In this document: positions 1 through 64,000 of the stretch, one piece after another | Numbering within the stretch: position 1 is the first letter of the stretch | How the letters are laid out: every line of letters starts with the position of its first letter | Assembly: GCF_003334305.1 (NCBI RefSeq) | Contig: NZ_QOWS01000003.1 | Length of the DNA stretch: 64,000 bases | Source of the DNA: Escherichia coli | Lineage (GTDB): Bacteria; Pseudomonadota; Gammaproteobacteria; Enterobacterales; Enterobacteriaceae | Strand: one strand, 5' to 3' | Notes under the pieces: model-generated | Told to the model about the DNA's origin: nothing | Database searches by the model: none | The model's input: only the letters and a program-made list of their open reading frames with translations | Position numbers and translations under genes: made by a program

Positions 1-10787: not shown

Positions 10788-11618
10788 CTATTTACCAATA
10801 TAATTCCATTCACCATTTTTTAATTCAAACAGTTCTGGAAGAGATGACGGTTGCAGAGTCATGCGTTTGAGTGGCGCATCTTCATCACCGGGGATAACGT
10901 TATATCCCATTTTTGCATGGATCTCCGCGGTACCGGGATAGGCTTCTATACCAATTATTGGGTCATTTCCCATTCCAATATTAGCATTAAGTAATGCGGC
11001 AAGGGCGAATCCGGAAGAATTTGCTACCCCTGAGACAGTTATTATCTGATCAATATAGATATCAATTCTTGGCTGCTCATTGGTCCATCTTTTTGCCTGA
11101 GAAACTGGAAGGGTTGAAATATATCCTATCGTGGTTCCGGCGTAACCTGGAACATTGCAACCAGGGCCTAATGTTATTTCATGAACTGTATAGTCCTCAA
11201 CAGGATCGAAAGGGCTCTTCATAAATAAATTTAGCCGTAAACCTTCTGCTAATTCTGTAGCAGCATGCGCCTTTTTACATATACCACCATATATTTCGTC
11301 TAAAGCTGAGGTGATTTTCAAGTTTCGATAGAGCATACGTCCTGTTGTTGTAATACCATCGGATTCTCTGCATGCTTCTGTCACATAATTAAATGGCCAG
11401 GACTCTTTACTAATATCAAGTTTTCTAATTTCGACAACGCTTTTTCCATCGTAATTATGGTTATTGCCACGAGCAAGAGGCAGAAGATAGATATTTTCCG
11501 TATCCAGGCGAGCTCGTTCATATTTACGTGTTAACTCATTGTCGACTTTTGGGTGATGAAGGAAGTGATTATCTGTAATAATTTGACTCTGAAGGGCATT
11601 GCTTAATGGCATAGACAT
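10788..11618 (-). CDS. yjiC: Uncharacterised protein YjiC
   Basis: 276-aa ORF; AT-rich coding sequence flanked by AT-rich non-coding DNA; same position as K-12 yjiC between uxuR and iraD. No recognisable domain by eye. Confidence 0.75.
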   Translation of the reverse strand: MSMPLSNALQSQIITDNHFLHHPKVDNELTRKYERARLDTENIYLLPLARGNNHNYDGKSVVEIRKLDISKESWPFNYVTEACRESDGITTTGRMLYRNLKITSALDEIYGGICKKAHAATELAEGLRLNLFMKSPFDPVEDYTVHEITLGPGCNVPGYAGTTIGYISTLPVSQAKRWTNEQPRIDIYIDQIITVSGVANSSGFALAALLNANIGMGNDPIIGIEAYPGTAEIHAKMGYNVIPGDEDAPLKRMTLQPSSLPELFELKNGEWNYIGK

Positions 11619-12290
11619 AATAGTTACCTTTTAGGAGTATTTCACTGATGTTTAGAAAAATAGATAAATTTTTCTGTAGTAAAAAGAGAAGTAAACAAAT
11701 GACATGCATGTTTCTGTTGTAGTGATATCAACTCTACACGGTGATATTAAAGGGTAGGAAACACTCTAAAGTATCAAAAAACGCTCATTTGAAATTATTT
11801 TCATGCAATTAAAAAGCATATCTTATTACTAATTGGAATTTGATGTTGCTATATTGATGTCTATATTAATAATGCCTGTGAATGGTATTTTTGATGTATT
11901 TGATATGTTATCAATTTATATTATTTACAAACTAATTGTTTCAAATAATACATGGCTGATTATGCGGAAATAAATAATTTCCCACCGGAATTAAGTAGCA
12001 GCGGTGACAAGTATTTTCATCTACGTAACTATTCGGAATATTCAGAATATACTAGCGGTTTTTTTTTGAGTTTGATGATTTTTATCAAATCATGACTTTT
12101 TTCCTGAAAAGTCAGTAGATATTCATAGGCAAGTAAGGTTTTATACTTTGCTGACAGGATTCAGGCCTGTCTCAGACTGACATGGATGTAATGAACAAAA
12201 GGGAATGGCTATGGAAAATGAGCATCAATACAGTGGTGCCCGGTGTTCAGGGCAAGCCGCATATGTTGCTAAACGTCAGGAGTGCGCAAA

Positions 12291-12683
12291 ATGATGCGCC
12301 AATCACTTCAGGCTGTTTTACCTGAAATTTCAGGCAATAAAACGTCATTGCTGCGTAAATCGGTATGCAGCGATCTCCTCACTCTTTTTAATTCTCCTCA
12401 TTCGGCATTACCGTCATTACTTGTTTCAGGCATGCCAGAGTGGCAAGTGCATAACCAGAGCGACAAACATCTCCAGAGCTGGTATTGCCGTCAGCTGCGT
12501 TCTGCACTGTTATTTCATGAGCCACGGATTGCGGCGTTGCAGGTTAATTTTAAAGAAGCGTACTGCCACACTCTGGCGATCAGCCTTGAGATAATGCTGT
12601 ACCACGACGGTGAACCGCTAACGTTTGATCTGGTCTGGGATAATGGCGGTTGGTGTAGTGCGATGCTGGAGAATGTCAGCTAA
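12291..12683 (+). CDS. iraD: Anti-adaptor protein IraD (inhibitor of RssB-mediated RpoS degradation)
   Basis: 130 aa starting [17 protein letters not shown]; recognised IraD; long AT-rich upstream leader region. Confidence 0.85.
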
Positions 12684-13587
12684 GCACAATCTCCAGCTCG
12701 CGCAGTTCACGCCAGAAGCGTTCGGCAACTGGATTCATGCGGGTATTCATTCGGTATGCATAGGCCTGAATCGGGATCACCAGTTCGTCCCGATTCAGTA
12801 CAACGAGCTTCCCGCTGCGAATTTCTTGTTGGATGGCGTACTCCGGCAGCCAGGCAATCCCACAGCCGTCGAGGGCAACCTGCTTTAAAAGCTCGCTCAT
12901 CGAAGAGACAAAAAAGGTGCTGAAACTTAACTCACTGTGGCGCGTCAGGGTGCGATTAATCAATCGCCCCATGTAGGAGTTGCGGCTGTAATTCAGTAAC
13001 GGAAAGTGTGGCTGCGCGAGGTTAAAAAGTGCTTCTCCGTGTTCGTCACTGGCGCAGACAGGGAACAATTGAGATTCAAATAAGCGAATGTGGTCAAACG
13101 GCGCTTCCAGCAAATCTTCGTCGTGAAAGGAAAAAATACAGTCACTTTGCCCTTCACGCAGTTTATCGACCGCTTCATCGACATCAATAGCTTCAATTGC
13201 CCAGGTAAAGAGCGGCGGCATCTGGCTGATAATGGACGGTAACAGCCCGAGGGAAAGAGAGTGTGCAGCGGCTATCTTGATTTTTCGTTGCGCGTAATCG
13301 CTGCCGCCACGCAGCTCTGCCAGATTGCTCTCTAACTGTTGCAACAGATGGCGGATCTGCGAATGGAAGATTTTCCCTTGTTCTGAGAGTTGCAGCGGCG
13401 TTACCTGGCGGTTAAACAATTCAACACCAATCGCCTGTTCCAGCGCACGGATGCGGCGGCTGAATGCCGGTTGCGAGACGTTGCGACTGACTGCCGCCTG
13501 GGAAAAATTGCGGCATTTTTCCAGGGTCAGAAAATCATAAAGCCATTTGGTTTCAATATTATGCAAAATCGCACCACAGTCATCCAT
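12676..13587 (-). CDS. hypT: LysR-family transcriptional regulator (hypochlorite-responsive HypT/YjiE)
   Basis: 303-aa ORF with N-terminal LysR HTH ([29 protein letters not shown]); 3' end overlaps the iraD 3' end by 8 nt (convergent). Confidence 0.85.
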
Positions 13588-13651
13588 TACGTTTTACTCT
13601 GTCAGCCGCCCTTGCGGGCATTCTACGTCCATTCGGGCGGCTGACAACCGT

Positions 13652-14824
13652 TTAAGCCGTTTCAAACGTTCCATTCACGCAGGCTTTGCCGTCTTTGACC
13701 ATCAGTTTGCCGCGAGCGTATACCTGCTCAATGCGCAGTTCTGGCGTCATGACCAGCAAGTCAGCATCATTGCCTGGCAGAATTTCGCCTTTCCCGGTCA
13801 GGTTAAGGAAACCGGCTACGCTACTGGTGAGCGGGCGCAGGGCATCGCTGATACTGAAATCATAGTCTTTGACCAGCACCTGCACGGTTTCCAGCAACGT
13901 TTCAAAACCGGCAACACCGATATGGGTTAAATTCCCTTCGTCATCGAAGAACGGCTGGCTACCGTTGCCGTCGGAGCTGAGGGTGACGCGTGCCAGCGGA
14001 ATACCCGCCTGAACGGCGCGGGCAATACCTTCGGCAGGGGCGACCGGTTCGTCAATGCTGCTGGTGATATCGATAGTGCCGCCTTTGCGCGCGAACTCCA
14101 GCGCCTGCTCAAACAACGGAACGTTGCGGTTAACGTGGGTCGGCAGCAACTTGCTGATCGGCACATCGCAGTTTTCCAGCAGGTCATAGACAGGCTGTAA
14201 CGCCTTTTTGCTGTCGCCCATGTGGAACACGGTGACGCCAGGTTTACCGCCGAGCAAACCGCCAACGCGGGATTCCGCCGCCATATTAGCCAGGTGATAA
14301 ACGTCCGGTGCGGCAGAACGGTGATCAGAGATGGCGCATTTCACGCCAATCACACGATCGATAATCGCCACGTCTTTTTCCACGGAACCTGTAATGGTGC
14401 GGGAAGGGACATGATAAGCGCCGGTCAGCATCCAGGCGCTGATGCCTTCTTCATTGAGCGCACGGGTCTTGGCGAGCAGGGATTCCGGGTGGCGAGAGAT
14501 AGAGTCGGTGCCCAGCAGACCAACCACTGACGTGACGCCCGCTTCCGTCAGGCGACTTAGCGCCACTTCTGGCGTGCGCGTCGTGGGACCTGCTTCGCCG
14601 CCACCACCAATCAAATGGACGTGTTGATCAATAAAACCAGGACAGAGGATCTGCCCGCTGAGATCGACAACCGTGCAGTCCGGTACAATGTCAGAAGGGA
14701 TATTGCTGGCAACGGCGATAATTTTGCCGTTAGCGACGAGGACATCGCAAATTCCCCGATCTTCCGGCGCATACAAATGCGCTCCCTGCAGCAGGGTAAA
14801 ACCGGCTGCGGTATAATCAATCAT
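13652..14824 (-). CDS. iadA: Isoaspartyl dipeptidase
   Basis: 390-aa ORF; amidohydrolase-superfamily features (HVHLIGGGGEAG metal-binding region); recognised IadA. Confidence 0.9.
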   Translation of the reverse strand: MIDYTAAGFTLLQGAHLYAPEDRGICDVLVANGKIIAVASNIPSDIVPDCTVVDLSGQILCPGFIDQHVHLIGGGGEAGPTTRTPEVALSRLTEAGVTSVVGLLGTDSISRHPESLLAKTRALNEEGISAWMLTGAYHVPSRTITGSVEKDVAIIDRVIGVKCAISDHRSAAPDVYHLANMAAESRVGGLLGGKPGVTVFHMGDSKKALQPVYDLLENCDVPISKLLPTHVNRNVPLFEQALEFARKGGTIDITSSIDEPVAPAEGIARAVQAGIPLARVTLSSDGNGSQPFFDDEGNLTHIGVAGFETLLETVQVLVKDYDFSISDALRPLTSSVAGFLNLTGKGEILPGNDADLLVMTPELRIEQVYARGKLMVKDGKACVNGTFETA

Positions 14825-14836
14825 GGTAACTCCTTG

Positions 14837-15298
14837 TTAAACAATAAGCTGCATAACCCAGATCGACAGCAATGCGTTAATCACGCAGACCGTAATGATA
14901 TGCGGGTAATATTTGGCATTCACTTCGGCTGTCCCCAGGCAGCGACCGACATTTTGCACCGGGTTGCCCATTAAATACATCGCGGGCAGTAAAACGGTGA
15001 CATCGTGACCGGTTAATGCGCCGGCGGTCGCCAGACTGGCGGCAACACCGACTGCGCCGCCCATACTCATTAATGCGGCTAAAAGGACGGTTGCCGCTTC
15101 ACCGGGTAATCCCCACAGCGCCATTACGGGTTCACAGATATGCCCCACCCAGTCGAGCAGGCCGGTAATTTTCAGCGCCTGAATGATGACAAACGCCATC
15201 ACCACGTTTGGCAGCAGGTTGGTCGTGGCGATAGTAAAGCCACGGCGCGCGCCATCGATAAACATATCCATGACGTTTTTGCGGACCTGAGTTGTCAT
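14837..15298 (-). CDS. yjiG: Inner-membrane protein YjiG (nucleoside-recognition/SpmB-like)
   Basis: 153-aa hydrophobic ORF directly downstream of iadA; 4-nt overlap with yjiH suggests translational coupling. Confidence 0.8.
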   Translation of the reverse strand: MTTQVRKNVMDMFIDGARRGFTIATTNLLPNVVMAFVIIQALKITGLLDWVGHICEPVMALWGLPGEAATVLLAALMSMGGAVGVAASLATAGALTGHDVTVLLPAMYLMGNPVQNVGRCLGTAEVNAKYYPHIITVCVINALLSIWVMQLIV

Positions 15299-15978
15299 GC
15301 TTGCGCTCCTTGCGTTGGGTTGCGACGTTCTTCGAAGTTAAGCCAGACGCGCAAAATGTTGGCTCCGACAAATTTAAACACCAGGATGACGGCTAAAGGT
15401 ACGATTACGGACGTGCCCAGAAAGGCGAACACCGCGACGCCGGAAGAGAAGTAGTTGGTGATGATGGCGCTACCGCTGGTTTGATATGCGGCGAAAATCA
15501 CTTTATCGCGTTCGGTAATTTCCCCTTCCTGCGCCAGCTCTTTGGTCATACCGGCGGCGGCATCAGTGTTTTGCAGGTTAGCGATCAGCGCCAGCGAGCA
15601 GATCCCTGGAATGCCCAACAACGGTTTTAGCACAGGCGTCATTAACTGCTGCGCGGCGCGTAATCCACCAAGACCATCGGTAATTGAAATAATCCCCAGA
15701 GAGAGAATGACTGACGGTGCCAGCTCCAGCGCAAAGAGAAAGCCATCTTTAGCCCCCGCGCCACCCGCCCCGCGAAATGAGGTGGTGGCTCCATTCGCAC
15801 CAGGCAGTTGCCCAAACGATCCGTTCAGAACGGAAAAATCAAAAACGCGCCACCAGCTGTCTGTCCCGGAAAAAACTCCGGAAAAAAAGATTATGGTGAG
15901 AAAAAAAGCCAGATACCCTTTAATGCCCACTTTTTCTGTCGCCAGCTCCCCGGCTACAGCATCCCCTTGTTGTGTCAT
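15295..15978 (-). CDS. yjiH: Inner-membrane protein YjiH (nucleoside-recognition/SpmA-like)
   Basis: Hydrophobic ORF 15295..15990; start assigned to the second Met (MTQQGD...), giving about 227 aa; start position uncertain by 12 nt. Confidence 0.75.
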   Translation of the reverse strand: MTQQGDAVAGELATEKVGIKGYLAFFLTIIFFSGVFSGTDSWWRVFDFSVLNGSFGQLPGANGATTSFRGAGGAGAKDGFLFALELAPSVILSLGIISITDGLGGLRAAQQLMTPVLKPLLGIPGICSLALIANLQNTDAAAGMTKELAQEGEITERDKVIFAAYQTSGSAIITNYFSSGVAVFAFLGTSVIVPLAVILVFKFVGANILRVWLNFEERRNPTQGAQA

Positions 15979-16227
15979 AACAATCCCCATTGTTTTTTTG
16001 TGTTTGTGTGTTGCTTGAGCCAGGAAAATTCCTGGAGCTGAAAAACCTTATCAGCCATGTGGGTATGGGGAAAATGCAAGTATGTTTCTTGCTATGCGTT
16101 TTTTGCATAGCGGAAAAATTACGCTGTGTAGAAAAGGCTCTGCGCAGGATTGAGTTGCAGAAAATTCATAAACCCAGTGACAATGACATCAGTAAATAAA
16201 AACAGAAAATCCAGGGACGAAAACGCG

Positions 16228-16782
16228 ATGGCAAAGTACAACGAAAAAGAGTTGGCGGATACGAGCAAGTTTTTAAGTTTTGTCCTCCGACACAAACCGG
16301 AGGCGATTGGTATCGTACTTGACCGTGAAGGATGGGCGGATATCGATAAGCTCATACTTTGTGCCCAAAAAGCGGGCAAGCGGTTAACCCGTGCATTGCT
16401 GGATACTGTGGTTGCCACCAGCGATAAAAAGCGTTTTAGTCATTCCAGTGATGGTAGGTGCATCCGCGCGGTTCAGGGGCATTCGACTTCGCAGGTCGCC
16501 ATTTCCTTTGCCGAAAAAACACCGCCACAGTTTCTCTACCACGGTACGGCAAGCCGTTTCCTTGACGAGATAAAAAAACAGGGGCTGATTGCAGGGGAGC
16601 GTCATTACGTACATCTCTCTGCTGATGAAGCAACGGCACGCAAAGTGGGAGCAAGACACGGATCGCCGGTTATCTTAACCGTCAAAGCACAGGAAATGGC
16701 GAAACGAGGCATCCCTTTCTGGCAAGCGGAAAACGGGGTCTGGCTGACATCAACGGTTGCTGTTGAGTTTCTTGAGTGGTAA
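16228..16782 (+). CDS. kptA: RNA 2'-phosphotransferase (Tpt1/KptA family)
   Basis: 184 aa from [29 protein letters not shown]; recognised KptA. Earlier in-frame Met codons in the 210-aa ORF are rejected. Confidence 0.85.
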
Positions 16783-16794
16783 GGGAAACACTCC

Positions 16795-17973
16795 TCATGA
16801 AGTGACCACTTGCAGCTTAAATAATTGTACTGTGCTGATAAGCGCAGCAATAAACAACGCCGCCGCGCCGCAGAGAGTGGCGCCGGCAAGCGCCGATGTT
16901 CCATTGCCGAGCATACTGGTCAGCGCCGGGCCGAGGATTTGTCCAATGCCGTAAATGAGCGTCACAAAGCCTAAAAGATTGAGATTTCCCGGAACGCTCA
17001 GTTGGCGGGCGATAGTCATCACCAGAGATGTCGTGCCCATAAAGGTACCGCCAAAACCGATACTACTAATGATAAGCAAGAGAGGAGAGTCGCTGGCGAG
17101 AGTAAGCAGCACACTGATAGCCTGCACCAGCAAATTCGCCGTCAGGCAAGGCAAAGCCCCCCAACGTTTTGCTGCCCATAGCCAGCCAAAGCAGCCTGGC
17201 ACAATTGATAAGCCGACTAACGTCCAGAGATGGGCGGTTAACAATGGTGAGCCTGCATCTTTCGCCATGAGCGGCAGGTAAGTCGCGACGATGATATAAC
17301 CAAATCCCGCAAGGCCGTACAGAATAGCCAGTAACCACCAGCTCATTATCTGTTGCTCCGTTTTTGCCAATGGCATTGGTGCGATGGCGTGTTTTTTCGA
17401 GGGCATTAAAAGCGTAAGTGCAATCAGCATCATGCCAGAAAGCGCCCCGGCGCCTTGCCATAACGTTTGCGAGGAGAAGGCAAAATGCAGGCCTGCCAGA
17501 ACATATTCGTTGCCCAGTGCAATGCCAATGCCAACGCCAGAAAACAAAGCTGCCAGCACAAAAGGATGGCGCGTGTGCTGCATAATCAGCGTCGAACCAA
17601 AAATCAGCATACCGGCGCTGGCGACACCCGCCAGGAAGCGAATCAATAACACCAGAATAAATGGCGGCAACCATGCCATTGCGAGGATCAACAACCCGCT
17701 CGCCAGGGCAGAAACCAACAGTAATGGGCGCAGGCGCGACGGCTGGTGAAATGCGCCAAACGAAAATAGCAGACTGCCAGCCAGATACCCCGCATAGTTG
17801 CCGCTGGCAATCCACGAGAGCTGGCTAAATGAAAACGCCCCTTCCGCCATCATGACGGGCAACATAGGCGTATAAAGGAAGCGACCTAATCCCATACCTA
17901 AGGTCAGAACCAGCATCCCGAAAAGCGCGGTGCTGAAAGAAAAGCGTTCTACGGGATGCGAGGACGAAGGCAT
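16795..17973 (-). CDS. yjiJ: MFS-type transporter YjiJ
   Basis: 392-aa polytopic membrane ORF; recognised YjiJ; convergent with kptA. Confidence 0.85.
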
Positions 17974-18040
17974 GTTTAACCTTGTATGTCATTTTTGTTG
18001 TTAACAAGTTAATAACAAAAAGGTGAAATATGCCAGCCTG

Positions 18041-19048
<1,008 letters not shown>

Positions 19049-19219
19049 TCACCCATTGTATTTCCTCGCCGGGGGGACAGGTCAGCCAAATGCATAACCC
19101 GCAGCCGCCGCGTAAATCACGGGGAATATCGCTGACGCGAAAAGTCATGCCCGCTGCCTGCAACGCCTTGCGGGTTTGTATGACGCCGACCGTGGAGTGA
19201 AATAAAAATAAAAACTCTT

Positions 19220-21148
<1,929 letters not shown>

Positions 21149-21263
21149 GATTTTCCTTCCCCGTACCACGGGAGATAATGAAAAGAGGCCACATTATTAC
21201 CATTCTTTTAGTGTGGTTTATTTGATCTCTCTCGCGGTTAGCTACTTAGTTTTTCATGGATTT

Positions 21264-22544
21264 CTAAAAATTGCCGAGGGGGAACAAGGCCGGGAGCTGC
21301 GACAACAAATATAAAATTAGCCCAATACAACCGCCAACCAGCGTACCGTTGACACGGATAAACTGCAGATCTTTGCCGATATTTAACTCTATTTGCCGCG
21401 ACATATCCCGCGCATCCCAGCTTTTTACCGTATCGCTGATATGGCGCGTCAGGAATGCGGAAAACTCAGGCGCGACGCGGTGCGCGGCTTGTTCCAGATG
21501 ACCATTTAACGACGCCCGCAAGGCATCATCGGCAATTAACGTTTCGCCAAACCATTGACCCGCCCGCGCGATACGTTCTTTCACACGAGAATCTTCACTG
21601 TTGATATCCGCTTTCAGCCATTCCCGTAAATCCCCCCACAATTCACTGAGATAGCGGTTAAAAGCTTCATCTTCTTTCAGATAGCTTTTTACGGCATCAG
21701 CTCGCGCTGCCATTTCAGGATCGTTTTTCAACTTGTCGATCAGGGCAAAAGTGGCGCGATCAAACGCATGGCGGATCTGATGCGCACGATCGCGGCTGAT
21801 ATCATCAAGCAAAGAATTCACCGCGTCAGAAACCAACTCCGCGCTATGTTCGCCCAGCCATTCGGTGGGGAGAATTTTGGCTTTTAGTGGATGCTCGCTC
21901 TCCAGCCAGCGAACAATTTGCTGGGCGATTAACTTGCGCGATTTATCGCGCTGGAGAAGGGCGATCAACTGTGCGATCAGCGTATCCAGCAGCACCTGAT
22001 GACGATCGTTTTTGGTCATACTCTCCAGCATCAACGCACTGGTGCCGGAAAGATCTACCTTATCAATCGCCCGATGGACCGCGCGCTTAAGCAGGCGCTG
22101 AATACGCGCATCATCGGTCAGTTCAAGAAAACCGCTCATGATCTGCAACAGATGCTGACCAACGCGGCGGGCGTTTTCTGGCTGACTAAACCAGTTGCCA
22201 ATCAACAACGCCGGTTCGTGACGTCGAATCAATGCCACCAGCGACTGGGTATCGAGAAATTTTTCCTGCACGAACTGGCCGAGATTTTCGCCAATCCGGT
22301 CTTTATTACGCGGGATAATCGCCGTATGACGAGAAATGATCGGAATCGGCACGCGGCGAAACAGCGCCACCACCGCAAACCAGTCCGCCAGCGCGCCGAC
22401 CATCGCCGCTTCAGCAATCGCCTTCACGCCGCTCACCCAAAAATTGGGCGGCAAAAACAGCGTAACGACAAAGGTAGCAGCGGCGATAAGCAGTAAAGAG
22501 AGCGCCAACATTTTGGCGCGTCTGAGTTCAATGAGTTTATTCAT
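21264..22544 (-). CDS. yjiN: Uncharacterised inner-membrane protein YjiN (DUF445)
   Basis: 426-aa ORF with N-terminal transmembrane segment; recognised YjiN. Confidence 0.85.
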
Positions 22545-22584
22545 AACGTTAAGAATAGAGCCTGACGGCAGGATCGCGCAAAAA

Positions 22585-23817
22585 TCACCGCTCCTCCGCC
22601 AGCTCGGCAGCCTGATGTTGGCGCACGCGATTGAGCAATCCTGCCAGGGTGAAAACGACGATAACGCCCGCCACGACGGCTAACAGATGAAACGGCAAGC
22701 GACCGCCGTTAAACCACAGCCAGCGGCCGATTTCGACCGAGACAGACATCACCATCAGGATCACCATATTCAGCGATGCGGAGACGGTTCCTTTCGGTAA
22801 GTTATTGGAAAAAAGCGTAAAGCGGAATAAGGTCGGGAAGATCAAACCAATCCCGAAAGCATACAAACTGGTGCCCAGCACCGACCACAGCCAGACGTGC
22901 GGTGACAGCAGATTGCCGATAATCAACAGCGCGAGGCCGACCAGTTGAATGGGTACAGCACGCCAGATAAAGCGCGGTTCGGTCGGATCTTTAACGAAAC
23001 GCGCCACGATGGCATTCGCGACAATCACCGCGCCGAACACCGGAACCTGTGTCCAGGCGAACTGCGAAGTTGTTAAGCCGCCTGCGTCAATCAGGATCAC
23101 CGGCGAGACAGCCACCCAACTCATCATCGGGATATAGCTTAAAGAGATGGTTGCTGCGCCAAAGAGGAACAGCCGGTTGCAAAAGACATTACGAAAATCG
23201 CGCAAGACGCTTTTGGCGCTAAATGGAACCGCGCCGCGCTTCACCGTCTCTGGCATCGCCAGCAGTAAGCCAACAAATGAGATAAACCCCATAACCGCAA
23301 TGATGGCAAAAAGGACTTTCCAGTGCACAAAGTGCATCAGAGCTGCGCCGGAAAGCGGGCCAATAATCGGCGCAATCAGTACGATGGAGGTGATAATCGC
23401 CATCAACTTAATCCCTTTTGTCTGTCCGAACGCCTCCTGCACCGTGACATAACCAACGGTAGCAATAAAACAGATACTGGTGCCCTGAATTGCACGCGCG
23501 ATAAGAAACTGTGTCATAGACGTTGTGAACATTGTCGCAGCGCAGGCAAGGGTAAATATTAGCGCCCCGGTAATCAGCACCGGCCTGCGGCCAATCCTGT
23601 CGGAAAGCGGCCCCAGCAGCCACTGTAACGCCATACCCCCCGCGAGATAGAGACTGACGGCAGCCGGAGCCAGACTGACATCGGCATTAAAATCACGGAC
23701 CACATTAATGATCCCCGGCTGGATCAGATCCGTCGAAAGATAGGCGGCAAAGTCATACAAAATCAACGCCATCGGGAAAAACAGCGTAGCGGCATGGCGG
23801 GCAAAAAAACGTGGCAT
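22585..23817 (-). CDS. mdtM: Multidrug efflux MFS transporter
   Basis: 410 aa from [26 protein letters not shown]; 12-TM MFS; recognised MdtM (YjiO). Confidence 0.85.
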
Positions 23818-24283
23818 AACAAACAACTCCTTGTCCGGAGAACCCCAACGGGGAAAACGAAATTCAATACCGTCGGTAATGACGAAAGGCAGGCGAGAAG
23901 GACAAATGTACTGAATTTCATGTAATCAACCACACTGCCTGTGAACACACAGACAGAGAAATACCTTCTGACTCCAGGTCAGAATGTATAACGATTACAA
24001 ATAGTCATCAGCACATTACACCTCTTTAATTGATGGGTTGCATAGAAAATATACACCTTAAGTGTAATTAAAATTTGCGGTTAATCAAAAGAGCGCGGTG
24101 GAAAGGGGAATATCTGCCGGGTACAGGAAATGTAAAACGCGAGCCTGTTTCCGGAAAAATGTATCGTTTGCAGAGGAACACAAATAGCCTGGAAAGCGCC
24201 TCGGGGAACGAGAAATTGCCGGGTGAGAATGGTTTTGTTAGTCGCTACAGTCGGGCCATCTTATCTACAGGTGACGGATCGCC

Positions 24284-25228
24284 ATGACAAACTTCACAAC
24301 CAGCACGCCGCATGACGCATTATTTAAATCCTTTCTCACGCACCCTGACACCGCGCGGGATTTTATGGAGATCCACTTACCCAAAGATTTACGTGAACTG
24401 TGCGATCTCGACAGCTTAAAACTGGAATCCGCCAGCTTCGTCGATGAAAAATTGCGGGCGCTACACTCCGATATTCTGTGGTCGGTAAAGACCCGTGAAG
24501 GTGATGGTTATATTTACGTAGTGATTGAACATCAGAGCCGCGAGGATATCCATATGGCCTTTCGCCTGATGCGATATTCCATGGCGGTGATGCAGCGCCA
24601 TATCGAGCATGATAAACGCCGGCCGCTACCGCTGGTCATCCCGATGCTGTTTTATCACGGTAGCCGTAGTCCTTATCCCTGGTCCCTGTGCTGGCTGGAC
24701 GAATTTGCTGACCCGACCACCGCACGGAAGCTTTATACCGCAGCGTTCCCGCTGGTGGATGTCACTGTCGTGCCAGACGACGAGATTGTGCAGCACCGCA
24801 GAGTCGCCCTGTTGGAGTTGATCCAAAAGCATATTCGCCAGCGCGATCTGATGGGGCTTATCGATCAACTGGTAATATTACTGGTTACAGAGTGTGCTAA
24901 TGACAGCCAGATAACTGCGCTGTTAAATTACATTTTACTGACTGGCGATGAAGCGCGTTTTAAGAAGTTTATCAGCGAACTTACCCGTCGAATGCCACAA
25001 CACAGGGAGCGAATAATGACGATTGCAGAGCGAATTTATAATGATGGATGGCTGTTGGGGATGGAAAAGGGGAAAGAAGAAGGGGAACAACGCCTCCTTA
25101 GATTGTTGTTGCAGAATGGGGCAGATCCTGAATGGATACAAAAGATTACCGGACTTTCGACAGAGCAAATGCAGGCATTAGAGCAGCCCTTGCCTGAAAT
25201 CAAGCGCGATCCATGGATCGAATACTAA
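24284..25228 (+). CDS. rpnD: Recombination-promoting nuclease RpnD (YjiP/YjiQ), apparently intact
   Basis: 314-aa uninterrupted ORF; PD-(D/E)XK-like N-terminal region and C-terminal repeats characteristic of the Rpn (transposase_31-like) family. Confidence 0.75.
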
Positions 25229-25255
25229 TCAGAGACGGATGACAAACGCAAAGCT

Positions 25256-25351
25256 GCCTGATGCGCTACGCTTATCAGACCTACATTTCCTCTGCAATCT
25301 ATTGAATTTGCGCGGTTTGTAGGCCGGATAAGGCGTTCACGCCGCATCCGG
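25256..25351. repeat. BIME (two REP palindromes)
   Basis: gcctgatgcgctacgcttatcagacctac and gtttgtaggccggataaggcgttcacgccgcatccgg between convergent rpnD and yjiR. Confidence 0.6.
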
Positions 25352-25469
25352 TATGAACGAAGCACACTTTGCCTAAGCCATGCTGGAACGTGGCGATGAC
25401 CCTGCAAAGATACAACGAGTTACAGGCGATTCGTGAGAGGAAATCAGGTGCTTCGCCACTAATTCGAAT

Positions 25470-26882
25470 TTATTCCATTGCCCGATACACGGCCTCGCCA
25501 ATTTGCTTTAGTGCTTCGCGATAGGTTTCGCTGAGCGGCAAAGCGCAGTTGATGCGTAGACAATTACGGTATTTGCCGGAAGCCGAGAAAATCGAGCCTG
25601 CTGCCACCTGGATATTCATGCGGCACAGCTGCCGCGCAACGCAGACCATATCGACCTGTTCAGGCAATTCTATCCACAGTAAAAATCCGCCTTTCGGGCG
25701 CGTAATACAGATTTCGCAGGGAAAATATTCCCGTATCCAGCAGGTATAAAGCGCCAAATTGCGCTGATAGCTCTGCCGCATCCGCCGGATATGGCGATGA
25801 TAGTGACCTTCCAGCACAAACGTTGCCGCCGCCATTTGCGTGGACGGCACATTAAAGCTGCTGATGGCGTATTTCATATGCATCAGTTTATCGTGATAAC
25901 GCCCCGGTGCGACCCAACCCACGCGCAGGCCTGGAGCAATACTTTTACTGAACGAGCTGCACAACAACACTCGCCCGTCGATATCCCATGAATGGATGGT
26001 CCGCGGGCGCGGATACTCCGTTGCCAGTTCGCCGTAGACATCATCTTCAAAAATCACAATATCATGACGCTGAGCGAGAGAGAGAACGGCCCGTTTGCGT
26101 GCGTCCGGCATAATAAATCCCAGCGGATTATTACAGTTTGGCACCAGAATGATGCCTTTAATCGGCCACTGTTCCAGCGCCAGTTCCAGTGCTTCAACGC
26201 TGATGCCAGTTTCTGGATCGGTTGGGATTTCAATCACTTTCACGCCCATGCCTCGCAGCATCTGCATCGAACCGTAATAACAGGGAGATTCGACCGCGAC
26301 AATATCGCCCGGTTTACACACCGCCATTAACGCCAGCGACATCGAGTTATGGCAGCCGCTGGTGATGATGATGTCATCGGCGGTGACCACCGAGCCGCTG
26401 TCGAGCATCAGGCGGGCAATCTGCTCCCGCAACACTCGCTGACCGGCTAACAAGTCATAACCGAGAACGGTTTGCAGATTATGCTGCACCACCCGGCTTA
26501 GCTCACGCCACAGCGGTTTCAGGCTGGGCGTTTCGACATCCGGCGTGCTTTTGCTTAACGGAACAATGGAATTGTCGCTATGCGCCTCCAGCATATCCAG
26601 CACCTGATCCCACTGGGTAATTTCCACCGGGCGCTGCACCGGACGCGTCATCGGCGGTACAGGCGGCTGGGCTTTACGTTGTGCGACAAAATAACCCGAA
26701 CGCGGCTGCGGAGTGATGAGCCTCATCGTTTCCAGCGTCTGATACGCCTGTTGCACGGTGCTGATGCTGACGCCGTGCTCCTGACTTAAGCTGCGCACCG
26801 ACGGCAATTTCTCCCCGTGACGATACAGCCCTTGCTCAATCCGCTCGGCAAGTAGAGTCGCCAGATGTTGATAACGCGTCAT
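25470..26882 (-). CDS. yjiR: MocR-type regulator (GntR HTH fused to aminotransferase domain)
   Basis: 470-aa ORF; N-terminal GntR-like HTH (SVRSLSQEHGVSISTVQQAYQTLE) plus class-I aminotransferase-like body. Confidence 0.85.
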   Translation of the reverse strand: MTRYQHLATLLAERIEQGLYRHGEKLPSVRSLSQEHGVSISTVQQAYQTLETMRLITPQPRSGYFVAQRKAQPPVPPMTRPVQRPVEITQWDQVLDMLEAHSDNSIVPLSKSTPDVETPSLKPLWRELSRVVQHNLQTVLGYDLLAGQRVLREQIARLMLDSGSVVTADDIIITSGCHNSMSLALMAVCKPGDIVAVESPCYYGSMQMLRGMGVKVIEIPTDPETGISVEALELALEQWPIKGIILVPNCNNPLGFIMPDARKRAVLSLAQRHDIVIFEDDVYGELATEYPRPRTIHSWDIDGRVLLCSSFSKSIAPGLRVGWVAPGRYHDKLMHMKYAISSFNVPSTQMAAATFVLEGHYHRHIRRMRQSYQRNLALYTCWIREYFPCEICITRPKGGFLLWIELPEQVDMVCVARQLCRMNIQVAAGSIFSASGKYRNCLRINCALPLSETYREALKQIGEAVYRAME

Positions 26883-27058
26883 GCTGTATTCCTTATTTGG
26901 CCCATACAGAAAGAAAAACCGGTACAGATGAGGCTAAAAAACCGGATGCAGATGCTGTTTTAACCTGTCTGTATGTTAAATAAAACTAATATTTGCATCT
27001 GTATTGTGAACTGCCAGAAGGCGGATGATGAAGCCTCTGAAAGATGAGGAGGCAGCAG

Positions 27059-27223
27059 ATGGAATTTCACGAAAACAAAGCCAAAACGCCGTTTATCAGA
27101 CTTGTGCAACTCTGGCATGCGGTGAGGCGTTGGCGGCGGCAAATGCAGACCCGACGAGTGTTACAGCAGATGAGTGATGAACGGTTGAGGGATATTGGGT
27201 TACGCAGGGAGGATGTGGAGTGA
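27059..27223 (+). CDS. yjiS: Small DUF1127 protein YjiS
   Basis: 54-aa ORF MEFHENKAKTPFIRLVQLWHAVRRWRRQMQTRRVLQQMSDERLRDIGLRREDVE; shorter than the ORF-track cutoff; GGAGG RBS about 8 nt upstream. Confidence 0.7.
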   Translation: MEFHENKAKTPFIRLVQLWHAVRRWRRQMQTRRVLQQMSDERLRDIGLRREDVE

Positions 27224-27574
27224 ACTATGGGCGGCGTGTTGGCAAATGCTGCCTGTCTGCATTCAAAATTGCTACAAAATCCAACCATAAAAGTCGTTTA
27301 CAACATATTTTTCTGATTTACATACAGATAATGACCTGAGCTGTCTCTCTGGGGGTCATCATCTATGCGTCCGGGGGATCTGTCACAAAAAGGAATAGAA
27401 CAAAATCATCAGCGGTGAATAAAGCGATTCGTTTTAGATCACATTAATGAAATTTTTGTATCAAAAATTAGTTATCGCGCTCACAGTTCATAATGAAACA
27501 ATTCTCTGCAAATAGATAACCGAAGCTTCGTTGCTAGTATCAATTCGCTAATTATACACCTGCCAGAGGATACA

Positions 27575-30115
27575 ATGAAAAATAGAAATCGTATGATCGT
27601 GAACTGTGTTACTGCTTCCCTGATGTATTATTGGAGCTTACCTGCACTGGCTGAGCAGTCGTCAAGTGAGATAAAGATTGTTCGCGATGAATACGGCATG
27701 CCGCATATTTATGCCAATGATACATGGCACCTATTTTATGGCTATGGCTATGTAGTAGCACAAGATCGCCTTTTTCAGATGGAAATGGCACGTCGCAGTA
27801 CTCAAGGGACTGTCGCGGAAGTGCTTGGCAAAGATTTTGTGAAATTTGATAAAGATATCCGTCGTAACTACTGGCCGGATGCTATCCGGGCGCAAATTGC
27901 TGCCCTTTCCCCAGAGGATATGTCCATTCTGCAAGGCTACGCTGATGGAATGAATGCCTGGATTGATAAGGTAAATACCAATCCAGAGACGCTCTTACCA
28001 AAACAGTTTAATACATTTGGCTTTACTCCTAAGCGCTGGGAACCGTTTGATGTCGCGATGATATTTGTGGGCACCATGGCAAACCGCTTCTCTGATAGCA
28101 CTAGCGAAATTGATAATCTGGCACTGCTAACGGCTTTAAAAGATAAATATGGTGTATCACAAGGCATGGCGGTATTTAATCAGTTGAAATGGCTGGTAAA
28201 CCCATCAGCGCCAACCACTATTGCCGTACAAGAGAGTAACTACCCACTTAAATTTAATCAGCAAAACTCGCAAACAGCAGCTCTGTTGCCACGCTACGAT
28301 TTACCTGCACCAATGCTTGACCGACCAGCAAAAGGGGCGGATGGCGCACTGCTGGCGTTAACAGCAGGGAAGAACCGGGAAACTATTGCTGCACAATTTG
28401 CACAGGGTGGTGCCAATGGTCTGGCGGGGTATCCAACGACCAGCAATATGTGGGTGATCGGCAAAAGCAAAGCCCAGGATGCGAAAGCAATCATGGTAAA
28501 TGGTCCGCAGTTTGGCTGGTATGCGCCTGCGTATACTTATGGTATTGGTCTGCACGGTGCTGGTTATGATGTCACTGGCAATACACCATTTGCCTATCCT
28601 GGGCTGGTTTTTGGTCATAATGGTGTGATTTCCTGGGGATCAACGGCAGGTTTCGGCGATGATGTCGATATTTTTGCTGAACGGCTGTCGGCAGAGAAAC
28701 CAGGCTACTACTTGCATAATGGTAAGTGGGTGAAAATGTTAAGCCGTGAGGAAACCATTACGGTGAAAAATGGTCAGGCAGAGACCTTTACTGTCTGGCG
28801 TACGGTGCATGGCAACATTCTCCAAACTGACCAGACGACACAAACGGCTTACGCTAAATCCCGCGCATGGGATGGTAAAGAGGTGGCGTCTTTGCTGGCC
28901 TGGACTCATCAGATGAAGGCCAAAAATTGGCAGGAGTGGACACAGCAGGCAGCGAAACAAGCACTGACCATCAACTGGTACTATGCTGATGTAAACGGCA
29001 ATATTGGTTATGTTCATACTGGTGCTTATCCAGATCGTCAATCAGGCCATGATCCGCGATTACCCGTTCCTGGTACGGGAAAATGGGACTGGAAAGGGCT
29101 ATTGCCTTTTGAAATGAACCCTAAGGTGTATAACCCCCAGTCGGGATATATTGCTAACTGGAACAATTCTCCCCAAAAAGATTATCCCGCTTCAGATCTG
29201 TTTGCCTTTTTGTGGGGTGGTGCAGATCGCGTTACGGAGATCGACCGACTGCTTGAGCAAAAGCCACGCTTAACTGCTGATCAGGCATGGGATGTTATTC
29301 GCCAAACCAGTCGTCAGGATCTTAACCTGAGGCTTTTTTTACCTACTCTGCAAGCAGCGACATCTGGTTTGACACAGAGCGATCCGCGTCGTCAGTTGGT
29401 AGAAACATTAACACGTTGGGATGGCATCAATTTGCTTAATGATGATGGTAAAACCTGGCAGCAGCCAGGCTCTGCCATCCTGAACGTTTGGCTGACCAGT
29501 ATGTTGAAGCGTACCGTAGTGGCTGCCGTACCTATGCCATTTGATAAGTGGTACAGCGCCAGTGGCTACGAAACAACCCAGGACGGCCCAACTGGTTCGC
29601 TGAATATAAGTGTTGGAGCAAAAATTTTGTATGAGGCGGTGCAGGGAGACAAATCACCAATCCCACAGGCGGTTGATCTGTTTGCTGGGAAACCACAGCA
29701 GGAGGTTGTGTTGGCTGCGCTGGAAGATACCTGGGAGACTCTTTCCAAACGCTATGGCAATAATGTGAGTAACTGGAAAACACCTGCAATGGCCTTAACG
29801 TTCCGGGCAAATAATTTCTTTGGTGTACCGCAGGCCGCAGCGGAAGAAACGCGTCATCAGGCGGAGTATCAAAACCGTGGAACAGAAAACGATATGATTG
29901 TTTTCTCACCAACGACAAGCGATCGTCCTGTGCTTGCCTGGGATGTGGTCGCACCCGGTCAGAGTGGGTTTATTGCTCCCGATGGAACAGTTGATAAGCA
30001 CTATGAAGATCAGCTGAAAATGTACGAAAATTTTGGCCGTAAGTCGCTCTGGTTAACGAAGCAGGATGTGGAGGCGCATAAGGAGTCGCAGGAAGTGTTG
30101 CACGTTCAGAGATAA
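27575..30115 (+). CDS. pac: Penicillin G acylase precursor (Ntn-hydrolase; signal peptide, alpha subunit, spacer, beta subunit)
   Basis: 846-aa ORF; N-terminal signal peptide; [10 protein letters not shown] motif containing the N-terminal nucleophile Ser of the beta subunit; recognised E. coli penicillin G amidase. Confidence 0.9.
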
Positions 30116-30128
30116 TTAAGCCCGAAAG

Positions 30129-30155
30129 CCCTCATATTCTGGAGGAATATGAGGG
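30129..30155. terminator. Stem-loop between convergent pac and yjiA
   Basis: Inverted repeat ccctcatattc-tggag-gaatatgaggg, 14 nt after the pac stop. Confidence 0.45.
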
Positions 30156-30192
30156 TGATAAAGTCTCAGGTATTGTGATGTTGGAGGGCTGG

Positions 30193-31149
30193 TTACTTTT
30201 TGAGTCCCGCAAACGCCGCCCGAATCTCATCCTCCGGCAACTGAATCCCGATAAACACCATCGTGCTATGCGGTGTTTCATCGCCCCATGGCCTGTCCCA
30301 GTCGGCGCTGTAGAGGCGCTGGACGCCCTGGAACAGCAGGCGGTTAGGTTCGCCGTCAATCCACAGCATCCCTTTGTAACGCAGCAGTTTATCCGCCGAT
30401 TCCAGCAGCAGGTTTTCCATCACCCGGGAAACTTCGCTGATATCTACCGGGTAATCCAGTTCCACCACAATCGACGAAATATCGTTTTGTTTGTCCGCGA
30501 TAAAATGGAAACGCGGTTTGGTGCTGACGACGTTTTCTTCCAGCATAAAACCGTTGGTGTTGAACAGCAGACCCAGGTCGATGTCGCCGTGGGTGACGGT
30601 GTAGACCGGTGCACGGGCGTTGATGCGTGCCAGACGTTCACGCAGTTTTTCTGCTTCGCCTGCGACGTCGGTTTTAGTCAGCAGAATACGGTCGGCGTAG
30701 CCCACCTGGGACTGGGCGATGGTGAACTGGTTCATCTGCTCATCGGCATGTACCGCATCCACCAGCGCAATCACGCCGTCCAGCAGGTAGCGCTGGCATA
30801 AAATCTCATGGGAGAAAAAGGTTTGAATAATCGGGCCAGGATCGGCCATGCCGGTGCATTCAATGACCAGACGATCGAACTGAATATTGCCCTTGTCGAG
30901 ATTATCCAGCAGGTCGAGTAGCGCGTCCTCCAGCTCGTTGGAGCGCGAACAGCAGATGCAGCCGTTGGTCAGCGTTTTGATCTGCGTTGCGCGATCACCA
31001 ATCAATTGATCATCAACGGAGACTTCGCCGAATTCGTTTTCAATCACGGCAATCTTGTAGCCGTGTTGTTCATTAAGAATATGGCGCAGCAGGGTGGTTT
31101 TGCCCGCGCCTAAAAAACCGGTGAGTAGGGTAACTGCAATCGGGTTCAT
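30193..31149 (-). CDS. yjiA: COG0523-family GTPase (metal chaperone-like) YjiA
   Basis: 318 aa from MNPIAVTLLTGFLGAGKTTLL (P-loop); the 346-aa ORF-track start is rejected. Confidence 0.9.
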   Translation of the reverse strand: MNPIAVTLLTGFLGAGKTTLLRHILNEQHGYKIAVIENEFGEVSVDDQLIGDRATQIKTLTNGCICCSRSNELEDALLDLLDNLDKGNIQFDRLVIECTGMADPGPIIQTFFSHEILCQRYLLDGVIALVDAVHADEQMNQFTIAQSQVGYADRILLTKTDVAGEAEKLRERLARINARAPVYTVTHGDIDLGLLFNTNGFMLEENVVSTKPRFHFIADKQNDISSIVVELDYPVDISEVSRVMENLLLESADKLLRYKGMLWIDGEPNRLLFQGVQRLYSADWDRPWGDETPHSTMVFIGIQLPEDEIRAAFAGLKK

Positions 31150-31159
31150 GCTCTCTCCA

Positions 31160-31363
31160 TTAACAACAGCGCATACCGCCTTTACCATCGCCGCCGTAGC
31201 GTGCGTTCTGGCGTTCGCGGAAGAATTCTTCATAGCTCATGTACGGCTTGTCGGGATGGTTGGTCTTCATATGCTCGACGTAGTTGTCGTAGTCTGGAAT
31301 GCCAATCAACATCTTCGCCGCCTGGCCGAGATATTTTTTTGCCTGTCCTAAGTTACCAAACAT
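31160..31363 (-). CDS. yjiX: Small DUF466 protein YjiX
   Basis: 67-aa [31 protein letters not shown]...; sits between btsT and yjiA as in K-12. Confidence 0.85.
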
Positions 31364-31384
31364 AGTTCACTCTGATAAGAACAA

Positions 31385-31404
31385 AGCCCCGCCGAAGCGG
31401 GGCT
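31385..31404 (-). terminator. Rho-independent terminator after btsT
   Basis: agccccgc-cgaa-gcggggct hairpin 9 nt downstream of the btsT stop, followed on the minus strand by a T-rich run. Confidence 0.6.
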
Positions 31405-31412
31405 AAATACGG

Positions 31413-33563
31413 TTAGTGGTGCGAAGAGATCTTCACGCCGCCTTCCGGGATTGGAACGTACGGTGTTTCTTTGTCAGTACGTTTGTCGCTGTTACGCACA
31501 TTCAGCCAGGTTTTGAAACCGTAGAAGATGATGCTGTACACCACAATCAGGAACAGAATACTCAGGCCTGCGTTGGTGTAGTTGTTCACAACGATGTGGT
31601 TCATGTTGGCAATCTGCTGCGCCGTCAGGTCAGTACCGTTAGCAATCTTCTCTTTGTACTGGCTTGCCATGTAGAAGAAGCCTTCCATCTGCGGGTTGGT
31701 GCTGAACAGTTTCAGACCCAGCGCCCAGGTGGTGCAGATAAGCAGCCATACAGCCGGAACAACAGTTACCCAGATGTATTGGGTGCGCTTCATCTTAATC
31801 AGCACAACGGTGCCCAGTACCAGCGCTACGGCTGCCAGCATCTGGTTGGAAATACCGAACAGCGGCCACAGGCTCTTAACGCCGCCCAGCGGATCGACCA
31901 CGCCCTGATACAGCAGGTAGCCCCACAGACCCACACAGCCCGCAGTACCGATGATACCGGCAACCAGAGAGTCGGTTTTTTTCAGGAACGGGATGAAGTT
32001 ACCCAGCAGGTCTTGCAGCATAAAGCGGCCAGAACGAGTACCCGCATCCAGCGCGGTCAGGATGAACAGGGCTTCGAACAGAATACCGAAGTGATACCAG
32101 AAGCCCATGTCAGCCATCGGCAGCACTTTGTGGAACACGTGAGCGATACCTACCGCCAGCGTTGGCGCACCACCTGCACGGTTCAGGACAGAAGGCTCAC
32201 CAATGTCTTTCGCGGTTTGCAGGATCTGCTCTGGCGAAATCACGAAGCCCCAGGAGCTGACGGTCGCTGCCGCGTGTGCGGTAACGTCTTTCAGCTGCGC
32301 CATGATGATCGGCGCGTTCTCGCCACCCATTTCATGCAGGTTAGGCATGGTGATGCCAAGGCCAGCAGGCGGGGTATTCATCGCGAAGTAAAGACCCGGT
32401 TCGATGATGGACGCTGCAACCAGCGCCATAATCGCCACGAAGGACTCCATCAGCATTGCGCCGTAGCCAATGAAACGCGCGTCGGTTTCGTTAGCCAGCA
32501 GTTTTGGCGTCGTACCGGAAGAGATCAGCGCGTGGAAGCCAGATACCGCACCACAGGCGATGGTGATGAACAGGAACGGGAACAGAGCGCCTTTCCACAG
32601 CGGGCCAGTACCGTCAATGTACTGGGTCGTCGCAGGCATTTTCAGTTCCGGGTTCAGCACCACGATACCCAGCGCCAGGCCGACGATAACGCCGATTTTC
32701 AGGAAGGTTGCCAGATAGTCGCGCGGTGCGAGGATCAGCCACACCGGCAGCAGTGCGGAAACAAACGCATAGCCAATCAGCGCGAAGGTAATGGTGGTGT
32801 CTTTAAAGGTCAGTGCCGGACCCCAGTACGGATCGTGAGCAATCACGCCACCGAAGTAGATAGAGGCAACCAGCAGCACGATACCAATGACAGAGACTTC
32901 ACCCACACGCCCCGGACGGATAAAGCGCATGTAGATACCCATAAACAGCGCAATCGGTACGGTTGAGCAAACGGTGAAAACACCCCACGGGCTTTCGGCC
33001 AGGGCTTTAACCACAATCAGCGCCAGGACGGCAAGGATGATGATCATGATTAAGAAACAGCCAAACAGCGCGATAGTCCCCGGTACTGGTCCCATCTCTT
33101 CTTTGATCATCTCACCGAGAGATGCGCCGTTACGGCGAGAGGAGATAAACAGCACCATAAAGTCCTGTACCGCACCGGCCAGTACTACCCCCGCCAGCAG
33201 CCACAGCGTGCCAGGTAGGTAGCCCATCTGCGCGGCGAGAACCGGACCAACCAGCGGACCAGCACCGGCGATAGCGGCGAAGTGGTGACCAAACAACACG
33301 TAACGGTTGGTCGGAACATAGTTCAGACCGTCGTTGTTAATAACCGCAGGCGTCGCGCGCGTGGGGTCGAGTTTCATCACCTTCTGGGCGATGTACAGAC
33401 TGTAGTAGCGATAAGCCACCAGATACACCGACACAGAGGCGACCACGATCCACAGGGCGCTGACGTGCTCCCCCCGACGTAATGCAACTACCGCGAGGCA
33501 GAATGCACCGATGATTCCGAGAATCACCCAGGGTATGTGCTTGAATAGTTTTTTCGTATCCAT
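31413..33563 (-). CDS. btsT: Pyruvate/H+ symporter (CstA family) BtsT/YjiY
   Basis: 716 aa from MDTKKLFKHIPWVILG; polytopic CstA-like transporter; recognised YjiY. Confidence 0.9.
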   Translation of the reverse strand: MDTKKLFKHIPWVILGIIGAFCLAVVALRRGEHVSALWIVVASVSVYLVAYRYYSLYIAQKVMKLDPTRATPAVINNDGLNYVPTNRYVLFGHHFAAIAGAGPLVGPVLAAQMGYLPGTLWLLAGVVLAGAVQDFMVLFISSRRNGASLGEMIKEEMGPVPGTIALFGCFLIMIIILAVLALIVVKALAESPWGVFTVCSTVPIALFMGIYMRFIRPGRVGEVSVIGIVLLVASIYFGGVIAHDPYWGPALTFKDTTITFALIGYAFVSALLPVWLILAPRDYLATFLKIGVIVGLALGIVVLNPELKMPATTQYIDGTGPLWKGALFPFLFITIACGAVSGFHALISSGTTPKLLANETDARFIGYGAMLMESFVAIMALVAASIIEPGLYFAMNTPPAGLGITMPNLHEMGGENAPIIMAQLKDVTAHAAATVSSWGFVISPEQILQTAKDIGEPSVLNRAGGAPTLAVGIAHVFHKVLPMADMGFWYHFGILFEALFILTALDAGTRSGRFMLQDLLGNFIPFLKKTDSLVAGIIGTAGCVGLWGYLLYQGVVDPLGGVKSLWPLFGISNQMLAAVALVLGTVVLIKMKRTQYIWVTVVPAVWLLICTTWALGLKLFSTNPQMEGFFYMASQYKEKIANGTDLTAQQIANMNHIVVNNYTNAGLSILFLIVVYSIIFYGFKTWLNVRNSDKRTDKETPYVPIPEGGVKISSHH

Positions 33564-33842
33564 AGTAAAACCTGGCATTTTACTCGTCGTCTTTTGGCTT
33601 ACAGGTGCGGCAGCTGCGTTCGTTCACCTCTGTCACTTACTGTTGCAAGCTCCCGGGGATTCACTCACTTGCTGCCTTCCTGCAAACCAAAATCCATAGA
33701 GTAATTTGTTAATCATAGGCCGAAGCCGTTCTAGGTTTGCGTTGCGTTTGAGGAGGTAAATTGACCGCTATCCTGCAGTGATGTTGCCAGAGATACGCGC
33801 GCGTAAAGTAAGGTAAATAACTGAGTGGTTATTTTAGGGATG

Positions 33843-33870
33843 TAAGCGGTCAGGAATGGCGGTGAGCGGT
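33843..33870 (-). promoter_or_regulatory. Putative BtsR (YehT, LytTR) binding site: direct repeat upstream of btsT
   Basis: On the btsT-sense strand reads ACCGCTCA-N12-ACCGCTTA, matching the ACC(G/A)CT(C/T)A direct repeat I recall for YehT at the yjiY promoter; about 280 nt upstream of the btsT start. Confidence 0.5.
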
Positions 33871-33922
33871 TGGGCAAGAATTATTCATCGGGTGGATATG
33901 TGATTGAGATCACAATAAAAAT

Positions 33923-33949
33923 GCCCCTTCGACGAATGCGTGAAGGGGC
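33923..33949 (-). terminator. Rho-independent terminator after hpaC
   Basis: gccccttc...gaaggggc hairpin immediately after the hpaC stop, followed on the minus strand by ATTTTTATT. Confidence 0.6.
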
Positions 33950-33955
33950 TGGAGC

Positions 33956-34468
33956 TTAAATCGCAGCTTCCATTTCCAGCATCACCGGATGGAAACGGCG
34001 TTTAAAGTAAATAAGTCCGTGACCTTCTGCACTGAGGATGATGTTTTTAATCTCCACCAGATACACCAGATGTGTGCCAATCGCCTGCACATCGCGGATC
34101 TCTCCTTCAAGACTGGCCAGCGAACCTTTCAGCACCGGCTGCGCCAGCGGACCTTTTTGCCAGCATGAGAGGCTAAAACGCTCTTCCATCGCCATGCCTG
34201 TCATGCCCGCGAAGTGGCGTGCCATCAGTTCCTGCTCATGGTTGAGGACGTTGACGCACAACTTACCGTTGCCCTGAAAAACCGGGTTCATCGCACTGTT
34301 GGCGTTAATGCACACCATCAGCGACGGTGGTGTATCCGTGACCGAGCAGACGGCCGTTGCCGTAATTCCGCATTGTCCGGCGTCGCCCTCGGTGGTGATA
34401 ATATTTACCGCTGCCGACAGGCTGGCCATTGCGTCACGAAAGCGCAGGCGTTGTTCATCTAATTGCAT
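33956..34468 (-). CDS. hpaC: 4-HPA 3-monooxygenase reductase component (flavin:NADH reductase)
   Basis: 170-aa ORF; recognised HpaC. Confidence 0.9.
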   Translation of the reverse strand: MQLDEQRLRFRDAMASLSAAVNIITTEGDAGQCGITATAVCSVTDTPPSLMVCINANSAMNPVFQGNGKLCVNVLNHEQELMARHFAGMTGMAMEERFSLSCWQKGPLAQPVLKGSLASLEGEIRDVQAIGTHLVYLVEIKNIILSAEGHGLIYFKRRFHPVMLEMEAAI

Positions 34469-34485
34469 CTTAACCTCCTGCTGCG

Positions 34486-36048
34486 TTATTTCAGCAGCTT
34501 ATCCAGCATGTTGATATCGTCGTTGTTGTGCAGGTGCGGCACAGTCCAGCCGTTCTGGTCGTATTCCGACAGGCAGCGATCAACCATCGCCATCATCTTG
34601 TCCATATTGCCGGAGCTTTGTGCCTGGCGCAGACACTGCAGGCGAATCTCATCCTGGCTACCGGAGTAGTTGATTTCATACAGTTCGTGACGACCACCAA
34701 ACTCGCTGCCAATGGCATCCCACATCAGTTTGAGGATCTTGATGCGCTGGACGTGATCCATACCGTTCGAACCGCGCACATACTTCGCCAGATACTGGTC
34801 GATCTGCGGATTGTTCAGGTCACGGGCACTGGAAGGGAGATAGATCAGGCCACTGGTAACGTTGCGTTCGATAATGTTTTTGATCTTCGCGTAGGCCATT
34901 GGTGCCAGTACGCGATAGGTTTGCAGTGCGGCATGATCCGGTAAATAAGCCCCGTTGACCCACGGCGTCGCTTCAGAACACATCGAGTCACTCAATGCCC
35001 AGAAGGTGTTGCGCCACGCCACCACTTCACCGAGATCGGCCTGCACACCACGGAACTCCAGGGTGCCGGTACATTCGAGTGATTTTTTCAGCAGTGCCGT
35101 AATGAAGTCGAGTTTCACTGCCAGGCGCACACAGGCTTGCAGCGGATACATACGGGCGAAACCGCCTTCCATCGTCCAGCGACGGCAGCGATCAAAATCG
35201 CGGTAGATCAGCACGTTTTCCCATGGGATCAGCACGTTATCCATCACCAGAATCGCATCGTTCTCATCGAAGCGGCTGGAGAGCGGGTAGTCGTACGGCG
35301 AGCCGGTAGCACCCGCGACCATCTCATAAGAGGCGCGGGAGATTAATTTCACGCCATCGGCATCCATTGGCGCAACGAACATCAGTGCGAAGTCCGGGTT
35401 TTCGCCCATTACTTGTGCCGAGCCGAAGCCAATCATGTTGTAGTGAGTCAGCGCCGAGTTGGTGGCAACCACTTTCGCACCGCTAACGATAATCCCGGCG
35501 TCAGTCTCTTTTTCCAGCTTGATGTAAACGTCTTTCACTTTATCGGTCGGCAAATGACGATCGATCGGTGGGTTAACAATCGCGTGGTTAAAGTAGAGGC
35601 CAGTTTCCTGAATACGGGTGTACCAGTTACGGGCGTTCTGCTCGAACTGACCGTAAAAGCCCGGATTCGCGCCCAGTGCGCAACCGAAAGCAGCTTTGTA
35701 GTCTGGGGTACGGCCCATCCAGCCATAGCTCAGGCGTGACCATTCAGCGATGGCGTCGCGTTGCTGGCGCAGGTCGTCGGCACTTTTCGCCACGCGGAAG
35801 AATTTATGGGTATAGCCGCCGCTGCCGGTGTCGGTGTTCCAACACAGAGAGTCCTGCATCTCCGGTTTGTGCAGCGCGTCGTACAGTTGGGCAACAGACG
35901 CTGCCGCATTACGAAATGCCGGATGAGTGGTGACGTCTTTCACTCGCTCGCCATAGATATAGATCTCGCGACCATCCTGCAGGCTTTTCAGATACTCTTC
36001 CCCGGTGAAAGGACGTTGGGTACTGGCGCGGAAATCTTCTGGTTTCAT
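34486..36048 (-). CDS. hpaB: 4-hydroxyphenylacetate 3-monooxygenase oxygenase component
   Basis: 520-aa ORF; recognised HpaB. Confidence 0.9.
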   Translation of the reverse strand: MKPEDFRASTQRPFTGEEYLKSLQDGREIYIYGERVKDVTTHPAFRNAAASVAQLYDALHKPEMQDSLCWNTDTGSGGYTHKFFRVAKSADDLRQQRDAIAEWSRLSYGWMGRTPDYKAAFGCALGANPGFYGQFEQNARNWYTRIQETGLYFNHAIVNPPIDRHLPTDKVKDVYIKLEKETDAGIIVSGAKVVATNSALTHYNMIGFGSAQVMGENPDFALMFVAPMDADGVKLISRASYEMVAGATGSPYDYPLSSRFDENDAILVMDNVLIPWENVLIYRDFDRCRRWTMEGGFARMYPLQACVRLAVKLDFITALLKKSLECTGTLEFRGVQADLGEVVAWRNTFWALSDSMCSEATPWVNGAYLPDHAALQTYRVLAPMAYAKIKNIIERNVTSGLIYLPSSARDLNNPQIDQYLAKYVRGSNGMDHVQRIKILKLMWDAIGSEFGGRHELYEINYSGSQDEIRLQCLRQAQSSGNMDKMMAMVDRCLSEYDQNGWTVPHLHNNDDINMLDKLLK

Positions 36049-36298
36049 GTCGACCTCTACAGTATTAATCGGAATACGATTGTTAATTTTGTGTGTTGTT
36101 TTTGTTATTTAATTGAAGCTTGCAGGGGCGATTACGGGAAGACACTTTTGGGACAATGGCTGGTACTTTTCAGGTCGGGTACGGTTTTGTGATCGAGGTC
36201 GCTTTTAGCGATTTTTAACGTTACTAAATCCCCTTGCTCCAGGCGGAGAAAGGGGAATAGCAGGTGGTGCCTGGTTTCCCGTTAAGGCTAAGGGATTT

Positions 36299-37189
36299 TC
36301 ACGTCACAGGTACTTTTTTGGCACGATAAGCACTGGGCGAGCAACCGACTAAGCGATTAAAAAAGCGCGCAAAATAAGCCGGATCTTTAAAACCGAGTTG
36401 CCAGGCAATATTGTTCACGGCGTTATCAGAAAACAGCAGCAGCCGCTTGGCTTCTCGTAGCTGCCTGTCGAAAATCAACCGTTTTGGCGGACGGTTGGCA
36501 AAGCGGCGGCAGATGTCCGTGAGTCGTGATTCGGTGATATGCAGTTCGTTAGCGTAATCCGGTACTGTCCAGTGCTGATGAAAATGGCTTTCAATCAGCA
36601 TATTAAAACGCTGGAACAGTTTTAATTCTCCGCGCATCCCGCTGGCGGCATGGTCGTCGAGTTTTGCATTACGCAGCAGTAGGGTGAACACTGCCTGTGC
36701 CAGTAGCGTCAGGGTGTGTTCCCGTCCAGGCAGTTGTTCCACCGATTCCCGCTCTATCAGTTGCCAATAGTGTTCCAGCGCCGCCAGTTCGTCGGGTTTA
36801 TCTGCCAGTGACAGGCAAATCCCCGGCAGGCCGAAGGTTTCCCGAGTGCCTGGATAAAGAACTTCCAGCAGGGGCCAGATCAGATCTTCCCGTACCGTCA
36901 ACACATGACCGTCGGCGTCAGACTCCGTAATAAACGCATGAGGTACTGACGGTGGCGTCAGGACAAACAGGGGCGCTTCCACCGAGTAGCGATGATCGTC
37001 AAGCTGTAGCTCAATCTGTCCGCTATTGAGGAAATGCATCTGAAAGTACTGTTCGTGGCGATGTGGCAGCATATGGCGGCCAAAAAAGGCCGCCATGCGG
37101 GCGAACGACTGATAATGCACATCGTCCGTGCCCAGGCTTTCATCGTACTCTTTGCTGATATCAATATTGGCAATCTGACGGTCACACAT
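36299..37189 (-). CDS. hpaA: AraC/XylS-family activator of hpaBC
   Basis: 296-aa ORF with C-terminal AraC-type HTH; cupin-like N-terminal region. Confidence 0.85.
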   Translation of the reverse strand: MCDRQIANIDISKEYDESLGTDDVHYQSFARMAAFFGRHMLPHRHEQYFQMHFLNSGQIELQLDDHRYSVEAPLFVLTPPSVPHAFITESDADGHVLTVREDLIWPLLEVLYPGTRETFGLPGICLSLADKPDELAALEHYWQLIERESVEQLPGREHTLTLLAQAVFTLLLRNAKLDDHAASGMRGELKLFQRFNMLIESHFHQHWTVPDYANELHITESRLTDICRRFANRPPKRLIFDRQLREAKRLLLFSDNAVNNIAWQLGFKDPAYFARFFNRLVGCSPSAYRAKKVPVT

Positions 37190-37198
37190 CGTCGTTCC

Positions 37199-38575
37199 TT
37201 ACGGGGTCGCTCGCGGACGGGAGGACTGCATTGGAATCGCCCAGATAATCCCCGCACCAATCACCAGCAGCGCGGCAACAAACCACAATCCACTGTTAAA
37301 GCTGCCGGTCAGATCTTTCAACCAGCCGATCATAAACGGACTTAACGCTGAACCAATGTTGCCAGTGGCGTTGATCACCGCAATACCGATCGCTCGTGCC
37401 CGCAGGCTGATGGACTGATCCGGTGTTGTCCAGAAAATCGCCATTGCGCTGAATGATCCGGTCGAAGCCATAATGATCCCCAGCATCTGGATCATGTTGT
37501 GATCAGTTGCCGAAGCCAGTAACCAACCTGCGGCAGCGAACAAATAAGGAAGGGCGGTGTGATGCCTTCGTTCCTGGCGGCGATCTGAGTGACGGCTCCA
37601 GTAGACCATCCCGAGAATGGTACAAATCTGCGGTACGGCGGCCAGCAGGCCGATGGTGATATTACTGCTGCCCTGATTAAAACTTTGCAGGATCTGCGGT
37701 GTCCAGATGCTGATCGCACTAAGTGTGTTGGTCAGGCAGAAATACGCCAGGGTATACATCATCACCACCGGAGTGAAGATCTCCCGCCACATACTGCGTT
37801 GTTGCATGGCGTGGTGGCTGATGGCTCCCTCTGGCTGAACCAGCGTCAGACGATCGTTATCCATCATCTCTTGCAGGCATTTTTTGTCTTCTTTCGTCAG
37901 CCACTTAGCTTTGTCCGGTGAGTCATCAAGCCAGAACCACACCATGACGCCGAGTAATACCGACGGGAAGCCTTCCAGCAAAAACAGCCACTGCCAGCCT
38001 TTTAATGCCATTACGCCATCCAGCGACAAAATGTAGCCGGAAACGAGCGATCCCAACGCTGTCGTTACCGGCATTGCAACCATAAACAAGGCGTTGGCAC
38101 GGGCGCGGAAATAGGCCGGAAACCAGAAGGTTAAATACAGCAGAATGCCAGGCAGAAAGCCGGCTTCGGTAATGCCAACCAGTATACGCAGTACGTACAA
38201 GCTGGTGGGGCCAGTGGCAAACATGGTGGCAGTAGAGGCGATGCCCCAGAGCACCATGATGGTGGCGATCCAGCGCCGCGCACCGACAATACTCAGCATA
38301 ATGTTGCTGGGAATGCCGAAGATGACATAAGCGGCATAGAACAGGGTGGTAGCGAGGCCAAACATGGTGGCGCTCAGACCGAGGTCGCGTCCCATCGTGA
38401 GTCCGGCAAAGCCGATGTTGATGCGATCAAGGAACGAGAAGATAAACAGCACGAACAGAAAGACGATCAGGCGGCGAAATAGCTTCTTAATAACCGCCTG
38501 TTGTCCGGCAGTCAGCGCTTTATGCTGATTCGCCGGATCGATACTCTCCGGTATGGCAGGTGAGGTGTCGCTCAT
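37199..38575 (-). CDS. hpaX: 4-hydroxyphenylacetate MFS transporter
   Basis: 458 aa from MSDTSPAIPESIDPANQ; 12-TM MFS permease; the longer ORF start is rejected. Confidence 0.85.
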   Translation of the reverse strand: MSDTSPAIPESIDPANQHKALTAGQQAVIKKLFRRLIVFLFVLFIFSFLDRINIGFAGLTMGRDLGLSATMFGLATTLFYAAYVIFGIPSNIMLSIVGARRWIATIMVLWGIASTATMFATGPTSLYVLRILVGITEAGFLPGILLYLTFWFPAYFRARANALFMVAMPVTTALGSLVSGYILSLDGVMALKGWQWLFLLEGFPSVLLGVMVWFWLDDSPDKAKWLTKEDKKCLQEMMDNDRLTLVQPEGAISHHAMQQRSMWREIFTPVVMMYTLAYFCLTNTLSAISIWTPQILQSFNQGSSNITIGLLAAVPQICTILGMVYWSRHSDRRQERRHHTALPYLFAAAGWLLASATDHNMIQMLGIIMASTGSFSAMAIFWTTPDQSISLRARAIGIAVINATGNIGSALSPFMIGWLKDLTGSFNSGLWFVAALLVIGAGIIWAIPMQSSRPRATP

Positions 38576-38624
38576 TTTTCTTCCTCTAATGGGATTTTTG
38601 TAGGGTACGACAAGGTTTATGGCG

Positions 38625-38745
<121 letters not shown>

Positions 38746-38749
38746 GGCA

Positions 38750-39538
38750 TTAATACACGCCGGGCTTCACGGCGGTGGCCTGCGCACCAAACCGTGCTGC
38801 CAGCGCTTCAGCGGCGCGGGCGAGCAGGGTGGTGTCAACGCCGACGGCGACAAACAGCGCGCCCAGTTCCAGATAGCGTTTTGCCAGTTGCTCATTGGCG
38901 ATCAGGATCCCCGGCGCTTTGCCCGCTTCGCGGATCTGCACGATCGCCTGCTCAATGGCGGCCTGTACTTCCGGGTGCTGCGGATTACCGGCATAACCCA
39001 TATCGGCGCTCAGATCCGCCGGGCCGATAAACACGCCGTCGACCCCTTCCACGTCCAGAATCTGCGGTAAGTTCTTCATTGCCTCACGCGTTTCGATCTG
39101 CACCAGCACGCACATTTGATCGTTGGCTTTTTGCAGGTAATCAGGAATGCGATTCCAGCGCGAGGCACGGGCCAGCGCACTGCCCACACCGCGAATACCG
39201 GCGGGGGGATAACGGGTGGCGCGTACCGCTTCACGGGCTTCGTCAGCGTTTTGAACCATCGGCACCAGTAAGGTTTGTGTGCCGACGTCCAGCAGTTGTT
39301 TGATTTGCACCGGATCGTTCCACGACGGACGTACTACCGGCTGGCTGGGGTAGGGCGCAATCGCCTGTAGCTGGGTGAGCACGGTTTGCACGTTATTCGG
39401 CGCGTGCTCACCGTCGATCAATAACCAGTCGAATCCTGCTCCGGCCAGTAACTCTGCGCTGTAGCTGCTACTTAGCCCCAGCCATAATCCGATCTGCGGG
39501 CGGCCTGCTTTCAGCGCCGCTTTAAAACTGTTTTCCAT
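38750..39538 (-). CDS. hpaI: 2,4-dihydroxyhept-2-ene-1,7-dioate aldolase (HpcH/HpaI)
   Basis: 262 aa from [20 protein letters not shown]; the ORF-track 5' extension is rejected. Confidence 0.85.
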
Positions 39539-39548
39539 CGTTCTCTCC

Positions 39549-40352
39549 TTAAACAAAGCGGCAGCTAATGGAGCCCATGTTGCCGTAATCGACGTGGAAG
39601 GTGTCGCCCTTACGCGCCGGAACCGGGCGGGTGAACGAACCGCCGAGAATGATTTGCCCGGCTTCCAGTTGTACGTCATACGGTGCGAGTTTGTTCGCCA
39701 GCCAGGCCACGCCGTTTGCCGGATGATTTAGCACGCCAGCGGCGACGCCGGTTTCTTCAATCACGCCATTGCGATACATCAGGGCGGAGATCCAACGCAG
39801 ATCCAGTTCGTCTGGTTTGATCGGACGACCGCCGAGGATCACTCCGGCGTTGGCGGCGTTATCAGAAATGGTGTCGAACACTTTGCGCGGGCGCTGGGTT
39901 TCCGGATCGATGTTGTGGCAGCGAGCGTCGATCAGCTCCAGCGCCGGGATCACGTAGTCCGTGGCGTTGTAGACGTCGAACAGCGTGCAGTTTGGCCCAC
40001 GCAGCGGTTTTGCCAGCACGAAAGCCAGCTCCACTTCAATGCGCGGCACGATAAAGCGATCGGTCGGGATATCGCTGCCATCGTGGAAGAACATGTCGTC
40101 CAGCAATGCACCGTAATCTGGTTCGCTGATTTGTGAGCTGGCCTGCATCGCTTTCGAGGTCAGACCGATTTTGTGGCCTTTCAGCGTACGGCCTTCGGCG
40201 ATTTTCAGTCGAACCCATTCACGCTGCACCGCGTAAGCGTCTTCGATGGTGATCTCCGGGTAATCCAGGGAGATCGCGCGGATCTGTTCGCGCTGTTTTT
40301 CTGCCTGATCCAGACGCTGGGCGATCAGGGTGTGGGTGTGTTTATCGAACAT
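39549..40352 (-). CDS. hpaH: 2-oxo-hept-4-ene-1,7-dioate hydratase
   Basis: 267 aa from [20 protein letters not shown]; recognised HpaH/HpcG. Confidence 0.85.
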
Positions 40353-40419
40353 AGCGATATCCTGTGGCATTGCCGGATGCGGCTGCGCCTTATCATCCGG
40401 CCTGGAAGCTGGTGCAAAT

Positions 40420-40800
40420 TTATTTAAACAACGCGTGCACGTTGTTTTGTTTAAAATTCAGCGTCGGGTGCAGCTCTGCAATCTCAAATGAAAGCGCCAG
40501 GTAACGGCTCTCCATCAGTGAGGCGAAGTGCGTTTTAATCAGATCAAACAGCATTTCGCCCACTTCCTGACGGCTTTCCAGGCTGCGCCCGCTGCCGATT
40601 TTTAGCGTCATATGCACAAAGGCGTAATCGTGCTTGCCATCAGCCATTTGCCAGGTATCGATCCAGTGCGCCCGGCTACGTATTCCCCCAAGCGGAAAAA
40701 TCCCCGTCGCCGCCAGTGCAGTGTTAACACTGGCAAACAGCTCAGGTAAGCGGGCTTCTTGACGAATATTTTCAGTACATTCCACGATAAAGTGCGGCAT
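40420..40800 (-). CDS. hpaF: 5-carboxymethyl-2-hydroxymuconate isomerase
   Basis: 126-aa ORF; recognised HpaF/HpcD. Confidence 0.85.
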
Positions 40801-40809
40801 GGTGGTTCC

Positions 40810-41661
40810 TTACGCGGGAAGCGGGAAAACAGCGTTAACCTGACCGGTGCCAGAGCTTGGGAATAGCTCGGTGATAAACTCCACCTTGCCGTCGTATTTA
40901 TCCCAGCCGAGCATCCCCAGCAGCATCACCGTGTCGTGCATATTGCCTTCGCCGTAGCAGTAGTCGGCGTACTCCGGCAGCATATTGCAGAACTCTTTGA
41001 ACTGGCCTTCGCGCCACAACTTCACCACGCGCTCGTCCATCTGGCGGTCGAACTCGCGGGTGTAGCTGTTCATCCCTTCTTCTGCACGCTGATCGTCAAT
41101 AAAGCGGTGCGATAACGAACCGCTGGCAAGGACCGCCACGGTGCCGTCGTACTGTTCGATCGCTTTCAGAATCGCTTCGCCCAGCTTGCGGCTGTCGGCA
41201 AAATCGTGAACCGTGCAGAAAGCCGAAATGGAGACCACTTTGAAGCGCTTGTCTTCATTCATGTAGCGCATCGGTACCAGCGTGCCGTATTCCAGTTTCA
41301 GGCTGGGAATGTTGTGCGCTTTTGCCCGCACGCCGAGCTTTAAGGCTTCATCGGCAATTAGCTGCCCCAACTCCGGGTTGCCCTCGTAGTTGTAGGTCAT
41401 GTCACGAATAAAATGCGGCAGCTCGTTGCTGGTGTAGACGCCTTCAAAATGGTCTGCACAGTTGATGTGATAAGCACTGTTGACCAGCCAGTGGGTATCG
41501 AAAACGATAATGGTATCGACGCCCATTTCCCGGCAACGCTTGCTGATCTCTTTATGCCCGTCGATCGCACCCTGGCGGCAACCGTGGTTTTTCCCTGGCA
41601 GTTCAGAGAGATACATCGACGGTACGTGCGTGATCTTGGCGGCTAACGCTAACTTACCCAT
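40810..41661 (-). CDS. hpaD: 3,4-dihydroxyphenylacetate (homoprotocatechuate) 2,3-dioxygenase
   Basis: 283-aa ORF; recognised HpaD/HpcB. Confidence 0.9.
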   Translation of the reverse strand: MGKLALAAKITHVPSMYLSELPGKNHGCRQGAIDGHKEISKRCREMGVDTIIVFDTHWLVNSAYHINCADHFEGVYTSNELPHFIRDMTYNYEGNPELGQLIADEALKLGVRAKAHNIPSLKLEYGTLVPMRYMNEDKRFKVVSISAFCTVHDFADSRKLGEAILKAIEQYDGTVAVLASGSLSHRFIDDQRAEEGMNSYTREFDRQMDERVVKLWREGQFKEFCNMLPEYADYCYGEGNMHDTVMLLGMLGWDKYDGKVEFITELFPSSGTGQVNAVFPLPA

Positions 41662-41662
41662 A

Positions 41663-43129
41663 TCAGACTCCCCATTTCGGAATTGGATGGTCGCCCATGG
41701 AAATGCAGACGTTCTTCATTTCCGCGAACACTTCGAAGCTGTACTCACCGCCTTCACGTCCGGTGCCGGAGGCTTTTACGCCGCCAAACGGCTGGCGCAG
41801 GTCGCGGACGTTCTGGGTGTTGACGAACACCATGCCTGCTTCAATGCCACGCGCCAGGCGTAACACTTTGCTGACATCCTGTGTCCAGATGTACGACGCG
41901 AGGCCGTACTCCACGTCGTTTGCCAGGCGTAAGCCTTCGGCTTCGTCTTTAAACGGCAGCAGGCAGGCGACCGGCCCGAAAATCTCTTCCTGGGCGACGC
42001 GCATACGGTTATCAACGTCTGCCAGCACCGTTGGGCGCAGGAAGTTGCCGCCTTTCAGGTGTGCAGGCAGGTCAGACGGTTTATCCGGGCCGCCCGCCAG
42101 CAGGGTTGCGCCTTCTTCAATGCCGAGACGGATATAGCCGGAGACTTTTTCCCAGTGTTGCTGGCTGATAAGCGCCCCAACCTGGGTATTTGGATCGTTC
42201 GGATCGCCCACGCGCAGACGGTTGGCGCGTTCGGCAAAGCGTTTAACGAATTCCGGGTAGATGCTCTGCTGAATAAAGATGCGCGAACCGGCGGTGCAGC
42301 GTTCGCCGTTGATCGAGAAGATGGTGAACAGGGCGGCGTCCAGCGCGCGTTCAATATCAGCATCTTCAAAAATCAGCACCGGCGATTTACCGCCCAGTTC
42401 CATGGAGTATTTTTTCAGCCCGGCGTTTTTCATGATGTTGCGCCCGGTGGCGGTACCGCCGGTGAACGACACGGCACGCACGTCATGATGACGAACCAGC
42501 GCATCCCCTGCGGTTGCGCCGTAGCCCTGTACCACGTTCAGCACGCCTGCCGGAATACCGGCTTCCAGCGCCAGCTCACCCAGGCGGTCAGCGGTCAGCG
42601 GGGAGAGTTCCGACATCTTCAGCACCGCGGTATTGCCCAGCGCCAGACACGGCGCGACCTTCCAGGTGGCGGTCATAAACGGCACGTTCCACGGCGATAC
42701 CAGCGCACAAACGCCCACCGGCTGCACCAGCGTGTAGTTGAGCATCTTGTCGTCAACCGGATAGGTCTTGCCGTTCATCTGCTGGCAGACTTCCGCGAAA
42801 AATTCAAAGTTGTGAGAAGCGCGTGGGATCAACACATTTTTGGTCTGATGGATCGGCAGGCCCGTGTCCGCGGTTTCCATCGCGGCGATCTCCGGTACGT
42901 TCTGGTCGATCAGATCGCCCAGACGGCGCATCAGGCGCGCGCGCTCTTTCATCGGCAGATTGGCCCATTTCGGGAACGCCTCTTTCGCTGCCGCTACCGC
43001 CTGATTGATCTCCGCTTCACCGCCGGAGGCCACATCCGCCAGCACTTCACCCGTTGCCGGATTGGTAGTCTGGAAGTAGTCGTTACCTGCAACATTTTTA
43101 CCGTTGATCCAATGATTTACTTTTTTCAT
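41663..43129 (-). CDS. hpaE: 5-carboxymethyl-2-hydroxymuconate semialdehyde dehydrogenase
   Basis: 488-aa ORF; aldehyde dehydrogenase family; 1-nt gap to hpaD and 4-nt overlap with hpaG. Confidence 0.9.
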   Translation of the reverse strand: MKKVNHWINGKNVAGNDYFQTTNPATGEVLADVASGGEAEINQAVAAAKEAFPKWANLPMKERARLMRRLGDLIDQNVPEIAAMETADTGLPIHQTKNVLIPRASHNFEFFAEVCQQMNGKTYPVDDKMLNYTLVQPVGVCALVSPWNVPFMTATWKVAPCLALGNTAVLKMSELSPLTADRLGELALEAGIPAGVLNVVQGYGATAGDALVRHHDVRAVSFTGGTATGRNIMKNAGLKKYSMELGGKSPVLIFEDADIERALDAALFTIFSINGERCTAGSRIFIQQSIYPEFVKRFAERANRLRVGDPNDPNTQVGALISQQHWEKVSGYIRLGIEEGATLLAGGPDKPSDLPAHLKGGNFLRPTVLADVDNRMRVAQEEIFGPVACLLPFKDEAEGLRLANDVEYGLASYIWTQDVSKVLRLARGIEAGMVFVNTQNVRDLRQPFGGVKASGTGREGGEYSFEVFAEMKNVCISMGDHPIPKWGV

Positions 43130-44415
43130 TTCGCTGTTTCCTCACTCACAATTCGGTTCACCAGGCGGCCCACGCCTTCTACTTCCACCACCACTTCATC
43201 GCCAGGCACCACGTCAGATAAGCCTTTTGGTGTGCCGGTGGCGATCATGTCGCCCGGATTCAGGGTCATAAATTCGCTTAAGTAGGCGATCAGGAAGGGC
43301 ACGCTGAAGATCAGATCGGCGGTGGTGCCTTGCTGGCGTAACTCGCCGTTGACGAAGGTGCGAAGGGTCAGATTATGCGGGTCCGGGATCGCCTCTTTCG
43401 GCACGATGGTTGAAAGCATCGGCGTCAGTCCGTCGCGGCTTTTGACCCGCAGGTTAGGGCGGTAGTAGTTTTCCAGATAGTCGCGAATGGCGTAGTCGTT
43501 ACACACGGTGTAGCCCGCGACATAATCCATGGCATCGGCTTCGCTGACGTTACGCGCCTGTTTGCCAATAACTACCACCAGCTCCGCTTCATAGTGCATG
43601 TATTCAATATTGTTTGGACGCACGGAGGTCTGGTTATCGCCAGTGAGGGTATTTGGCGCTTTCAGGAACACCAGCGGTTCTTCCGGTGGCTTAAATTCCA
43701 GTTCGCTGGCGTGGTCGGCGTAGTTCAGGCCGAGGGCAAACAGCGTGCCGTGCGGGTGTGGCTGCGTTGGGAAGCTCTTGCGCGTGGTCACTTCACGTTC
43801 GTCCACTACCGGATTTTCCAGCGGCGGGAAACCTTCTGCGAGAACACGAACGCGATCGCCTGGCTGTATTTCCACGCGCGCCTGTGGCGTGCCGAGCAGA
43901 ATGGCATCGCCTGGATTCAGTGTGGCAAATTCGCTCAGGGCGCTCAGCAACTGCGCGGCGTTACGTTGTAAATCGGCGGTATTCCAGTGATCGGCAGGAC
44001 GCCCGTTGATCTCGGTATAGATGGTCAGATTATCGACATTGCTGAGAGCCACGGTTTCGCCAATGGGGCAGAATCCATCACGACATTTTGCTTTGATTGC
44101 CGGGCGGTAAAAGCTCTCTTCCGGCAGGCTGACGTCGTTAGCCAGCGCATATCCGGCGATGTACTCTGCCGCATCTTCTTCACGTACTTTCGTCGCCGTT
44201 TTTCCCACAATCAGCGCAACAGTCGCACCGCTCAGTACCTTTTCACCCTGTGGAAAGGGAATCGGTTCACCGCAACCAATCACCGTATTGCGCGGTTTAA
44301 TAAACCAGACCGCAGTTTTAGGCGGGGCTTTGTAGGGGGATTGCTGGAACGCTTCCTGCCATGCATCAAGTTGGCTGCGATGGTTCAACGCTACGGCGAA
44401 GATAGTGCCTTTCAT
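43126..44415 (-). CDS. hpaG: Bifunctional OPET decarboxylase / HHDD isomerase
   Basis: 429 aa from MKGTIFAVALNHRSQ with GAGGAG RBS; two FAH-like halves. Confidence 0.9.
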   Translation of the reverse strand: MKGTIFAVALNHRSQLDAWQEAFQQSPYKAPPKTAVWFIKPRNTVIGCGEPIPFPQGEKVLSGATVALIVGKTATKVREEDAAEYIAGYALANDVSLPEESFYRPAIKAKCRDGFCPIGETVALSNVDNLTIYTEINGRPADHWNTADLQRNAAQLLSALSEFATLNPGDAILLGTPQARVEIQPGDRVRVLAEGFPPLENPVVDEREVTTRKSFPTQPHPHGTLFALGLNYADHASELEFKPPEEPLVFLKAPNTLTGDNQTSVRPNNIEYMHYEAELVVVIGKQARNVSEADAMDYVAGYTVCNDYAIRDYLENYYRPNLRVKSRDGLTPMLSTIVPKEAIPDPHNLTLRTFVNGELRQQGTTADLIFSVPFLIAYLSEFMTLNPGDMIATGTPKGLSDVVPGDEVVVEVEGVGRLVNRIVSEETAK

Positions 44416-44440
44416 TACCACTCCTCGGATTCGATCATTT

Positions 44441-44464
44441 TAATCATTAATATGTTAATGATTA
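44441..44464. promoter_or_regulatory. Perfect palindrome in the hpaG promoter region, probable HpaR (MarR-type) operator
   Basis: TAATCATTAA-TATG-TTAATGATTA, 26-50 nt upstream of the hpaG ATG; a partial copy (ATTAATGATTTT) occurs at about 44652..44667 near the hpaR start. Confidence 0.4.
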
Positions 44465-44686
44465 CTTTTATTCCCGATTGCGTAGTTTGGCAAAAGTAAG
44501 TGATGTAAATGTGATCTAATTAACAAACTATTTACATTTAAAGATAATAAAATATTAAATATCAGCAAGTTAACAAAACATGCTCAATTTTGATAAAATG
44601 AAGAATTGCAGGGGCAGCGCAGTCCCGGTAACGTGATGATTAACTGTTTCTATATTAATGATTTTGAATTTTTCAGGGGAAAGATA

Positions 44687-45133
44687 ATGCACGACTCTCT
44701 AACCATTGCGTTGCTCCAGGCGCGAGAAGCGGCGATGAGTTATTTTCGCCCAATCGTTAAACGGCATAATTTGACTGAGCAACAGTGGCGCATCGTGCGT
44801 ATTCTGGCGGAAAGCCCATCAATGGATTTTCACGATCTGGCGTATCGCGCCTGCATTTTGCGCCCAAGCCTGACCGGGATCCTTACGCGGATGGAACGCG
44901 ACGGTTTAGTGTTGCGATTAAAGCCGATCAATGATCAGCGGAAGCTCTATATCTCGCTAACCAAAGAGGGGCAGGCGCTGTATAACCGCGCTCAGACACA
45001 GATTGAAGAAGCCTATCGGCAGATTGAAGCTCAGTTTACTGCCGAGAAAATGCAACAGTTAACCCATCTGTTAGAGGAATTTATTGCTCTGGGCAATTCC
45101 CGACAAGAAGACATCCCGGGCGATAATGAATAA
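44687..45133 (+). CDS. hpaR: MarR-family repressor of the hpa meta-cleavage operon
   Basis: 148 aa from MHDSLTIALLQAREAAMSYF; winged-helix MarR-like; divergent from hpaG. Confidence 0.85.
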   Translation: MHDSLTIALLQAREAAMSYFRPIVKRHNLTEQQWRIVRILAESPSMDFHDLAYRACILRPSLTGILTRMERDGLVLRLKPINDQRKLYISLTKEGQALYNRAQTQIEEAYRQIEAQFTAEKMQQLTHLLEEFIALGNSRQEDIPGDNE

Positions 45134-45194
45134 CTTTTTAGTATCTGATAACCAGCGCCTGGTTTTTCCATGGATGGCGGGTTACACCTTTTCA

Positions 45195-45221
45195 TAAAGT
45201 TTTTGCTTTCCAGGCCGAAAA
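45195..45221 (+). promoter_or_regulatory. Sigma-28 (FliA) promoter of tsr
   Basis: TAAA-N15-GCCGAAAA matches the flagellar class-III consensus TAAA-N15-GCCGATAA; about 30 nt upstream of the tsr start. Confidence 0.6.
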
Positions 45222-45251
45222 TCTTGCATCGGTCCACAGGAAAGAGAAACC

Positions 45252-46916
45252 ATGTTAAAACGTATCAAGATCGTGACCAGCTTACTGCTGGTTTTGGCTG
45301 TTTTTGGCCTTTTACAACTGACATCAGGCGGTCTGTTCTTTAATGCCTTAAAGAATGACAAAGAAAATTTCACTGTTTTACAAACCATTCGCCAGCAGCA
45401 ATCCACGCTGAATGGCAGCTGGGTCGCGTTGTTGCAGACGCGTAACACCCTCAACCGCGCGGGTATCCGCTACATGATGGATCAGAATAATATTGGTAGC
45501 GGTTCAACCGTTGCTGAGCTGATGCAGAGTGCCAGTATTTCGCTGAAACAGGCGGAAAAAAACTGGGCGGATTACGAAGCGTTGCCGCGTGACCCGCGTC
45601 AGAGCACCGCCGCAGCGGCAGAGATCAAACGTAATTACGATATTTATCACAATGCGCTGGCGGAGCTGATCCAACTATTAGGGGCAGGCAAAATCAACGA
45701 GTTCTTTGATCAGCCGACCCAGGGATATCAGGACGGTTTCGAGAAGCAGTATGTGGCTTACATGGAGCAAAACGATCGGCTCTATGATATCGCCGTCAGC
45801 GATAACAATGCCTCCTACAGCCAGGCTATGTGGATTCTGGTGGGCGTGATGATCGTCGTACTGGCGGTCATCTTCGCCGTCTGGTTCGGTATTAAAGCCT
45901 CGCTGGTAGCGCCAATGAATCGCCTGATTGACAGCATTCGTCATATTGCAGGCGGCGATCTGGTGAAACCGATTGAGGTGGATGGCTCTAATGAGATGGG
46001 GCAACTGGCAGAGAGTTTGCGCCATATGCAGGGAGAGCTGATGCGTACCGTCGGTGATGTGCGCAACGGGGCCAATGCCATCTATAGCGGTGCCAGCGAA
46101 ATCGCCACCGGCAATAACGATCTCTCTTCGCGCACCGAGCAACAGGCCGCTTCGCTGGAAGAGACGGCAGCCAGCATGGAGCAACTGACCGCAACGGTGA
46201 AGCAGAACGCCGAAAATGCGCGCCAGGCCAGCCATCTGGCGTTAAGTGCTTCTGAAACGGCGCAACGCGGCGGCAAAGTGGTGGATAACGTGGTGCAGAC
46301 TATGCGCGATATCTCCACCAGTTCGCAGAAAATCGCCGATATTATCAGCGTAATTGACGGCATTGCCTTCCAGACCAATATTCTGGCTTTGAACGCGGCG
46401 GTTGAGGCTGCGCGTGCGGGTGAGCAAGGGCGCGGTTTTGCGGTGGTTGCGGGAGAAGTGCGTAATCTGGCCCAGCGTAGCGCCCAGGCGGCTCGTGAAA
46501 TTAAAAGCCTGATTGAAGACTCGGTGGGGAAAGTGGATGTTGGCTCTACGCTGGTCGAAAGCGCCGGGGAAACAATGGCGGAGATTGTCAGTGCTGTGAC
46601 CCGCGTGACGGACATTATGGGCGAAATAGCTTCTGCTTCTGATGAGCAGAGCCGTGGTATCGATCAGGTTGGCTTAGCGGTTGCTGAGATGGACCGGGTA
46701 ACTCAACAGAACGCCGCGCTGGTGGAAGAATCTGCCGCCGCCGCCGCCGCGCTGGAAGAGCAGGCCAGTCGCCTGACCGAAGCTGTGGCAGTGTTCCGGA
46801 TTCAGCAACAGCAGCAACAGCAGCGTGAAACATCGGCTGTGGTAAAAACCGTGACGCCAGCTACGCCGCGTAAAATGGCAGTGGCAGATAGCGGGGAGAA
46901 CTGGGAAACGTTTTAA
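45252..46916 (+). CDS. tsr: Methyl-accepting chemotaxis protein I (serine chemoreceptor)
   Basis: 554-aa ORF; two TM segments, HAMP, methylation helices, C-terminal NWETF pentapeptide; recognised Tsr. Confidence 0.9.
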
Positions 46917-46927
46917 TCGCCATAAAA

Positions 46928-46957
46928 ATGCCCGATAAGCAAAATGTTATCGGGCAT
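46928..46957. terminator. Bidirectional stem-loop terminator between tsr and lgoT
   Basis: atgcccgataa-gcaaaatg-ttatcgggcat hairpin; followed by a T-run in the lgoT sense. Confidence 0.6.
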
Positions 46958-46964
46958 AGGGAGA

Positions 46965-48326
46965 TTAATCTTTACGTGGGTCGTTGATCGGCTGACGAAC
47001 CAGGAAGATGTACGCCAGTGCCCCCGCTGCGGTGACGCAACCGCAGATGATTAGTGCCAGACGGAATGAGTGGGTGGTATCAACAATAAAACCAGTAATG
47101 ATCGGCGCAAAAGAGGCGCAGATGAAGCTGGCAAAGTTCTGGATACTGCCCACCGACGCAGTCATGCGAGAAGCAACTGCGACGTGGATCAAGCCCCAGC
47201 AGGATGTTCCGGCAAAGTGAATACAGAACAGTGCCATGCCAATCAGCAGAACCGCTGTCATGGATGTTGTCGCTTGCGGTACGACCAGCGTAAAGGCGGC
47301 AGAACAGAACATCCCGGCAATAATGCAGATCTTACGGCTTTTAATCGGAGCCATTCCCCCTTTGACCAGCCAGTCAGTAACGTAACCGTTGACCAGCATC
47401 CCGGCAGCCCCAAACAGGAAAGGGATAGCCGCCATCAACCCTGTGCTTTTTAAATCCAGGTTATAGGCTGTTTGCAGGTAACCAGGAAGCCAGGCCAGAT
47501 ACAGCCACGCAGTGTAGTTGATGCCACTGAATCCGAGCATCATTCCCCACATTGTGCGGTTACGGAACAGGCTGCGCCATTCGGCAAAACTGAGCGGATC
47601 TCGGCGGGCATTGACGCTACCTGCATTGAGATAAGCTTGTTCAACGGCAGTCAGTTCTACGTGCTCGCGGTTGCGATAGAGCATATACCAGCCAATGGCG
47701 AGAAAAATCCCCAGCACACCAATGGTAATAAACATCCCACGCCAGCCCATCACCAGCATCATCGCCGCCAGAATCGGTGGGCTTACGGCAACGCCAATGG
47801 TAGAAGCTGCGTTGAAGAAGCCCATCGGGCGTCCGCGCTCTTTGATGTTGAACCAGTCGTTAATGACTTTTACGCCACATGGGTTCATCGGCGCTTCACC
47901 AATCCCCATACCGATACGCACCAACACGAACTGCGTAAAGCTGTGCACCATGCCAGACATGGCCTGGAACAGTGACCAGAAGAACATCCCCAGTCCCAGC
48001 ATCAGGCGTGGGCCTTTACGATCCAATAGTGGGCCGCAAGGAAGTTGCGCAATCCCGTAAGCGAGTGAAAACACGGAGAGCAAAGCGCCGATTTCGGTGG
48101 CACTTAATCCCAATTCTTCACGAATCGTTAAATTTGCTACCGACAGCGAACTGCGGTCGAGATAATTGATTACCGCCGCAAAAAATAATAACAACATGGC
48201 GGTGGTTTGAATGCGTTTAATTCGGGTACTGCGTTGAACTAATCCATCTGGTGGCACGGGAATATCTGCCGACGAAGATGGAGTAAATGAAGAACGCGGA
48301 TCGAGGGTGATATTTTCTTTTTCCAC
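46965..48326 (-). CDS. lgoT: L-galactonate MFS transporter
   Basis: 453-aa polytopic ORF; recognised LgoT (YjjL). Confidence 0.85.
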   Translation of the reverse strand: MEKENITLDPRSSFTPSSSADIPVPPDGLVQRSTRIKRIQTTAMLLLFFAAVINYLDRSSLSVANLTIREELGLSATEIGALLSVFSLAYGIAQLPCGPLLDRKGPRLMLGLGMFFWSLFQAMSGMVHSFTQFVLVRIGMGIGEAPMNPCGVKVINDWFNIKERGRPMGFFNAASTIGVAVSPPILAAMMLVMGWRGMFITIGVLGIFLAIGWYMLYRNREHVELTAVEQAYLNAGSVNARRDPLSFAEWRSLFRNRTMWGMMLGFSGINYTAWLYLAWLPGYLQTAYNLDLKSTGLMAAIPFLFGAAGMLVNGYVTDWLVKGGMAPIKSRKICIIAGMFCSAAFTLVVPQATTSMTAVLLIGMALFCIHFAGTSCWGLIHVAVASRMTASVGSIQNFASFICASFAPIITGFIVDTTHSFRLALIICGCVTAAGALAYIFLVRQPINDPRKD

Positions 48327-48540
48327 GCCGGACTCCTGTATTTATAATTTTAATTGTTTACGTAATTGTGAATTACGCAAGGTTGACATTAACGGCAGGT
48401 TAAAGTTTTAGGACTTTACTACCGCTCACAAAAAAATTTTTAGTCGACTGATTGTGAGCATAGGTAAGCGGGAATTTCCCGGTATTTATCTTTTGATAAA
48501 ACCGTGCACCCGCTAATAGTTTGCTGTTTTTAATCCGTAC

Positions 48541-49455
48541 TTAATGAGCATAACGCGTGTTCTCATTAATGGATCGAATCATTGATTGTTTAGCTGAATT
48601 CAAATGGTTACGGAGCGCAAGGGTGGCATCAAGGTCACTGCGGCAAATCAGAGCGCTGAGAATGGTCATATGCTCATCGACGGCAATGATATTGCGCTGT
48701 TTAAGATCGCTTTCGTCCCATTGATAGTGAAAATGAAAGATGACTGAGATGATCTCAAGCGATTGATCAAAAAAGATATTGTCGGCAGCTGAAAGCAGTA
48801 AGGAGTGAAAATCTCTGTCAAGTTGCGAGAACATGCGAAAGCTATTGCCGATGTTGTCACGCAGTAGCCGATGACGTTCGAGCATGGTTTTCGCCTGCAG
48901 CCAGCGGGGATCATGATCAGGCAGGTTGAGAAAGTGCTGAAGTGAATGTGTTTCGAGCATTTCGCGTAGCTCAAACAGCTGCTCGGCGTAGGATTGATCG
49001 AATTGCTTCATGCTCCACTGGCCGCGTTTTTCGCTTTGAATAAGATTATAACGGCCGAATTTTAAAAGATATTCTCTTACAACCACCGGGCTGACACCCG
49101 CGGCCCGAGCCAGTTGCAGTTCAGAAAAAGTTTCCCCAGGGCGTAACTGACGCTGGTTTATCATCGTGAAAAAAGCCTGCTCAAACACTTTGTTTTGTTC
49201 ACTCATTGAAGCGGTAGTACAGGCGAAACCGTCATCATGGTCAGGTTTACGCGCAATAACATAGTCGTTTCCAACCTGCGTTAAGACGCCGCATTCGCGT
49301 AAGTGGCTGAGAATATGACGCACTGTTGTGCGGCTGATGTTGTACATTTCCGCCAGCGCACTTTGCGATGGAAGTGGGGAAGGGATATGACCCCGCGCCA
49401 TATCATCAATGACCTGGTTAATCACATTGTGGCGTAAATTTTGTGAACGACTCAT
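48541..49455 (-). CDS. lgoR: GntR-family regulator of L-galactonate catabolism
   Basis: 304-aa ORF with N-terminal GntR HTH; recognised LgoR (YjjM). Confidence 0.85.
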   Translation of the reverse strand: MSRSQNLRHNVINQVIDDMARGHIPSPLPSQSALAEMYNISRTTVRHILSHLRECGVLTQVGNDYVIARKPDHDDGFACTTASMSEQNKVFEQAFFTMINQRQLRPGETFSELQLARAAGVSPVVVREYLLKFGRYNLIQSEKRGQWSMKQFDQSYAEQLFELREMLETHSLQHFLNLPDHDPRWLQAKTMLERHRLLRDNIGNSFRMFSQLDRDFHSLLLSAADNIFFDQSLEIISVIFHFHYQWDESDLKQRNIIAVDEHMTILSALICRSDLDATLALRNHLNSAKQSMIRSINENTRYAH

Positions 49456-49593
49456 ATTTTCCTCCTTGTGAGTCCATTAAAACCCGATTTAAAACATTTT
49501 TATGCGTGTGTTTTCACAAAACAGATTTTCCGTTCCGCTGCCATTTTTCATTTTCATTGATATCTAAGGCAACAAAAAATGGAGAGCCGAATC

Positions 49594-50616
49594 ATGTCTA
49601 CGATGAATGTTTTAATTTGCCAGCAGCCGAAAGAATTAGTCTGGAAACAACGCGAGATACCTATTCCGGGTGACAATGAAGCATTAATAAAAATTAAGTC
49701 TGTCGGGATTTGCGGTACCGATATTCATGCCTGGGGTGGAAATCAACCATTTTTTAGTTATCCACGTGTTTTAGGCCATGAAATATGTGGGGAGATTGTT
49801 GGGCTGGGTAAAAATATTGCTGATCTTAAAAATGGTCAGCAAGTTGCTGTGATCCCTTATGTTGCCTGTCAGCAATGCCCGGCGTGTAAAAGCGGGCGTA
49901 CCAATTGCTGTGAAAAAATTTCAGTCATTGGCGTGCATCAGGATGGCGGTTTTAGTGAGTATTTGAGCGTGCCGGTGGCGAACATTTTGCCCGCAGACGG
50001 TATTGACCCGCAGGCGGCCGCATTGATTGAACCTTTCGCTATTAGCGCTCATGCGGTGCGTCGCGCAGCCATTGCTCCCGGCGAGCAGGTGCTGGTGGTC
50101 GGGGCGGGGCCAATCGGTCTGGGCGCGGCGGCAATCGCTAAAACCGATGGCGCACAGGTGGTGGTGGCGGATACCAGTCCGGCGCGCCGTGAACATGTGG
50201 CAACGCGTCTGGAATTACCTTTACTGGACCCGTCAGCCGAAGATTTTGACGCGCAGCTACGGGCGCAGTTTGGTGGTTCGCTGGCGCAGAAAGTGATCGA
50301 CGCGACAGGTAATCAACATGCGATGAATAACACCGTGAATTTGATTCGTCACGGCGGCACGGTGGTATTTGTCGGCCTGTTTAAAGGTGAGTTGCAGTTT
50401 TCCGATCCGGAATTCCATAAAAAAGAAACGACGATGATGGGCAGCCGCAACGCCACGCCGGAAGATTTTGCTAAAGTCGGTCGACTGATGGCGGAAGGAA
50501 AAATCACTGCCGACATGATGTTAACCCATCGCTATCCGTTCGCCACGCTGGCAGAAACCTACGAGCGCGATGTGATTAACAATCGTGAGTTGATTAAGGG
50601 TGTAATTACTTTCTGA
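49594..50616 (+). CDS. lgoD: L-galactonate-5-dehydrogenase (Zn-dependent MDR family)
   Basis: 340 aa from MSTMNVLICQQPKEL with GGAGAG RBS; Zn-ADH motifs (GHE, CGTD); divergent from lgoR. Confidence 0.85.
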   Translation: MSTMNVLICQQPKELVWKQREIPIPGDNEALIKIKSVGICGTDIHAWGGNQPFFSYPRVLGHEICGEIVGLGKNIADLKNGQQVAVIPYVACQQCPACKSGRTNCCEKISVIGVHQDGGFSEYLSVPVANILPADGIDPQAAALIEPFAISAHAVRRAAIAPGEQVLVVGAGPIGLGAAAIAKTDGAQVVVADTSPARREHVATRLELPLLDPSAEDFDAQLRAQFGGSLAQKVIDATGNQHAMNNTVNLIRHGGTVVFVGLFKGELQFSDPEFHKKETTMMGSRNATPEDFAKVGRLMAEGKITADMMLTHRYPFATLAETYERDVINNRELIKGVITF

Positions 50617-50714
50617 TAAGGCGAGATTATTAAAGTTGCCATGCAGCGTCCGGGGAAGTGTTGGGCGCTGTTTTTTTTCTGTTTCTCAATGATGTTTTGT
50701 AGGCCGGAGAAGGT

Positions 50715-50743
50715 GTGTAGGTCGCACCTTATGCGACCTACAC
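50715..50743. terminator. Strong hairpin between convergent lgoD and opgB
   Basis: Perfect 12-bp stem gtgtaggtcgca / tgcgacctacac with 5-nt loop, directly adjacent to the opgB stop; REP-like sequence gtaggccgg just upstream. Confidence 0.5.
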
Positions 50744-50755
50744 ATCAGTCAGGAA

Positions 50756-53047
50756 TTACCCTTCACGTTCCACAACTTTAATTTCCACCATGCCGATCCC
50801 GAGCTTACGCGGCGAGTGTCCGAGGATATTCCCTTCGTTGGTTGAGACAGGTTCCGGCGGCACAATTACCAGTGTGTCGGCATCGGTTGGGTTATCGAAA
50901 TGCAGTGTGGTGGTGGTCACTTCATTGCCCAGCACAAGAGTTTGTTCTTCATTGCCTACGCGTACCGGAATAGGACGGCTGGCGTTATTGCCGTATGCTT
51001 TGGCGGTAATCACCAGGTCAAATTTCTTCGGCAGCGGATGCTTGTACTCGATTTTTACTTCATCGCCCAGCTGCGCGTTGGACCAGCGGCCCCACGACTC
51101 TGGACGGGAAATCCCACTAAACTGTTTCACCTCTTCAGGCGCACCGGCGACGTTGAAGATGAAACTGTCGGCTTTGTAGCGAATATCGTTATCAACAATT
51201 TTCAGCGTATCGACATTGCCTTTATAACGCGCCATGTCGATGACCGTATCTTTAAATGCCGTTTTGCCCTGCCATGTTGTTTTGTCAACATGCTGAACAA
51301 TTTGCTGACCGCCAAGCTGCCCTTGCGAGACACACCAGTCGGTGGAGAGTGCCAGTTCCGGAGCCCAGAGTTGTGCCATCTTATAGCAACGGTCAACCCA
51401 GACGAAATTGTCGCGTGGAGCGAAATCGGCCAGCTGGAAACGCAGCGGTGCTGAGTATTCGCTTTCCGGCAGCGGTTCTACGCGCTTGTCTGAAACCCGC
51501 AACAGCAGCGGCAAACGGAAATGGCTACCCGAGAAGGCAATCATGTTTTTCTGCTGGTCGATAGTGAACTCTTTCATCTCTTTAGGGAATTTCCACAGGC
51601 GGATGATATCCGGCTTCCACGCCAATGTTTTCTCTTTGATATTGAGGAAGATTTCCGACATCGACTGCCCGGATAAACTGCTACGACCAAGTCCGAGATA
51701 GTTATCGCCACCGAGAATGTCCAGCACCGTCGCGCCGTTATCCATCGTGTTACGCTTCACTGCCAGCGTCTCTTGCTGCGGCTTGTCGCCACGAATGACA
51801 AAAAACAGGTTATTGCGATCCTGCTTATTAAGGTATTTCCACGCCGTGTTGTTCATCGCTAAATGGTCAGAAGAGACGACGATGACGGTATCTTTAAACC
51901 ACGGTGACGCTTTGATTTTGTTGATAAACGCCGCGATATTCTCCTGGCTGCAACTTACCGCGCTGAATGACTGGTTCGGCTTACCGTCAAAATCATATTT
52001 TTTGCGGTTACAGGTACGCGAGATAAAACCATCCGGGTGATGGGTATCGACTGTCAGGGTAAACAGTGAGAATCGCTGACCTGAGCGGGAAAGCTCTTCA
52101 AACTTTTTCCACGCTTCATCGAGAACGGTATCGTCGTAGAATCCCCAGTCGTTGCGATAGTGCGGGTCGGCCACCACGCTTTTCAGCTCTTCTGAGCCGT
52201 ATAAGTGGTCGAAGCCATGCGACTTCAGGAACACATCTTTACCGGCAAAACGCAGATTCGCGCCCTGCACGAAATAGTTCTGATAACCCGAGTTTTTCAG
52301 GATATCGCCCAGACAGATGTTCTGCGGGAAGAAGCTGGAGACAGAGGCGGAGGCGTTGCCTTCAAAGGGGGCAAACAGCGGTATGCCGCACTGAGAAGCC
52401 ACCATGCCCGCAATCGTGTAATCCGTTCCTGGCAGCTGCTGCGTGTGGCTGAAATCCAGGCCTTCATTTTTCAACGCGCCCAGTTCAGGCGTGAGATCCG
52501 GGAAAGCTTCGTTATCAAAATAGGTCCGCTCGAGACTTTCGCCGTAGATATAAACCAGGTTGAGTTTCGGGTCAGGGATAGTTTTCGACGGCTCTTTATA
52601 ATAAGCCGCAAAGTCCGGGTCGCCATCGCGTGACTGGGATTTCACCAGTTCCGTTATCTGACGAAATGCCGGGCTGGCGTCCACCGAACCCAGCGCCAGT
52701 AAGAGCGCCAGCAGGCTGTAACCAAAATGGTGCGGATGATGGCGACGACGGCGCAGGATCCAGCCCAGCGCACCGAACACCGCTGTCAGCCCCAGCACAA
52801 TGCCGATACCCGGCAGGATGTATTTGCTGACGCCAGCACCGGTCAGGCTGTTGGTTAAGGTATAGAGAACCGCGTCGTTAATACCATCGCCAGTAAAATA
52901 GTCGCTGGCAAACAGGGTGATATTTAAAACGACAAATAGCCCCAGCACCGTTAATGTGGCTGCAAACCACCAGGTGTTACGTCCCGCTTTCCATGCGTAA
53001 ATCAGCACAGAGGCGAGAAAAAGGGCGAAAGAGAGTAGTTCTGACAA
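50756..53047 (-). CDS. opgB: Phosphoglycerol transferase I (osmoregulated periplasmic glucan biosynthesis)
   Basis: 763-aa ORF; N-terminal TM segments plus sulfatase-like domain; recognised OpgB (MdoB). Confidence 0.9.
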
Positions 53048-53300
53048 CGGGCGATCCTCACTAAACCGGGCCGTTTAGCCAACGTTTAAGCTTTTTGAGA
53101 AGCACAATGTAATGGCGTCGCCATATTGCTGCAATTCTAGTGTCAAAAAAATGCGATGTTGTTAGGAATTAGTTTATAAACAGACTTTTTTGATCGCGGT
53201 CGCTTCCCGTGTAACAGGGGGAAAACCGTCCAGGAGCAGGGAAAAGGGCAGGAGAGAGCCGCGTCAGCCGGGTAACAGCTAAAACGCGGCGTTTCGCGGT

Positions 53301-53798
53301 TCAGGAAATGAAGTTCAGCCCCTGCTTTAACACCAGATCGCAGGCTTTGGTTTTCACCTTTTCTGCCAGCGGAGTCGTTCCGATGTTATCCAGATTGAGT
53401 TGCTGACCATCTTTGGTTTTCAGCAAACCCTGAATGCCGTCCAGATAGTTGGTGTCTTCTTTTTGCTCTTCACTGTTCAGGCCCAGCTTTTCCAGCATCT
53501 GGTTCTTGATGTTTTCGGCATCGGTTACCGAAGCCAGCTTTTGCTTCGCGCAGTATTGCAGAATGCCTGCGGCATTGTTCATGTTATCTGCGCTTAAGGC
53601 CTGGTTTCCGCTGCTAAGCAAGTTAGTTAATGACGCGAGCGACCAACCGCCTTCCTGTGTCGTACTGTTTTGGTTGCCAAGTTCGCTGGCGGCGCTGGAG
53701 AGCGCATCTTTCCAGGACGCAGCATGCACCCCGGTGGAAATTAATGCGCTGGCGGCAATGGCACAGCACAGAAGATGTTTAACAGTTTTCATCATCAT
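53301..53798 (-). CDS. yjjA: Uncharacterised secreted protein YjjA
   Basis: About 164 aa with signal peptide (KTVKHLLCCAIAASALISTGVHA); which of the three N-terminal Met codons is the start is unresolved. Confidence 0.75.
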   Translation of the reverse strand: MMMKTVKHLLCCAIAASALISTGVHAASWKDALSSAASELGNQNSTTQEGGWSLASLTNLLSSGNQALSADNMNNAAGILQYCAKQKLASVTDAENIKNQMLEKLGLNSEEQKEDTNYLDGIQGLLKTKDGQQLNLDNIGTTPLAEKVKTKACDLVLKQGLNFIS

Positions 53799-53843
53799 TA
53801 CTCAAGGTGGAATTGTGTCGGAGTATACCGCCAGAAACGGGGA

Positions 53844-54581
53844 TTAATACTCTTTACCTGTTACCCGGCTACGGTAGCTATCCCAGTTGAAGATCACCCA
53901 CAAACTGTTACCCAGGCGCATACGGTCCATCACGCGTTCGCCCAGCAACTTGGTCATCTCTTCCATATTACTGTTGGTCAGCATCCCGGTTGGGCGTTTG
54001 GAAGAAGAGCGGCGATCGACGATCTGGTTGATGATCACTTTTTCGTATTTCGATTCGGTCTGCACGCCGATCTCATCGATCACCAGCAGATCAACGTTGC
54101 TCAGATCGTTAAGCAGTTGTTCTTCACTGGTACCGCTATTCCTGAAGGTATCTTTCATCGCCGACATAATATCGGCCACGGTGATGATCAATACGGATTT
54201 ACCGCGTAGCAGCAGCTCGTTGCAGATTGCCGCCGCCAGATGGTTTTTGCCGGTTCCTGGCTTACCAGAAAAGATAAAGCTGGCGATGTTGCCGTCAAAC
54301 TCTTCGACATACTGGCGCGCTTTGCTTAACGCATTCATCTGCCCTTCACACTCAACGCGATAGTTCTCAAAGGAGCAGTTCTGATGCAGTGGACGAATAC
54401 CGGAGCGGTTAAAGGTGCGCTGCATTTTCATCGCCCGATTTTCACGTTCGAGAGCGGCGGAGCGGATCGCCCCTTGTTCTTTTTGCCAGGCCAGTAGTTC
54501 TTCACCCGTTTTGAATGCGGGTTTGATATGGGCAGGCATCATTTTTTGCAGGCGTTGCATCAGGTCGCCAACGTTTTTCAT
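53844..54581 (-). CDS. dnaC: DNA replication protein DnaC (helicase loader)
   Basis: 245-aa ORF with Walker A motif GKPGTGKNHLAAA; recognised DnaC. Confidence 0.9.
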   Translation of the reverse strand: MKNVGDLMQRLQKMMPAHIKPAFKTGEELLAWQKEQGAIRSAALERENRAMKMQRTFNRSGIRPLHQNCSFENYRVECEGQMNALSKARQYVEEFDGNIASFIFSGKPGTGKNHLAAAICNELLLRGKSVLIITVADIMSAMKDTFRNSGTSEEQLLNDLSNVDLLVIDEIGVQTESKYEKVIINQIVDRRSSSKRPTGMLTNSNMEEMTKLLGERVMDRMRLGNSLWVIFNWDSYRSRVTGKEY

Positions 54582-54583
54582 CG

Positions 54584-55123
54584 TTACCCTCTGAATCCTG
54601 GTGGAATTTGGCTGTCAGGTTCACTGACCGTATTCACATCTCGTTTCGGCAGTCCGCCGTTGCTGGCACGACCGATTTGCAGGCTGCGCGCCAGTTTTTG
54701 TTGCCACTGTACATGGTGAAAGACTTTACCTTCCGCCTGCCAGTAGGCAATGAATGAGGTCAGTTCTTCGGTGGTCACCGGCTCTCTTAGCGCCACGCCC
54801 CATAGCGCCGCCAGGCGGATAAAGTCGGCATCGGGTTGCCAGTCCGGATACATGGCGAATTTCCCCATGGGTACAGCAACGGGAGCAGCTTGCGGTTCCT
54901 GATAGAGTTGATCGTCCAGAGCGACATCGCTTCCCGGACGCGCCAGCTTTTCTTCCAGCGCCAGCAGTTCAGCCAGGCGTGCAGGCGTGACGGCATAAAA
55001 CGCCGGGGCATTGTTAGCAAATACGGCAACCACACCGCCTTCAGCTTTTGCCAGAACGGTTTGGTGATCGTGTACCAGGGCGTCAATACCAACGACGTCC
55101 GGGGTCAAAACTCTGGAAGACAT
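54584..55123 (-). CDS. dnaT: Primosomal protein DnaT
   Basis: 179 aa from [16 protein letters not shown]; 2-nt gap to dnaC indicates the dnaTC operon. Confidence 0.9.
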
Positions 55124-55230
55124 ACTGTTTCTCAAATATGGAACGATGAACGAGAAGGGAGATAACTTTTATAGTAACACACGGAGGAGAGGTGGCTGTC
55201 TCTCATCCGCGTGCTTTAAGCGAGGCAATT

Positions 55231-55704
55231 TTATACGCGAGGGCGCTTGCGGTACAACCATAATCCAGGAATGGAAAGACCGATGGATAACGCACCAACA
55301 ATCGATGAAGCTGTAAGAAAGTTGGTTAACAGGGTAATCATCAACGGTTCGCTGTAACCTAACTGGCTGATTTTTACCGCCGAAATCATTGCGGTATAAG
55401 CCGATATGCCCGGGAACATAGGGATAACGGCCGCCACGGTAAACACTTTCGGATGCGCCAGATACCAGCGCGACCATTGAATACCAATGGTGCCGACCAG
55501 CATAGAAGCCATAAAGGTTGACCACTCAATATTCAGCCCGCTGGTCATTAAGATCATTCGTGAACCATGACCAATCGCGCCAAGCAGCGCACACCAGCGT
55601 AATGCCCGAACGGGAACGTTGAACACCATCGCAAAGCCGACCGCTGGAATGGCGGCGAGGATCATATCCTGCGCCAATGCAAACAGAAACTCGATCACAC
55701 CCAT
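55231..55704 (-). CDS. yjjB: Inner-membrane protein YjjB (putative succinate exporter subunit)
   Basis: 157 aa from [16 protein letters not shown]; hydrophobic; overlaps the yjjP 3' end by 10 nt. Confidence 0.8.
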
Positions 55705-56465
55705 CCGCGTAGCCCCCAAATCGTCAGTGCCATCACCACGCCGACGCAGGTAGCCAGTGTCAGCAGACTGGCGATCGCCCAGCGTGCCAGTCCGGTATTG
55801 ATGTGGCCTTTAAACATATCGGCGACGGCATTTATCAACGGAAATCCCGGCACCAGCAGCAGAACGCTGGCGGCCATCGCAATGGTGGGTGTATTGCTGA
55901 AGGTGGGAAGTTGCAAAAGCAAACCGGAAATAGTGGTGGCGGCGAAAGCGGTGAGGCAAAAGTTGATCTGTGGATGAAGATGACGTTGTGCCAGTAGCTG
56001 GCGGATATACATCGCGGCCGTACTGGCAAAGAAGGTGATGACGGCACCATCCCAGCCACCTTTATTGAGTTTACAGAAACAGGCGCAGGAAAGGCCAACC
56101 ATTAAGGCTACCAGCCATCTTGGGTAACGTAATGGCTGAATTTGGCTAAATCGTTTCTCTACGCCTTTGTAATCCAGCAGATGGTGCTCCGCCAGAATCA
56201 CAATGTGCTGGACTTCAGTCACCACATGCATATTAATGCCGCGATCGTGATTTTTACGTGTCGATGTCAGGCATTGCCCATCTTTAATGGTTGTCAGCAC
56301 TATGGCGTTCGAAGAGATAGAACTTTCAACGCTGTCCATTCCCAGCGCCCGACCCAGTCGTGAGGAAAGCTCATCAACCAACGCGCTTTCCGCACCATGT
56401 TGCAGAAGAAATAATCCACACTGGATACAAAGCCGTGTTACGGCTCGCTGTTGCTCAGTTTGCAT
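55695..56465 (-). CDS. yjjP: Inner-membrane protein YjjP (putative succinate exporter subunit)
   Basis: 256 aa from [18 protein letters not shown]; the longer ORF start is rejected. Confidence 0.8.
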
Positions 56466-57083
56466 AACTCGCCCTTTGTCATAGACGTGCTGCGTATTGT
56501 TCAGATAATGAGAATCCATTTGTATCATGAAGCACGGTTGTTTTGCGGTAGGTTAAGATCAAAATTGCGCTGATTAATCCTGGTTATCGGGACAAGCTCG
56601 GTGATAAAAAGCGAATTATCTCTCGCCGCAAACAAACTATCACATGAATATTATCACTATAATGAATTTATTGTTTGGCCTTTACGAATTAGGATAATAG
56701 ATAACCGGGCACGTTTTTTAATGTTAACAAGTTAAAACCATCAGATTTCATTGAATAAATATTGGTTGTGTGATTTTTCATTCTGCGGGAAGGGATATCA
56801 TTTAATTATAAATTAAATGAATGTGATTTCTGTTTTTCATTAAGTATTCCTAACAACTTAATGTAGATATTTTAAATGTCTCCAGGCTATTTCACCAGGT
56901 TATCATTTGATGCTAACCTTCTGACACATGCAGTGGAGTTGTTGTGCAGCAGGAGTATGCTGATATGAAAGTGAATGCTAAGGATAATTTATTCGCTTAA
57001 TCTATTAATTTGCTGGAAACATTTAAGGAATGAATATCCTGAATAAACCATCATGATTTTTAGACAGTGGATGTGGAGGAAAT

Positions 57084-64000: not shown

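Follow-up and report, generated by a model that had tools for sequence, protein, structure and literature searches.

Where the C-terminal tether of the Escherichia coli serine chemoreceptor Tsr begins, the protein carries a run of glutamines, and in the stretch of DNA analyzed here (64,000 nucleotides of contig NZ_QOWS01000003.1, referred to as the window) this run was seven residues long. The original prediction had taken it for a trinucleotide-repeat length variant of a shorter K-12 run, which could tune adaptation kinetics by changing the length of the tether. The locus raised the questions of what unit is repeated in the tract, which of its lengths is the ordinary one in the species and which the derived one, and whether the difference matters to the receptor.

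The tsr gene of the window and the unit of its glutamine tract

The features of the window on which the analysis rested were as follows.

45252-46916, + strand: tsr coding sequence (serine chemoreceptor, methyl-accepting chemotaxis protein I), an open reading frame of 554 aa plus stop
46800-46898, + strand: C-terminal linker (tether), Ile517-Glu549, 33 residues, computed with the start at I517 taken from PMC10561060
46803-46823, + strand: Gln518-Gln524 tract, CAG(CAACAGCAG)x2, the polymorphic element, a perfect 9-bp tandem repeat according to Tandem Repeats Finder (TRF)
46899-46913, + strand: NWETF pentapeptide, N550-F554, from the translation of the open reading frame
46928-46957, no strand assigned: inverted repeat in the interval that separates the convergent genes tsr and lgoT, with a stem of 11 pairs (scored on the - strand)

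DNA 100% identical to the open reading frame carries the tsr annotation in RefSeq genomes, as did all 40 matches listed for the 3' end of the gene. Proteins 100% identical to the window Tsr over its full length (P0001-P0013) had the precomputed Pfam domains PF02203, PF00672 and PF00015, and the TarH ligand-binding, HAMP and MCP signalling domains thus stood in the order expected of a Tsr orthologue. The translation ended in NWETF, a C-terminal pentapeptide of the xZxxZ type. The 3' end of tsr was matched in 5,383 of 5,426 complete E. coli genomes; the lack of a match in the other 43 pointed to deletion or disruption of the gene in ~0.8% of them. The 12 kb around the gene, with hpa genes, tsr, lgoT and opgB, was found at ~100% identity and full length in at least eight complete E. 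coli genomes, including strain A7. Among the loci compared (L001-L004 and L083-L098), tsr was located at a variable junction with differing neighbours (window ~44606-45133 and 46965-48326). Downstream lay the MFS transporter gene lgoT in the window, K-12, O157, HS and ST131, and a TRAP transporter permease gene in NRG857C, 03_3503, RM14723 and S87. Upstream, hpaR was found in the window, W, 042 and HS and was absent from the K-12-like locus. The hairpin ATGCCCGATAA...TTATCGGGCAT at 46928-46957, outside the polymorphism, was flanked by T-runs on either side and resembles a bidirectional terminator shared by the two genes.

The seven glutamines were located exactly at 46803-46823, as residues 518-524 of a 554-residue Tsr ending in NWETF, just as predicted, and positions 46800-46826 read att CAG CAA CAG CAG CAA CAG CAG cgt. 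Glutamine accounted for 43 of the 554 residues, and 200,000 shuffles of the window protein yielded no run of seven or more, so that the run is not a product of chance composition. In TRF the tract came out as a repeat of period 9, CAGCAACAG x 2.4, at 100% matches and a score of 44; at period 3 the same tract gave 78% matches and a score of 30. Perfect 9-bp units placed head to tail were also confirmed in the tract of strain RM14723 (period 9, 100% matches, 4.4 copies). The longest pure CAG run in the window tract was two codons, since the CAA at every third codon breaks the run. The term "trinucleotide repeat" was therefore right only in a loose sense: the unit is 9 bp, the lengths change in steps of three codons, and a period of 3 fits at only 78%.

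Gain or loss of one codon at the CAGCAG pairs was searched for in the 5,426 complete E. coli genomes using three single-codon probes, which covered most simple triplet-slippage products (in alleles of seven or more Gln, the loss of a CAG from the final pair lay outside their coverage), and none was found. The only two near-matches to these probes were 7Q alleles (seven Gln) with a synonymous CAG-to-CAA change. Tsr proteins of 553 and 555 aa were present in the protein database, and their differences were located elsewhere than in the Gln tract. Slippage of a true triplet repeat was rejected on the basis of the CAA interruptions, the 78% match at period 3 and the lack of one-codon alleles among the slippage products that these probes cover.

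A true triplet repeat was present elsewhere in the gene. GCC x 5.7 at 46734-46750 encoded Ala495-Ala500, which belong to the C-terminal methylation helix and are flanked by VEE(493) and LEE(502). The length of this repeat varied: five Ala were found in P0048 (553 aa) and four in strain 74-2 (L085, 549 aa). A change of one or two residues in a helix between methylation sites should have a larger effect than a change in the Gln tract. In strain 3PT (L004), 33 bp equivalent to window 46712-46744 had been lost in frame between direct repeats CGCCGCGCTGG, and with them 11 residues including the E493 region; the 543-aa Tsr that results is probably impaired or changed in its function. Two other E. 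coli Tsr proteins contained internal tandem duplications, of 16 residues in HAMP (P0014, 570 aa) and of 14 residues in methylation helix 1 (P0078, 568 aa).

Allele lengths, their frequencies and their recurrence

Twenty-two tsr alleles, from strains chosen to include rare alleles, were read over their whole length. Twenty were pure repeats or one-substitution derivatives, and 19 were exactly CAG(CAACAGCAG)n with n from 1 to 4, which gives 4, 7, 10 or 13 Gln, the lengths differing by whole units.

n = 1 (4Q): K-12-like, 042, CT01, S87, 74-2
n = 2 (7Q): window, O157:H7, W, ST131, Nissle, 03_3503, 3PT
n = 3 (10Q): NRG857C, HS, MP1, ET350
n = 4 (13Q): RM14723, A13, Z1323HEC0355

Strain 2014C-3338 (L097) carried the n = 3 form with one G-to-T change, from CAG to CAT (His), at codon 9 of 10, and in PS10-3 (L099) codon 4 of a 7Q tract had changed synonymously from CAG to CAA. 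The run in K-12 was indeed shorter, as the original prediction had stated: the K-12-type locus (L001, NZ_CP062243) read CAG CAA CAG CAG, four Gln in a protein of 551 aa, in agreement with PDB 6S1K. Seven glutamines in K-12, or a tract invariant among strains, would have refuted the original prediction; K-12 has four, the lengths vary among strains, and the prediction was refuted on neither count.

To estimate how common each length is, allele probes with flanks of 40-60 nt were used, for which BLAST must bridge a 9-nt gap, so that identity bands separate the alleles. The short-flank probes and the totals of the 10Q probe were left unused because half-matches of other alleles were merged into one full-coverage place, and the ≥95% bands of some longer-flank and 10Q probe runs, which were contaminated by joined pieces, were left unused as well. 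The 7Q probe with 40-nt flanks matched 4,060 of the 5,383 genomes at ≥95% identity and the other 1,323 below. With the 13Q probe, 72 genomes fell into the 90-95% band expected for 10Q, exactly three 13Q genomes appeared in the ranked matches, and no 16Q allele was seen in the ranked 13Q-probe matches of complete E. coli genomes. The estimates among the 5,383 genomes, which rest on BLAST identity bands and not on extracted sequences, were ~4,057 for 7Q (75%), ~1,251 for 4Q (23%), ~72 for 10Q (1.3%) and 3 for 13Q, in a collection that is clonally biased and owes many of its 4Q genomes to laboratory derivatives of K-12 or B. Samples taken at even intervals from the match rankings agreed with these frequencies. 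The view of the window as a "length variant" did not hold, because 7Q is the major allele with ~75% of the 5,383 genomes. Identical 7Q DNA in thousands of independent complete genomes, the ~100% identity of the surrounding 12 kb to at least eight of them, and the 7Q tail in PDB 3ZX6 also refuted an error of sequencing or assembly, or an allele restricted to the window genome, a reading with practically no chance of being correct.

A perfect coding tandem repeat whose copy number differs between strains might also be a hypermutable, phase-variable contingency locus by which Tsr function is toggled. The 9-bp unit, however, always stays in frame, all 22 alleles read encoded a full-length protein ending in NWETF, and 1.3-4.3 copies are far below typical phase-variable tracts. 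In addition, two length classes accounted for ~98% of the genomes, a sign that the tract mutates slowly. This reading was effectively refuted by the in-frame unit and the full-length products, and its probability is very small.

The same lengths were found on several tsr backgrounds. The downstream haplotype ..ATPRKMAMADSEE (..AMADSEE) occurred with 4Q (S87), 10Q (NRG857C, MP1) and 13Q (RM14723, A13, Z1323HEC0355), the K-12-like haplotype with 4Q (K-12, 042, CT01) and 10Q (HS), the window-like haplotype with 7Q and 10Q (ET350), and the haplotype ..VAPRKMVVADSGE with 4Q (74-2). Both 4Q and 10Q were thus present on at least three downstream haplotypes each. In a tree computed from tsr by neighbour joining after masking of the tract, the lengths were intermingled within clades; the strains of the tree were picked for rare alleles, and it is therefore uninformative on rates. 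The occurrence of the same lengths on several backgrounds fits repeated slippage of the 9-bp units or their unequal exchange. It is well established that short direct repeats give rise to deletions and duplications without RecA. Intragenic recombination of tsr could be the source of part of the apparent recurrence.

In-frame coding repeats of the VNTR type that are used for MLVA typing in enterobacteria have short perfect units, alleles differing by whole units and recurrence across lineages. The tsr repeat differs from such loci in its very low copy number (1-4) and in that two alleles make up ~98% of the genomes. An E. coli MLVA scheme using tsr was not found in a literature search, in which the matches to tsr and VNTR were TS reagent and TSR primers instead of the gene; nor was a description of a Gln-length polymorphism of Tsr found. 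Taken as a whole, the tract is very probably the two-unit allele of an in-frame repeat, CAG(CAACAGCAG)n, with which the presumably disordered Tsr tether starts, generated by slippage or unequal exchange and near-neutral.

Probable ancestral length and proposed history of the tract

Since a full-length protein search returned only near-identical E. coli clusters, outgroups were obtained from a contig scan. The Tsr orthologues fetched from other genera were 553-564 aa long. Among the matches listed, from a sample without Salmonella, E. albertii and E. fergusonii, the 22 orthologues from other genera had linkers of 32-43 residues, and none was as short as the 30 residues of K-12. The 12 orthologues with 79-87% identity to the window protein mostly had a linker of 32-34 residues, seven of them of 33; the 33-residue linkers included those of Leclercia, Enterobacter cloacae, E. 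asburiae, Citrobacter sp. FP75, Kluyvera and Superficieibacter. These linkers started with IQQ[DE]QQKAR, IQHDQQRAR or a similar sequence, which is Q-rich and not homopolymeric. Interrupted tracts were also found in 554-aa Escherichia proteins. Strain E66 (L006/L098) carried CAG CAA GAG CAG CAA CGC CAG (QQEQQRQ) and SCPM-O-B-8794 (L035) QQAQQRQ, both in genes with many substitutions in the tail, and these alleles probably represent a deep Escherichia lineage or recombination imports.

The linker lengths of the outgroups and the interrupted 554-aa Escherichia alleles argue that a length of seven residues is ancestral and that the 4Q form of K-12 is derived. From these somewhat more distant relatives, together with the two divergent Escherichia alleles, we infer that 7Q retains the ancestral length and that K-12 4Q arose by deletion of one unit. 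The idea that the window deviates from a K-12 norm was therefore turned around, because the window shares its length with the outgroups and the interrupted Escherichia alleles, and the K-12 4Q allele is a minority form, very probably a derived one.

In the history we propose, the ancestral tract would have been an imperfect Q-rich heptad, QQ[E/D/A]QQ[R/K]Q. Two substitutions in mainstream E. coli, GAG to CAG and CGC to CAG, would have converted it into a perfect 9-bp repeat. Whole units would then have been gained or lost by replication slippage or by unequal exchange between overlapping 12-bp direct repeats, to produce the alleles with 4, 7, 10 and 13 Gln and tethers of 30, 33, 36 and 39 residues. 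The window would carry the majority allele of ancestral length, and K-12 would have lost one unit later. Both the mechanism and the direction of change in this scheme are inferred. The Gln-length polymorphism itself is most likely neutral or nearly so; the sharp peak at the ancestral 33 residues and the rarity of longer alleles could reflect stabilising selection instead of neutrality.

Tether length and its meaning for chemotaxis

The tract was located right after R516/I517, where the tether begins, and the original prediction had correctly assigned it to the linker that leads to NWETF. The alleles gave tethers of 30 (K-12), 33 (7Q, window), 36 (10Q) and 39 (13Q) residues. At the other end of the tether, N550, E552, T553 and F554 were invariant and W551 nearly so across 26 aligned sequences, of which 25 were Tsr alleles or orthologues and one was a paralogue from E. 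coli. The role of this pentapeptide as the docking tail for CheR and CheB-P, and an influence of tether length on methylation, are known from the literature on Tar and Tsr of K-12 (PMC7390727, PMC10561060). The length of 33 residues fits the linker of ~30-40 residues of pentapeptide-tethered chemoreceptors. In an AlphaFold2 monomer of the window Tsr, the pTM was 0.35 and the pLDDT was below 50 at residues 513-554, a value compatible with disorder, but a helix was drawn to residue 527; the Gln tract may, on this model, extend the last helix instead of forming a free chain, which would change the estimate of length per residue. In the cryo-ET-based Tsr model PDB 8C5V, the chain stops at residue 516, just before the tract.

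K-12 Tsr (551 aa, PDB 6S1K) and the window Tsr are products of the same gene, with the same domain order, the same flanks of the tract and the same NWETF end. The masked coding sequences differed at 22 nucleotide positions and the tails at two residues, and K-12 has one unit, four Gln and a tether of 30 residues where the window has two units, seven Gln and 33 residues. The last 77 residues of PDB 3ZX6, seven Gln included, were identical to those of the window, although 3ZX6 is an engineered chimera (Af1503 HAMP-Tsr). The template of that chimera carried the 7Q tail, and PDB 6S1K has the K-12 4Q sequence.

The closest experimental parallel is the linker of Tar, which has a similar length (~30-35 residues in both receptors), is described as unstructured, presents NWETF to CheR and CheB, and sets their reach by its length. 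It differs from the Tsr linker in its sequence, which lacks a repeat, and in that its lengths of 22-46 residues were engineered (PMC10561060), whereas the Tsr lengths are natural and change in three-residue steps at the helix-proximal end. With Tar tethers of 22, 29, 34 and 46 residues, the most probable position of tethered CheR shifted by 0.128 ± 0.048 nm per residue (PMC10561060). Each repeat unit adds ~1.1 nm of contour length. By the Tar measure, one unit would correspond to ~0.4 nm of CheR reach, a small effect, and the nine residues between 4Q and 13Q would correspond to ~1.15 nm, roughly one methylation-site spacing.

These values bear on the proposal that selection, diversifying or lineage-specific, acts on tether length through the reach that it gives to docked CheR and CheB on the methylation helices. 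On that proposal 4, 7, 10 and 13 Gln would confer differing kinetics or precision of serine adaptation according to niche. In Tar, tether length did measurably change where tethered CheR lies and how precise adaptation is (PMC10561060), the full range from 4Q to 13Q would span roughly one inter-site spacing, equal lengths recur on different haplotypes, and the 30-residue linker of K-12 lies below that of every orthologue among the matches listed. The reach, however, would change by only ~0.4 nm per unit, and Tar receptors with 5 fewer to 12 more tether residues still worked and were measurable by FRET (PMC10561060). Linkers of 29-39 residues occur together in one Pectobacterium strain, with linker sequences otherwise unconserved (bioRxiv 10.1101/2024.03.07.583918). 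The host and source labels of the genomes listed revealed no obvious link to niche, those of 10Q strains ranging over human, mouse, dog, horse, soil and water, and a slippage-prone repeat alone would yield recurrence without selection. Selection of this kind on the reach of the enzymes is unlikely, and differing adaptation of the four alleles by niche is just as doubtful. A Tsr tether acting as a "quantised" length dial (30, 33, 36 and 39 residues), reset by recurrent 9-bp slippage to adjust serine adaptation, is likewise improbable; if it were true, K-12, the basis of nearly all quantitative models of chemotaxis, would sit at the extreme short end of the dial.

The 7Q form of the window is ordinary, already catalogued thousands of times, and is a case of routine allelic variation. 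The importance of the finding is small, since what the window carries is the usual E. coli version of a receptor that has been studied in depth. Its consequence concerns the reference strain. The tether of K-12 Tsr, given as 30 residues starting at I517 (PMC10561060), is shorter than that of about three-quarters of E. coli genomes and of all 22 orthologues listed. Arguments that start from this tether therefore do not hold in general. The same study explained a Tsr tether shorter than the 34 residues of Tar by methylation sites that lie nearer to the tethering point; with 33 residues in most E. coli against 34 in Tar, this rationale for the difference in length between the two receptors is undercut. 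Quantitative models of chemotaxis that are based on K-12 rest on an atypically short Tsr tether, and the natural series of 30, 33, 36 and 39 residues would provide ready-made alleles with which to test models of tethered enzymes.

Follow-up and report, generated by a model that had tools for sequence, protein, structure and literature searches.

The AT-rich spacer between yjjP and yjjQ-bglJ of Escherichia coli: a probable three-part, bidirectional control region under H-NS and LeuO

The spacer that separates yjjP from yjjQ in Escherichia coli is very probably the bidirectional control region of two divergent units, yjjP(-yjjB) and yjjQ-bglJ, which is silenced by H-NS, reactivated by LeuO, and organized in three parts. 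While the spacer and its control by H-NS and LeuO are already known, our analysis adds new but modest points, namely a three-part pattern of constraint, the retention of the arrangement across genera, and a conserved dyad upstream of yjjQ.

Results

The spacer, its flanking genes, and its base composition

Within the window, a stretch of 64,000 nucleotides of E. coli DNA, the spacer occupies positions 56466-57083 and is 618 bp long, with no strand assigned, according to the annotation of E. coli A7 and MG1655. The start codon of yjjP ends at 56465 on the minus strand, and the ATG of yjjQ is at 57084 (RefSeq, E. coli A7 and MG1655). The flanking genes are as follows.

55695-56465, minus strand: yjjP coding sequence, 256 aa, a putative succinate exporter subunit whose transcription leads away from the spacer (RefSeq and ORF)
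57084-58444, plus strand: yjjQ-bglJ operon, overlapping genes for LuxR-type regulators, controlled by the 56466-57083 spacer
57084-57809, plus strand: yjjQ (RefSeq annotation and ORF)
57767-58444, plus strand: bglJ (RefSeq annotation and ORF)

The two regulator genes overlap by 43 nt, as is expected of an operon. No feature is annotated inside 56466-57083 in MG1655 or in the E. coli records listed for the spacer. A 951-bp query across the spacer showed E. coli A7 to be a 100% match to the window and was matched in 5425 of 5426 complete E. coli genomes. Compared with K-12 MG1655, the spacer is 99% identical, and because only 7 of its 618 bases differ, the literature on K-12 applies to it directly.

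An in-frame ATG at 56528 would give YjjP an N-terminal extension to 277 aa and leave a spacer of 555 bp, but this start was rejected. The two candidate yjjP start codons are 52 nt apart in Citrobacter, which is not in frame, and indels are present in other genera. Because the 277-aa extension is not in frame in other genera, the 618-bp spacer and the 256-aa YjjP were retained. Stratmann and colleagues reportedly gave the spacer as 555 bp in 2008, a figure that fits the older yjjP start at window position 56528.

The window has 35 annotated gaps that measure 50 bp or more, with a median of 140 bp; the spacer is the longest of them, followed by gaps of 466 and 392 bp. Its GC content is 0.341, while intergenic gaps have a median of 0.444 and the window as a whole stands at 0.514. 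The TpA step is twice as frequent in the spacer, at 0.086 versus 0.044 in the window, and ten A/T-only runs of 7-19 bp are present, with no 10-11 bp periodicity of the AA/TT dinucleotides that would indicate A-tract phasing. The initial annotation had described an unusually long stretch of about 620 bp between yjjP and yjjQ-bglJ, AT-rich and dense in A/T tracts; its coordinates proved exact, and the length and composition of the spacer bear out the rest of the description.

Windows of 618 bp that are equally AT-rich make up 1.1% of all those within the window and form two tracts. The other tract, at window positions 11081-12478, comprises the 5' end of yjiC and the yjiC/iraD spacer, which has a GC content of 0.27 over 286 bp and contains the annotated small ORFs ytiD and idlP. 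This tract is likely a second H-NS-type region.

Published regulation of the spacer

The yjjP/yjjQ-bglJ region of E. coli K-12 (Stratmann, Madhusudan & Schnetz 2008, J Bacteriol 190:926) is the same locus with identical flanking genes, and its length, AT-richness, and divergent promoters, which in the window are predicted, match those of the window spacer with no substantive difference. In the passages of PMC5025477, PMC3950696, and PMC4264507 that cite Stratmann 2008, yjjQ-bglJ is described as repressed by H-NS and activated by LeuO, and yjjP as regulated likewise through H-NS repression and LeuO. The corresponding passages of these three papers also describe how BglJ-RcsB activates leuO, which creates a feedback loop with yjjQ-bglJ. 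In addition, genomic SELEX with the RpoD holoenzyme found the yjjP<>yjjQ spacer to be bound and flagged it as "HNS" (PMC3946193), and ChIP-seq of MarA in ETEC H10407 gave a strong peak in the same spacer with the MEME-predicted site gcatcaaatgataac (PMC5684230). Moreover, when E. coli colonises the mouse gut, IS insertions arise repeatedly in the spacer and confer a benefit; aerobically, yjjP expression rises about 2-fold with them (PMC5094792, PMC7064181, PMC12332998).

Overall, the proposal of an H-NS-silenced control region that is opposed by LeuO matches published experiments on this very spacer, as described in PMC3946193 and in the relevant passages of PMC5025477, PMC3950696, and PMC4264507, and the published data contradict an absence of transcription and binding throughout the region. 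The H-NS/LeuO reading made in the initial annotation repeats known biology, which was characterised experimentally in 2008. Comparable control is known from bgl, the leuO upstream region, and casA (Pcas), which like the yjjP/yjjQ spacer are AT-rich and subject to H-NS repression that is relieved by LeuO; bgl shares the further likeness that its expression is activated by IS insertions. However, these three regions differ from yjjP/yjjQ, where one spacer controls two divergent units.

Sequence signals for H-NS and LeuO

The high-affinity binding motif of H-NS is the 10-mer TCGATAAATT. Matches to it are three times as dense in the spacer as in the rest of the window, and they are not enriched in the spacer relative to dinucleotide shuffles. 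Composition is the sole sequence-level signal for H-NS in the spacer.

For LeuO, we deduced the core ATATTCA-N5-TGAATAT from two sites, in the cas and leuO spacers of MG1655, following PMC6698644. The instances in MG1655 are ATATTCA-TACTG-TGAATAT at cas and ATATTGA-TTTGG-TGAATAT at leuO. Six core-like sites with at least 10 of the 14 positions matching are present in the spacer, compared with 1.3 in dinucleotide shuffles, and only 0.3% of the shuffles reach six. The best of them is the following.

57019-57037, no strand: best LeuO-core match, 12 of 14 positions (scan; 2.4% of shuffles reach 12)

Whereas casA/cas carries a perfect LeuO palindrome, the yjjP/yjjQ spacer reaches only this 12 of 14. 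The core-like matches agree with the presence of multiple LeuO sites and are supportive rather than proof, as the motif was deduced by ourselves from two sites.

Promoter-like and other elements in the spacer

A scan of the spacer found six sigma-70 promoter-like hexamer pairs, compared with 3.7 ± 1.8 expected. The individual elements, from the yjjP side to the yjjQ side, are as follows.

56519-56529, minus strand: conserved block CATGATACAAA, whose spacing is fixed across an alignment of 33 spacers from many genera
56556-56562, minus strand: conserved block TTGATCT, upstream of CATGATACAAA, with a mean identity of 0.82 across non-Escherichia genera
56798-56820, no strand: perfect 10-3-10 palindrome TCATTTAATT-ATA-AATTAAATGA, AT-rich and E. 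coli-specific
56812-56840, minus strand: predicted yjjP promoter ATGAAA-17-TTTAAT, a prediction of RpoD genomic SELEX (PMC3946193) located in the window
56899-56913, minus strand: MarA box gcatcaaatgataac, an exact 15-mer match to the MEME-predicted site of PMC5684230
56960-56988, plus strand: predicted yjjQ-bglJ sigma-70 promoter CTGATA-17-GATAAT (scan; the same hexamers are given in PMC3946193)
57075-57080, plus strand: yjjQ Shine-Dalgarno sequence GGAGGA, whose GGAG core is invariant in 15 aligned species

The GATAAT hexamer of the predicted yjjQ promoter sits in the block AAGGATAA, which is conserved in Escherichia, Citrobacter, and Salmonella. On the yjjP side, the block CATGATACAAA resembles an extended -10 element of the type TGnTAnAAA, a likeness that would suggest its function, and together with TTGATCT it probably constitutes the core promoter or an operator of yjjP. 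Readings of these two blocks as an FNR site, as a sigma-70 -35/-10 pair, or as a sigma-54 promoter were rejected, since either the spacing or the second half-site fails across genera. The palindrome at 56798-56820 was likewise rejected as a conserved operator; it is not conserved in the sister Escherichia clades, and it is marginal against shuffles, 2.6% of which have an arm at least as long.

A 19-nt direct repeat with 79% identity is formed by positions 56793-56811 and 56898-56916 (GGATATCATTTAATTATAA and GGTTATCATTTGATGCTAA). The copy at 56898-56916 overlaps the published MarA box, and judging from its resemblance, the copy at 56793-56811 might be a weaker mar/sox/rob-type site.

Three-part pattern of constraint

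Comparison of the spacer within E. coli, between Escherichia clades, and across genera divides it into three parts.

56466-56575, minus strand: constrained yjjP-proximal module, comprising the leader and the presumed core promoter
56576-56800, no strand: fast-evolving AT-rich centre of 225 bp, GC 0.342
56801-57083, no strand: constrained yjjQ module with the dyad, the MarA box, the conserved predicted -10, the LeuO-core-like site, and the ribosome-binding site

Relative to the cryptic Escherichia clades, identity is 83-88% in the left module and 79-82% in the right module and drops to 55% in the centre, compared with 53-65% at fourfold-degenerate sites of the flanking genes. A similar picture emerges within E. 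coli, where comparison of the window with strains 536 and O157:H7 gave a divergence of 0-0.9% in the left module, 6.7-8.0% in the centre, and 1-2% in the right module, with 4-10% at fourfold sites. The centre thus evolves at the neutral rate both within E. coli and between clades. When 33 spacers were aligned, the centre was unalignable outside Escherichia and conservation was restricted to the two ends. At the yjjP end, the start and Shine-Dalgarno region is conserved along with CATGATACAAA and TTGATCT at fixed spacing, and at the yjjQ end, conservation covers the dyad at 56841-56853, the block AAGGATAA with the predicted -10, and the Shine-Dalgarno sequence.

The centre is unusually polymorphic, with 55% of complete E. 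coli genomes only 90-95% identical to the window there; in a detailed comparison of three strains, the flanking modules do not fall below 98% identity. Such variation of the centre probably underlies the published use of the spacer as a host-source marker (PMC11267920). A repeat or the remnant of a mobile element was rejected as an origin of the centre, which is single copy in E. coli genomes and whose internal repeats are short and at chance level.

The simplest reading of this pattern is that the flanks hold sequence-specific sites and that the centre would act, if at all, through its composition, which suits H-NS. The neutral drift of the centre fits such a composition-based role and the absence of any role equally well. 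It is conceivable, although we regard it as unlikely, that the centre is functionless filler that became AT-rich by mutation bias, with all regulation residing in the two flanking modules. In favour of filler, the centre diverges at the neutral rate within and between species, most other genera, with spacers of 390-460 bp, lack it or have a much shorter one, and the matches to the H-NS motif do not exceed those in shuffles. However, a length of 618-627 bp and a GC content of 0.33-0.34 are kept for the whole spacer across Escherichia clades despite the turnover of the central sequence, and IS insertions in the spacer have phenotypes. Stratmann and colleagues are also said to have placed H-NS binding in the spacer centre.

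A conserved dyad upstream of yjjQ

One conserved short element on the yjjQ side is a dyad of the TTAG-N5-CTAA type.

56841-56853, no strand: dyad TAAGTATTCCTAA, which may be an operator tied to yjjQ and lies about 240 bp upstream of it

The family consensus of this dyad is T[TA]AG-N5-CT[TA]A. A search of genome contigs for YjjQ yielded 80 loci across Enterobacteriaceae, and in 44 of them the dyad lies 199-280 bp upstream of the yjjQ ATG; shuffling led us to expect 1.3 such loci and gave 5 at most. Because the dyad stands anywhere between 171 and 469 bp from yjjP, we assign it to yjjQ and not to yjjP. It is also kept where an insertion (pobA-pobR) separates yjjP from yjjQ, including the Klebsiella oxytoca group. 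Regulator binding sites, which the initial annotation had named as an alternative content of the spacer, are thereby represented by the enriched LeuO-like sites, the published MarA site, and this conserved dyad.

Several regulators were considered for the dyad. SlyA, a MarR-family protein, is an H-NS antagonist. Its operator, TTAGCAAGCTAA or TTA-N6-TAA, has the same TTAG(C)...(G)CTAA arms as the dyad, as seen for example in the Citrobacter dyad TTAGCCATGCTAA; however, the arms of the dyad are 1 bp further apart, giving TTA-N7-TAA. The dyad does not fit a SlyA operator on this basis, as all 44 loci that have it show TTA-N7-TAA, whereas the consensus in the relevant part of PMC5797941 requires TTA-N6-TAA. 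In addition, the portion of Table 2 of PMC5797941 that was considered does not list yjjQ among the transcripts that rise when SlyA is overproduced. The dyad also fits the generic LTTR pattern T-N11-A, and the right half of the E. coli dyad, TATTCCTA, is an exact match to the BglJ-RcsB core wwTTCykA. Compared with the RcsAB box TaAGaa|tatTCctA, the two halves are 2 bp closer in the dyad, and Citrobacter has AATGCTA. When the dyad was strictly tested as a SlyA, LTTR, or RcsB-type site, it passed as none of them. We tentatively consider that the dyad could be an uncharacterised operator, whether SlyA/MarR-like, for an LTTR other than LeuO, or for autoregulation by YjjQ/RcsB. Alternatively, it may simply coincide with a LeuO or H-NS footprint mapped in 2008.

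Other genera and natural variants

The divergent yjjP/yjjQ-bglJ arrangement, with a spacer of 390-710 bp and a GC content of 0.32-0.44 in loci whose surroundings have 0.48-0.55, is kept in many genera. These include Escherichia, many Citrobacter, S. enterica subsp. diarizonae, Enterobacter, and Lelliottia, as well as Leclercia, Phytobacter, Kosakonia, and Trabulsiella. An additional stretch of about 2.6 kb separates yjjP from yjjQ in Klebsiella, Kluyvera, Raoultella, and some Citrobacter (among the loci of our collection, L009-L012, L027, L032, L035, L040, and L066 are of this kind). Two proteins are encoded by the insert of K. pneumoniae (L071, positions 653-2735), a PobA-like flavin monooxygenase of 394 aa and an AraC-type regulator of 302 aa.

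Within E. coli, 24 of the 5425 matching genomes have no place that covers at least 80% of the 951-bp query. Two of the 24 were inspected (records L003, NZ_CP180597, and L091, NZ_OY754834), and in both, IS1 replaces part of the locus. In PS3Tanimalfeces2, yjjQ and the spacer are missing together with the 5' ends of both yjjP and bglJ. In GPT21-003_1, IS1 sits in the spacer centre with a deletion into yjjQ, and bglJ is intact, which recalls the laboratory bglJ-constitutive transposon allele.

Search for a hidden small RNA or small protein

The initial annotation had also suggested that the region might hide a small RNA. It is very unlikely that the spacer contains a small RNA gene missed by annotation or a structured leader RNA that regulates in cis, even though it is long, has the slight surplus of promoter-like hexamer pairs noted above (6 versus 3.7), and contains one weak terminator-like hairpin at 56627-56610 on the minus strand. 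The surroundings of this hairpin evolve at the neutral rate and are unalignable outside Escherichia, and the hairpin itself is not conserved. An Rfam scan of 55000-59500 on both strands returned no match at E ≤ 1. Folding of sixteen overlapping 150-nt windows on both strands revealed no unusually stable structure, with z-scores ranging from -1.16 to +1.91. The search for conserved RNA structure that had been recommended fared no better, as RNAalifold assigned the yjjQ leader of 15 species an energy of -2.7 kcal/mol and a covariation term of -0.2, which amounts to essentially no covariation and does not indicate a conserved leader structure. Likewise, no transcript-sized conserved block with its own promoter and terminator was found, the conserved blocks being 7-40 bp long and adjoining the flanking genes. 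No gene for an RNA or a small protein is annotated in the spacer in MG1655 or in the listed E. coli records, and our literature search found no small RNA placed in the yjjP/yjjQ spacer. The suggestion of a hidden small RNA thus finds no support in the Rfam, folding, RNAalifold, and literature results alike.

Least credible of all is a small protein encoded by the 30-aa ORF at 56876-56968 or the 44-aa ORF at 56601-56735, both on the plus strand. One sister-clade locus keeps the 30-aa ORF intact, and two cryptic-clade loci leave it open with no internal stop. However, it lacks a Shine-Dalgarno sequence, a fourth Escherichia locus has it truncated, and its amino-acid identity of about 50% at a nucleotide identity of about 80% is a pattern of non-coding DNA. 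All other ORFs of 30 aa or more that lie in the spacer or overlap it have stop codons in close relatives. Compared across Escherichia clades, none of the six ORFs of this size exhibited coding behaviour.

Discussion

The published and comparative evidence can be combined into a mechanism for the spacer as a bidirectional control region. H-NS binds the AT-rich spacer DNA, with repression of both promoters, and LeuO, a LysR-type regulator, binds the spacer at several sites and lifts the repression of yjjQ-bglJ; BglJ together with RcsB then activates leuO and closes the feedback loop, each of these steps being established in the literature. From the pattern of constraint, we infer that the centre at 56576-56800 may serve as a platform for the nucleation, filament, or bridge of H-NS through its composition and not through a specific sequence, and that the two flanking modules would carry the sequence-specific sites. 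Expression would change where an IS insertion or a deletion disrupts the spacer.

Studies of the LeuO/BglJ-RcsB feedback circuit and of IS-driven gut adaptation have used the spacer as a standard example since 2008. To these studies, the cross-genus comparison contributes a small refinement, in that it sets sequence-constrained promoter modules apart from a centre that is apparently constrained only in composition. If the dyad is indeed an operator, the regulator that binds it could provide the physiological signal, missing so far, by which the "silent" yjjQ-bglJ operon is switched on.
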